Assembly (NCBI RefSeq): GCF_964194155.1
Contig: NC_135903.1
Coordinates: 8,308,001-8,372,000, forward strand
Direction: 5' to 3'
Source of the DNA: Cetorhinus maximus
Taxonomy: Eukaryota
Length of the DNA stretch: 64,000 nucleotides
In this document: positions 1-64,000 of the stretch, one piece after another
Layout: each line of letters starts with the position of its first letter
Position numbering within the stretch: the stretch's first letter is position 1
Notes under the pieces: generated by a model
The model's input: the letters and a program-made list of their open reading frames with translations, nothing else
Told to the model about the DNA's origin: nothing
Databases searched by the model: none
Program-made: the position numbers and the translations under genes

Positions 1-2839
1 CTACATGAGTGGGTGGTCCTCCTGCCCTCTTGTCCAAAAGCTCTTCCTCAATCAAACACTTCTGGGTTAATCACTCATTCAGGCCCAAGGACGGGCAGGC
101 TGCCGGATGCCTTACCACGCACCCTGTCCCATCCCTGTAATACTGGGGGACAGGTTAGGGGCGGACAGGCCACCTGCCTTATTTTACGTGCCCAACCCCC
201 GCCTTTAGATACATCAGCGAGGGGGCTGTAAAATTCATCCCAAAGCGTTTGGCAAAAGAACCAGAGGCGTCTTGAGGAAAACATTTTTGATGTAGCGGGT
301 TGTTGTGATCTGGAACTTGCTGCCTGATTCAGTGGGAACTTTCAAAAGGGATTTGGGTAAACGTGTGAAGGAGATAAAAGAATGTAGATCTATGGGGAAA
401 GGGCAGGGGTGTGGGATTAATTGGATAGCTCAAAGAGCCAGCACAGGTCCAATGGGCCAAATGGCCCCCTCCTGTGCTTTACAGTTCTATGAAGTGATAT
501 TTCCTTCATTATAGCACAAGACCAAGCAGCCGGTTTCACATGGGAGAGGAGAAGCAATGTCTGAAGTTTTTGCATATTCCATTCACTTTCCCACACCGAC
601 AGCAAAGACAGAAATCCAGCTGCTCTTGTTCCCGAGTCATAATTTATTTCAAATCATAAATACTCTTATTTGCATAATGTGACATCACCCTCCTTGCCAA
701 GGGGCAGTAATACTCACTCCTGATAAAAATTCAAATTAAAACACCCCAAGCTAGCAGCAAGACTGAGAAAGACAGATCACAGTTCTCTATTAAACACTGA
801 AGCATCAGATTAGCTTACTGATTAAATATATTGGACCATCTTTGTGAACTATTCTTGAATATTCAAATTTCCGAACTAATCCATCCCTTTAATTTAAACC
901 AAAAAATAATACTTGCAAACTCCAGACTCAAACATTCCAAAGTTTTCCCATCTGCTACTCTCCATAAACTTGAGTTCAACCAAAATTTTGCTGTCCTTAT
1001 TCTAACTCCAAACAAGCCCCATTCACTTATCAGCCCTGTCCTTACGGGACCTGCAAAGGCTCCCAGTCCAACCTCACTGCTAAAATTCTCATCCATCTTT
1101 TCAAATCCCTCCATCGTCTTGTCCTTTCCTACTCACGTAACCTTCTCCAGTCCTACAACTGCCACCCACTGTCCGAGAACTGTGCTCACCCAATTCTTGG
1201 CTTTTGTTCATCCTCGATTTCCATCTCCCCATTATTGGTGTCATGCCTTTAACTGCCGAGAATCTAAGTTATGGAATTCCCTCAATAAGCCTCTCCGCCT
1301 CTCTCTGCCCTCCTTTAAGACTCTAATCAAAAACAAACTCTTCGTCCAAGCTTTTGCTCACCTGTCCTCATGCCTTCACCTTTGTCTAGGTGTCAATTTT
1401 TTGTCCAATTATGCTCCCGTGAAGCGCCTTGGGGTGTAAAGGTGCCGTGTAAATGCAAGCTGTTGTTGTGTCCAAGGAGAGGCCATGTACTAAAGGTGAA
1501 ACATTCCCCCCTCCCTATTCACTCTACACAATTAGTTCTCCCCATTAACCAAAGCACAGAAAGACAATGTAGTCAGGAGCAAAGCGCGGCAGTCTGCAGG
1601 CCAAGCGACTGATGAAGGTGAATTTCCATGAGAGGAGGAGTGGAGGGTGGTGTGGGGAAGAGATGAGCTGAAACACAAGGCGAGTCAAGCACGCTGAGAG
1701 TGACGTCCCTAGCTATACTAAAGCCTGTACGTCTGTTATGCTCCTAGCCAACTCGCTTTGCCAAACCTCCAGGATTGTTCTGGAAGTTTCCCAGTATTAC
1801 AGATGTCAGCCACGCCTCAGTGGATAGCACTCTCATCTCAGAGTCTAAAGACTGTGGGTTCAAGTCGCACTCCAGAGACTTGAGCACAAAAACCTTCAGT
1901 GAGGGAGTGCCACATTGTAAATGCAAATCTTTCTTTTTTTAAATGTATTAATCTCTGGGATGCTGCTGCAGATTGGAGGCAGGAGGCCATGTAATGAAAC
2001 CTCCAGGAATTGGCCAATCAGAGTTGGCAATCCTATGGTCTGTTGTTGTTAAACTTCTGATGTTACACTTGGCCCCACCACTAATGCATAAGGTCATATT
2101 GACCTATTCACCAAGATTCTAATATTTTCAAATTCAAAGTCTCAATTATTCTGTTGGTCCATATTTGTGTGCACTGTCTTCATCAGACTAAGACCTAGAG
2201 AGGGTAGATGGCCCCAGCATTTATTGCCCTTGTTAAGGAGGCACACTGCTCTCTAGGGTCTGGAGTCATATGTAGGCCAGACCAGGTAAGGACGGCAGAT
2301 TTCCTTCCCTAAAGGGCATTAGTGAACCAGATGGGTGGGTTTTTATGACAATCGACAATGGTATTGTGGTCATTATTTTATTGAATTCAAATTTCACCAT
2401 CTGCCTGGTGGGATTTGAACCCAGGTCCCCAGAGCATTACTGGTCTAGTGACAATACCACTATGCCACCGCCTCCCCTATGGTCCACATAACCAGATTTT
2501 TCAACAGGTGTCACTGCATAGTGCCCAAGAGCAAGTAACGTGGCTAACATTATCCACACTCTGGCCCAGGAATATGCAGCCCAACTATAGCATCCTTAGT
2601 GTGGAACGAGATGAGATCAGCAAACTCAATACTGACTAAGGATTCAACCTGGAATCTCCTGGGTAAGGACAGCTCAATATCATTCAACGCACTAGAGCCG
2701 GGGAGTTCTCCCTGATGTATTGGGTCACTATTTAACCCTCAACATCAGTAAAAAAAGAAAACACATCGTCTTGGTCATTGTCTCATTGCTGTTTGTGGGA
2801 GCTTGCTGTGCACAAATTGGTTGCCCATTTCCCTATGTT

Positions 2840-3296
2840 GTAGGTTGGGCTGTCTGATGAGGAAAGGTTGAGCTTATAGTCATTAACCTTTAGAAGGATG
2901 GGCAGTGATCTTTTTGGAACACATAAGATTCTGAGGGGACTTGACAAAGTGAATGCTGGGAGGATGTTTCCTCTTGTGATGGAGTCTAGGACTAGGGGGC
3001 ACAGTTTAAAAACAAGGGGTCTCCCATTTAAGATGGGGATGAGGAGGAATTTTTTTTCTCTCAGAGGGCTGTTAGCTTTTGGAGGCCTCTTCCACAGAGA
3101 GGATTGGAGGCTGGGTCATTGAATATATTCAAGGCTGACTTAGATTTTTGATTGGCAAGGGAGACGAGGGTTATGGAGGGGGGGAGGCGGGCAGGAAAGT
3201 GGAGTTAAGGCCACAATCAGATGAGCTATGACCTTATGGAATGGCGGAGCAGGCTCGAGGGGCCGAATGGCCTACTCCTGCTCCTAATTCTTATGG
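2840..3296 (+). mobile_element. CR1 LINE 3' fragment inserted into a Deu-SINE (SINE halves about 2700-2840 and 3300-3372)
   Basis: RTRGHSLK...RRNFFS peptide and tail ggccgaatggcctactcctgctcc. Confidence 0.88.
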
Positions 3297-3544
3297 TCAC
3301 GTTAGTGACTACACTTTAAAAACCTTTGGGACACCCTGAGGCGTGAAAGACATAATTATAACTTTTTCTTTCTTCACTACACAATGGCAGAGCTTCTTCA
3401 TTAACGCCCTGTTTCTTTGTCCAAACTCTTGCACTGGATCCTCCGCAGAGCTAATGCACGATTATCTGATTAGATTGAGTCACATGTTAAGCAGCACCTT
3501 TCGAGTGAGGTCTATCTGCCCACAGAAAAATGTGGTAATCTGAC

Positions 3545-3933
3545 CTGTTACAGAGGCTGGTTGATGGTGGAACATTAAGGGATGCAGACGAATGTGGGAG
3601 GGAGTTATGGATCGATGCCACAGATGCAGACGATTGGTTGACACCATTCAAAGGACCGACAATACCGTTGCTGGCCAGTTGGTTCCCTGGAGGGCATCCC
3701 ATCATCCCGCCCATCGTCGGCAGGGCAGAGAATGCGGTTGTTGCCATGGAAACGCCAGCGGCCAGACTTCCCATGCAGGTCCTGGTCAGGCCATTGACCT
3801 GCTGCTGCATCCCAGTCATCCCTGGGATCTGGAGTGAGACCGGACTTTGCTGCAATGGAGGCAGTGCAGGAGGGGGAGTACTCTGTAGGGACGAAGATGA
3901 ACTGCTTCTACTGTGGCAACCAGAATGGAGATC
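3545..3933 (-). CDS. MLLT6: MLLT6/AF17 coding exon (389 nt, phase 0/2): DLHSGCHSRSSSSSSLQSTPPP...PPGNQLASNGIVGPLNGV...SLCN
   Basis: Extends ORF 3487..3855 upstream. Acceptor ctccctttctgcag|GAT, donor ACAG|gtcaga. Resembles AF17 DPHSGCPSRSSSS and AF10 PGNQLAINGIVGALNGV. Confidence 0.93.
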
Positions 3934-4387
3934 CTGCAGAAAGGGAGAGAAAGATCCAATTAAACTCCATGGTGAGATTGAGTCAATTATCTGATTTAAC
4001 CTTCAAACAAGAAATTTTAATAATCTATGCATTTCCAGAACTCCTCGTCACAATTAAGTCTATGAAAAAAGTGCTCTTTATTCCAGAACAGAGGAGGCTG
4101 AGAGGTGACCTGACCAAGGTGTATAAATTAATGAAAGGGTTCGATAGGGTTGACTTAAAGATGCTTCCATTATGGGGCGTCCAAAACTTTGGGCCATCAA
4201 TATAAAATAGTTCCTAATATATCCAATAACGAGTTCAGGAGAAACTTCTTCACTCAGTTAAGTGGTGAGAACGTAGAACTGGCTTCCACATGGCATAGTA
4301 TAGAGGCATCTAAGAGAAGCGAGATGAAGACATGAGGGAGAAAGCAATAGAAATGTATGCTGATAGGATGAGATAAAGTAAGGCTTC

Positions 4388-4500
4388 CTCTCTCTCTCTC
4401 TCTCGTGCACGCACACTCACTCTCCCGCACACTCACTCTCCCGCACACTCACTCTCCCGCACACTCACTCTCCTGCACACTCACTCTCCCGCACACTCAC
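4388..4500. repeat. (CT)n followed by about 5.5 copies of a 16-bp unit CACACTCACTCTCCCG
   Basis: Directly visible. Confidence 0.92.
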
Positions 4501-6135
4501 AGCCTAAACGGCAGCACAGACCAGATGGGCCCAATGGCCAATTTCTGTGCTGTAAGTTCATATGTAATGAATTATTTCTGAAGTCCAATGACTGTTTTAT
4601 GCACAGCAAGATCCCATGCAGCAAGGATGGATGACCCATTAATCTGGTCTTAATTTAGAGAAGAATAATAGCCTGGACTGACAAAAAAAAACTACCAGAC
4701 CACCACGGGACCTTTCATGTACCTACCCACACCAAAAAAAGGAGCAAGCCTTTCACTCACTATTCGCTCTTCCGTCTCTGCATCTGGCAGTAGAGGGTTC
4801 AAACCCCATTCCAGACAATTCCGTCTCTGAATTCAGGGTTGACATCCAGAGGGAGACTCACAGCCAGTGAGGTTGTGGGAACCCATAAATTCCTTCACCC
4901 ATATATGACTAACCAACCAAGTCCTGTTCACCAAAAACTCCTGTGCTCACTTACCTACACTGACTCCTGGTTAAACAACACCTCGGGTTTAAAATTCGCA
5001 TCCTTGTTTTCAAACCCTTCCATGGCCTCACCTCTCCCTATTTCTATAACCAGCTCCAGCCCTACAACCCACCTAGAACTCTGCGCTCCCCCAATTCTGG
5101 CCCCTTGCACACACCCAATTTTCATTTTTCCACCACTGGTTGACATGCCTTCAGCTGCCTGGACACTAAGTTCTGGAATTCCCTCCTTATAACTCTCTGC
5201 CTCACTAACACTCTCTCTATTTTCAGATGCTTCTTAAAACCTCGTTGGCCAAGCTTTTGGTCATCTGCCCTAATATCTCCTTAGATGATGCGGTGTCAAG
5301 TTTTGCTTGATAACATTCCCCGAGTGTGATATTTTATGATGTTAAAGGCGCTATCTAAATGTAAGTTATTGTTGCGTCAGACTGCCCATCAGCCTGAAAA
5401 TCCTTCCATGACATTCTGTTCTCAAAGGGAAGAGGGTGAAGATACAACTCCGACAACAACAACGTCTCTCAAAAACGCAGATGAGGACAGAACTTAACAT
5501 TTGATCTTTGGCTCCTTGGACAATGCTGCACTCGCTCAGTATTACACAAAAGTTTTGCCTAAAGGGAGATAGAATGTCACCTTAAATTTAACTAGGAAAC
5601 TTCACTATAATCTCCTTAAATGTTTAAAGATGTAGATTTTCTGACTATTGTTTGTTTCACAAAGATTGAAGTCGGAATGGGCCATTCGGCCCTTCGGACC
5701 TGTTCTGCCATTCAATTACATCGTGGCTGTTTTGTATCTTTAACCTCATCGACCTGCCTTGGTCCCATTTTCCTTAATGCCCTGCCTGACAAAAATCTAT
5801 CAATCTCAGTTTTGACATTTTCAATTAACCCCTCTGCCCCCCCACAACCCCATCTCATGGGCTTTTTGGAGGAGCGGGTTCCAGATTTCCACTCTCCTTT
5901 GTGTGAAAAAGTGCTTCCTGACATCACCCATGAAAAGCCAGGCTCTAATTTTAATGTTAAGCCTCCTTGTTCTGGACTCCCCCTAGATGACGCTCATTGA
6001 GAAACTTGGTGATTTGTGGACAAAATGGTCTGGTGCAGCCCGAACCCAAGGGCATCTATTTGAGCGGAATATTGTAAAATATCGAACCCCAAGGTGCAGG
6101 AAGCATCTGACATCACCAGGCCACGTATTAAATAC

Positions 6136-6224
6136 CTCTGATGATGCGGAGAGCGAGTTCTCAGTCATGAAGCTGCTCTTTGAAGGAGGACTCTTACTGC
6201 TGTTCAGTAGCTCAGAGCTGCAAG
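6136..6224 (-). CDS. MLLT6: MLLT6/AF17 coding exon (89 nt, phase 1/0): ACSSELLNSSKSPPSKSSFMTENSLSASSE
   Basis: Inside ORF 5983..6315. Acceptor ttttccctgggtgtag|CT, donor GAG|gtattt. Resembles AF17 SKSPPGKSSLGLDNSLSTSSE. Confidence 0.92.
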
Positions 6225-9200
6225 CTACACCCAGGGAAAAGAAAAGACGTTGATTAACAGTCAACCGAAACCACTTAAACAGAATGTCTCCATGCCTGTT
6301 GTTCTTACAACACAACAGCAGAACCCATCAACCAAACTGAAAACTCAATCCAATTCCAAAGAAACCAACAAAGAACAAACCTCCACTTAGGCAAAACTCA
6401 CATCACATCTGTCGGGATGGCCCAACGCCTTCCAATTCCTTCAAATGAACGTATCTTTGAAGTGCAATCAACCATTACCATGTAGGAAAACACAGCTACC
6501 AATCTGTGCACAGCAAGGTCGCCCAGCAACTAATTGTGAGCAGAAAATCTGCTTTTTGATGACGTTAGCTGAAGTGTGCGCATGGCAGGGATGGAACGTG
6601 GATTTAGAAAACGCCCTCCTTTAAATCAAACCATGAGATCTTTGATCCTTTATTCTTTCACGGGATGTGGGCGTCACTGGCAAGGCCAGCATTTGTTGCC
6701 CGTCCTTAATTACCCCTTAAATGCTTGCTCAGCCTTTTAAGCCCCATAGCACACATGTAGGTCAGGCCGGGTAAGGACGTCAGATTTCCTTCCCCAAAGG
6801 GCATTAGTGAACCAGATCGGGGTTTTTACAACAATCGATGATAGTTGTCATGGTCACCATTACTGAGACTAGCTTTGAATTCCAGATTTATGATTATGAA
6901 TTTAAGTTGCATCAGCTGCCCTGGTGGTATTCGGACCCGTGTCCCCCAGAGCATTTGCTTGAGCCTCTGGATCACTGGTCCAGTAACATTACCACCATGC
7001 AATCGTTTTCCCCGTTGGAACAAGTTGACAGGCCCCGACCTTAATGTCTCCTTTGAAGGTCACACCATAAAGCATCAATCGTGCAGTGGGTACCAGTTAT
7101 TACGATATGGGATTCCCACAAAAAAATCCTCACTTCCCCTCTTACCAATAACATGAAATGTGTCCCCTCTGGTTACTGACCCTTCTGTTAACCCCAGGAT
7201 TTTGGGCATCACATTGCAACACTCTGCCCATGAAAACAGAAAACTGGCAGTCTCGCTTATAATATTGAAAGGACCGATATTACCTTCAATGAACTCTACG
7301 TGTTTATAGTGCTCAATAAGGTAAATTCCAGTTTTATTTTATGGCAATTTATTGGGTCAGTGCTTTATTTACAGTGCTTTATTGGGTCACAATCTGCTAT
7401 TCCATGCATTGTCACATGAAAACCACAGCACCAATACAGTCAATATTAAAATTACTTCCCATTTTCATACAGTTCCATTACCTCTTTTAGATTTATAGTG
7501 TCAGACAGCACAGACAGAGGTTATTCAGCCCATCACACCCATGCTGCCTCTTTTAAAGAGCTATCCTTGCTCTTTCCCTATAGCCCAGCAATATTTTTCC
7601 TTTTCAAGTGTTTGTCCCCTTCTGAACATTATTACTAAGTCTGCTTCCATCACCCTTTCAGGAAATGCATTCCAAAACAAAACAACTCACAGTATCCAGA
7701 AAAGACCCTCCTCATCTTACCTCTGGTTTTTTTGCCAATTATCTGAAATCTTTGCCCTCTGGCTACTAACCCTCCTGTCAATGAAAATAGTTTATCCTGA
7801 TTTGCCAAATAATATATCAAAGCTCTTCATAATTTGGAACATTTCTGTTAAGTCTCCACTTAACCTCTCTGTTCAAGGGAGACCAATGCCAGTTTCTCTC
7901 ATCTGTCCACGTAATTGAAGACCCTCATCCCTGGCACTGTTCTCGTCAACATCCCCTTCGCCCCTCCAAGGCCATTACATCCTTCCTAAATTGCAGTGTC
8001 CTGAACTGGACACAATACTGCAGCTGAGGCCAAACCAGTGATTTATTAAGGTTTGCCAACTTCTCACTTAGAGCACAGTAACAGGTAAATGCTGACGTTT
8101 ATACTGCACCCAAACTTCTCCCCACCTAGCTTCACCTTGCCCTATCAACATTACCTTCCATCCTTTCTCCTTCATGTGTTTAACTAACTTTCTCTTAAAA
8201 CACATCTATACAACTGTATTCACTCAACTACTCCATGTGATTGTGAGTTCCACATTCTAACCACTTTGGGTAAAGGAGGTTTCCTCTAAATGCGTTATTG
8301 AATTTATTAGTGACCAACATATAATTGCACAATTTCATGAAACGTCTACGTCCAACCCAACTATGATGCTCATTCTGCGTTAGATTTTACTGGATAAGTG
8401 TGCTCCCCTGTAAATTCCTCTATAAATCTTTTCAGTGTTCTCCCCTCTCCTGAACTGGCCATTATTTAGCATGTGAACCTCAACAGTGAGTGCTGTTAGA
8501 CTTTCAGACTGAGGAGGGCATCGCAGCTGGGGTCCTGTACAGGTGTTAGGTTGCCAGGTAGCATTTTAAGAGCAGGAGAACTGGCTGGTTTCCTTAACTC
8601 TAATTCAAGCGCATTGCCATCAACTGGAACAGCCCCAGGTGAGGTTAGTTAAGGCAGTTTGGGAGTTGTGGCTGGGAGTTTTGGGTCTCCATACCACAGA
8701 CTTGGCCTCCGAGTCACTGGGAAAGCCTAGAGAATGGGTTGTTCAACTCCAAAGTATTAAAAGGGAGCCATGTGTCCTTATTGCATGGGCAAACTTGGGC
8801 ACAGAAGCCAGGAGTAACCTCTTGTATGCAACCAGCTCCTTGTCTCATCACCACCAAGAGTATGGAAGGTTACTTTGTAGTTTACCCTAATGGCTCAGTG
8901 CGTACCTGGTCCCAGCTATGTTGGCATCAGGTGTGGCACAGCAGGACTTGGGGCTCCTGTGTTGTACCCTAGTCAGCCTCTGGTAGCTCACATAGCTGGC
9001 CATGATTCCTATGTGAAGCCTAAAGAGTTCAGTTTATGAGATGGGGCATCATCTACACCTGAATCTATTCTGGAAACTCTTTCGAGTTATCAACAGTCAC
9101 AGATTGCAACTCTTTCGAGTACAATCACAGTTCTTGGTTTCCGGGAGTGGGACTGGAATGTGCACTGCAATCAATGAACAGCAACTGAAAGCAAGATCTG

Positions 9201-10023
9201 GACTAGTTTCAATTGCCTATGGTGGTGGAGGAGTTTGGGGGGGGTGTGTGTGTGGATATTGGGGAGGATTTTCCCAGGTTTTTGTTCCTCAAAATTGGAG
9301 CTGGGTTATTACCTTTCCCAGGACATCCCATGTCTATGGGTGTGGGTTTCTTTTTTAGTCAGGGAGTGAGTGTCGCTGGCAAGGCCAGAATATATTGCCC
9401 ATCCCTAACTGCCCTTGAAAAGGTGATTAGCCACTGTCTTGACAGCTGAGTGGCTTGCTAGGACATTCCAGAGGGCAGGTAAGAGTCAACTACACATGGG
9501 TCTGGATTCACATGTAGGTAAGGTAGTAGATTTCCTCCCTAAACGACATTGGTGAATCAGGTGGATTTTTATGACAATCCGATAGTTTCATGGTCACCAT
9601 TACTGAGCCTAGCTTTTTATGTCAAATTTATTTAATTACCTGAATTTAAATTCCTTAGCTGCTGGTGGGATTTTAAATCATGTCTCTGGACCATTAGAGG
9701 TCAGGTCTCTGGATTACAAGTCCTATAATATAACCACTATGCTACTATTTCCAATTGAGGTGTGGAGTGTACGTATTCACATTTTTGTGGGACAGGCTGG
9801 ATGGACCAGAGGGTCTTTTCCTGTTCACCATTGTACATAAGTCTGGCCGTTTCTCCATTTCCTAGACTAAAGCCCCAGTGAGGATAACTCTAGCACCAAA
9901 AGTGATGTCCTGGTTGACATCAAGAGCTCATAACGATGACCCAGATCGGGCACTTCAGGATGCGTGTTGTTCAGTCACGCTCTCATGTCATTAATCAGCT
10001 GGTCACAGAGAAACATTCCTTAC

Positions 10024-10212
10024 CGTTCTGGGAGGTGATTAAATGTGCCTGGGAGGAGGGGCCATTGCTGGATGTCACACTAGCGAAAGGGACGGAAAGC
10101 TGGACATTCAGCAGCTGAAGACGCTCTTTCTTTGCAGAGAGATTCATGATCTGTTCCTGTAAACGCCGATTATCTAACTGAAGCAGGTGCAACGATTTTA
10201 ACATGTCCACAA
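10024..10212 (-). CDS. MLLT6: MLLT6/AF17 coding exon (189 nt, phase 1/1), leucine zipper (DOT1L-binding OM-LZ)
   Basis: ORF 9995..10210: DMLKSLHLLQLDNRRLQEQIMNLSAKKERLQLLNVQLSVPF. Acceptor ttttatctcctag|TT, donor ACG|gtaagg. Confidence 0.97.
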
Positions 10213-10969
10213 CTAGGAGATAAAAAGAAATTAATTTAGTATCTTACCTCTCTCTCCAGAAATACACTTAAATCCAAACCAAATCAATAAAAGCTGCCAA
10301 GTCACTCCAGCTTCACAATATCTTCTCCCTCACTTTCCCAAGATGCAAAACCCAAGCTTGCTCAGGTGGCCATTCATGCTCCTAGGGCGGTGAACATTGA
10401 CAGCAAGAAGATTTAGCATTTAGATGGAGCCTTCATCCTGACAAACATCTCAAAGTATACCATAATACAAAATTAGGTGAAAACGTAAGCTGGGAGGAGG
10501 GCACAAAGAGGCTGCAAAGAGACATAGACAGGTTAAGTGAGTGGGCAACAAGGAGGTAGATGGAGCATAATGTGGGGAAATGTGAAGCTTTTCACTTTGG
10601 TAGTAAGATCAGAAAAGCAGAATATTATTTAAAAGGTGTGAAAATTTTATATGTTGATGTTCAGAGAGACTTAGGTATACTAGTACAAAGAATCCTTTTG
10701 CAACCCAATAAACGCCATCTCCCTGCTCGATTCCACTAGCCCTGCAAAGGTTTCTCCTTGAAATACTTATCAAATTCCCTTTTAAAAATTACTATTGACT
10801 CTGCTTCCACCAGTCTTTCAGACCTTTCTGTGCTTTCTCACTGCATAGAAAAATCAGCCCTCATCTCAGCTCTGGTTCTTTTATCAATTCTCCGTCTCTT
10901 CTGGTTGCTAAATCTTTGACCAGTGGAAATGTGTCCTCTATCTTATCAAAACCCGTTATAATTTTCAAT

Positions 10970-11099
10970 GGGCGGCATTTTCCACACCCGCCGGCCTCCA
11001 GGATCTTCCGGTCCCATCGCAAGTCAATGGACTTCTGGCTGGGGCACTGCCTCACCCTGCGGCGGGTCCCACCCGTGACAGGGCCGGGAAATCCCGGCC
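10970..11099. mobile_element. 130-bp MITE with 3-bp TSD (AAT) inserted in a CR1 fragment
   Basis: Termini GGGCGGCATTTT / GGCCGGGATTTC(rc). AAT on both sides. Confidence 0.75.
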
Positions 11100-11266
11100 A
11101 ATGTCTCTATTATATCTCTCCTTAATTTTCCAGATAGCAAGGCAAAAAGAATCACCACCAAGACATGTCTTCACTTGACATCATCACACGCAGGCACAGT
11201 TTACAGCTGGACTCACAGAACAAAGGTCTGACATTCCGATCCATGATACACTGGGTAAGTACTTAC

Positions 11267-11397
11267 TGTCAATGCCTCCCTCTCCACTCCAGTGCTTGTC
11301 CAGGAGCTCCTCTATGTTGGACGTTGTTTGTGGTACATTCTCCAGTTGACCGGGTATGGTCTGATCGTAGAGGATGGACAAGCCACCAATGGGTGAG
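11267..11397 (-). CDS. MLLT6: MLLT6/AF17 coding exon (131 nt, phase 2/1) with octapeptide motif EELLDKHW
   Basis: Inside ORF 11184..11552. Acceptor cgttacag|C, donor GACA|gtaagt. Peptide SPIGGLSILYDQT...NIEELLDKHWSGEGGID. Confidence 0.93.
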
Positions 11398-12487
11398 CTG
11401 TAACGTTGGGGGAAGGAAGTGATAAGAGTTAGCATTGAAACTTGAAAGAAACAAGTTAAGATAGGGGAAGATAAGTTTTGGGATGCAATCAACTTTATGG
11501 AGGGTAGATGCCGGCCAGGACTCGTTGGAATTCTCAAGTCTAGAGGTAACAAAGGAACGGATGAGAATTTCAGCAGATGAGCTAAGGCAGAAGCTTAATT
11601 GCCGATGTTCCGGAGGTGGATATTAGCGATCCTGGTGATGGGGTGAATATGTAATTGGAAGCTCAAACTGTGTCAAATTTGGCACCAAGGTTGCAAACAG
11701 TCTGGTTCAACCTCAGACAGTTGCCCGGGAGGAGGATGAGTCAGTAGCTAGGGAGCGAAGATTGTGGTGGGAACCGAAGTCAAAGGCTTTGCTCTTCCCA
11801 ATGTTTAATTGGAGGAAATTTTTGCTCATCTAGTACTGAATGTCGGATAAGCAATGTGACAAATCAGAGACAGTGGTGGGGTGGGATGGAGTGGGAGGAT
11901 CGAGAAAGGTGGTGAGGTAGAGCTGGGTGTTGTCAGCGTAAGCATTGGATATGATGTTGTACTTTTGGATGATGTCACTGAGGGGTAACACAGATGAAAA
12001 GTAGGAGAAAGTCAGTAATAGATCCTTAGGGGACTTCAGAGGTGCAGGAATGGGAAGAGAAGCCATTGCAGGTGATTCTCTAAGCAACAATAGAACCCCA
12101 TAAGCAACAATGAGTGAATGACCAGTTATTCTATGCTGTTCCTTAGGTGGCATCGGTTAAGGGAAGAGTCGTAGCCAGGACACTAAGGATACTTGTGGCA
12201 TGTGTCCTTAAACTGGAAAGATGTGCTGGACCTTGATAAGCTGGCAGTCAACAAGAGCTTTCAAAGTCTTAGATAATCTATCAAGGGATATGGAGCAAAG
12301 GCAGATCAATAGAACTGTAATACAGATCAGCCAAGGTCTAACTGAATGGCAGTTCAAGGCTGAATAGCTTTCACTTATCCTTAAGTTCCTAATGTTGCCT
12401 GAATGCCCTGCCTAGTTTTTATGCGATTATGTTTGACATACATCTTTACAATTAAAACATAGGGATACAAAGTAAAGAAAGATTTAC

Positions 12488-12560
12488 GTTGGAGATAGAC
12501 TTCCCCTGGAAGAACTTCCTCTGCAGACGAAACTGCAATCGTTGTCATCCAGATCTGGTT
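12488..12560 (-). CDS. MLLT6: MLLT6/AF17 coding exon (73 nt, phase 1/2): EPDLDDNDCSFVCRGSSSRGSLSP
   Basis: Acceptor tgtttttcag|AA, donor AAC|gtaaat. Resembles AF17 EPDLEDCSFRCRG. Confidence 0.9.
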
Positions 12561-13311
12561 CTGAAAAACAAACAAGAGTGGGATGTAAAATCAGATTCTT
12601 AGAACAGAGATTTGTACATCTACCCAGCCTCTGAGTTTATGTTGAACTCTATCCTGGCTTCTCCAGCCCAACAAGCCACAGAACTCTTGCCTTCCTCCAA
12701 ATCTGTATCCCCCACTTCCTTTGCCCCTTCACTGGTGCCCATGCCTTAAACCGTTTAGACACAAAGCTCTAGAATTCCTAACCCTTTCTGCCCCTCCACC
12801 TCTCTCTCCTCCTTAAAACCAACATCTTTGACTAACCTTTTGGTTGGAAATCAATTTTTGTGACATGACACTCGTGTGATGCACCTTGCAACATTATATT
12901 ACATCAAGAGCATTATTTGAAAGTTATATAAAGACTTGAAGGCAACTTGTTGTCTTCCCTCCTAGTTCATCAGCTTAATAACAATGATTTTTCAGGAGTT
13001 CCCAATGATGCAGTTATCAAGTACAAAGGTGAGGTCTGCTACTAGACCAAAACAGAACCAGTAGCTTGCCCAGGGTTGTTTACAAGTCTATGTTGAGTCA
13101 GATGAGGGATTGCCATGCCCACACACATGGCTAATACCTGTGGTGTTTCAATTTCCCAGGTTCAGATAGGGAAAAGTCAGGAATTAATTCCCTCATTGTC
13201 CCTAATAATTCTCTAATAGTTAGGATGGTGCTGGTCAGTGCTCAACAGGAAGTATGTGGGCTGTTTTTAACCCCTCTCTTTAGCCCAATTGTGTACAAGC
13301 CGATTAAATGA

Positions 13312-13700
13312 GCAACTTGCATTTCTATAGCACCTTTCACCACCTCAGGATGTCCCCAAGTGCTTTACAGACAATTAAGATCTTGTGTAGTCACTATTGT
13401 AAAGTAGGAAATGCAGCAGCCAAAATCTGCACAGCAAGCTCCCACAAACAACAACTAGAAAGCAACCAGATGAAGTGTTTTAGTGATGACGATCGAGGGA
13501 TCAATATTACCCAGGACACTGGAGAGAACTTCCCTGTTCTCCTTCAAATTATGCCATGGCATCCTCTATGTCCACCTGCGAGGGCCAACGGGACCTTGTT
13601 TTACCATCTCATCCAAAGGACAGCCCCTCCGACAGTGCAATGCTCCCTCAGTAATGCACTGGAGTGTCAGTCAGGATTGTTTGCTCAAGTGCAGTGGAGA
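13312..13700 (-). mobile_element. Deu-SINE (other minus copies at about 6420-6645, 25355-25565, 27160-27550, 29490-29890, 37560-37822, 53178-53617, 63312-63717)
   Basis: Reverse-strand Deu core gcagccaaaatctgcacagcaagctcccacaaac. Confidence 0.88.
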
Positions 13701-15696
13701 TAAGCACCAACTTCTGGGATTTCCCCATCTGTCCAGCCTAACTCCACAGTGGAGAGCACAGGCAGAACCATTGTTAACATGGACAAAGACAGAGGGGGCA
13801 AAAACGGAGAACAGAACACGTGGCTTAGAGATTACTCTCAGACAACAAAAACTTGTGCTTATATAGCGCCTTTAATGTGGTAAGGGCTCCAAGATGCTTC
13901 AAAGGAATACGATCAAACAAACCTTGACACCAAGCCACATTAGGACAGGTGACCAAACGCTTGGTCAAGCAGGTAGGTTTTAAGGGGTATATTAAAGGAG
14001 AGGTAGAGTTGCAACGATGTTTAGGGAAGGAATTCCAGAGTTTTGAGCCAGGCAGCTGAAGGCATGGCCACCAAAAGAGAAGTGATGAAAATCAGCAACA
14101 CGCAAGAGGGTAGAATTATAGTGGTGCAGATATCTCGAAGGGCTGGAGAGGGTTACAGAGCTGTATAAAGCAAGTACATTTCACCCTTGTGGCTGATGCC
14201 ATCATTTCAGCCGCTGGAGTAAATTACAGTCTTATTACTCGGTCCCAAACATCCATAATACCACTCATTTCAGCAACAAATAAATATTTTTTTTCGCAAA
14301 GCCTATGAGCCACCAAATTCCAAAACAAAACTCTGTTGGAAAAGGCGTTCACATCATCTGTGTGGGCGAATAAAAGGAGAAATTAATAAATGAAAGGGGA
14401 ATTTTGTAACTGGGGAAAATGATGTCCAAATTATTTCCTTCTGTGGGCCCCAACATAAATCACAAAAGTGAAGAAAAAACAGAATGATTGTCCTGTGCAC
14501 ATGAGGTTTATGATCCCTGATCACTGATAGATCACTAAGACAGTTTTGGTGTCCATGAAGTGTGTTTGATCACTGCTCCACTGCCATTTATTATTTATCT
14601 TCCTCTCCCATCACTTTCACCCTAACTGCTGTTTACTTTCTCTGGCCATTGCAATGCATGCTTAATCAGTCTCAACTGCCACTCCCCAAACTCCCATTCA
14701 ACAGCTCCCTTTACAGCCTCCTGGCTTTATGCAGCTTTCTCCTTGGCCAGAATGGCTTGACTTTCTGACCTTTCACCTCCACCTTCCTAGTTATGCACCA
14801 AGGTCAGTCCTTTTGAGGATCTGAAGAAGTTCTTTCATTAGCATCAAAGAGAAAAAAAAAACAGATTTTCAATTCTAATGCAATGCCAAATGTTTTACTT
14901 CCTAACATTGAGCTATATTACCCTAAACTTTACTAATTGTCACCTTTCTCACTTTTTCTACCCTACAACTTTCAGGATTTTAAAACTCAAAGCTTCTAAA
15001 TACTACTTCCTAATTTACCTAACAGTAACATAGGAAGACGTGTAGGCCATTTAGCCCCTTGAGTCTGTTCCACCATTCAACGAATGGCTGATCTGTGACC
15101 TAATTTTATACACCCACCTTTACCTCATATCCCTTCTTAAAAAATTCGTTCCTGGGATGCGGGTGTCGCTGGCTAGGCCAGCATTTATTGTCCGTCCCTA
15201 ATTGCCCCTGAGAACTGAGTGGCTTGCTGGGCCATTTCAGAGGGCATTTAAGAGTCAACCACATTGCTGTGGGTCTGGAGTCACATGTAGGCCAGACCAG
15301 GTTATGGAGGCAGATTTTCTTCCCTATAGGACATCAGTGAACCAGATGGGTAAATTAATTCTTCCCTTAATTCATCCCGTTAATATAACAACCTCTTCTT
15401 AATATAATCACCTCTTCTAATCTCTTCAATTTAGTACAGTAGTGCCCCACAGTGACACTTTGACTTTAATTCAAAAAAGTAATTGCAAACAGGGAATCTC
15501 AGTGAAGCAAGCACAATAAGGTATGGGAGATGGCAGGGGATGGGGGAGTAGAGACTTTCTGATTCATGCATGATGTCTTGACTTTTAAATAATAAGTCTA
15601 AGAGTGATGAAGCAGAGTTGCTTGGAGCAAAGCAGAACAGGCTGAGGATGGAGAACTGAGGGGCTAAAGTGCTATCACTAAGCAGGAGAATGTAAT

Positions 15697-17197
15697 CATT
15701 GCTAACAAAAAGAGGATTTTTTTTTGTTGTCGGAGCTTTTTGTCTTATATATCAGGACAATTCTCAATAATACCAAATGTAAAGGGAACAACAATTTATA
15801 CTGTATAAGGGAGTGCTGATTGGTTGGCAAGTGGACTCTGGTAGAGGTGCTGCCATGGATCACACACCAGTGGATGGTGACTGACAGTTAACTGCCAAGC
15901 ATTGTTTGAAATTTAAACCAGGCAGCTTGACTCTGATTGGTCAAGGCATTGCCTGAGGAATGAACCAGCGAATGGCTGTCATTTATTTTGTTCAGCTGAA
16001 ACAGGTGCAATGTATGTATATTTTCTTTCTGTCTGCAAAGAACAGGGCCATGTATATGTAGCTTCCAGTGCTTGCAAATGTGCCACATTGAGAGCCGGAC
16101 TGATGACCTTAAAATTGGTTGGTCAGTGTAATTCTTAGCACAAAGAATTACTTAGAAAATATTGTCCAATCGCCAAATTACGTCTAATGTTAATCACATC
16201 TAATGTTGGACATTGTGTTTTGAGTTTTGCAAACACGGGCTGGTTGGGTACAGTCTGTGAACAGCGGAAGTGACATGTTGTTTGCTATGATCCACCAGTC
16301 CTTGGGACGTGCGGCCAACGTACTTAGCATCACACGGGCACTGAAATTCATATACCACATTACTCGTTTGTGGGATAGGCAGAACATCTTTTTGGCTTGA
16401 CAGCAGCGTCCTGTTAATGGCAAATACCAATTGTGTCGCTACTGCATGAACTCAGTCTACCTCAGATCACTCTGGAAGGGAAAGTTATCTCAGAAATTTG
16501 AGCAACAGGTGAAGCTAGCCGTTTCACGCTGCTACTACGCAGTAACAACACAAGTGGTATTCGCCACTAACAGGATGCTGCCATCAAGCCAAAAAGACGT
16601 TCTACCTATCACACAAAGGAGTATTGTGGTATGTGAATTTCAGTGCCCGTGTGATGCTAAGTATGTTGGCCGCACGTCCCAAAGACTGGGCGATATCAAA
16701 CAACATGTCACTTCTGCTGTTCGCAATGGGCAGGGTACAGGCTGTACCCAACTTATATAAGCTTATATTTCACCTCTTTTCTATTTTTACTTAGTTCTGT
16801 TGAAGAGTCATATGGACGCGAAACATTAACTGTATTCCTCTCCGTAGATGCTGCCAGACCTCCTGAGTTTTTCCAGGTATTTTTATTTTTGTTAAGTGAC
16901 AGTCATTCACTGGTTCATTCCTCAGGGCAATGCCTTGACCAGAATCAAGCTACCTGCTTTAAATTTCAAACAATGCTAGGCAGTTAACTATCAGTCACCA
17001 TCCACTGTGCATTCTCCCTGGCAATGCCTCCACCAGAGTCCACTGGCCAACCAATCAGCCCTCTCTTCCTATACAGTAAAAATTGTTGTTCCCTTTACAT
17101 TTGGCCATCTTGCGAATTGTCCTGATGAGTGCAAGATAAAAAGCTTTGACCAAAAAAAACCTCTCTTTACAGCAATACTCAAATTCTGTACTACCAA
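15697..17197. mobile_element. Penelope-like retroelement remnant with GIY-YIG endonuclease fragment, head-to-head inverted duplication
   Basis: ORFs 16200..16430(-) and 16431..16760(+) both encode VV(Y/C)EFQCPCDAKYVGRTSQ, a GIY-YIG motif pair with Cys spacer. The 3' UTRs are mirror copies, each ending in a decayed hammerhead. Confidence 0.85.
16753..16892 (+). mobile_element. Hammerhead-family short element nested in the Penelope right arm
   Basis: AGTT-CTGTTGA-A-GAGTC(ATATG)GACGC-GAAACATT-AACT plus the family tail. Confidence 0.8.
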
Positions 17198-18381
17198 AAG
17201 CATGCAATTACAGCATGACAAGTTTACATAGGTGTTTCACGTTATAAATTCCTATGTCTATGCTTATAATGTGGAAAGCTGAAAGGAAGCATGTGGTGCT
17301 GTCCACATAGTCAAGACAAAGTATGTTCTCTCTGCTGGAGCAGGGTTAGATGGTGAGTGAAAGGAAAAAGAAATGTAAAGCAATCCCCATTTTAACATCA
17401 CACATTCAGTCCTTTTTATATTTCCAAGACTCCACTTGTAATGCCTATGTAAACTTGTCACGCTGTAGTTACACTTTTCCAGAACATCTACTGATGGAAA
17501 CTAGAATTACAGTGTGACATGTTTGCACAAGTAGTCTTCACTATAAATATGAGTGTTAAAAAGTTGGCAGGTGGATAGCCAAATCTTGGCAAGTAGTGGC
17601 ACCTTCAGGAAAGGAGGGGAAATAGAGAGAGCAACAGAAAAGAGAGGGGAGAGAATGAAGGTGAACAGAGAGGTGGACAGGAGAGCAGAGAGGAGAGGAG
17701 AACTCAGGAGAGCTGAGAGGAGTGGAAGGAGCAAAGGGAAAAGGTAGGAGGAGTGCAGAGAGCGATGGGACCAATGAACTGCATCTAAAGATTAAATTCA
17801 TTTTACTATGAGTATTGTTTTTATTACTTCATGGGACTTGGGCATCACTGGCAAGGACAGCATTTGTTGCCCATCCCTATTTGTCCTTGAAATGAGTGGC
17901 TTCCTAGGCCATTTCAGAGCGCAGTTAAGAGTCAACCACATTGCCGTGGGTCTGAAGTCACATGAAGGCTAGACCAGGTAAGGACGGCAGATGGGTTTTT
18001 ACAACAATCAATGATGGTTTCATGGTCACTGCTACTGAGACTAGCTTTTGCTTTCAAGTCCATATTTTATTAATTGAATTTAAATTTCACCAGCTGCCAT
18101 GGTGGGATTTGAACCTACGCCCCCAGAGCATTTGCTGCGGCCTCTGGATTACTAGTCCAGTGGCTTTACCATGACACCGCTATCCATGTGTGCAGACATC
18201 CCTAGCTAATGACACCAACAAATGTTCTGATTTAGCATTTATTCACAAATGAATCTTTTCCAAACCTCGAGGCCTATAAAATTCCAAGATGACAAACCAC
18301 AAAATGTGAATCATAACCATAAACAGAACCAAGTCGCTTGAACGCCTGAGCCTGATGTAGTTAGGACATTTCTGCTCCAAA

Positions 18382-19186
18382 GGACTGGATTTAATGGGGC
18401 ACCACAATCCCCCTGGTTGGTGGGGAGTCCACCCACGATCCCAATTGCTGCCCCACAGCCATTTAATGCTGGGAGCTGCATTAAGTGATTGGGACTCCTG
18501 CCCCTCTCTCATGACGAAGTTGCACCTTAGAGAGCCGCTGGCTGATTGGATGGCCAGCAGCTCTGCAGTACCAGCAGCTCCACTGGGAGCGCTGCTGGCC
18601 CCTGATGGGGCTACAGGCAGTCCATCACACCGAGGAACCTGTGGTTGGTAAGTCCGGGACAGGCCTTGACGAATGGGGTGAGGGGGGAGGTGAGAGGCCA
18701 GCTGGGAGGTTAGAGGGAGGGAGGGGGGGGGGGGGAGGTGTGCCTCCAATGGGCCCAGGGGGTTTGGAAGAAGCGTGATATTTGACTTGAAACATTAGTT
18801 CTGTTTCTCTCTCTGCACCGATGTTGCCAGAGCTGCTGAGCGTTTCCAGCACTCGTTGTTTTTATTTGAGAAACCCCCCCCACATTGCCAACACAAGCCC
18901 GTGCAGCTAAAGATGCCGGGCTTCCCGGATGACATGGGCCTATTGTCACTACGGGTAAAATAATGGCGGCAGCAGGTTGAGGCTCTTAAGTGGCCTTTAA
19001 CTGGCCACTAAATGGCCTCAATAGGCCCAAGGGTGAACAAGTTGCTCGACAGCTCCCCTGTTCCCCCATTTAATCAGGGCGGGGGCAGGGGCAGGCAGAC
19101 AGGCGGTGGGCACGACGCCCGTTGGATTTTGTGTGTCGCCTCCCGGCCTTCAAACCCACCAGGAAGGGGAGAGCACGATCCAGCCC
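18382..19186. mobile_element. GC-rich MITE with 3-bp TSD (AAA); a related right end at 1-241
   Basis: Termini GGACTGGATTT / GGGCTGGATCG(rc). AAA flanks. Carries a nested hammerhead-family fragment. Confidence 0.7.
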
Positions 19187-19250
19187 AAAATGTCTCTCTA
19201 GGAGCAACACAGCGCTCAGGAGAAATGTGAACCTAATGATTACCACCTAC

Positions 19251-19368
19251 CGGTTTGACTGCTTTCCACTGGGTTCAGCAGTGAAGTAATGGATGAACCA
19301 GGGGTAATCGGACCTCCAAAGACATTGGAAGGAGTGAGATTATACGATGAACCAGGTAAGGAAAACAC
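19251..19368 (-). CDS. MLLT6: MLLT6/AF17 coding exon (118 nt, phase 0/1): VFSLPGSSYNLTPSNVFGGPITPGSSITSLLNPVESSQT
   Basis: Acceptor ttctttatgcag|GTG, donor ACCG|gtaggt. Resembles AF17 VFSLAGSTFSL...ESSHT. This frame is absent from the ORF track. Confidence 0.9.
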
Positions 19369-22043
19369 CTGCATAAAGAAAGCAGTACAGTGTTAAGGCG
19401 CGACAATGTCAAGTTAAAGGTGTTGTTGATGCATCTCATTTTACTTTTGCTATAAAGAGGAACTCGCCCCACAAGGAGTGCTCTCCCTCTCTCGCATCAT
19501 CCACTGAGCTCTTAACAATCTTTATTCTCCTCTAAAGGAGACACAGAAGAGAGTATTTTCATGAGTACAGTTCCTTTGCAAGTGCTGAAAAATGCAAGCA
19601 TTTAAAGTCTTGTGTGGGCCACACATTTCCTGTTTTTGAAAATTGCTGCCTGTTTGAGGACTTGTCACTATCTTTCTGTCAACATTTTCCATTGTGAAAT
19701 TGCTGCATCAAACATTCCCGTTCAATTTTGCTTTTGTCAACCACCACGGTGTATTTGCAACCTCTGGTCACTAAATGTCTCTGTGGAGCAGGTTTCTGAG
19801 GTCTCTCCAAATTCTGCCACCATTTTATACATTAAAAAAAGAATCACAGAATTGTTACAGGACAGAAGGCCCATTGTCTCTGCACCAGCTCTCCAAATGA
19901 GCAATTTACCTAGTGCCAATCCCCCACCTTCTCCCCATAACCCTGCACATTCTTCCTTTTCAGATAACAGAAAAACCCCTGATATATGCACAAACTGAGC
20001 ACAGACAATAAAACACAATTTACTAGCTGCATTAAAAATCTCCCATTGCTGCTTAGAGATATCTTTCATTTCATTACTGACACCCCACAACACCCTCAAC
20101 TGTTCTGGTTGATCTAAAACCTCTCGTGATAACCTGAACAAAAAGAAAAATTGAAATTGAGAAAAATAAATCTCAACATTAATGGTAATATTTTCCCAGG
20201 TTCTTCCATTCCTCTCCGTGTTCAGCGAGGGGGTTGGGGGGGTATGCCATCCAAATAACCATTCTTTAATACGCAGGTTGAGACAGTGTCAATAGGCTAA
20301 ATGACTAAAGACGGAATCACCTCCACATGTGACCCTTTCCTCACTGGTCACTGGTTAATGATCAGAAGCAAAAAAAGCCTGGCTCTTCCCCTGGTAAAAC
20401 CCACCCAACCTCCCCCTTGCCCAGTAGCAGTGAGGCCAATTATCTGACTTGTGGCCCAAACTACTGCAGCACAGACCTGGCGCTCGTCCTGCATGAGGCA
20501 CTGGGTAAGTATTAGAAGCAGTAACGGTTCTAAATTGGGGAGTGCACTTAGAATAGATTAGCTCATTTATAGTGCGTTTCATTTAGTTTGACTTTTAAGT
20601 GGAACCCTGACGGTGAAATTCCCCCTTTAAGAGCCTGGTTTGGGATGAACTCCCTTGTAAATAGTGGATTGTTCCCAATCAAAGGTTTTCCCGACTGCAG
20701 CAGTCTCTCAACTTCGTGTTCAGTAGCGCCAATAAAAATAAAACACGCTTGCACAAGCTACATAAAATGGTTATAAATCTCACTCTGCTATAAACATTTA
20801 AATACGTTCTGTGTACTGGCTGCATGTTTTAAAAAAAAAAGTGGACAAGGCTACCAATTGGAGAACTGATTTACTTCCCAACAGAATCGCAAATTATTTA
20901 CATTGCAGGGGGATGGCACTGGAACTGGTTGTGTCAAAAATGACAAAGTGTTAAGTGCAGAGTGATACAAGGCAGAAACAGTAGCCAGCCTGACCTATCA
21001 GTCCCATCCCATTTCATCAGGAAAGGGAGCAAAAGCGTAAAATCGAGAGCCAGAAGAGGCCATTCGGCCCATCAAACCAAGTCCATGGAGAGGCCGAGCC
21101 TGGTTTAATCTATCCCTGCGCGCTGCCTAAAAATCTGTTAATTCACTGCTTTTTGTAACTTGGGCTCAATGCATATAGCATTCTCAACTTTGAGTTACAT
21201 CGGTGTGGGTTCATGTCCCACTCCACAGAGACTTGAGCACAAAATGCAGGTGAAAGGTGCTAGATAAATGCAAGTCTATATTTTGTTTCTCTGGTGCGAC
21301 TTTCATTGATAAAACAAGTTGCTTTACTTTTCCAACTTGGCCCATCTCAGCACATTGTTTTCAAGCACGACTTCATCGGATTCTGTTCATTAAAAAAAAT
21401 ATATTCTTTTAAGGCACAGACCAAAGTTTACTTTCATTTAAATGAGTCCAGCAAGTTGCCATTTTCAAGGAAAAATGAATGGAATCATGGAATGTGATCC
21501 TCAAAGCTACCAAAGAAAATCCCAGATACTCCAGAGCGCCAAGTTAAAAATAAAACTGCAATTGGACTTATTCACTCACTAAGAACCAGCTAATTAAAAA
21601 GGAAGCAATCATGGGCCTTGATCCTCAAAAATCTCAGGAACTGTCAGAATCCCATGCAATTCGGTAGCTCCAACTGTGATATTTCACATCAATATTTTAT
21701 CCATCTTAGCTCACTTTTTTTTTGATACAAAGTAGTTAGGATTCAGCGAGTAAATGCACAAGTCTTGACTGTTCAACCCTGAGTTCTATTTCAAGTTTCA
21801 TTTAAAAGTTATGCAGCCAACAATAAATCTCAGTACAGGTCTCTATGTCAGACCCATTTAATCTCCTATGTGACATAGTGTAGTCCTCTCTTTCCAGCAA
21901 AAAATAAAGTCACAGGTCCACGAGTAGATTAAGACCAATAAACTGAAAATCATTCACAACAAACCAAATACATGTGTGCACAGTTGCATGTCGATATGTG
22001 GAACATTCCTCTTAACATGATCATTGAAGATGCATGTGTTTAC

Positions 22044-22088
22044 GTGTGTGTGTGTGTGTGTGTGTGTGTGTCTGTGTGTTTGTGTGTG
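22044..22088. repeat. (GT)n microsatellite
   Basis: Directly visible. Confidence 0.95.
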
Positions 22089-22409
22089 CATGCATTTGTC
22101 TATATATAAACCACTCCTCTTAACAGAATGGCTTTACAAACCCAGGACTTGTTGGTTTTACTGCAAAAGAAATGATTTGCATTCATGCCTTCCCCATCTT
22201 CAGGATGTCCCAAAGCTATTGACAATTCTTTTTGAAATACAGTCACTGATGTTATCTTGGCAGCCAATTTGCATCCAGTAAATTCCACAAAACAGTCATT
22301 GCGATAAGTAGCTAGCTGAGTTATGAGGAAGATGTTGGGCAATGGATGAATGTTGGCCAGGACGCCAGGAGACCTCCCTGTTCTTTTTCTTGTCACTCCT
22401 ACTGGCTGT

Positions 22410-22830
22410 GTCAGTGCCATGGCCCAGTTGATAGCACTCTTGCCTGAGTCAGAAGGTTGCAGGTTAAGCTCCATTGCAGGGATTTGAGCACAAAAATTAA
22501 GGCTGACACTCCAATGCAGTATTGAGGGAGTGCTACCCTGTCGGTCTTTCAGATGAGATCTTAAAACCGATGCCCCGTCTTCCCTCTCAGGTAGAGGCAA
22601 AAGGTCCCATGGGTCCATTGCGAAGAGGGGAAGGGGAGTCCACCTCAGTGTCCTGGGCCAATATTTATCCCTCAATCAACATCACAAAAACAGATTATTT
22701 AGTCATTATCGCATTGCTGTTTGTGGGAGCTTGCTGTGATCAAATTGGCTGCCACATTTTCTACATCAGTAATTACACTTCAAATGTACTTCTTTGGCTG
22801 TGAAGCAATTTGAGATGTCCTGAAGTCATG
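22410..22830 (+). mobile_element. Deu-domain tRNA-derived SINE (SacSINE1-like), near full length
   Basis: tRNA-like head, then the Deu core cattgctgtttgtgggagcttgctgtg..caaattggctgcc. Confidence 0.88.
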
Positions 22831-23464
22831 GAAAATCTCTCTCCATATAAGCACGTTGTTGTTTGAACCAGCACCACTAGGTGAAGTTGTGGACTAGTAG
22901 TCTCAGTGCCATTGGTACTCATTCAAACCAAAGTATCATAAAACGCTAAAGGAGCCCACAGCCTCTCCTCAACTTGTGAATGGCTTCCAGATGCTCAAGA
23001 AGGCTTTTTATTTTTAAACTGTGCTTTACAAACTCCTCTGAGGAGTCTGCATCAGGCCACTTTACAAACTGCAATCACACCTCATCATTTCCTGTCCAAC
23101 ACCTCTTTAAACTGAGCATCAGGTTGGAGGACAACTGCACACGTCTTGCTCTCTCTCGACATCTCTGCAGCAAATCACCAGGTTTATTCCATGAACATTG
23201 TGGCTTTTTTTTAATAACCGTATACGAATTAGTGACACTTCACACTACAGGTGAGTTTGCCTTCCTTATCTTGGAAGGATCAGAAACCAGGATAATGTGG
23301 CTCCCCCAATTCTGTCTTCCTCTTGATTACAGACAGACCTTTCCCTCTTTCATTCCTTCTTCCCCCACCATGCGGTCACCCCATCCACCATCCCCACCGC
23401 CAAAAACACCCCACAATATTTCTGTCTCTGCATTTGCCCAAGAATTGTTAAATCTCAAATTTTT

Positions 23465-23575
23465 TCCAGTTCTGATGGAAGATCATTGACTCTTTGTCAT
23501 TCCCTCTGCACAGATGCTGCCTGCCCTGACAAATGTTTTCTCTTTATATTCCAGATTTCCAGCATTTGCAGCATT
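23465..23575 (+). mobile_element. Degenerate copy of the hammerhead-family element (other + copies at about 18765-18870, 43360-43460, 51885-51975; tail only at 47915-47972)
   Basis: cagttctgatg...cacagatgctgcc...cagatttccagcatttgcagca resembles the better copies. Confidence 0.7.
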
Positions 23576-23679
23576 ATGAATTATATGGGAGACTGCCCAA
23601 CACACAAATTCCCAAAACCTGATCTCATGTGTACAGGCAGAACACGCTTTTAATTACAAGGAAAGAATCTTGTGAGCAT

Positions 23680-23701
23680 CGTTCTCAGTTGGTTGCACTT
23701 A

Positions 23702-23734
<33 letters not shown>

Positions 23735-24280
23735 CCAATCCAGACACTTGGCCACTTAATCCAGGCTGACATTCCTGGTGCAGTAATGAGGGGGTGCTGC
23801 ACTTTTGAGGATGCCATCTTTTGGATCAGATGTGAAACTTTGCAGGTTGACATAAAAGATTCCATGGCACTATTTCAAAGAACAGCAGGGGAGTTCTCTC
23901 CTGACTTCTGTTCAATATTCGCTCTCAATAAAACAGATTACCTGGTAAATATTTCACTGCTGTAAGGACGAGCTTGCTGTGAGCAAATTGGCTGCTACTT
24001 TTTCCTACATTTCAATAGTGGTTACATTTCAGTTAAATACTTCATTGGCAGGTTCTCTGTTTCTCTTCATGTTGGCGGAGGAATAAACATTTGCCAGGCC
24101 ACCCAGAGGAACTGCCCTCTGTAAATAGCACCATGGGATCTTTTACCTGAGAGAGCAGCACTCCCTCAGTACTGCACTGGAGTGTCAGACTGGATTAGGT
24201 AGCCAAGTATCTGGAGTAGGACTTGAACCCACAACCTTCTGACTCAAGTGCTAGACTCAACTAAGCCATGGCTGACACTT
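23680..24280. mobile_element. Two Deu-SINEs tail-to-tail (+ 23680-24050, - 24075-24280)
   Basis: Heads point in opposite directions; Deu core in the plus copy. Confidence 0.8.
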
Positions 24281-25100
24281 AACACAGTTCAAATGGACAC
24301 GCCTTTAAAAAGATATATAGAATTTTATTGTTTTGCGTCAATTAACTCCTTTTTCACTAATTAACCTTTGAAGTGATAATTGGTAATTGCAATAAGGCAG
24401 CCTGAAGGGGAGATGGTAGGGGAAACAAATACTAGAATTGCGCATTTAGGGTGTTGTTTTGTGCCTGGGGCTGAGTAAAGAGAGCTTCACTCTGCAGTGA
24501 ACTGTGCTGTCCCTGACCTGGAACTATGGACACTGCATCCCCTGAGCATATAAGAACAGAAGAAATAGGAGCAGGAGTAGATCATATGGCCCCTCGAGCC
24601 TGCTCCACCATTCAGTATGATCATGACTGATCTTGGGCTTCAAGTCCATTTTCCCTCCCGCTCCTCATATCCCTTGATTCCCTGAGACACCAAAAATCAG
24701 CCTGTCCCAGCCTTAAATATATTCAACATGGAGCATCCACAACCCTCTGGGGTAGAGAAGTCCAAAGATTCACAATCTTGATGCTAAATGATTGTTCCCT
24801 TATCCTGAGGCTGTGCCCCGGTGTTCGAGACTCCCCAGCCAGGAGAAAGAACCTCGGTGTCTGCCCTGTCAGGCTCCTTTGGCATCTTGTATGTTTCAAT
24901 GAGATCGCCTCTCATTCTTCTGAATTCCAGAGAGTGTTACAACACATTGCTCGAATTCCCCAGACTGCCTTTCGCGTTGTGTGTGTCTTCGCTTCCCAGC
25001 AAAGTCAGGGTTAATAGTGATTTTGAGGCAGGTGAGGTGTTGGGTCATGTAGTGGAAATTGCAGCTCTGTGCAGTTCCTGAAGCACAGTTCAATGTTTAA

Positions 25101-25114
25101 CCAGCAGGTGGCAG
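25101..25114 (+). promoter_or_regulatory. CTCF core-motif match CCAGCAGGTGGCAG
   Basis: Fits CCASYAGRKGGCRS and lies outside recognised repeats. Motif match only. Confidence 0.35.
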
Positions 25115-25891
25115 TCCATACTCTGACCCCAGCTCACCATAATCTCAGCCTTCCACACTCACCAACCCATCAAATCCTCACTGGATTCACTCCTGGCTTG
25201 GAAATGATGACACAAAATGTTAAAACATTAGGATGCTTGGGGACTTCTTCACAATTCAATCTCTGATCTCAGCTTGGCAGAAAGCAGCTGAAAAACTGGC
25301 CAGAGCTACTCACCACAGAATTGAACAGTACAGGAGCTAGCCTTAAAATAAAAGGAAAACTTGCATTTATTTAGCACCTTTCACAACCCGAGGACATCCC
25401 AAAGCACTTCACAGCCATGGAAGCATTTCTAACAGGGTAGTCACTCTTGCAATGTGCGCATAGCAAGATCCCGCACAATCAATGAAGTAAATGAGCAGAC
25501 AACCTGTTCATTTAGCGACGTTGGGTTGAGGGGTAAATGTTGACCAGGCCACAGAGGGGAACTCTCAGATAAGCAAAGAGGAAAATTAATTGTTGACTTC
25601 TGGGGCGAGGAAGCAAGACCTGCTGCCTTTTTGGGGTCGTTTTCTCCAGCACTGCGTTCAATCCCCCTACAATCAGAGCTCACTCACCAGCATCTTATCC
25701 AAGCAAGAGCCTAGATTGCTGGGGAGCCGTTTAACCACAAGGGGCCTCATGACAAAGCACAGTCCTATTCTCACCCAGCAACGACCCGTTTCTGGCTGAG
25801 CTCACTGCAAGGTTAACTGTAGCAGGGACCCTCGTTCTGGGAAATTAAAGATCCAACGGCACTAGCTGATCAGCAGGAAGGTCTCCGAGCG

Positions 25892-26466
25892 AGAGAAAAA
25901 CAGAAAATGCTGGAAAACCTCAGCAGGTCTGACAGCATCTTTGGACAGTAAAACAGAGCTGATGTTTCGAGTCCGTATGACTCTTCTCCAGAGTTAAAGA
26001 GAAGTGGAAATGTGATGAAATTTATACTGTTTAAGGGGGGGAGGTGGTGGAGCAGGTGAAGCTGGATAGAAGGCCAGCGATAGGTGGGGGCAAAGGAAAG
26101 ATTGACAAAGATGTCATGAATTAAAGGACAAAGGGAGTTTAATGGTAGTTGTAAGGGCTAAAACTACTACCACTAACCACGACCATTAACACTCCCTTTG
26201 TCCTTTCATTCATGACATCTTTGTCAATCTCTCCTTTACCCCACCTATCGCTGGCCTTCTATCCAGCTTCACCTGCTCCACCCCCCCCCTTAAACAGTAT
26301 AAATTTCATCACATTTCCACTTCTCTTTAGCTCTGAAGAAGTCATACAGACTCAAAACGTTAACTCTGTTTTTCTCTCCACAGATGCTGTCAGACCTGTT
26401 GAGTTTTTCCAGCATTTTCTGTTTTTCTTTCATATTTCCAGCATCCGCACTACTTTGCTTTCATCT
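25892..26466. mobile_element. Hammerhead-bearing Penelope-like element as a roughly 250-bp-arm inverted repeat
   Basis: Arms about 25894-26146 and 26182-26428. Flanked by AAGGTCTCCGAGCG (25878-25891) and AAGCTCTCCGAGTG (26467-26480). Confidence 0.85.
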
Positions 26467-26654
26467 AAGCTCTCCGAGTGTCCTGGCTAACACACTTTCC
26501 TCTCCCAATACCCTTAATAAACCACCCAACTGATCATCCATCTCTTCCCTGTTTGAGAGACATTGGTGATAAAATGGCTGCTGTATTTGTTTTCTACATG
26601 ACAAATTTTGAATGGGCTTCAAAAATATTTCATCTTCTGAATATATATAATAGG

Positions 26655-27130
26655 AAAGATGTAAATGCACTAGAGAGGGTGCAGAAGAGATTTACAAGGA
26701 TGCCCTTGGCTAGAGAATTTTACTTATGAGGGGAAACTGGATAGGCTAGGGAAGAGAGGAGGCTGAGGGGAGACCTAATTGAAGCGTGTAAAATTCTGAG
26801 GGGTCTAAAGGAAGGTTTAGTTGAAGGGTCCATAACCAGGGGACACAGTTTTAGGATAAGAGGTAGGAAGTTTTGAGGAGGTTCCAAGGGGATCTTTTTC
26901 ACCCAGAGGGTGGTGGGGATATGGAATTCACTACCTGAAAGGGTGGTAGAAGCATAAACCCTCAGAACATTTAAAAAGTACTTGGATATGCACTTGAAGT
27001 GCCGTAACCTACAGGCTATGGACCAAAAGCCGGATAGTTGGCTTAGACTGATTGATCCATGTAGGCTGGGCATGCACGCAATGGGCTGAATGGCCTCGTT
27101 CCATGCTGTAAACTTCTACGATTCTCTGTT
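26655..27130 (+). mobile_element. CR1 LINE 3' fragment (others at about 245-495, 4085-4560, 5660-5985, 7505-8055, 10480-10690, 24548-24930, 32270-32785, 37835-38385, 49030-49360, 50370-50810, 51980-52650)
   Basis: ALERVQKRFTRM and tttcacccagagggtggt...tggaattcact, typical of the CR1 ORF2 C-terminus and tail. Confidence 0.88.
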
Positions 27131-27621
27131 TCCTGGTGCTTTACAAATAAAAGTTCTTTGACCTTTACACAGCGCCTTTCACAACCTCGGGAAGTCCCAA
27201 TGTGCTTCAGAACCAATGAAGTCCTTTTTGGTGTAGTCACTGTTGCAACAGCCAATTTGTGCACAGCAAGCTCCCACAAGCCACAATGTGATAATTACCA
27301 GAAACTGTTTCAGGGGCTGCTTGCGGGACAAGTATGGGCTCAGACAGAGATAATTCCCCTGCTCTTTCTCAAAACAGTGCCATGGGGCGTTTTATGTCCA
27401 GCTGAAAGATGGCGCTTCTGACAATGCAGCGCTCCTTCAGTACTGCACTGGGAGTGTCAGCCTGGATTTTCTGCTCCAGTCTCTGGGGTGGGGCTTGATC
27501 CCACAACCTTCCGACCCCGCGGTGAGGAAACTGCTCACTGAGGCACAGCCGACGGCTCAGGAAACAACCAAGAGGAGAGAATAGAAAACTGAAGATAGTT
27601 TCGCTGGAGTAAAGGTCTTAC

Positions 27622-27800
27622 CTGTGAGGAGCTGATGGAGGCGGTAGCAGTCATGCTCCCAGGCATCGACGGTCGGCTGAGGTGCATCAAGTGGGTGGTA
27701 CGGTGATGGGGGAGGATGTTGGATGAGAGTGGCGTGCTGCATCCGGTTCCTAACATTCCACCACTCAGCGATAAGGGAATTTCCTTATTCGCATAGACAC
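27622..27800 (-). CDS. MLLT6: MLLT6/AF17 coding exon (179 nt, phase 1/0): GVYANKEIPLSLSGGMLGTGCSTPLSSNIL...ASISSSQ
   Basis: Inside ORF 27535..27822. Acceptor ctctctgccctggtag|GT, donor CAG|gtaaga. Resembles AF17 GIYTSNKDPISHSGGML..CSTPLSS. Confidence 0.92.
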
Positions 27801-30391
27801 CTACCAGGGCAGAGAGAAGCATCAGAAGCTGACATCTGCTGTAATGCTAGAACAGCCCTGGATTAAACCCAACAAGAGGTGAAACCACGTCTATCAACAC
27901 CCAAACCCAAAGCTACAGTCCCACTCAAAAACAGCTTTGTTAGATTAGGGTGCTCACATTATTAATTTCAAGTGGAATTGTGGTTTGAATTCTGAGGCTG
28001 GCTGGCTTGATTTGCTTTTGAGGAACGGGGAGACAGAAGGATTAATGTGCTGGAAGGAGGCTGTTGCTTCTGCTGCATTCTAGCCTACATTGCGATCTGG
28101 TTTTTGACTTGCCGAAAATGGAATTTCACTGAGAACCTTAATCACAAACTCCTCTGCTTGACAAAATGCGAAAAGCGGGTGAGATTCTCCTCAGACCTCA
28201 TTTACCAACAGAGCCCCGTTAGATACAGGAAAAAAAAAGGAATGGGGGCAACCAATTTGGGCCAATTTAAACAACTCATGCAGACGTAACAATGCAAAGC
28301 TGCTGAAAGAGCGAGGGAAGGGACAAGGATCCCGGTTTAAAACCCCCATGACTGGGAGCACAGGTTTTTTTTGGGGGGGGAGGTGATAGGGGTTGGGGGA
28401 GGGGGGCAGAGGATGACAAACCTGATGTCCTGGAGGATCAGGACACCCACCCACCCACCCCGCCACTCCGCTTTCCATTCACCACGACCCCACACTGCGG
28501 GCAGGACATGCTGAACCCCTGCTTGGGTCTTCGATCCCCTCTCCCATCAAGTGACACTTGGATTTCATGGCTGAAACCATTCACCTCATCTCAGTGGAAA
28601 TAGCTGCGGACTATAATTTTCAACTGCCCACGGAACATTTAAAGAATTTTTTTTGGCTGTGCGAGGCTTTGTATAGTGATGCATTTCACTTTTTTCTGGA
28701 ATAATATCCCATCCCAATTTGTCCCATTAGCTTCACACCTTTAGGTCTAAGAGTCCAATATTTGAGTCCCACAAATGCATCTATCACAGGCGAGCAGAAG
28801 GCACAAGAGGCCGCCCAAGCATGATGGTCCTCGGTGAACTTCATTGCCCACCTGCTGACAGACTCCTTACCTTCACTGAGTAACTCAGCACTTAATGTTG
28901 CTCAGTTTGGGGCTTTTTAAATTTATTCATGCATCGCTGGCAAAAATCAATATTTATTTATTTTCCATCTATAATTGCACGGAGTGGCTCACTAAGCTAC
29001 TTCAGAGGGCAGTAAAGCCTCATCCACATTGGCATGGGTCTTCAGTCACATATAATTCAGACCGGGTAAGGACGACAGACTTATCTTCCCTAAAGGACAT
29101 AAGTGAACCAGATGGGTTTTTACAACAATCAAGTAGTTTCATAGTCACCATTACTGACACCAGCTTTTGATTCCAGGTTTATTTAGTGAGCCGGATTTGA
29201 ATTCCACAGCTACCGCAGTGGGATCTGAACTCAGGTCTCTGGATCATTAGTCCAGACCCCTGGATTCCTGGTGCAGTCATATGGCCACAAGGGTACCATC
29301 CCCCTTTACAACCAAGGTGGAGCAAAATGTATTTTTCCCAGGAAAAAAAAAGTTATTTTTTTTTTTACACAAAACAAGCGCCCCAACCTCTCAATGAACG
29401 TTTTCCGTTGAGTAATTGATTTGCACAAGATTAGGAAAAATCCTGGGTTTTCTGAGTTAACTAACCAGAGCTGGGAATTCAGTAGAAAAAAGAAAGACTT
29501 GCATTAATATAGCACCTTCGCATGACCACTTTACACCCTATGAAATACTGTTTGAAGTTGTAGGAATGTAGGAAATGCGGCAGCCAATTTGCACACAGCA
29601 AACTCACAAACAACAATGCAATAACGAGCAGATCACGTGTTTTTCTGAAGTTGATTGAGGGATAAATATTGGCCAGGACACCTGGGAGTGCTTCCCAAAT
29701 AGTGTATTGGGATCAACAAGGCTTCAGTTTACCAACTCAGCTGAAAGACGGCACCGCTGACAAAGCAGCACTCTCTCGGTACTGCATTGGAGAGCCAGCC
29801 TTGGTTTTTGTGCTCAACCACTGGAGTGGGACTTGAACCCGGAACCTTGTGACTCGGGGGCAAGAGTGCTACCCACTGAACCTCCAGCTGTGGTTGGCCA
29901 AGGAGGGTGCGGGGAAAAGAACGAGGGGGTTTAATTTTAAGCTAACTTGCCAGGCAGGAATGGGCGGGATTGGCTTCAATGGCGAATCAATTGGGGTTGA
30001 AGGTAAACCCATCGTTGCACACAATCCAGACTGGGGTGGAGATGAGCGCTAGGCTAAAACTGGTCCCCGCCAACCATCCAGAGTTTCTGATCAGTGACCA
30101 TTGCTGGAAAGTACGAACCAGGAGAGTAACAGGGTTAATCTAGTCTCCAAGCTGATCGGGGGACAGGAATCATAAGATGTTGAGGTGGAGGGAAACTGAC
30201 CCCCAAAAGTCCAACAACAAAAGCTAATATCAGTGACGGGCTCCACGAGAGCTATTAGCATCAGAACGAAAAAGAACACACAAGTTTCAAAATAAACTCT
30301 CTGAAGCCTCAGAAACAGAAACGAAGCAGGTAAAACAAAATATGGAAACAAAATACACTTTCTCTTCAGGAAACAACTTGAGCAGAAGCAA

Positions 30392-30584
30392 GACTGAAGC
30401 AAAATGCTGCGGATGCTGGAAATCTGAAATACAAACAGAAAATGCTGGAAAAACTCAGCAGGCCTGACATCACTTCTCTTTAGCTCTGAAGAAGAGTCAC
30501 AGGGACTCAAAACATTAACTCTGTTTCTCTCTCCACAGATGCTGCCAGACCTGCTGAGTTTTTCCAGCATTTTCTGGGTTTTTT
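30392..30584. mobile_element. Hammerhead-bearing Penelope-like element with inverted tail and 14-bp TSD
   Basis: Minus-strand tail about 30397-30467, then a plus copy with core CTGAAGA-A-GAGTC(ACAGG)GACTC-AAAA. TSD TTGAGCAGAAGCAA at 30378-30391 and 30585-30598. Confidence 0.85.
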
Positions 30585-31204
30585 TTGAGCAGAAGCAAAT
30601 TGCGTTAAAAGAGAGCGCCCAAGAGAATGCAACAGTCTTGGAGAGCGAGCCGAATTGAAAAGGGGACACTGTATAGTCGGTAACCAAGGTGAGTCAAAGT
30701 TTTAAAAAAATGGTATAAACAATTCAAATAGGTGCAGGAGTATGTGAGAATTACATTTATAAGGTGCTTTTTTGAAGGGGGGCATATTCAAATGGAAGCA
30801 GGTCATGTGAAGTATGATGAGTTCAAACCTAATGGCCATGAATATAACTCGTTATTGACAAATCCGATAAAGAATTCAGGAGAAACGTCTTTAAAAGATG
30901 GTTCCACTTTTGGGAGGAGCCCAAAGCTAGAGGTGACCATTATAAAATGGTCATCACCAATAAATCCAATAGGGAATTCAGGAGAAATCTCTCTACTCAG
31001 AGTGGTGAGAATGTGGAACTCACTACCCAATCAAACTTTTAAGATTAAGCTAGATAACGAATGAGCAATAAAGGTCATGTATTTGCTGATAAGATTGTAT
31101 GAAGTAGGATGGGATGAGGCTCATGTGCAGCATATAAACATCAGTTGGGCTGAAAAGGTGGTTTCTGTGCTGTCCATTCTATCATTAGGACAGACATGAT
31201 TTTT

Positions 31205-31565
31205 TTTTATTCTTTCATCACTGGTAAGAGCAACATTTGTTGCCCATCCCTAATTGCACATGAAATGTGTGGCTTGCTCGGCAAGTGTCAACCCCATTGC
31301 TGTGGGTCTGGAGTCACACGTAGGCCAGACCAGGTAAGGATGGCAGATTTCCTTCCTTAAAGGACACAAGTGAGCCAGATGGGTTTTTACAACAATCGAT
31401 GGTAGTTATCATGGTCACCATTACTGAGACTAGCTCTATAGTTCCAGATTTATTAACTGAATTTAAATTCCACCAGCCATGGTGAGATTTGAACCCATGT
31501 ACTCAGAGCATTAGCCTGGGCCTTTGGATTACTAGCCCAGTGACATTACCGCTACACCACCATCA
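31205..31565 (-). mobile_element. Second tRNA-derived SINE family (other copies at about 2210-2478, 6650-7000, 9355-9745, 15145-15352, 17825-18180, 28920-29290, 49790-50130 on -, and 61505-61792 on +)
   Basis: Shared body ggagtcacatgtaggccagaccaggtaaggacggcagatttccttccctaaaggacattagtgaaccagatgg. Its tail matches the LINE end at 56000-56178. Confidence 0.88.
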
Positions 31566-31765
31566 CCCCAATTAGGTGTGTTTGGTGTGTGGTGAATAAA
31601 GAACAATTTTGCTCTTTTTGTTTCACCTCTCTCCTGCCCTTCTGCTGTCGTTCCTAGCTTCAGAAGATGGGCCCATTTAACTTGCCAATCTTCCCCAAGG
31701 TGCTCAACAAATTACTGCTCAGTATTTGGCTAACGAGTCAGTGCCCAGAGGTGTCAACGACTCAC

Positions 31766-31861
31766 CCTCAAAGCGTCTCTCCTTCCCTGCGAGAAAGTCC
31801 CTCGCTTCCACTCTGTGGCTCCCTCGCCACCCGGGACAGCCTGGTCGAGATTGGGAACTCG
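31766..31861 (-). CDS. Candidate alternative cassette exon of MLLT6 (96 nt, phase 1/1): ASSQSRPGCPGWRGSHRVEARDFLAGKERRFE
   Basis: Acceptor tctccctttccctaaatag|CG, donor GAGG|gtgagt. Frame-preserving and stop-free in the required phase. CpG-rich, with no repeat recognised. Confidence 0.45.
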
Positions 31862-33132
31862 CTATTTAGGGAAAGGGAGATTCTCGTATCAGAACGCTCC
31901 ACGGTACACCAAGATCGACAGATAACATTTCCTTAAAACCATTCAGGAACGAAGTCTGTTCCCCAAGACTCGGTAAATTCACCACCTCGTGTGAAACTCT
32001 TCATTTGGTGGCAGGGAGTGGAGGGGAAAAGGGCTTTGTTAAGATTCCACCCCTTTTTCCGCTTGAGCAAGTAGCACTATGTTTGAAAAGAGATGAGCTA
32101 AAGCAGGAAGTTGGTTTCTAAAGGCTGGATGACTGTAGGAGGAATGCAGGTTTAAGTAGTTATGGAGGTCTTGGGCTACACTGACCAGAAAGACCTGCCC
32201 GGTGCTGAGTCATTTAATCTTGAGACACAATGCAGGGCTACTATCAGCCTTAGTGTGCAAATTAGAATGATACAGCATAGTAGGCCATTCGGCCCATCAT
32301 GCCTCTGTCTGAAAGAGTTATCCGATTATTCTCACTCCCCTGCGCTTTCCCTATGGTCCTGCAATTTTCTCCTTTGCAAATATTTATCCAATTGCCTTTT
32401 GAAAGTCATTATTGAATTTGCTTCCATCTCCCTTTCGCCAGGCAGTGCATCCCAGATCATAACTTGCATTGCAAAAAACAAAATTCTATTTCCCCCATTG
32501 GTTTTTTTGCCAATTACCTTAAACCTGTGTCTTCTTGTTAACCACCTCCTGTCAGTTTCTTATCTGCCTTATCAGAACCCTTCATAATGGCAAAAGCCTC
32601 TGTTAAATTTCCCTTTAGCCTTCTCTGCTCCGAGGAGAACAATCCCAGCCTCTCTAGTCCTTCCACATAACTGAGGTCTCTCACCCCTGCTACCATTCTG
32701 GTAAGTTTCCTCTGCACATCTCCAACGCCTTCACATCCTTCCTAACGTGTGGTGCCCAGAAGTGGACATAGCACTCCAGCTAGGGAAGGGGAAAAAGACA
32801 ATTATTAGCTCAATCACACCCTGGCGAGCTCTGCTGGAAACTGCAGGTGCACAAATGCTCGGCATCAGGAAGTCCTTAAGAATGGCCATGTGCACATGGA
32901 GCCAGTGAGGAGCTGCACAGCAGCTGTGGCTGAAGAAAGGAACCAGGCCACAAAGAGGAAAAATGTTCTTTGGAAGACCCCCCATGACCTATAAAAGCTC
33001 ACGCTGTGAATTCTCCTTTACAACTTCATTTTCTCATCACATTCACTCCCCACCCAACCCTGGTTAGAAACGCTCACTCCCATCCCCACCCCTTCCTTTC
33101 CCCCAACCGGAGAGGAGATTGTTGGGGTGCAG

Positions 33133-33430
33133 TGGGGTTCCCAACTCTGGTTGGATGAATTCCTGGAAGTGCCATCACATGATCTCCTCGTTTACTCACC
33201 CACCATTGGTTGCCTGACATGCCCATCCTCGCGATGCTGCGTCTTGCCAAAGGCAATTGGATGACTTTTCACAAGCCAGCCTTTCTTTCCATCTCTTATA
33301 TTTTTATTACTAATAGCCAAACTATTCAAAATATATATTTATTTTTTAAATCTCCCCTGTGCGTGTGCTGCTGAAGATTAGTCTTTTAATTCCTGGAGAC
33401 TCCAGGGCAATCCTGGAGGGTTGGCAACCA
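33133..33430. mobile_element. Non-autonomous DNA transposon with GGGTT(G/C)CCAAC termini (hAT-like); related copy at about 1755-2035
   Basis: ggggttcccaactc ... gagggttggcaacc inverted termini, with internal cctggag motifs in both copies. Confidence 0.55.
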
Positions 33431-34495
33431 TCGAGATGGGGTAGAGCGAGGGAAACCTTCCCTTGTCCTGTGTCGAGTTCAGGAGATGAAGCAATTACAA
33501 ACTGCTGTGTGGTTCATGAAAGCTTTGTGAATAATGAGTGTCGGTGACCCAGGTCAGCTTGCACTGTGGGCCTGCTGCTCCTCTTCCTGATTCTACCCCC
33601 CACCCCACCCCCTCCCTGTTTAAATGACACCGCACACTTGCCATTTCCAAGTGCCCTCCAGAATGGAATTAGCATATTTACACAAGCTTGTCAACTTGGT
33701 CGCCCAGCAACCACCCAGCACTTGTGGTGATCTAAGGGTCCTATCGCTGCCTTTGGAGTGGCGGACTCTCTCTACCATCGTCCCCGCCCCAGCTACAGAG
33801 ATTGGCTCCTTTTGTTGAAATCTAAAGGGCTGGCGGAGAGCCAAGCACAATGACCCCCTCCCCACACTATACACAAGATAATTATCCTGCACAGAGAGAA
33901 CCCACATTGTTTATTTCTCCATCACAAATAAGAGAAACCATATAAAACCACTGCTCTGTAACACGCTCCCCTGCGCTGTAAAACTCACCTAGTACACATA
34001 CATGGGCTTTACAGCTCCCTCGCTAATGGAGAAACCATTTAAGCAGCTTTTCTATAAAACGCCCCATGCTGTCACACACTCTGATGGGATGTGGGCACAG
34101 TCACTTAATGGAGGAACCACACCGTTCCTATTACACACCTCACTGGAACGCTCTCTGCTAAACTGTGAGCTCCAATATCACACAAACTGTTTACAGCTCT
34201 CTCATTAATACAGAGGCAAGTGACCTGCCTATAAAGCAGCCCCCTAGTATACTTTTGATTACATAGGATGTCAATGCTGGTCTTTATGCTTCACAAGAGC
34301 CTCTTGCCTCCTTGCTTCATCTAATCCTTTTATTCCTTTCTCCTTCCTGTACTTACCTAATTTCCACTTAAATGTATCTATGCAATTCGTCTCAACTACT
34401 CTCCATGTGGCAGCAAGTTCCCCATTCACCACTCTCTGTGTAAAGAAGTTTCTGCTGAATTCCTCACTGGATTTATCAATAACTATCCTATGCAT

Positions 34496-34655
34496 GGGAT
34501 GGAGGGCAGAGCAGGAGCAGGGGCGGGGTGCTGGGCAGTGGCGGGGGTGCAGGGCAGAGCAGAAGGAGGGCAGAGCAGAGGGAGAGAGGGAGGGAGGGAG
34601 AGAGGGAGGGAGGGAGGGAGGGCAGAGCAGAAGGAGGGAGTGGAGGAAAGAAGAA
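34496..34655. repeat. Purine-rich low-complexity tract (GGGCAGAGCAG / GGGA units); similar tract at 17610-17765
   Basis: Directly visible. Confidence 0.85.
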
Positions 34656-37600
34656 CAAGCAAAACAATCATTGACCAAAGTGACAATCAGGGTTGCGGCT
34701 CACGAGTCAGTCATTCAGAAGGGAACTGTATTTGGGACAAAGTCCTCCAGAATTTAAAGCCAAATATGAGGCAGTTTTGTGCAGTGGGATTGTGCCAAAT
34801 AAGATCAGGATTCAGACTGTTCAAACCAGTAGAGAAAGGAGACCTTCCAGAGATAAACCTGAGCGGCACTGAAACCCCTGGTTCCAGAGATGAAAGGAAT
34901 TTGATTTTGACTGTCCAATCACATTTAATGTAGAAATTCAGACTCTAGCAGAATCCTTTGGTGCTGAAAGGAATTACTGATGGAGACCTTGCTGCACTCC
35001 AGAGTATGCCATGACTGTAAACAATTAAACACCGTGTCATTTTATGATCAACAGCTCCTGTCGATTTTAATTCATTAAATATTTTCCAAATATGCAAGTC
35101 TGGCCTGACAAGGACTTCAAATGTTGTATTCACAGGGATGAAGAGATCAATTAAACCCCCTCTACCTTCCTGCTGCAGTGACACAGTTTTATCTGCCAAT
35201 ATTTTCTGTTCAGCTTTAATTGCAAGACCCGAATACTAAGCTGCAATCTGTAAAATAACAGGTTTTACAAAACACATTCATTTGCTTCATCCTTTCCAGG
35301 TTTACTGGTGTACATTCGCTAGGGCACCATAAATATAAGGTCACTAATAAATCCAGTGGGGAATTTAGGAGAAATTTCTTCACTCAAAAGAGTGGTGAGA
35401 ATGTGGAGCTTGCCACCACGTAGAGTAGTTAAGGTGGACAGCATGGATATATTTAAGGGAGAGTTAGCAAGTGCATGAAGGACAGAGGAATAGAAGAATA
35501 TGTTAGTCTATGTGCTTCAAGCACCAATTAGGAACCACCAGCCCATTCTGACTCAGCATCTCACCCTCACCACACAGCACTTACTCAGAATTCGCAGAGC
35601 AATCCCCAATATTTGCCACAGCACAACACCAACTTGCATTTACATAGTGCCTTGGACATAGCGTTACAAGTCTCAGTACATGCCTTGGTTAAGAGGCAGG
35701 GAAGAAAGAAATCAGCCAAGATTCCTGCTCCTAACCATTATCACCCAACCCCTGCTGGGAATGGGTGTTATGTATCCTTAGGAAAATTGGCTAAAGGAGG
35801 GATGGGGCTAGACTGTAATGCCTCTGCAGCCGACTAGCTTGCTGAGGCTCACCACCCGGGCTTAAGCGTCAACGATGACCATTTGGATGGGGTCACAGAG
35901 CATTCAGCATCCATGGAGCCATGGCGGCAGCCAAAACAAGTCCTTCAGCAGAGGAACAAAGAGAGGAAGAAAAGGCAATATTTGGTCATTTTCAATAGAA
36001 GTCTCAGGCGGGAATCTAAGTGAAGTCTCCACCAAGCATCCCTACCATTCAAAGCAACTTCTTAAACATGGATTGGCATTTTGAAAGGGATGGAAGAATG
36101 TGAATGCCGATCAGACACGTCAGAATTGGGTGGAAATTCCAAGTCAACAAACAACACATCTCCGTAGCTCGTTGCACAGCAAGACTCCACTGAGGGTCTT
36201 TTCTCTATGCAACAGTAGAAAGATTTGCATACAATTTACAGCACAGATACTGGCTGTTCAGCAAGTCGCTTCTCTATATCTACCCCGTCATCCCCTTCAA
36301 TCATCCTAAACACCTCACACCCATTCCCAGATCATCTGCTGCAGCTTAATTCAGAAACACGCCAGTCAATACGGGCAACAGCCACACAGTCCCAAGAAAT
36401 ACCATGGAACCGGTCAACCGGAACCTGTGACAGGTGCAAGCTCCAAACAGTCAAAGCAGAGCAAACATTTGCACAAATGGGGAGCTTTAGTATACCATCT
36501 GTGGCAGTAACAAAGACCTGAAACAGCACACCTATCCTCCAGGAACAGGATCAAGAGAGAAACGCAATCAATCCCTCATTCTGCTTCATAACACCCATAC
36601 TCGAGGATCGAAACATTGGCGTGCAAGCAGAAATAGCTGCAGAACAGAAACAGTCTGAAAATTTTCTCAGGCATTCCTGATTTTCATCATCCCGACATTG
36701 GCAATCATGCCTTCAGCTGCCTAGGCCCTAAACCTCTCTGCCTCTTTACCTCGCAGTCCCTCAAGACATTTCCTAAAACCTACCTCTTGGGCTAAGTTTT
36801 TGGTCACATGTTCTAACATCTCCTTCTATGGGTCAGCGTCCGTTAAATGCCTTATTAAATTTTACTATATGGCGCTACACGAATGCAAGTTGTTCAGATA
36901 ACTTTATGAATGGGAGTATGTTTATTGGTCTGAATCTTGCAGTTTGACAAGATGGCAATATTAACTCATTTTAGTAACCAATAAAGAAAGTTCCGGAAAT
37001 GCACCACCTTTCCGTCAGTGCAAAGAACAGATTGGCAAATCAGTTGCAGACCATCCGCCAGGACACAATGGTCACTGGGGAGATTGTAGGAGTGGCTAAA
37101 AGCTTGGTCAAAGGGGTGGGTTTTAAAGAAGGAGAGAGAGATGGAGGAACGGAGAGTTTAGTGAGGCATTTCCAAACATGTTGCTTTGTGACAATATCCA
37201 TTTCTGATTCTAATCACTCTTGGGATAGTCTCCAGTTGGATCTCATCCATTATTTTTCAGTTACTGTAAAGTTGAAGACTCACCCTGTTGTTCTAGTTAT
37301 TGAAACTCTGATACAGATTGAGACAAGTTTCTCAATGAGCCAATTTCCTCCTGCTCTCTCCCCAGAGTCATGACCGATACTAGGTGTCACCAGCCCTCTC
37401 GTGTAGTGATACTGATTTGTCTGCAACACAACTCATATCTCTGGTCCAGGCTGATTCCTCATTAGAGAGCTGTTCTGTCTTAATAGTTTGTTTGTCAGCA
37501 CTTCTGTGAAAGGTCTTGGGATATTTTTTTGCTGCCTTAAAGGTGTTATCTAAACAAAACAAAGACTTGCATTCATATAGCGCTTTGCACGATCGCACTT

Positions 37601-38419
37601 TACAGCCACTGGATTACGTTTGAAGTGTATTCACTGTTTTAGGAAATGCAGGAGCCAATTTGTGCACAGCAAGTTCCTGAAAGCTCCCACAAACAGCAAT
37701 GCAATAATGACCAGATAAGTTGGGGGGTTTTTTTGCATAATGTTGACTGGGGGATAAATATTGGCCAGGGCACTGAAGATACCTCCCTTGCTCTTCTTCG
37801 AAATAGCGCCATGGGATCTTTTACATTGTTATTTTACAAAGTTCTAGTTCGACCACATCAGGCGTACTCCATTCAGATTTGGGTATTGCACCTTAGGAAG
37901 GGTATATTGAGGGTGCAGTGCATATTCACCAGAATGATACCAGGGCTAAAAAAGGATTGAATCAGGAAGACAGGTTCATAGACTGGGCTTATATTGTGTT
38001 GAGTTTTGAAGTTTAAGAGGTGATATAATAGAGCTGTTTAAGATGATTAAACTCATCAATTGTGTAGACAGAGCTAAATTATTTCTTCTAATGGGGGGGG
38101 GGAAGTTTAAGACAAGGGGCCCAACCTTGAAATTAGAGCTGGCTGTTCAGGGGTGATACAAAGGGTAGTGAAAATCTGGAACTCTCCCCCTGAAAAAAGT
38201 TATTAAGGCTGGGAGTTGATTGAGGGCTTTAAAAGCTGAGATGGACAAGAGTTTTGTAGGGCAAGGGTATGAAGCGATATGGAACCAGGATGGGTAAACA
38301 GAATCAAGATACAGATCAGTCATGATCGAACTGAATGGTGGAACAAGTTTGAGGACTGAATGGCCTCCTCCTATTCCGATGTTTCAGATTAAATTGCCGC
38401 TGCTTGTAGTTACTCCTAG

Positions 38420-38870
38420 TTGGAGATCTGCTGTCTCTGTCACATTCGTCTTACACCCATCCTCACTCATCCACCGTAGCTCGTCTGCATCCGCTCTGTG
38501 ACGTCTGTCATCCAGCTAGGCAAGAGAGGGCGACTCCTCTTTCTGCTGCCCTCCACTTTGCCCTCGAGGAGAGATCTCTAGCTTTGCAGCTCTGATCAAA
38601 TGGTCGAAATATTGACATTTTCTTTTCTGGATGTCACTTTTTAAGTAGCTAATTTTCTGCTCTTGCAATTTCAGGGCTCCTCTCTACATGTCTGGTGCTC
38701 TGTATATGGAATTTTTTAGCATCCATCTTAGCATCCACATTTCAAAGGCCTCTATTTTCTTCCACGGATCTTTATTTGTTGTCCAGGTTTCTGAGGCAGA
38801 CAGGAAAGTGGATAGAATGTAGAACCTTATCTGAACGAGTTAACTCAAATGTCCAGAAAAAAAAAAATCC
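38420..38870 (-). mobile_element. RTE-clade LINE 3' fragment
   Basis: Minus-strand translation ETWTTNKDPWKKIEAFEMWML...KRKCQYFDHLIR, then (frameshift) EGKVEGSRKRSRP...W. These are RTE ORF C-terminal motifs. Confidence 0.75.
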
Positions 38871-38925
38871 TTTTGTTTCAATTTATTATTGTTAAAATGG
38901 CAATGGCCTTTCACTGGATTGAACA

Positions 38926-38939
38926 GTTGCTACGGTAAC
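38926..38939. promoter_or_regulatory. RFX X-box-like palindrome GTTGCTACGGTAAC
   Basis: Matches the RFX consensus GTTGCCATGGCAAC at 11/14 and lies in non-repeat DNA. Confidence 0.4.
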
Positions 38940-40661
38940 AGCAAAGGCCATTTTAAACCCTCTCTATAACCATATATTCTTCCCCCAGCTCCTTCTGGGA
39001 TGACATAGGTTCTTTATACTCAGCAGGGGTGGGCTGGAGCTGGAGGGGATGCAGTACACCAGCTCTGCCTGGTGACTTTGAACAAGTTCCTTAAACACGT
39101 CGGCCGCAATTAAAGGTCAAGTTACAAAAGAGGCATCCTTCTCCTCTCGGTTCAAACTGTGTTCAATGAATTGCCCCTCACACCAGAGATACAAAGCAAT
39201 CAATCACCGCTTATAGATCCTTAAAAATCAGTCACCACACTGTAACTTAAAACATATTCTCTCCTTTCTTTTGTGTTGCTAAGTGATCAAACGACGAGTG
39301 AAATGGAAAGTAATTAAAGATAAAATTATAGTGCCGGACAGCGCCCAGCATGGAAAGAAGATTGGGGTGTCATGAAAAGCCAATCACAGCCACGAATTAC
39401 TTATGGGCATATTGCTCATTTTGAGGAAGACGTGTGTTTTTAAAGAAATACAAGAAAGGACACTGAGTAAAAGATGGCTGGAAAATTCCTATGTGGATTA
39501 TACTGACCGGCCTGTCCTGAGAGAACTTGGAATGTCACACCTGAAAAGGTATCATGGCCTTCTTCAGAGCAGAGGCACTTAAAAGATAGAAAAGATGCAA
39601 AAGACTTGGCTTTAACCTCCCGTGACTGCAGAGAAAAAGACGGATTACCACGCCCCAGCAGTCATCTAAAATCCACCTCCTGTTGATTCATATCTCAGGA
39701 TGGGTAAAATGGTCGGAGATCAAAGAAAAGAGACTCTGGGCACAAGACACGTTTTTTTCCCCCTTACAGGAATACACAGGGCAAAATGGGTAAAACGCTA
39801 GCTGTGGATCAGCGCAGCGTGTGCTGTGTGTGAGGCAGCAAGAAGACGACCAACTGGTCACCCCTGCAGTTGCAGGCAAAGTCTCTCTCTCTCTCTCACT
39901 CTCTGTTGCTGGAGGCAAGGCATGGCAGAAGCCACAAAAAAGGGGGAAATAGAACAGCTTCTTCAGCTACCCTGCAGAACCAAGTGTCTCCAAACCCACT
40001 GTGAAACTGCCAAAGTCAGCTCTACCGGAATCACCCAACTTAATAGCGGCAACGTTTTGCCTTCTATGCCTCACGGACAAGCCAAACACCAAATCATATA
40101 TCTTAAAACTTTTATTTGGATTCTTAACTTCTTATTTCTGTTCTGTATGTATGCGTTGCATTTTTATTATTTTTCTCAGGTTTCTTGTGACCAATAAGCT
40201 TACTCTTTCTTTGACTCAAGAAAGCCTGGTTAAGTTGGCTCCTTCTGAAACATAATTAGGTTTGGACTGGGAAAGGGTGTCCAGAGGGGAATAAATTTAA
40301 ATAAACCTTGTTGCAACCAACCGAGGGGGTTGAATAAAGAAGGGGAGCCAGTTCATTCCTCCTCACCTGGAGCATCACAAAATTAGGGTCTCATCCGGAA
40401 TGTTAACAAATTGGGGGACCTCGCCCGGGGACCAGTCACAACAGAAGGTACTTCAAAGGATAGAGGTTGGGTCATTTCAAGTTTGGATTTTGAAAGCCTG
40501 GAGATTTGTACAAATGACTCGGGCCCATATTCTAGATTTTTCTCCCTCACTCCACACTAATGAAGGCACCTGTCTGACCAAACTTCTGGTCGCTTTTCTT
40601 AGAATTACCACTCTGTGAAGCGCTTTAAGATGTTTTCCCATGTGACAGATGCTTTATACAG

Positions 40662-41180
40662 TGTCAACCATGGCTCAGTTGGTAGCTATCTGTCTCCGAG
40701 CTGGAAGGATGTGGGTTCAAGTTCACATCCGGGACTGACAGTCTAGTGTGGTACTGAGAAAGTGTTTTGGGTGAGAGGTTAAACTGAGGCCCTATCTGCC
40801 CTCTTGGGGATGTAAAAGATCCTCTGGACCCATTTCAAAAGAGGGAGGCAGTTCACCCCAGTCTCCCAGCCAATATTAATTCCTCAGTCAACATCAGAAA
40901 AACAGGTTTTCTGGTTGTTTGCCTCATTGCTGTTTGTGGGATCTTGCTGTGCACAAACTGGCTGCTGCATTTCCAATATTACAACAATGAGGGGGCAGAT
41001 GGAGCCTCGGTTTAACATGTTACCTGAAAGACAGCACCTCCAATGGTGCAGCATTCCTTCAGTGCTGAACTGCAATGTCAGCTTTGATTTTTTTTTTGTG
41101 TTCAAAGTCCTGGAACGCGACTTGAAATCACAGCCTTCTATTTCAGGGGCAAGAGTGCCACCCACTGAGGCACAGCTAAC
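40662..41180. mobile_element. Two Deu-SINEs tail-to-tail (+ about 40662-40988, - about 40990-41180)
   Basis: tggctcagttggtagc head on +, and an inverted head ending gtgccacccactgaggcacagct. Confidence 0.8.
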
Positions 41181-41853
41181 ACAATCTAACAGGTCTTTGC
41201 AAACACATGTAAATTAGTTAACTATTACTATTTGCTTTTGAGACTTTTCATTTGCACAAAGTATAATCTTGTCTCTCCTTCAGCTCCCTCGGCCCTAATC
41301 TCTGGGATTCACTGCCTTAACCTCTCGACTTCTCTCTCCTCTAAAACATTCCATGCCTCATTCATTTGTCATCTGTCCCAATGTGGCTTGGTGGCAAATT
41401 TTATTTGGTAATGCTCCTGTAAAGCACCTTTGGGCATTTACCACATTAAAGACACTACATAAATGCAAGTTGTTGTTGTTATATCTACCTGAGCAATGTT
41501 GTGGCACGTTTTTAGGTAAAGGTGCACTAAAATGTCTAAATTTATTTATCCCTGAACCCTGTGCCCTCTTAAATACATATAAGATTGCAATGCATTCTCT
41601 GAAATATTACATTATCCCTCCCTCAACATCGTTCTGCCCACCTATCATAATGAGAAACTATAAATTTATGTGCCCATAATTCATACATCCATCGTGCATA
41701 TATCCTCAGCCCGCCAGCTGCTTTTGCCTGAATGAATTAACACAACCACCTCTTATAAGCGAGCCCCCAGTACTCAAGCAGCTGAGCAAATCAAAACATC
41801 ACTGCAGTGCTTGATCCCTTGGAAGAGTAACCCTTTGTTGACTGGATTGCATT

Positions 41854-42365
41854 TTGCACACTAGAGCCCCCTATGGGTTGCACACTAGAGCCCCCTATGG
41901 GTTGCACACTAGAGCCCCCTATGGGTTGCACACTAGAGCCCCCTATGGGTTGCACACTAGCGCCCCCTATGGGTTGCACACTAGCGCCCCCTATGGGTTG
42001 CACACTAGCGCCCCCTATGGGTTGCACACTAGCGCACCCTATGGGTTGCACACTAGCGCACCCTATGGGTTGCACACTAGCGCACCCTATGGGTTGCACA
42101 CTAGCATACCCTATGGGTTGCACACTAGCGCACCCTATGGGTTGCACACTAGCGCACCCTATGGGTTGCACACTAGCGCACCCTATGGGTTGTACACTAG
42201 AGCACCCTATGAGTTGCACACTAGCGTACCCTATGGGTTGCACACTAGAGCACCCTATGAGTTGCACACTAGCGTACCCTATGGGTTGCACACTAGCGCA
42301 CCCTATGGGTTGCACACTGGAGCACCCTATGGGTTGCACACTAAAGCACCCTATGGGTTGCACAC
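41854..42365. repeat. 24-bp minisatellite, 21 full units plus a partial (TTGCACACTAGCGCACCCTATGGG consensus)
   Basis: Directly visible period of 24. It generates the repetitive ORFs LHTSAPYG, MGCTLAHP and SVQPIGCA. Confidence 0.98.
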
Positions 42366-42653
42366 CCACCCCATTTCCCCATATCCCCACTTCCGTACTC
42401 CCCACCCCACCACCTCACCGTGCACTCCCCCCCACCCCCCCGCACCCCACAACTACCCACTTCCTTTAAGTTTCGTTTTGTTGCACTCGGAAATGAGAGA
42501 AAGATTTGGAACTTTCATAACCCCAGTACCTCCCAAAGCACTTTACAGCCAATGAAGTACTTTCGAAGTGTAGTCACTGTTGTAATGTAGAAGGCGCAGC
42601 AGTCAATTTGCACACAGCAAGTTCTCTACAAACAGCAACCAGATAATGACCAG

Positions 42654-43284
42654 GGGGACAATTTTTTCTATGGCGGGCAGGCTGGGTGGGAGCGGGGGCG
42701 GGCGTGGAGCTGATTGCCGCCCGTAATCGGCTATGTGCTGCCATTTTATGCAGGCGTGCCAATTAAGGCCCGGCCAGGATAATACACGCCTGGTAGCGCT
42801 CAGCGATACCTGTGCGGGGAGGGGAAGGAGGGAGAGTTGGGGCCTGCGCTTTGTCGTGCATGCGTGTGAAGGAGTGCAGCAATCTCCCCGAGGCACAGCG
42901 CTGCCTCAGGAAGCTTAAATAGATAATAAAGCTTTTTAAAAAATAAAAGTAAAAAATTATTTAAACATGTCCCCCTCATGTGACAGTGTCGAATGAGCTG
43001 GGACATGTTTGTGAAATTTGCAAAATTTATTTATTTATTTTATAAGACCTTCAGGAAACCTCATCCCATCCGTGGATGAGGTTTCCTGAAAAGTGCAAAG
43101 GCCACTTGGGCTCTTCGCCTGCCGCCAACCTTAAGGTTGGACGGGCAGCGGTGTTAATAAGTTAAATTACTTTTTTAATGGCCTTAATAGGCCGTTGACA
43201 GTTTGGCCAGTGCGCACCCGCTGAACGAAATATCGAAATGGCACGCGTTGATGTTGGGCACACGCCAACAGCAATATTCTGCCC
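42654..43284. mobile_element. GC-rich MITE with 3-bp TSD (CAG), PIF/Harbinger-like, inserted in a Deu-SINE
   Basis: Termini GGGGACAATTTT / GGGCAGAATATT(rc). CAG at 42651-42653 and 43285-43287. The SINE resumes after the insert. Confidence 0.7.
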
Positions 43285-44267
43285 CAGATGCTCTGTTTAT
43301 AGAGATGTTGGTTGAGCAATGAAATATTGAGCAGGACACTAGGGAGAATTCCCTTCTGAAGTTCGGATAAACAGCCATCAACCTGAAACACTAACTGTTT
43401 CTCTCTCCACCACTGCTCCATGACCCACTGAGCCTCTCCAGGATTTTCTATTTTTATTTCACGACTCCTCTTTTCTCTGAAGTAGTGCCGTGGGATCTTT
43501 TACACCCACCTGAAAGACAGCACCGTTGACAGTGCAGCATTCCCTCATTACTGTACTGGAGTATGTCGGACTTTAGATTATATGCCCAAGGCTCTGGAGC
43601 GGGGCTTGAACCCGTGACCTTCTGAATCGGAGGCAAGAGTAGGATGGCCGGATGCCCGGATTTATACTGCACAATCCGGCTTTTAGTTGGTCCGGCCACT
43701 GTCCAGTACAGAATGACTTTATATCCGGTACTTTGTGCCGTAGCACGTTTACCACAGTGAAGCACTGGCAAGGGCCTGTGCTTGTTCCTTTTCCCATCTG
43801 CAGCGACTCAGAGTTACTGGGACACCAAACACAGGTTTTTTTTTTGTGTTTTTTCCCCATCCCCTCCCCTTACACCTCTGTTGTCCCTCAAACCGTGAGA
43901 AACCTCTGTATGCAATGACATCACGCCGTGTGTCACGATGGTGTCCAGTATTAGTGGCCTTTGCTAGTGGCCACTCTCGGCGAGAGCTGCTGAGCCAATG
44001 CTGACACCGATAGTGGAGGGATGATATTGCTGGGAAATGGAATACCTTAGAATTCAGGCATTTTGAAGCAGATAGACTCAGGCCCAGTTAGGCTCACGTG
44101 CAGCATGTTCACTGACATGGGCCCGTCAGACTGTTTCTCTGCTGTAAATTCTGACAGCATAGATAGATGTAGAGCTCTCTGGCTCTCTCTCCTAGCTCAT
44201 GACATGTTCTCCTCAGCCTCAACCTCAGAATGAAGCCCCATCCCTCTCCTGCCCTACTGCACCATAG

Positions 44268-46300
44268 GAAACATAAGAACATAGGAGCAGGAGTAGGCCA
44301 TTTGGCCCATCGAGCTTGCTCCACCATTGAATTAGATCATGGCTGATCATCTACCTCAATGCCACTTTCCCGTGTTATCCCCATATCCCTCAATGTCATT
44401 AGTACCCAGATCTAATTGATTTCTGTCTTGAACATGCTCAATGATTGAGCTTCCCTCTGGTGTAAAGAATTCCAAAGATTCACCACCCTCCAACTGAAGA
44501 AATTCCCCCTCATCTCAGTCTTAAATGGCCTACTCCTTATTCTGAGACTGTGTCCTCTGGTTCTAGACTCACCAGCCAGGGAAACATCCGATTCACATCT
44601 ACCCTGTGATGCCTTGTGAGGTCTTAAGTTACTTAAGTTTCAATGAGATAATTCTTTGAAACTCTACAGAATACAGGGCCAGTTTCCTCAATCTCCCTCC
44701 TCATAAGACAATCCCGCCAAGCCAGGGATTAGTCTGGTGAACCTCCGCTGCACTCCCTCCTTGGCAAGTTTATCCTTCCTCAGGTAAGGAGACCAAAACT
44801 ATACACAATACTCCAGGTGTGGTCTTATCAAGGCTCTATACAATTGCAGCAAGGCATCTTTACTCCTGTACTCAAATCTCCTTGGTATGTTGGCCTTCAT
44901 CGCATTTGCCTTCTTAATTGCTTGCTGTACCTGCCTGCTAGCTTTTAGTGATTTAAGAAAAGGATACCCAGGTCTCTTTGGGCATCAAAATTTCCCGACC
45001 TCTCACCATATGAAAAATGCTCTACATTTCTGGTTTTTTCCACCAAAGTGGATATCTTCACATTATTCATCTGCCTTTTTCTTGCTCATTCACTTGGTCT
45101 ATCCAAGTCCCCTTGAAGCCTCCTTGCATCCTCCTCACAACTTACAAATCTAGTCGGGAATGTGTCATCAGCAAATTTGGAAATATTACCTTTAGTCTCC
45201 ACATCCAAATCCATTGATATAGATTGTGAACAGCTATGGCCCCAGCACTGATCCTTGCAGTACCCCACTAGTAACAGCCTGCCATCCTGAGAATGACCCA
45301 TTTATTCCTATCTCTGTTTTCTGTCTGTTAACCAATTCTCAATCCGTACTAGTATATCACGCCAAATCCCATGGGCTGTAATTTTGTTTACTAACCTCCT
45401 GTGTGGGACCTTATCAAAAGCCTTCTGAAAATCCAAATACACCACATCCACTGATTTTCCTTCATCTATGTTACAAGGAACATCCTCACAAAACTCCAGT
45501 GGGTTTGTCAAACAAGATTTCCCTTTCATAAATCCATGTTGACTGCCAAATTTCACCATTACCACCAGTTATCACATCCTTTATAGTAGACTCTAACATT
45601 TTCCCCGATACCGACATCAAACGAACAGGCCTGTCAGAGTTCTCCATTTTCTCTCTCCCTCCTTTCTTAAATAGTGGGGTTACATTTGCTACTTTCAAGT
45701 CTGCAGGGACCTTTCCAGAATCTATAGAATTTTGAAAGACAACCACAAATGCATCCACTATCTCTATAGCCAGCACCTTCAACACTCTGGGATGTAGCTC
45801 ATCTGGCCCAGGGGATTTATCAACCTTCAATCAAATTTTTTGATTACTGCCTCTTTATTAATACTAATTTATTTCAGTTCCTCATTTTCACAAGTCCCCT
45901 GGTTCTCTCGTATTTCTGGAAGATTTTCTGCATCTTCCTCCGTGAAGACAGACAGACACAAAGTAACTGTTTAGTTTCTCCGGTATAAATTCTGCTGCCT
46001 CCGCCTGCAATGGACCTACGTTTGTCCTTGTTAATGTTTTCCTTTTCACATACCCGAAGAAGCTTTTACAGTCCACTTTTATATTTCTCGCTAGCTTGCA
46101 ATCATTCTCTTTTCCCTTTCTTTATCAGCTCCCTGATCCTCCTTTGCTGGGTTCAAAATTGCTCCCAATCCTCAGGCTTACCACTTATTCCAATGACCTT
46201 ATAAACCACTTCCTTTGATCTAATGCAATCTTTAACTTCTTTCGTTAGCCACTGTTGATTTATCTTTCCTGTTGGGGTTTTTGCATCTTAGAGGAATTTT
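44268..46300 (-). mobile_element. CR1-clade LINE (HER1-like) ORF2 fragment of about 2 kb, decayed and internally deleted
   Basis: RT motifs KSPGPDELHPRVLK, SQHGFMKGKSCLTN, YLDFQKAFDKVPH and SKFADDT in broken frames. CR1 3' tail ggcctactcctgctcctatgttcttatgtt on the minus strand. Confidence 0.95.
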
Positions 46301-46359
46301 TATTTCCACTTCTCCCACCAGCCACCCCTGAACGCTCGAGAGGGATTCACAATACGATG

Positions 46360-46702
46360 GGAGTGCTGCGCTGCCAACGGTGCTGTCTTTCGAATGAGAT
46401 GTTAAACTGAGGCCCTATCTGCCCTCTCAGGTGGGCATAAAAGATCCTACATCTACTATTTTGAAGACGGCAGAGGGAGCTATCCTCAGTTTCCTAGCCA
46501 ATATTTATCCTTCAATCAACATCACTAAAAGCAGCTAATCTGGTCATTAGCTGTCTGTGGGATCTTGCTGGGCAAACATTGACTGCCGAGTTTCCTACAT
46601 TATAACAGTGACTACACTGCAACTTCACTTCATTGGCTGTAAAGTGCTTTGGGGTGTCCTGTGTCGTGAAAGGCGCTATAGAAAATCAAGTCTTTCTTTC
46701 CT
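46360..46702 (+). mobile_element. Deu-SINE (other plus copies at about 1805-1935, 60100-60372, 62110-62552)
   Basis: Deu core and tail aaaggcgctatagaaaatcaagtctttctttc. Confidence 0.88.
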
Positions 46703-47303
46703 TTGTGCCTTGGAACTGCCAGCATCTGGACTGAGACTGCCCAAGTCATTTCATGTAGAACGCCTGAAGCCAACAGCTGGCAAAGACTTTCAGCTCCCCA
46801 CCACTTTGGGCTCGACATGAACCCCGAAGTGTAATGCTCATGTGTAACCTGCCACACCTAGTCCACTTGAGGCACCTCCAACTTTGAAATAATTCTTGAG
46901 GTGCCGATTCACAATACATAAGCCCAGATCGTTTACTGGTAATCCTGCCCAAACGCTCACCTTCATGTGAGTATGGATGATGAATGCTAACAGGCTATTC
47001 GACTCAGGGTGCATCATATCCAAGCTTGATCCACACACATGAGGGGATCAGGGCAGTGGCACAGGGGCCCCTGGCTGATTTCTCTAACGACTAAACCACG
47101 GGACAGTGAAGCCTAGTGTAATAAAGCTGCCACGGCTGGCTACATCAGTTTGGATCTAGTAGGTCTGCTCTCTAAGGCTTTAAATCACATTTTCTGCTTT
47201 ATTTACCCATTGAGCCAATTGGGGGAGCTGTAGCAACATCCACTTGAAAGATCAACTTGAATGGGATTCACAGGAAAGCGTTAAAGGTTAAGCATTTCGG
47301 TAC

Positions 47304-47879
47304 CTGAACCCAGAAGCGAAGGTTCTATTGATAGACTTGGGATGGCTCCACTGTGGCTTGTTGATGCTGTTAACTTTGGGAGTGCGGGGCTGGTGATGCA
47401 GCCACTTGGGTCAGTTGCTGATGATGTAATGAGGGAGATGGGGATTGCCAGACTTGGGTTGCTCTCGTTTTTGCTCCCTTTGGGCCTCCCCCGTCCATGT
47501 TTGCTTTTCTTGCTGGCCTTGTGCTTCTTCTCCTTCACCGTCTCTTCCTCTTCCATCCCGGCCACCGGCTGAGGTCGCTTGTAGCCGGCTCCTCCGCTCG
47601 AAGGGCCGCCCATCCCACTGGAAGTCCTAAAGTCCCCGGGCGCGCTCTCGGGGGCTTTCTTCGGGACCGGAGGAGGGGAGGTGAAGCGGATCAAAGAGTT
47701 AAAGCCCGACAGGGTCCCTTCCCCGCCAAAAACGTCCCCTTTCGCCGTGTCGTAGGAGGCAGGGCTCTGCGAGGAGTTGCGACCCGCTGAGTAAGTGTCC
47801 CCTCGTAGTTCAGGCTTGCTAAATATTCCAACCTCCTGGGAAGGCTGCAGTGAGCTGCTGGAGGTGCTCAGGAGACTGC
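47304..47879 (-). CDS. MLLT6: MLLT6/AF17 coding exon (576 nt, phase 1/1) with NLS-like KEKKHKASKK and AT-hook GRGRPKGS
   Basis: Extends ORF 47281..47694 upstream in an open frame. Acceptor caattacag|GC, donor TCAG|gtaccg. EEETVKEKKHKASKKSKHGRGRPKGSKN matches the family AT-hook region. Confidence 0.95.
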
Positions 47880-48534
47880 CTGTAATTGAATAACAGACAC
47901 ATTTTTAAGGATAGTATTCCCAACATTTTCTGTTTTTATTTCAGATTTCCAGCACCCACAGCACTTTACTTTTGCACGATTTATTAAGGCTGGTGTAGAG
48001 TAAACAACACGTAATCCTCTGCTGAGATCCAACTCACCCCCGCCCCAAACACTATCGGCAGAAATCCATCGCCTTCCATTTAATAACGAGGGCCATTTTT
48101 CTTCAAAGTGTACAGTTTGTGTTTCACTCACAGTGGGGTCATTAAAGCAGCTTATTAATGTCCCATTCTCACCTTAAAACACATGCTAATCTCTAACTGT
48201 TTGTCTAAGTGGATCGCTTTAGCACCTCATTACTGGCAATTATCAGCACCCAGCTATTCCAAGTGTCACCTCGTGCTTCAAGAGCTTTCAATCATTTTAA
48301 ATGGCGCTATTAATGTAAATATAATTTCTCTCAAAAAAATGTGTGTTATTGTACGCCTGTTACTGCCTATTCCCATGTGTTAAAACTGCTGGAAGATGAT
48401 TGACTGGAGACATTGCACAGAATTTTTCATTTGGCTAGAACCAATGTGTTTTCATGCTGCACTATGGTATACAAGGTAACATGTTAGAAGGATTTTGAAA
48501 TGTTACCTCCAGAGCAATAAGAGGGTCACTAAGA

Positions 48535-48992
48535 AAACTTGCATGTATCTGTAGAACTGTTCACAACCTCAGGATGTCCCAAAGCACTTTACAGCCAACA
48601 AAGAACTTTTGAACTCTAGCCACAGTTCGGATGTAGAAAATGCAGCAGCCAATTTGCTTTCAACAAGCTCCCACAAATAGCAACATGACAGTGACGAGAT
48701 AATCTGCTTTAGTGATATTGATTAAGAGATAAATATTGTCCAGGGCACTGGGGATAACTTCCCTGCTCGTCTTCAAAATAGTGCCATGGGATCTTTAACA
48801 TCCACCTGAGAGGGTTAGATGGGATCTCGGCCCAATGTCTCAACCAAAAGACAGCACACCTGACCGTGCAGCACTCCCTCAATAATGCACTGGAATATAA
48901 ACCTTGATTTTTGTGTTCAAGTTCTGGAGGGGGATTCGAACCCAGAACCTTGTAACTCAGAAGTGAGAGTGCTACCAACTAAGCCTTCACTG
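48535..48992 (-). mobile_element. Deu-SINE, near full length
   Basis: Reverse Deu core and tRNA-like head ending gtgctaccaactaagcc. Confidence 0.88.
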
Positions 48993-51900
48993 ACCAAACA
49001 TTGGAGCTGAGTATAGCAGATTGAGGATTTAATTGGGTAGATATGAAGAATCCACTTCCTCTGGTGGGGGAATCCAAGGGGGCATTACCTTAAAATTAGA
49101 GCTGGGCTCTTCATGGACAAAACCTGGAAGCAATTCTGCATTCAAAGGGTGGTAGAAATTTGCAACTCTTTCCCCCAAAAGGCTTTGGATGCTGAACCTT
49201 AAATGAAGCTTCCAAAGTGGAGATTGGTAGATAATTACTGGGTAAGGGTACCGAAGAATGTGATGCCAAGTCAGGATAATGGAACTGAGGTTTAGACCAG
49301 CCATGATCTGATTGAATGGCAGTGCAGGCCTGAGAGGCTTAATGGCTGCTCCTAATGTTCCTCTCTCATTGCTGTTTTTGGAACATTGCCGTGTACATAA
49401 AACAGCCATCACATTTATCTACATAACAGTAGCTGCATTTCAATATAGTTAATTATTTGAATGGCAAAATAAAGTAATATTCTGGTGTATATCTTTTACT
49501 GTTAAAGTTTCCCACACAAACTTTCTTATCAGGCATTTTCCTATTATAACTAATGTGCTTTGCCTACAACATTTCAAAAGTAATACATGAGCTGCCAAGT
49601 ACTTTGGAAGGTCCAGGGGGTGGGGGGGAGCACAGTGAGATTAGTTGCGTTATTCTTGCAGAGAGCTGGCACAGACATGATGGGCCGAATGGCTTCTTCC
49701 TGAGTTGTTACCATTTTATGCTTCTATCATACATGCAACAAAACCTGTACCTGATATTTATATATTATGTTGTTTGTCCTTTATTTTTCTTATTCATTCA
49801 CTGGATGTGGGTGTTGTTGGCATTTATTGCCCATCCCCAAGTTCAGCGGGTGTGGCTTGCTAGGCCAGTTCAGGTGGGCAGTTAAGAATCTTTGGTGTGG
49901 GACTGGAGTCACATATAGGTCAGCCCAGGGCAGGTTCCCTTCCCCAAAGGACATTCGTGAACCAGTTCAGTTTTTACAACAAGCCAACAGCTCCATAGAC
50001 ACTTATACTAACACCAGATTATCATTTTTGCAGGTTCTTTTGAAAAAACTTCAATTCAAATTCTCCAATGGACATTGTAGGATTTGGCCTCCTGTTTTGT
50101 GGATTATTAGTGCAGTAACAAAACCACTGCAGACCCTTTGAACTGTCTACGATCTAAGTGACGAGATCTCCCAGCTCAAATACATCAGGATCAGCAAACA
50201 GATGTCTCAGGTTCCAATGTACAGGATTTCCAATGGAACTTTGAGCACACAGGACTCAACAGTGGAACTGATTCAAACCCTCTGTGGAGACCTGAAGTGG
50301 GAGTTAGGAACAGAAAAGACAAACTAAAAGGCAAGTGTCTTTCTACCTAGTGTTCTAAGTATTGCAAAAGATTTACAGCACAGGAACAGGCCTTTCAGCC
50401 CAACTGACCTATGCTGGTGCTTATGCTCCACACTAACCACCTCGCACCCTTCACCTCGCTCAATCAACATATCCTTCTGTTCCTTTCTCCCTCATGTTTT
50501 TATTTAATTTCCTTGTAGTAGTGAGTTCCACATTCTAACCACTCTCCGGGTAAAGAATTCCCTATTGGATTTATTAGTGATATAACCTTATATTTATGGC
50601 CCTGGGTTCTGGACTCGCCCACTCACAGAAACATCTTCACTATGCTGAGCACGTCAAATCCTTCATAAAGGCCTCTATCAGGTCAACCCCCAGCCTTACC
50701 TTTTCAACAGAAATGATTCCCTGATGATTTAATCTTTCCTTATAGAGCGCGCACTGGGTATAATTTTAGCAAATCTCTTTTGCACCTTCTCTGATGTCTC
50801 AATGTCCTTCTTAGAGAAGAATAGAAAAAAATTTCAAATTTCTCTTTCTAAAACGTCACCTAGCTGAGGAAGTACATAATACAGGGAGCACTTGAAGGAC
50901 AATTCGTTAAGGGTGAGCCAGGCTGTTCCGACTGTTATGGGATTGCCTCAACACCTCTGGGCTGGAGGGGGAAGCGGGTCGGACCTGCGTGTTTGATTAG
51001 TTTTCAGTAATCGTTGTTGGATAAGCAATCAGTGGCAGGAATGAAGGATGTGTGGCGTAGTGGGTAGTGTCCCTGTCTCTGGGTGAGGAGCTCCGGGTTC
51101 AAGTTCCACGGCAAGACTTGTTGGCCATGGAAGGAGTGTTTGTGACCCGGTTCAATGGGCTGATAATCAGCCTGGGAATCCTTCCACCACCTCCCCACTA
51201 TTCCCCAAAGGGAGAAATTGTGTGTTGAAGATATGCTAAAAAAAAATAGTAGTGGGAATTCTGCTTAATCTCCTTCCTTCCCCACCCCAACCCTCCAATG
51301 TGCCCCTGTAGAGTTATGACTAAACATAAAGTTCTCTACAAGCAGCTGGGCTGAGAGCAGCTAGCTCAGCATAGGCTGTGAGCCTGGCCTCTTGCTGATC
51401 TGTCCAGCTCCATTCCACCTCAGAACAGAACAGTGTTCGTATCAACTGAGCCATGCAATGCTGCCTGAGTGCTTACTGCAGCCAGGACAGAGGGTGATTG
51501 ACAGTGGATTACATGGACATAATCCAATCAAAGGGCTCAGATGACATCACAAGAATCCCAAGAGATGGAGCTTCAACCCGTCTGTTCATCAGCCGGGTCA
51601 CGAGACGAGATTACTGCCTGAAATCCTGACAGACGTCTCCAAACACTTCAATTACATAGCGTTTAACAGACAATGAAACTTACTTCTGCACTGAACTCGA
51701 AAGCCATGAAACTGGACCACACGGCTCCTTGTTTATGTTGGGAGATGTGAATTAGAATAAGATTTGCATTCTCTCACAGTCACATGCTACATTATAATTT
51801 CACCTCATCTTGAAAGCATAGTAAAGAAGGAACATGGGAGCAGGGATTAATGCAAAAGCAAAATCTGACCCTTCAAACAGAACTGCTCAGTCATCAACCT

Positions 51901-54469
51901 GAAACATTAACTCCTGTTTTTCTCTCTCCACAGATGCTGCCAGACCTGCTGAATATTTTTAGCATTTTCTGTTTCCTTATGTAGAAGCAGAAATTGGCCA
52001 TTCAGCCCCTTGAGCCTGTTCCACCAGTCAATTAGATCATGGCTTATCTGCATCTTAATTGAAACACATTTCATTGAAGCATATCAAATTCTTAGAGGGA
52101 TTCTCACTAGGTGCTGAAAGTCTGTTTCTCTGATTGAAGAATCTAGAACTAGGGGTCTCTTCTCTCTGAGGGTCATGAATAATTGGAATTCTCTACACCA
52201 GAGAGACCTGAAGGCCAAGACATTCAATATAGTCAAGCCTGAGGTGACAAATTCTCGCACAAAAGGGTTATAGGGAACAGACAGGAAAGCAGAGTGCAGG
52301 CGAATATCAGATCAGCCATGATCTTACTGAATGGCGGAGCAGCATGAGGGGCCGAATGGCCTACTCTTGTACTACAGTCTCAGAATAAGGGGTCGGCCAT
52401 TTAGGACTGGGATGAGAAGAAATTTATTCGTTCGAAGGGTTGTAAAACTTTGGAATTCTCTACTCCAGAGGTTGTGGATGCTCCTTGAGTATTTTCAAGT
52501 TGAGATTGATTTTGAACACTAAGGTAATTAAGGGTTATCAGAACAGGGTGGGAAAGTGGAGTTAAGGTAGAAGATCAACCATAATATTATTGAATGGCGG
52601 AGCTGGCTGGAAGGGCTGAATGATCTACTCCTGTTCCTACCTCATGTTCATAGCTCTACCTACCTGCAACTGGCTAACAGGGCAGCAACTAGAGTGAGGT
52701 TATGCATTTTCTGTTACTGATGCTCTCGCAAAAATTCAGTACCTGCTGCTACAATGACTCAGTTTGTAAATATAATGCTTGGTGTGATGCTGAAACAGAC
52801 AGACTGGATCACCTTAGGTTCAATCCACACAAAGTATTGAGTTGGCTGATCTCAACCAGGGCGACAACAGATGTGAGCCAATTGATGACAACACCTTGGC
52901 AAAATGACCATGTCTTGACATTAGGCGAGAATTGGATTCAAATATGATGCCTATTACAGTCAAACAGCCAGTTGACATTTACTGCTAAAGATAACACATG
53001 AGGAATAGCTACTTATACTTAGTTCAGGGCGACTGCTACCATGTATGGAACTGTGACCTAGTGTGAAATAAGATCCCTAGGTGAGGAAAGGTGAAAATTG
53101 GTGTTTGCTCATGTCTGCAAACATTCCAGGGCTGTAGTGTTTGTGATATGGCATGTACTGCATACACAGCACATAAAAAAAGACCTGTATTTATATTGTG
53201 CCTTACATAAATTCAGGACGTCCCAAAGTCTTTTACATCCATTGAAGTACTTTTGAAGTACAGTCACTATTGCAATGTAGGAGGCACTGCAGCCAATTTG
53301 TGCACAGCAAGCTCCCACAATCAACAATGTGACAATGACCAGATAATCTATTTCAGTGATGTCGATAAACATTGGTCAGGGCACCGAGGTATCTTCCAAA
53401 CTAGTGCTAAGGATCTTTTAAGTCCACCTGAGAGGGCGGACAGGATTTCAGTTTTAACATCTCAGCTGAATGTTGGCACCCCCAACAGTACAGCACTCTC
53501 TCAGTACCGCGTTGACACGGCCTGGGTATTTACACTGAAATCTCTGGAGTGCGGTTTGAACCCACAGCCTTCTGACTTAGAGGCAAGCCGTCTACCAGCC
53601 GAGTCACGGCTGACACTCATTGCTGATTTCCTAGACCTCGCGAAAGGTTTTAGAGATATTTTTGTGCAGGTTGTTCAGTGCTTCCTGTCACAGCCCTGTG
53701 GCTGCTCTCAGCTGGGTGGGCAGCTGTGTGATCTTCCCTTTCCTTTTGCACGGTTGAGTGACTATGCGAACGTGTCCACGTACGTATGGGGGCGTTCATT
53801 GCGTGTGTGCGTGTGTTGGTGGAAGGAGGTAGAGAAGAGGGAGAGAGTGCTGATGCACATTATCTGTTTCTGGCATAGTTCAAGAATGAAACCCAGACGA
53901 TGGCCACGTACAGTGGGACTTGGTGTTTTATTTTAAATTTTGATTTGGAGTTGGAGAGGCTGGTGCCCCGTCACTGGTTTCTGGGCCCACGCTGTTAAAT
54001 CAGTTTTCTGTAGACCCTTCAATCCGTCACTGCACTGCTGTCAAAACAGGATCAGCAAGTCGACTGCTAACTAAACCAGCAGCTGAGCCCTGGAACTTCC
54101 TGGCTCACATATGGAGGCTTAACCTCAGAATCAGTTTGATGGACATTATACCCTACACGGATAATTTGGGATTACCATGATGGGGGTTTTGTCTCACCTA
54201 CAAATCAGATTACTGCCTTGTAACATCTACATGGACTGGCAGTACTGTAGGCTGAAATATTAACCTCTTCAACTATCAGCTAAATAATGGGGTTAAGTCA
54301 CAACAATGATTATCGCACTCTCCCTAACATGATCAGCCACAACAATGATTAATCACACTCTCTCCAACATGACCCTGGCTACTGCCAAAACAAAGCAAGC
54401 AGCAGCAGCACACACAACTCTACCAGGACATACCTCACCTGGGGTGAGCTTCTGATCACATATTCACAA

Positions 54470-55140
54470 CATAAGCAACACTGGTCACTTCCACCTCAAC
54501 AACATTGTCTGACTCTGCCCTGTCCCAGCTCATCTGCTTCTGTATCCCTCATCCATACCCTTGTTACCTCTAGACTTGACTATTGCAATGCTCTCCTGAC
54601 CAACCTTCCATCTTCCACCCTCCATAAATGTGAGCTCAAACAAACCTCTGCTGCCCATGTCCTAACTCGCACCAAGTCCTGTTCATCCATCATCCCTGTT
54701 CTCGCTATCCTAGATTGAGTTATTGCCAGAGGGGGAGCCAATTTTAAAATTCTCATCCTTGTTTTCAAATCTCTCCATGGTCTCACCCCTTCCTATCTCT
54801 GCAATCTCTCCAGTCCCACAACCCCCATCACCCCAGATATTAGCACTCTAATTTTTGCTTCTTGTGAATGCTTGATTTCAATTGCTCCACCATGGGCAGC
54901 TATACCTTCAGCTGTCCGGGCCCTAAGCTCTGGAATTCCCTCCCTTAAACTCTCTGCCTCTGTCTCCTCCTTTAAGACATTCTGTAAAACCTACTCCTTT
55001 GACCCAGCTTTTGATCATCTGTCCTAATTTCTCCTTACGCTGCTTGATGTCAAATTTTGTTTTTAACACTCCTACAAAGTGTCTTGGGGGCCTTTCACTA
55101 CATTAAAGGTGCTATATAAATGCAAGAGGCTGTTGTTGAT
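54470..55140 (+). mobile_element. L2-clade LINE 3' fragment (others at about 930-1470 +, 4920-5375 +, 11410-12090 -, 13845-14160 -, 59110-59535 -)
   Basis: SRLDYCNALL...FKILILVFKSLHG...LWNSLP and tail aaggtgctatataaatgcaag. The 11830-12153 copy encodes YADNTQLY, an L2-type YADDTQLY. Confidence 0.88.
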
Positions 55141-55999
55141 ATTTACATCCATTCTCATGACCTCCTTGATATGTTGCTACTGCGCCACACTCTACCCTAT
55201 GTACCCATTACACATCATCAATCTTAACGCTCACCATTTCATTTTATCTTATCCCCTTTTTCCTCCTCTCCTTTTGGGAGTCCTGTTGGACAACAGGTAC
55301 CCTTCCCTTGCTTTCCAGGCCAACTGTTCAAGCCTCCTTGGCCAGAGTAGCTGTGTAAACAAGCTATTCCACTTTGAGACTCATTACAACCAAGACTCAA
55401 TCCTGTCCTTGGCACCCCCAATGTCCAGCCCTGGTAACTGAACAACGATCAGGGGGTGGCATGGAGGCTGCTATTTCCCAACCAGAACCCTCGGGCACTG
55501 AGCCCAATGCCACATTGCTGCCCTTACTGAGATCAGCTGATCAATATTTGTTTATTTATTCATTCACGAGATGCTAGGCCAGCATTTGCTGCCCATCCTG
55601 AATTGCCCCTGAACAGGTGGTGCTGGTTACGTTACTGGTCTAGCGAGCTGGAGGCCAGGCCCGATAATTCAGAGAACAGGAATTGAAATCCATGCTGTGA
55701 CAACTGTAGCATTTTAATTTAGTTTAAAAATGAAAGCTGGAAATAAAAAAAATTTAAAATAGCCTCAGTAAAAATGACTATGAAGATGTGAGACTGTCAG
55801 AGAAACCCAACTGGTTCACTCACTGTCCTACCATGGAAAGGAACCTGTCATTTTTAGCAGGTATGTGCAAATCCAAGTTACACAGCAACTCTTAGCGATT
55901 TGGGATGTTAAAAGGTGCTACATAAATGAAAGCTAGTGTTAACTGTGCTCCAAAAGTGGCCCAGTATCTCACATTTTGTATCAAACTACCCCTTAGCAG

Positions 56000-56178
56000 A
56001 TTGGGTCAAAATCCTGGAACTCCCTCCCTAACAGCACCGTGGGTGTACCTACACTGCATGGACTGCAGCGGTTCAAGGGGGCGGCTCATCAAGGCGCTCT
56101 CAAGGGCAATGACAGATTGGCAATAAATGCTGGCTTTGCCAACAGCACTCGCATCCCACGAGTGAATTAAAAAAAAAT
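56000..56178 (+). mobile_element. LINE 3' end with A-tail sharing its terminus with the second SINE family
   Basis: SWNSLPNSTVGVPTLHGLQRFK, then ggcaataaatgctggc...catcccacgagtgaattaaaaaaaaa. Confidence 0.75.
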
Positions 56179-56196
56179 CCCAATCGCGGGTGGTAC

Positions 56197-56476
56197 CTTG
56201 CTGAAATGGACTCGGTGATGATACAGTGGCAACACTGGTCGTGCTCTTCCCGCCACCTGGCTTTCGTCCCCTTTGGCCGGAGCCATGACTGGGAGCCTTC
56301 TTCCCTTTGACCTCCGACCTGGCGACCTCTGCCGTCTCCTTCCCGCTCACGTGTGGCGCAGATGCTCCCTGGAAATGTTTATTGGTAAAGGGAGCTGTGG
56401 TTTCATCCAAACCTCTCAAGGTCCCTGACATGTAGCTGCGACTGCTGCTGCTGCTGCTGCCAGCAGTTGTGCAAGT
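56197..56476 (-). CDS. MLLT6: MLLT6/AF17 coding exon (280 nt, phase 0/1): TCTTAGSSSSSSRSYMSGTLRGLDETT...GQRGRKPGGGKS...SPFQQ
   Basis: Inside ORF 56006..56611. Acceptor aactatcag|ACT, donor CAAG|gtacca. KGKK..SH..GQRGRKPGGG is an AF10/AF17-family segment. Confidence 0.92.
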
Positions 56477-58973
56477 CTGATAGTTATTAGTTAGATAAAA
56501 CAAAAGGGGAAAAAAAACAACAGCGCAGAAACTTCTCATTAGTTTTTTTTTAAAAGAAAAGAATTTCAATCGTAGAATTGGCCTGTAGGGCAGAGAAACA
56601 GCTGGAATCATGAAACAGAACAGATGTGCATTGCACCAGAGGCACTTCTAAATTTCAGGGGAAGAACTTAAGCAAAAGTTTAAATAAGGAAGTTTTGATT
56701 CACGCCAGTAAGATTAAAACAACTCATCAAACAGGTAAGTAGCCGATGAGTGAAGACTGCTGCAGGAGAGTGCCAGAATTAACTGCTCTACAAAAGGCTA
56801 CTTTGTAATTACACGCTCTACTGCATACCCGTGTTTGTCTTTGTGAAAAAATCATTCATTCTGTGATATTCCTGGATCAATTTTACACAGCACAGGAGGT
56901 GGCCATTCAGCCCATTGAACCTGTGCCAGTTCTTTGAAAGGGCTCCCAGTCCCCTTTCAAATATTCCCCCTTCAAATATATATCTAACTCCCTCTTGAAA
57001 TTTACCATTAAATCTGCTCCCACCACCCTTTCAGACACTGCAACACAAAAGGTGCGAGGGTTAATTGTCCAATTCCGTGTGTCCTGCAGGCAGCACTGTT
57101 CAGTGTGCAGGCAGGGAGTTGGCACAACAGCGATGTAGCCTTATCTCCGAATCTCAGCTCACTACCGTGAGGGCAAATTTCAGTGAATTTATCCCATAGG
57201 TTTTAAAATTAATGACCCAACAGTTCTATCTTTACTAACGGATACTACTTACATCAAGTGAACAGTGCAGAAACAGGCCATTCACTCCATGCTCTACATG
57301 AACATCCTCCCAGTCATCTTCATCTAACTCCATCAGGGTAACATTCTATCCCTTTTTCCTCCATGCATTTACACAGCCTCCCCTTAATTGCATTGATACT
57401 ATTTATTCCTTGTGGTAGTGAGTTCCACATTCTAACCACCACATGGGCATAGAAGTTTCTTCTGAATTCCCAAACGGAATTATTGGTGACTATCTTATAT
57501 TGATGGGGAAGTCTGGTGGCACAGTGGGTAGCCTTACTGCCTCAGAGTCAGAAGCTCCGGAATGAATCCCACCACAGGACTTGATGGCCAAGGAAGGTGC
57601 ATTTATAAGGTGGCCAAACAGGTTGATTATCAACCTACCAATCCTTCCAACACAGGCGGTAAGGGCAGGATAAATTCTTGGTCAGCCATGAGTTGGAGCC
57701 TATACCATCACTTTCCATAGCTCCAGGCTACAACATGCATGTAAACAGCACATGTTGTCACAGCACTGAGTGAGCTGTGACACACCACTACCATCTTACA
57801 CAAGTGCAAACATCTTCTCTATGTCTAGCCTATCCCTTCATAATCTTGAAAACCCCTATCAGATTAGCCCTCAACCTACTTAGCACAAGTCTCTCACTAG
57901 CCCAGCACAGACCAGGGTTTCAAGCCCAATCTGTGTAGCTCAGTAACATCGCTACTGGTGCATTTCCCCACTGAGCTATTGTAAGAACTGATACTCTGGC
58001 CGCTTTACCCTGCACAGCCCTGACAATCCTTTTTTACTAATGTTAATATTTATATTAAATCGCATTCTGTGCACATATTCCACCAAGTGACCTCTGAAAG
58101 TGCATTCTTATAAGCATTATTACGGCACTCTCCAATACAACATATAACACTGAACATACTCTATTACACAAACAGGATGAAGACATTCCCGCAGCAGGAC
58201 ATTTTTATATTACTCCCAAGGACAGTTTTTTTTTTACAGATGGCCCATTGTATCAGCAGAACCCGAAGATCTCTTCATCCATTACATTCTGTGTGTTATG
58301 TGCATCATCGTCTATAGAATTATGACTTGACTGTTGAGTCTATAAGTTTGACCCCCAACAGTCTCCTACAGTTCTTCCAAATAAAGGTAAAATGATGGAC
58401 AGCTTAAGGGCTTGCACATTTTCACATTAACAAAATGAAAATAACAACGAAGGTACGGATTAGCGCATAGGGGCATCTGCATAACAGATGCCAGCACACT
58501 GGGGACACAAGGGCACCAGCAGATCATACTAGGTGCCACCTTTGACGGAGAAATTAGAAGGAATATTTTCGCATATGGCATGTGTTATCAAAAGGGGAAG
58601 AGTCAGTCACAGTATTTACCAACGAATTAGATAAACACTTGAAGGAGAATGATGCTAATGGATACAGGCAATAGGCCAGGAAAGGGGAGTAGAGAAGGAA
58701 GTTTGATGTGGAACCAGAGCCAACATCGGCATTCCAGGTCAAACGGTCTCAGTTGGTGCTGAAATTTCAGTCACTCTATGATTCAGAACCGGAGCTGTTG
58801 TTTGACAAGTGTTCAACTGCCTGAGCACCAGGTGTAAGTGTGAAAACAAACATAAGGCAGATAAACTGAGAGGCACTGCGCTGGTGATCAAGTAACTGAA
58901 TGTCCTCATTTGGGCGGGTTTAAGCTAGAAGGGCCTAGGGACTGTTTACTTTGTAACGTCAACATGCACTTAC

Positions 58974-59069
58974 CTTTTCTGTTGTTACAGTGACTGTGCT
59001 AACAACTGTGCTCAACGATTCTGTGGCTTTCTTGAGTTTCTGCTTTGGCCTTTCCCTGTCTTTCCGACT
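58974..59069 (-). CDS. MLLT6: MLLT6/AF17 coding exon (96 nt, phase 0/0): SRKDRERPKQKLKKATESLSTVVSTVTVTTEK
   Basis: Acceptor ttttgcag|AGT, donor AAG|gtaagt. Peptide resembles AF17 SRKDKERLKQKHKK and AF10 SLTVTTEK. Too short for the ORF track. Confidence 0.9.
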
Positions 59070-60372
59070 CTGCAAAATAATGAATAAAAAGTCTGCAATT
59101 TGCTTCACAAAACTTGCATTTACATAGCACCTTTAACATAGTAAAACGCCCCAAGGCGTACATTATCAGGTAAAACTGGACACCGAGCTATATAAGGAGA
59201 TAGTAGGACAGGTGACCGAAAGTCTGGTCAAAGGGGTGGCTTGTAAGGATCATCTTAAAGAAAGAAGAGTGAGGGAGAGGTTTAGGGAGGGAATTCCAGA
59301 GCTCAGGGCAGAGACAACGCAAGTCACAATTGCCAATTGGTGGCGCGATGAAAATCGTGAATGCACAAGAGGCCGGAATTGAAGAAACTCAGAGCTCAGA
59401 AGATTGTAGGGCAGGAGGAGGATACAGAGATAGGGAGGAGTGAGGCTATGGAAGGATTTGAGCACAGGATGAATATTTTAAACTCGAGTGGCCTCTGGAC
59501 TGAGAACTAATGTAGATCAGCGAGCACAGGGGTGATAGAAACAGGCAATTTTTTTTTACATAACTAATTTACTTTTCCTGTGAAGACCTCGATTCTTAAT
59601 GGTATATAATCACTGGCATCAGATGCACCCTGGTAACTTACACAAGGGAATGTTATTCATAATCATTAATCAAACTTGGATGGTTCGTGTGGGCAGACTG
59701 TGTGACCTCAAGGGCATCGCAGCTGAGCCTGATCCAGATTTCCCCCCACTCGCATGGGCGTTTTCCAGCAAGGGGGCCCGTGGGCCATCATCAGGTGTGG
59801 AAACTTGGACCATTTACCTCTTTTCTCTCTCTAAACACTGAGGCCAACTGTAGCCCACTTACTGCTACCCTGACTGCCATCAGCTAACTTAGCAGAGCCC
59901 AGGGGATGAACACTGAACACATTTGAATCTGTACACACTCACTGAATCATGAGAAGTGGATGGAATAAAAGGAGTTCATTCCCTTGGAAGTATGATAAAG
60001 CTTCGCTAAAACAACCACCGATGACATTTGGTATATAATGAATAGGGGCACACAGTATAAGAGAATAAATAACGATGAATTGATACAACATACTGGGTAG
60101 GGTCAACCGTGGCTCAGTTGGTAGCACGCTCGCCTGTAAGTCAGAAGGCTGTGACTTCAAGGCTCACTCCAGAAACTCGAGCACAGAAATCCTGGCTGAC
60201 GCTCCCACCGAAGTACTGAAGGAGTGCTGCACTGTCAGAGGTGCCGTCTTTCAGATAAGATGGCCATTCGAGACCCCACATGCCATCTCAGTGAGACATG
60301 GTGCTATTTTGCAAAAGAGTATCCCCAGGGTCCTGGCCAATATTTATCCCTCAATGTCATTATCACATTGCT

Positions 60373-60524
60373 ATTTCAAGTCCACATGACTCTTCATCAG
60401 AAGTCATTTTCCTCTTTAGTTCTGATGAAGAGTCATACTGACTCGAAACGTTAACTCTGTCTTCCTCTCCACAGATGCTGTCAGACCTGCTGAGTTTTTC
60501 CAGCAATTTTTGTTTTTGTTCCAG
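60373..60524. mobile_element. Hammerhead-bearing non-autonomous Penelope-like element, head-to-head (short minus arm 60373-60404, plus arm about 60405-60524)
   Basis: 60386-60402 is the exact reverse complement of 60420-60436. The family tail ccacagatgctgtcagacctgctgagtttttccagca follows. Confidence 0.75.
60418..60456 (+). ncRNA. Minimal type I hammerhead ribozyme motif, intact core
   Basis: AGTT-CTGATGA-A-GAGTCA(TAC)TGACTC-GAAA-CG-T-T-AACT: stem I AGUU/AACU, stem II of 6 bp, palindromic ACGU in place of stem III. Predicted cleavage after 60452. Confidence 0.75.
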
Positions 60525-63189
60525 GGATGGTAACTATGGTTAGGAGGAAGGATGTGCAATATTGAGAGTATTTACCCTGGAGCAGAAAAGTCTAAGGGTA
60601 AACTTAATAGGGCTTTGCAGTTATGAAGGGTGTTGACCAGGGAACTAGGGCAAGACAAAGGTTGGAGGCTCAGGACTGAGGGGGTTATCAATTTATAATT
60701 CTCACAGAGTATACTGAGAGCTGAGTTGTTAAAAGGGTGGAATGCATGGCCATGGGAGGCAGCAGGCCAGTGGGAATAGATAGGAATTGGAGCTAGGAGA
60801 AACATGATCGGCCAAATGGCCTCCTTCAGTGCTGTAAACTTCTATGGTTTCCATTTTATTTCTCCAATTTGGGGAAATGCAGTGAAATCATGTCTGGGTT
60901 CAAACAGTGGCAAACGCTGGCCCAGCGAGCGATGCACATACCCCCTGAAAGAATAAAAAAGACCTAGCCAGGGAGAAAAAAAAAACCAACACGTGGAACA
61001 ATTTTGTCACTTCTAACTTTCCAAGAAAGTTTAAGGCAACAGAAAGTAGGTGGTGAGGGATAATTTGCTGACAAGGCTATAGTTTGAGAGCTCGGAGGAA
61101 GTGGGAAACTGGCCTGAATTGCCAGTCCCGCTTGCTGTTCCAGTGAGCCCTTGCTGGAAAGCGCCTGTATGCACGAGGACAGGATCTGACCTAGCTGTGA
61201 AGCTCTCCCTAGTCAAACAGCCCACTGGCACTCACTGTAGGCTTCGCCTTGTAGAACTGATGCTCACTGGAGCCACTGCCGATGCAGTCACATCATTCAC
61301 AAGAGTAAGAGTCAGCAGTGACTGGAGGGGAGGGTGGAAATTCAACGCAATAAAGGAAGTTGAAACCTTCTGGAGATAAAGCATTTGGAAGCTCACTTAA
61401 ATATGAATTATTGATTTTCTCACGTTAATGGCCACATTTACTGAACACTTCCACATTAAGATTTCAGAGGGTCATATGAATTGCAAGATGAGAATAGTTC
61501 ACGTTCTACCATGGAGCAGGGTAATGGAGTGTTTTTTTTAAAATCTGGAATTAAAAGTCTGATGATGACCACAAAACCATTGCCGATTGTTGTAAAAACC
61601 CCATCTGGTTCACTAGTGTCCATTCAGGAAGGAAATCTGCCGTTCTTACCTAGTCTGGCCTACATGTGACTCCAGATCCACAGCGTTGTGGCTGACTCAT
61701 AAATGCTCTCTGAACAAGGGGCAATTAGGGATGGGCAATAAATGCTGGCCTGGCCAGTGACGCTCACCTCCCATAGACGAATTTTTAAAAAAATCATAGC
61801 AATCAATTACTTATCAATTAATCCACAAGAGACCGAGACGTATGGCAAGAAGAACCTCAGAGGAGAGCTTTGGGGAATACTTTACACAGAGGGTGTTTAG
61901 AATACAGGGCTCACTGGAAAATGGACTGTTTGAGGCTAATAGTATAAATGCATTTAAAATGAAGAAAAATAAGTACATGACAGAGAAAAGGCTAGCAGGG
62001 CAGGTTGACAGGGTGTAATGAAGAAGGGTGGAAAGAGGCTCCTGTGAAGTGTAAAGAACAGCGTAGACCACTTGGGCTGAATGATCTGCTTTTGCGCTGT
62101 TAATCATCAGCCAGAGCTCACTTGGTAGCATTCTCGCCTGCGAGTCAGAAAATACTGGTTGTGGGTTCAAGACCCACTCCAGGACTTGAGCACAAAAATC
62201 AAGACTGACAGTCCAACGCAGTGCTGAGGGGGAGCTGCACTGTCAGAGGTGCTAAGCTTTGATGAGACGTTAAATCGAGGCCCCATCTTCCCTCTTGGGT
62301 GGATGTGTAAATTCCCATGGCACTATTTTGAAAAGCAGGGGAGTTGTCCCCAGTGTACTGGTCAATATTTATTCCTCAATCAACCGAACTAAAATGGTTT
62401 TTCTGGTCACTATCCTATTGCTGTTTGTGGGAGCTTGCTGTGTGCAAATTGGCTGCTGCATTTCCTACGTTATAACCGTGACTGCACTTCAAAAAGTACT
62501 TTATTGGCTTTAAGATGCCCAGTGGTGCTATATAAATGCAAGTCTTTCTTTTAATTGTATTTATTTCTATGTATCCATTGGTCTAAAGCTACCTGATCTT
62601 ATCAAGCTTGCTACACTTAATATGTCATGTTTCAAATTACTCATAAACTGTATCCAAAAATGCACATTCATCATTTGACTGGAATTTATTGGTTGTGACT
62701 CCCCAGTATTCTTGGCAAACGAAAGCTCAGTCCAGTCATTTTTACTCGCTGGAAACCCCTGGCCAACATGGGCCGAGCAAAAGGCAGGAGATTTTGTTTA
62801 AAAAAAATAGTCCAGCAATTTCTGAAAATTAGCAGCTGATCTGTCAGCAGCTTAACAGAAAAGAGGCAAGTTAATGGTTAGGGTGAGATCAAAGGTGTGT
62901 CTCAATTGCAGCTCGGGAGCCGCAAGCTTCTTTCCAACTCCTCTGTGAGCAGTGGTGGCAATAGGCCCATGTGTTCTGTGCCATTGCACAAAGCCCCAAG
63001 TGGCTCCAGTAATAGATTTGTCTATTCACATAGAGCGCAAACCAAACCTTTGCCTGTACCCCCATTAGGAAAACACTAACCATGGAAACCTCCTCCAGCT
63101 CCTGCCAGGCAAACACCAACCCTACCCATCTCCCCTGCCAAACACTGACACCAGTCCCGTTCCCCCCTCCCCCACCAGACAAACACTGA

Positions 63190-63287
63190 ATGCTGCCCCC
63201 CTTCCCACCCCGGCATCCGCTGCCCCCCCACTCTCCACCGCCCCCCCACCCCCCACCGCCCCCCCACCCCCCACCACCCCCCCTGCC
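63190..63287 (-). other. C-run tract (G-quadruplex-forming potential in the MLLT6 pre-mRNA); similar at 42363-42460
   Basis: Repeated ccccccac/ccccaccg on + gives many GGGG runs on the transcribed strand. Confidence 0.6.
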
Positions 63288-64000
63288 ACAATGTTGTGGA
63301 GGCCAAGGTAAGATTTGTATTTAAGTAGCATCTTTCATGACCTCGGAATGTCCCAAAGCACTTTACAGCCAATGAAGTACTTTTTGAAATGTGGTCACTG
63401 TTGTCATGTAGGAAACACAGCAGCCAATTTGAGCACAGCAAGCTCCCACAGACTACAATGTGATAAATGACCAGAGAATTTGTTGTAGTGATGCCAGTTT
63501 GGGGGATAAATATTGGCCAGGACCCTGGGGCAGGCTTGTCTACTGACTTACATCCACTCGAGGGGGCAGATGATGCCTCAGTTTAATGTTTCATCTGGCA
63601 CCCTCAGTAGCTGCACTGGGAGTGCCAGGCAGGATTATGGGTCCAAGTCTCTGGAGTGGGGCTTGTATCCAAGACTTTCTGACTAAGAGTGCTGCCCACT
63701 AAGCCATGCCTGGCACTGATTTCTCACCATACTGCCTGGTGAAAGTGGAAGACTTACGTTCCAATTCGTAGCATACTCTGTGACACACACTGCAGCAATC
63801 TCTTGAGGACTGCTCACAGGGTCGCCTGTGCAGATATTTTTCTAGTAAACTTTTCTGAAGTATGCTTTTCAGCAACCAAGAAAATGGGCCAGCAATTTGG
63901 TAACACGTGTGTCAACTGCGCACGCGCCTAAGAATCAGAAAAATTTGAAACAGCAAGTATCACATTATTCACACTGAGCACGTGATAGTTGAGTGAGGCT

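Follow-up and report, generated by a model that had tools for sequence, protein, structure and literature searches.

A hammerhead motif in a short shark repeat: probable fold-back insertion of a terminal piece of a protein-coding Penelope-like element

A short and abundant repeat of Cetorhinus maximus carries what reads as a complete hammerhead ribozyme, with an inverted piece of the same motif just upstream. What kind of element is this, and has the ribozyme a role in it? The first-pass annotation of the window—the whole stretch of 64,000 nucleotides that was analysed—saw in the repeat no ordinary SINE but a non-autonomous, retrozyme-like derivative of a Penelope-like element (PLE), and in the inverted piece an antisense lock on cleavage. 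The analysis described here points elsewhere: positions 60374–60524 very probably stem from a protein-coding PLE, whose terminal part was inserted here as a fold-back, truncated at its 5' side and likely dead on arrival.

The motif lies on the forward strand at 60418–60456, with a predicted cut after 60452. Stem I is AGTT/AACT (60418–60421 and 60453–60456), the CTGATGA core box (60422–60428) is followed directly by an extra A (60429), and the stem II arms (60430–60435 and 60439–60444) lead into the GAAA core box (60445–60448), the palindrome ACGT (60448–60451) and the predicted cleavage triplet GTT (60450–60452). Every core element and coordinate previously claimed was thus confirmed from the sequence, and the core requirements C3-U4-G5-A6-N7-G8-A9, G12-A13-A14, A15.1-U16.1 and H17 are all satisfied. 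A minimal-hammerhead descriptor has one match in the window, at this site, bearing out the label of minimal type I hammerhead; in a genome sample of 136 evenly placed 10-kb stretches (1.36 Mb) it has 25 matches, against none in the reversed sequence. A 35-nt motif pattern has 1,724 exact matches genome-wide and none in the control, so the hammerhead is not a chance occurrence. Covariance models and descriptors had both been proposed as checks, and only the descriptor agreed: between 59800 and 61200 no Rfam hammerhead model matched at E values up to 10, and sub-threshold miRNA hairpin models were the only matches. The six pairs claimed for stem II are present in the window copy, but the sixth is a private mutation, the opposite base being G in 19, A in eight and T in two of the 29 closest copies, and the position being paired in two of 45 distinct alignment rows; the family stem is therefore 5 bp long. 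In a predicted single-copy fold there is no stem III and stem I has a pair probability of at most 0.08. The minimum of a two-monomer cofold was not the hammerhead dimer, a method uninformative for a pseudoknotted dimer. For cleavage, the window hammerhead is predicted to need either dimerisation or the protein of the element. The first ATG downstream (60475–60477, forward strand), a putative start codon, lies 22 nt past the predicted cut, and the long frame of full-length copies opens at another ATG roughly 115 nt beyond this one.

The parentage of the repeat is indicated by its longer relatives. Positions 60409–60524 (forward strand) form a 5'-truncated PLE 3' end, or pseudo-LTR terminus, without the tail of about 30 nt. 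They are identical at 113 of 116 positions to the terminus of L033, a 2.9-kb copy that matches the reverse transcriptase (RT) model RVT_1 above cut-off and is itself 5'-truncated and frameshifted. The 29 best genome matches have a common 3' end and ragged 5' ends, reaching from a few bases to over 1.5 kb upstream, and four long ones extend into nuclease-like and RT-like frames; the window stub itself encodes neither RT nor GIY-YIG nuclease. These extensions, together with the L033 terminus, indicate that what looks like a short element is a truncated terminus left by an autonomous lineage of PLEs. The N-terminal part of L033 gave 14,269 first-look candidates in the genome. Among 20 loci selected for long open frames (one of them wrongly oriented), six have a hammerhead on both sides of an ORF of 810–926 codons, at a spacing of 3.27–3.31 kb; the flanking repeats are direct and of differing length, as in a pseudo-LTR partial tandem. 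The suspected Penelope link is thereby borne out, and the element is indeed no ordinary SINE. Four of five long ORFs match both RVT_1 and GIY-YIG weakly (E 2e-6 to 3e-3), with GIY-YIG scores below the Pfam cut-off, and the domain scan of the remaining one (L066) gave no match. A CX4CX2C linker precedes the nuclease in translated parent ORFs; since Neptune/Nematis-type elements carry a CX2-5CxxC linker there (PMC8557442, in the part available), this points to that type, an assignment made by the linker motif alone. Among the copies examined, no full-length copy of the window's exact subfamily with both repeats was recovered.

Short ends of this kind are numerous. With a threshold of 25 bits, a profile search of the 1.36 Mb sample detected 133 arms, and none in the control; once one edge match and one duplicate were dropped, 131 arms in 106 events remained, which scales to about 300,000 insertion events in 3.99 Gb. 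Their 3' ends are bimodal, near 110 and at 145–150. Ten further PLE-end arms lie in the window itself (16787–16896, 18762–18879, 23468–23580, 25891–26001, 26323–26461, 30397–30588, 43355–43469, 47913–47971 and 51897–51974); none passes the hammerhead descriptor, and two pairs among them are fold-back events with flanking repeats.

Has the ribozyme been maintained in these copies? The motif alignment comprised 47 sequences, namely the window copy and 46 of the 58 sampled arms that span the motif, 12 gapped or degenerate arms being omitted. Stems I and II remain paired across them, with G-U pairs and some two-sided changes, and H17 alternates mostly between U and C. The covariation score of 0.179 was exceeded in none of 500 shuffles (slid controls 0.02–0.08), a test that is inflated by relatedness, with few independent two-sided changes. 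In 44 copies the core carries 11 mismatches in 385 positions and the downstream sequence 36 in 1,356 (p=0.86), and 36 of the 58 arms have broken hammerheads, the others being A6 (five), U6 (eight) or C6 (nine) at core position 6. Paired stems across variants, in a core that decays like its flank, suggest that it is the master lineage, and not the inserted copies, that maintains the structure. Conservation between subfamilies extends to the downstream flank, so that identity by itself does not set the core apart. Of the expectations placed on a family alignment, stem II pairing was thus retained, but preferential conservation of the core was not found, its decay after insertion equalling that of the flank.

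Core position 6 (element position 17) varies among the copies. Of the 58 sampled arms, 14 carry U there and 12 carry C, and as subfamilies succeed one another the base changes from A through U to C (loci L066–L085 and the sampled loci). A tree of 72 long copies, built with the ribozyme excluded, is ladder-like—with a midpoint root and rough support—and places A6 forms on the longest branches, then U6, and C6 on the shortest. All 17 hammerheads in 3' repeats behind long open frames carry U6 or C6, so the core is non-canonical in the youngest copies with intact ORFs; the subfamily of the window copy is older and has the canonical A6. In other hammerheads, A6C strongly lowers activity in Mg2+ (PMC7151607; PMC3088659, both in the parts available).

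The places at which copies begin bear on how they were made. 5' ends were mapped by alignment to long copies, element position 1 being window position 60409. Among 69 young events, 26 begin at element positions 1–26, at the upstream edge of the hammerhead. Only nine start in the adjoining upstream stretch of 130 nt (p 9e-14), with 23 more beyond it, and 11 start in the downstream stretch of 52 nt (p 5e-6), the latter comparison being weakened by under-detection of very short copies. The pile-up holds at 93% identity and without inverted events. Its mode is at positions 10–11, an initiator-like A: in the window this is A 60418, the first base of stem I, within TTAGTTC (60416–60422, forward strand), which may function as an initiator. 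The 72 long copies read TTAGTT or TCAGTT here, with the A at position 10, and in 64 of them a TATA-like heptamer begins 28–31 nt upstream of it, a spacing that represents one inherited feature and not 72 independent cases. The TATA-like box, which in longer copies lies 29–30 nt upstream of the counterpart of A 60418, is missing from the window stub. Both labels, TATA-like and initiator-like, follow general promoter consensus motifs. On this sequence evidence, the mRNA of this PLE may begin near the first base of stem I; a point against it is that Drosophila Penelope has a TATA-less internal promoter (PMC2377424). The short stubs would then arise by internal priming on uncleaved RNA, as run-off cDNAs, which agrees with results on Anolis (PMC11167929, in the part available).

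A sequence of events can be proposed on this basis. The parent is an element of about 3.3 kb, with one RT and GIY-YIG frame and a hammerhead in both flanking repeats. Its RNA would begin close to where stem I begins, downstream of the TATA-like box of the upstream repeat. RT may prime internally on the uncleaved RNA, 100–140 nt downstream, at either of two sites about 30–35 nt apart, as is suggested by the existence of two classes of 3' end and by the in vitro results on Anolis. When the 5' repeat is primed, synthesis would run off the RNA 5' end, giving stubs of 100–150 bp, and in about 30% of events, as the pattern of copies indicates, two such cDNAs appear to be inserted head-to-head between one target duplication. 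At the window locus, a deletion would have taken the left target duplication and all but 29 bp of the inverted arm.

A wider reading can be offered only tentatively, as a possibility that we would not back at even odds: that the TATA-like box and initiator start the mRNA on stem I, that the stubs, several hundred thousand in number, are 'strong-stop' cDNAs run off uncleaved RNA, that cleavage clips off a capped leader of about 35 nt, and that the passage from A6 through U to C is the detuning of a switch whose stems were kept. If true, cleavage just before the first AUG would be a decapping switch on the PLE's own translation, and hammerhead cleavage would not be a transposition processing step. 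A single sharp start cannot account for all the copies, since six of the 26 clustered ends, and that of the window copy, lie as much as 9 nt upstream of the base where transcription is predicted to start. Such ends upstream of the start, the spread over positions 1–26 and the many ends that are inversion junctions would suit a different origin of the pile-up, in which RT stalls, switches template or is end-joined at the structured hammerhead and transcription start plays no part. This explanation is less likely than not. RT would reach stem II from its 3' side (positions 32–36), where ends are rare (3 of 88 arms at positions 27–39); the mode falls on the initiator-like A; and the excess remains in non-inverted events, with 14 starts in the pile-up against seven in a stretch five times longer.

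Far less probable is the proposal that the short copies are a separate retrozyme-like element which self-cleaves, circularises and amplifies from short masters. The copies are indeed mostly short and abundant, their 5' ends do cluster, and animal retrozymes derive from PLE repeats (bioRxiv 10.64898/2026.07.22.740005, in the part available). However, the 5' ends are spread over 26 nt and trail, from a common 3' end, to over 1.5 kb upstream into RT and GIY-YIG coding sequence, the cleavage site is the starting point of only two arms in 132, and short and long copies carry identical core variants. The eight same-strand pairs within 1 kb in the sample are irregular, one of them being a mis-anchored duplicate; no regular head-to-tail array was found among them in the 1.36 Mb, and the window copy is single. 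This part of the first-pass annotation is accordingly unsupported, and the reading as a truncated end of a protein-coding PLE is preferred.

The inverted arm fits the same origin. A perfect 17-nt inverse (60386–60402) of 60420–60436, separated from it by 17 nt, is present as had been described, and belongs to a complete arm of 29 nt (60374–60402, reverse strand) that is 86% complementary to the forward copy and divided from it by a 6-nt junction (60403–60408). The arm is a second, cut-off copy, covering element positions 12–40 with core and stem II. As had also been noted, its core is truncated; the sequence ends after GAAA, with neither a cleavage triplet nor a stem I partner, and therefore cannot be a ribozyme. 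Such arrangements are common in the family: 31 of 106 sampled events have an adjacent inverted piece, 25 with both arms detected, and the arm-spacer-core geometry recurs at over 100 loci, most of them counted on either strand in the 115 forward and 117 reverse exact matches; the spacers vary among the 100 matches listed. In two-armed pairs (27, being the 25 sampled and two in the window) one arm typically has the tail and the other lacks it, and 18 share a flanking repeat of 10–16 nt, a count with no null control behind it. No target duplication was found at the window event, which abuts a broken older repeat; together these suggest deletion of most of the left arm. Longer elements carry long inverted 5' copies of 260–600 bp (L083:3253–3850, oriented, and L081, L024 and L020), a large-scale form of the same fold-back. 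An adjacent inverted 5'-truncated copy and a tail are described features of PLEs (PMC8557442, in the part available), and the arm at 60374–60402 is likely a by-product of fold-back insertion and not a regulator.

That it is a selected antisense lock, switching cleavage off according to transcript start, is scarcely credible: the arm and core are predicted to fold at -34.6 kcal/mol (z -5.9), and stem II pair probability to fall from 0.89–1.0 for transcripts starting at 60405 or 60418 to 0.00 for those starting at or before 60386, so that the predicted effect stands, but such loss is expected of any fold-back insertion, the junction differs from locus to locus, cores are not under selection after insertion, a monomer that lacks stem III and rarely forms stem I offers little activity to lock, the window holds no intact same-strand partner, and no host exon or gene was found in the unmasked frames scanned (117 of 216).

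The older interspersed repeat that breaks off at the inverted arm (60096–60373, forward strand) is unrelated to the PLE. It has 43 matches in the 1.36 Mb, its relatives extend past the junction, and similar fragments occur elsewhere in the window; a tRNA-like head seen by eye suggests that it is SINE-like, and ARAGORN found no tRNA gene in it. Frames in a tandem repeat at 41794–42552 give Cornifin and octapeptide Pfam matches that were judged spurious. A 3' splice site before the ATG at 60475, with its branch point at the cut, was considered and rejected, because the youngest subfamilies have CG in place of the AG. In younger subfamilies a GT donor and an AG acceptor enclose a stretch of about 85 nt between the first and second ATG (for example L085:3368–3459, with equivalent junctions), which resembles the retained 5' intron of other PLEs; the donor is missing in the window's subfamily, and no spliced joint of this kind was among the joints listed from the contigs of six presumed RNA runs, one of the listings giving 15 of 62 joints.

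As one of about 300,000 neutral insertion events, the locus itself matters little. The family is of use because the role of PLE hammerheads is still open (PMC8557442): the copy ends argue against cleaved RNA as the template and give a precise predicted transcription start, and the dated natural series of A6, U6 and C6 variants lends itself to asking if there is any selection for efficient cleavage.

Minimal hammerheads in PLE repeats are an already known kind, published in 2014. The comparisons that follow refer to the parts of the cited sources that were available. Cervera and De la Pena (PMC4209133) described such hammerheads in the pseudo-LTRs of metazoan PLEs, including fish Neptune and Poseidon elements and those of coelacanth and Xenopus; cartilaginous fish do not appear among the hammerhead-bearing PLEs in the available part of that paper, and a literature search for shark PLE hammerheads found nothing specific. 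The elements described here share with those PLEs a 4-bp stem I, the extra base after A9, G10.1-C11.1, a palindrome at 15.2–16.2 without stem III and a hammerhead in both repeats of full elements, and in both most copies are single and truncated, with some close opposite-strand pairs. Stem II has 5 bp here against 7–8 in Schistosoma, and the younger subfamilies differ from the published PLE hammerheads in being U6 or C6. With the Neptune/Nematis-type EN+ PLEs of Craig et al. 2021 (PMC8557442), the parents have in common an RT followed by a C-terminal GIY-YIG and the CX2-5CxxC linker, as well as partial tandems, the adjacent inverted 5'-truncated copy and a tail of 30–40 bp. For the Anolis Poseidon element PAc, Frangieh et al. 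2024 (PMC11167929) showed internal priming, an uncleaved template and protein-assisted cleavage; as here, there are two 3' end classes separated by the tail, a hammerhead at the repeat–ORF junction and copies that do not start at the cut site, whereas the PAc start codon lies inside the ribozyme. Animal non-LTR retrozymes likewise have a type I hammerhead and PLE ancestry (PMC7229834; bioRxiv 10.64898/2026.07.22.740005), and the latter source reports them in its one chondrichthyan; they form tandem arrays of fixed units, whereas the locus here is a single truncated end with an inverted scar. Finally, phage Bcep176 has a natural A6C hammerhead (PMC3088659, PMC7151607), which the youngest subfamilies resemble in carrying C6, while the window copy differs from it in retaining the canonical A6.
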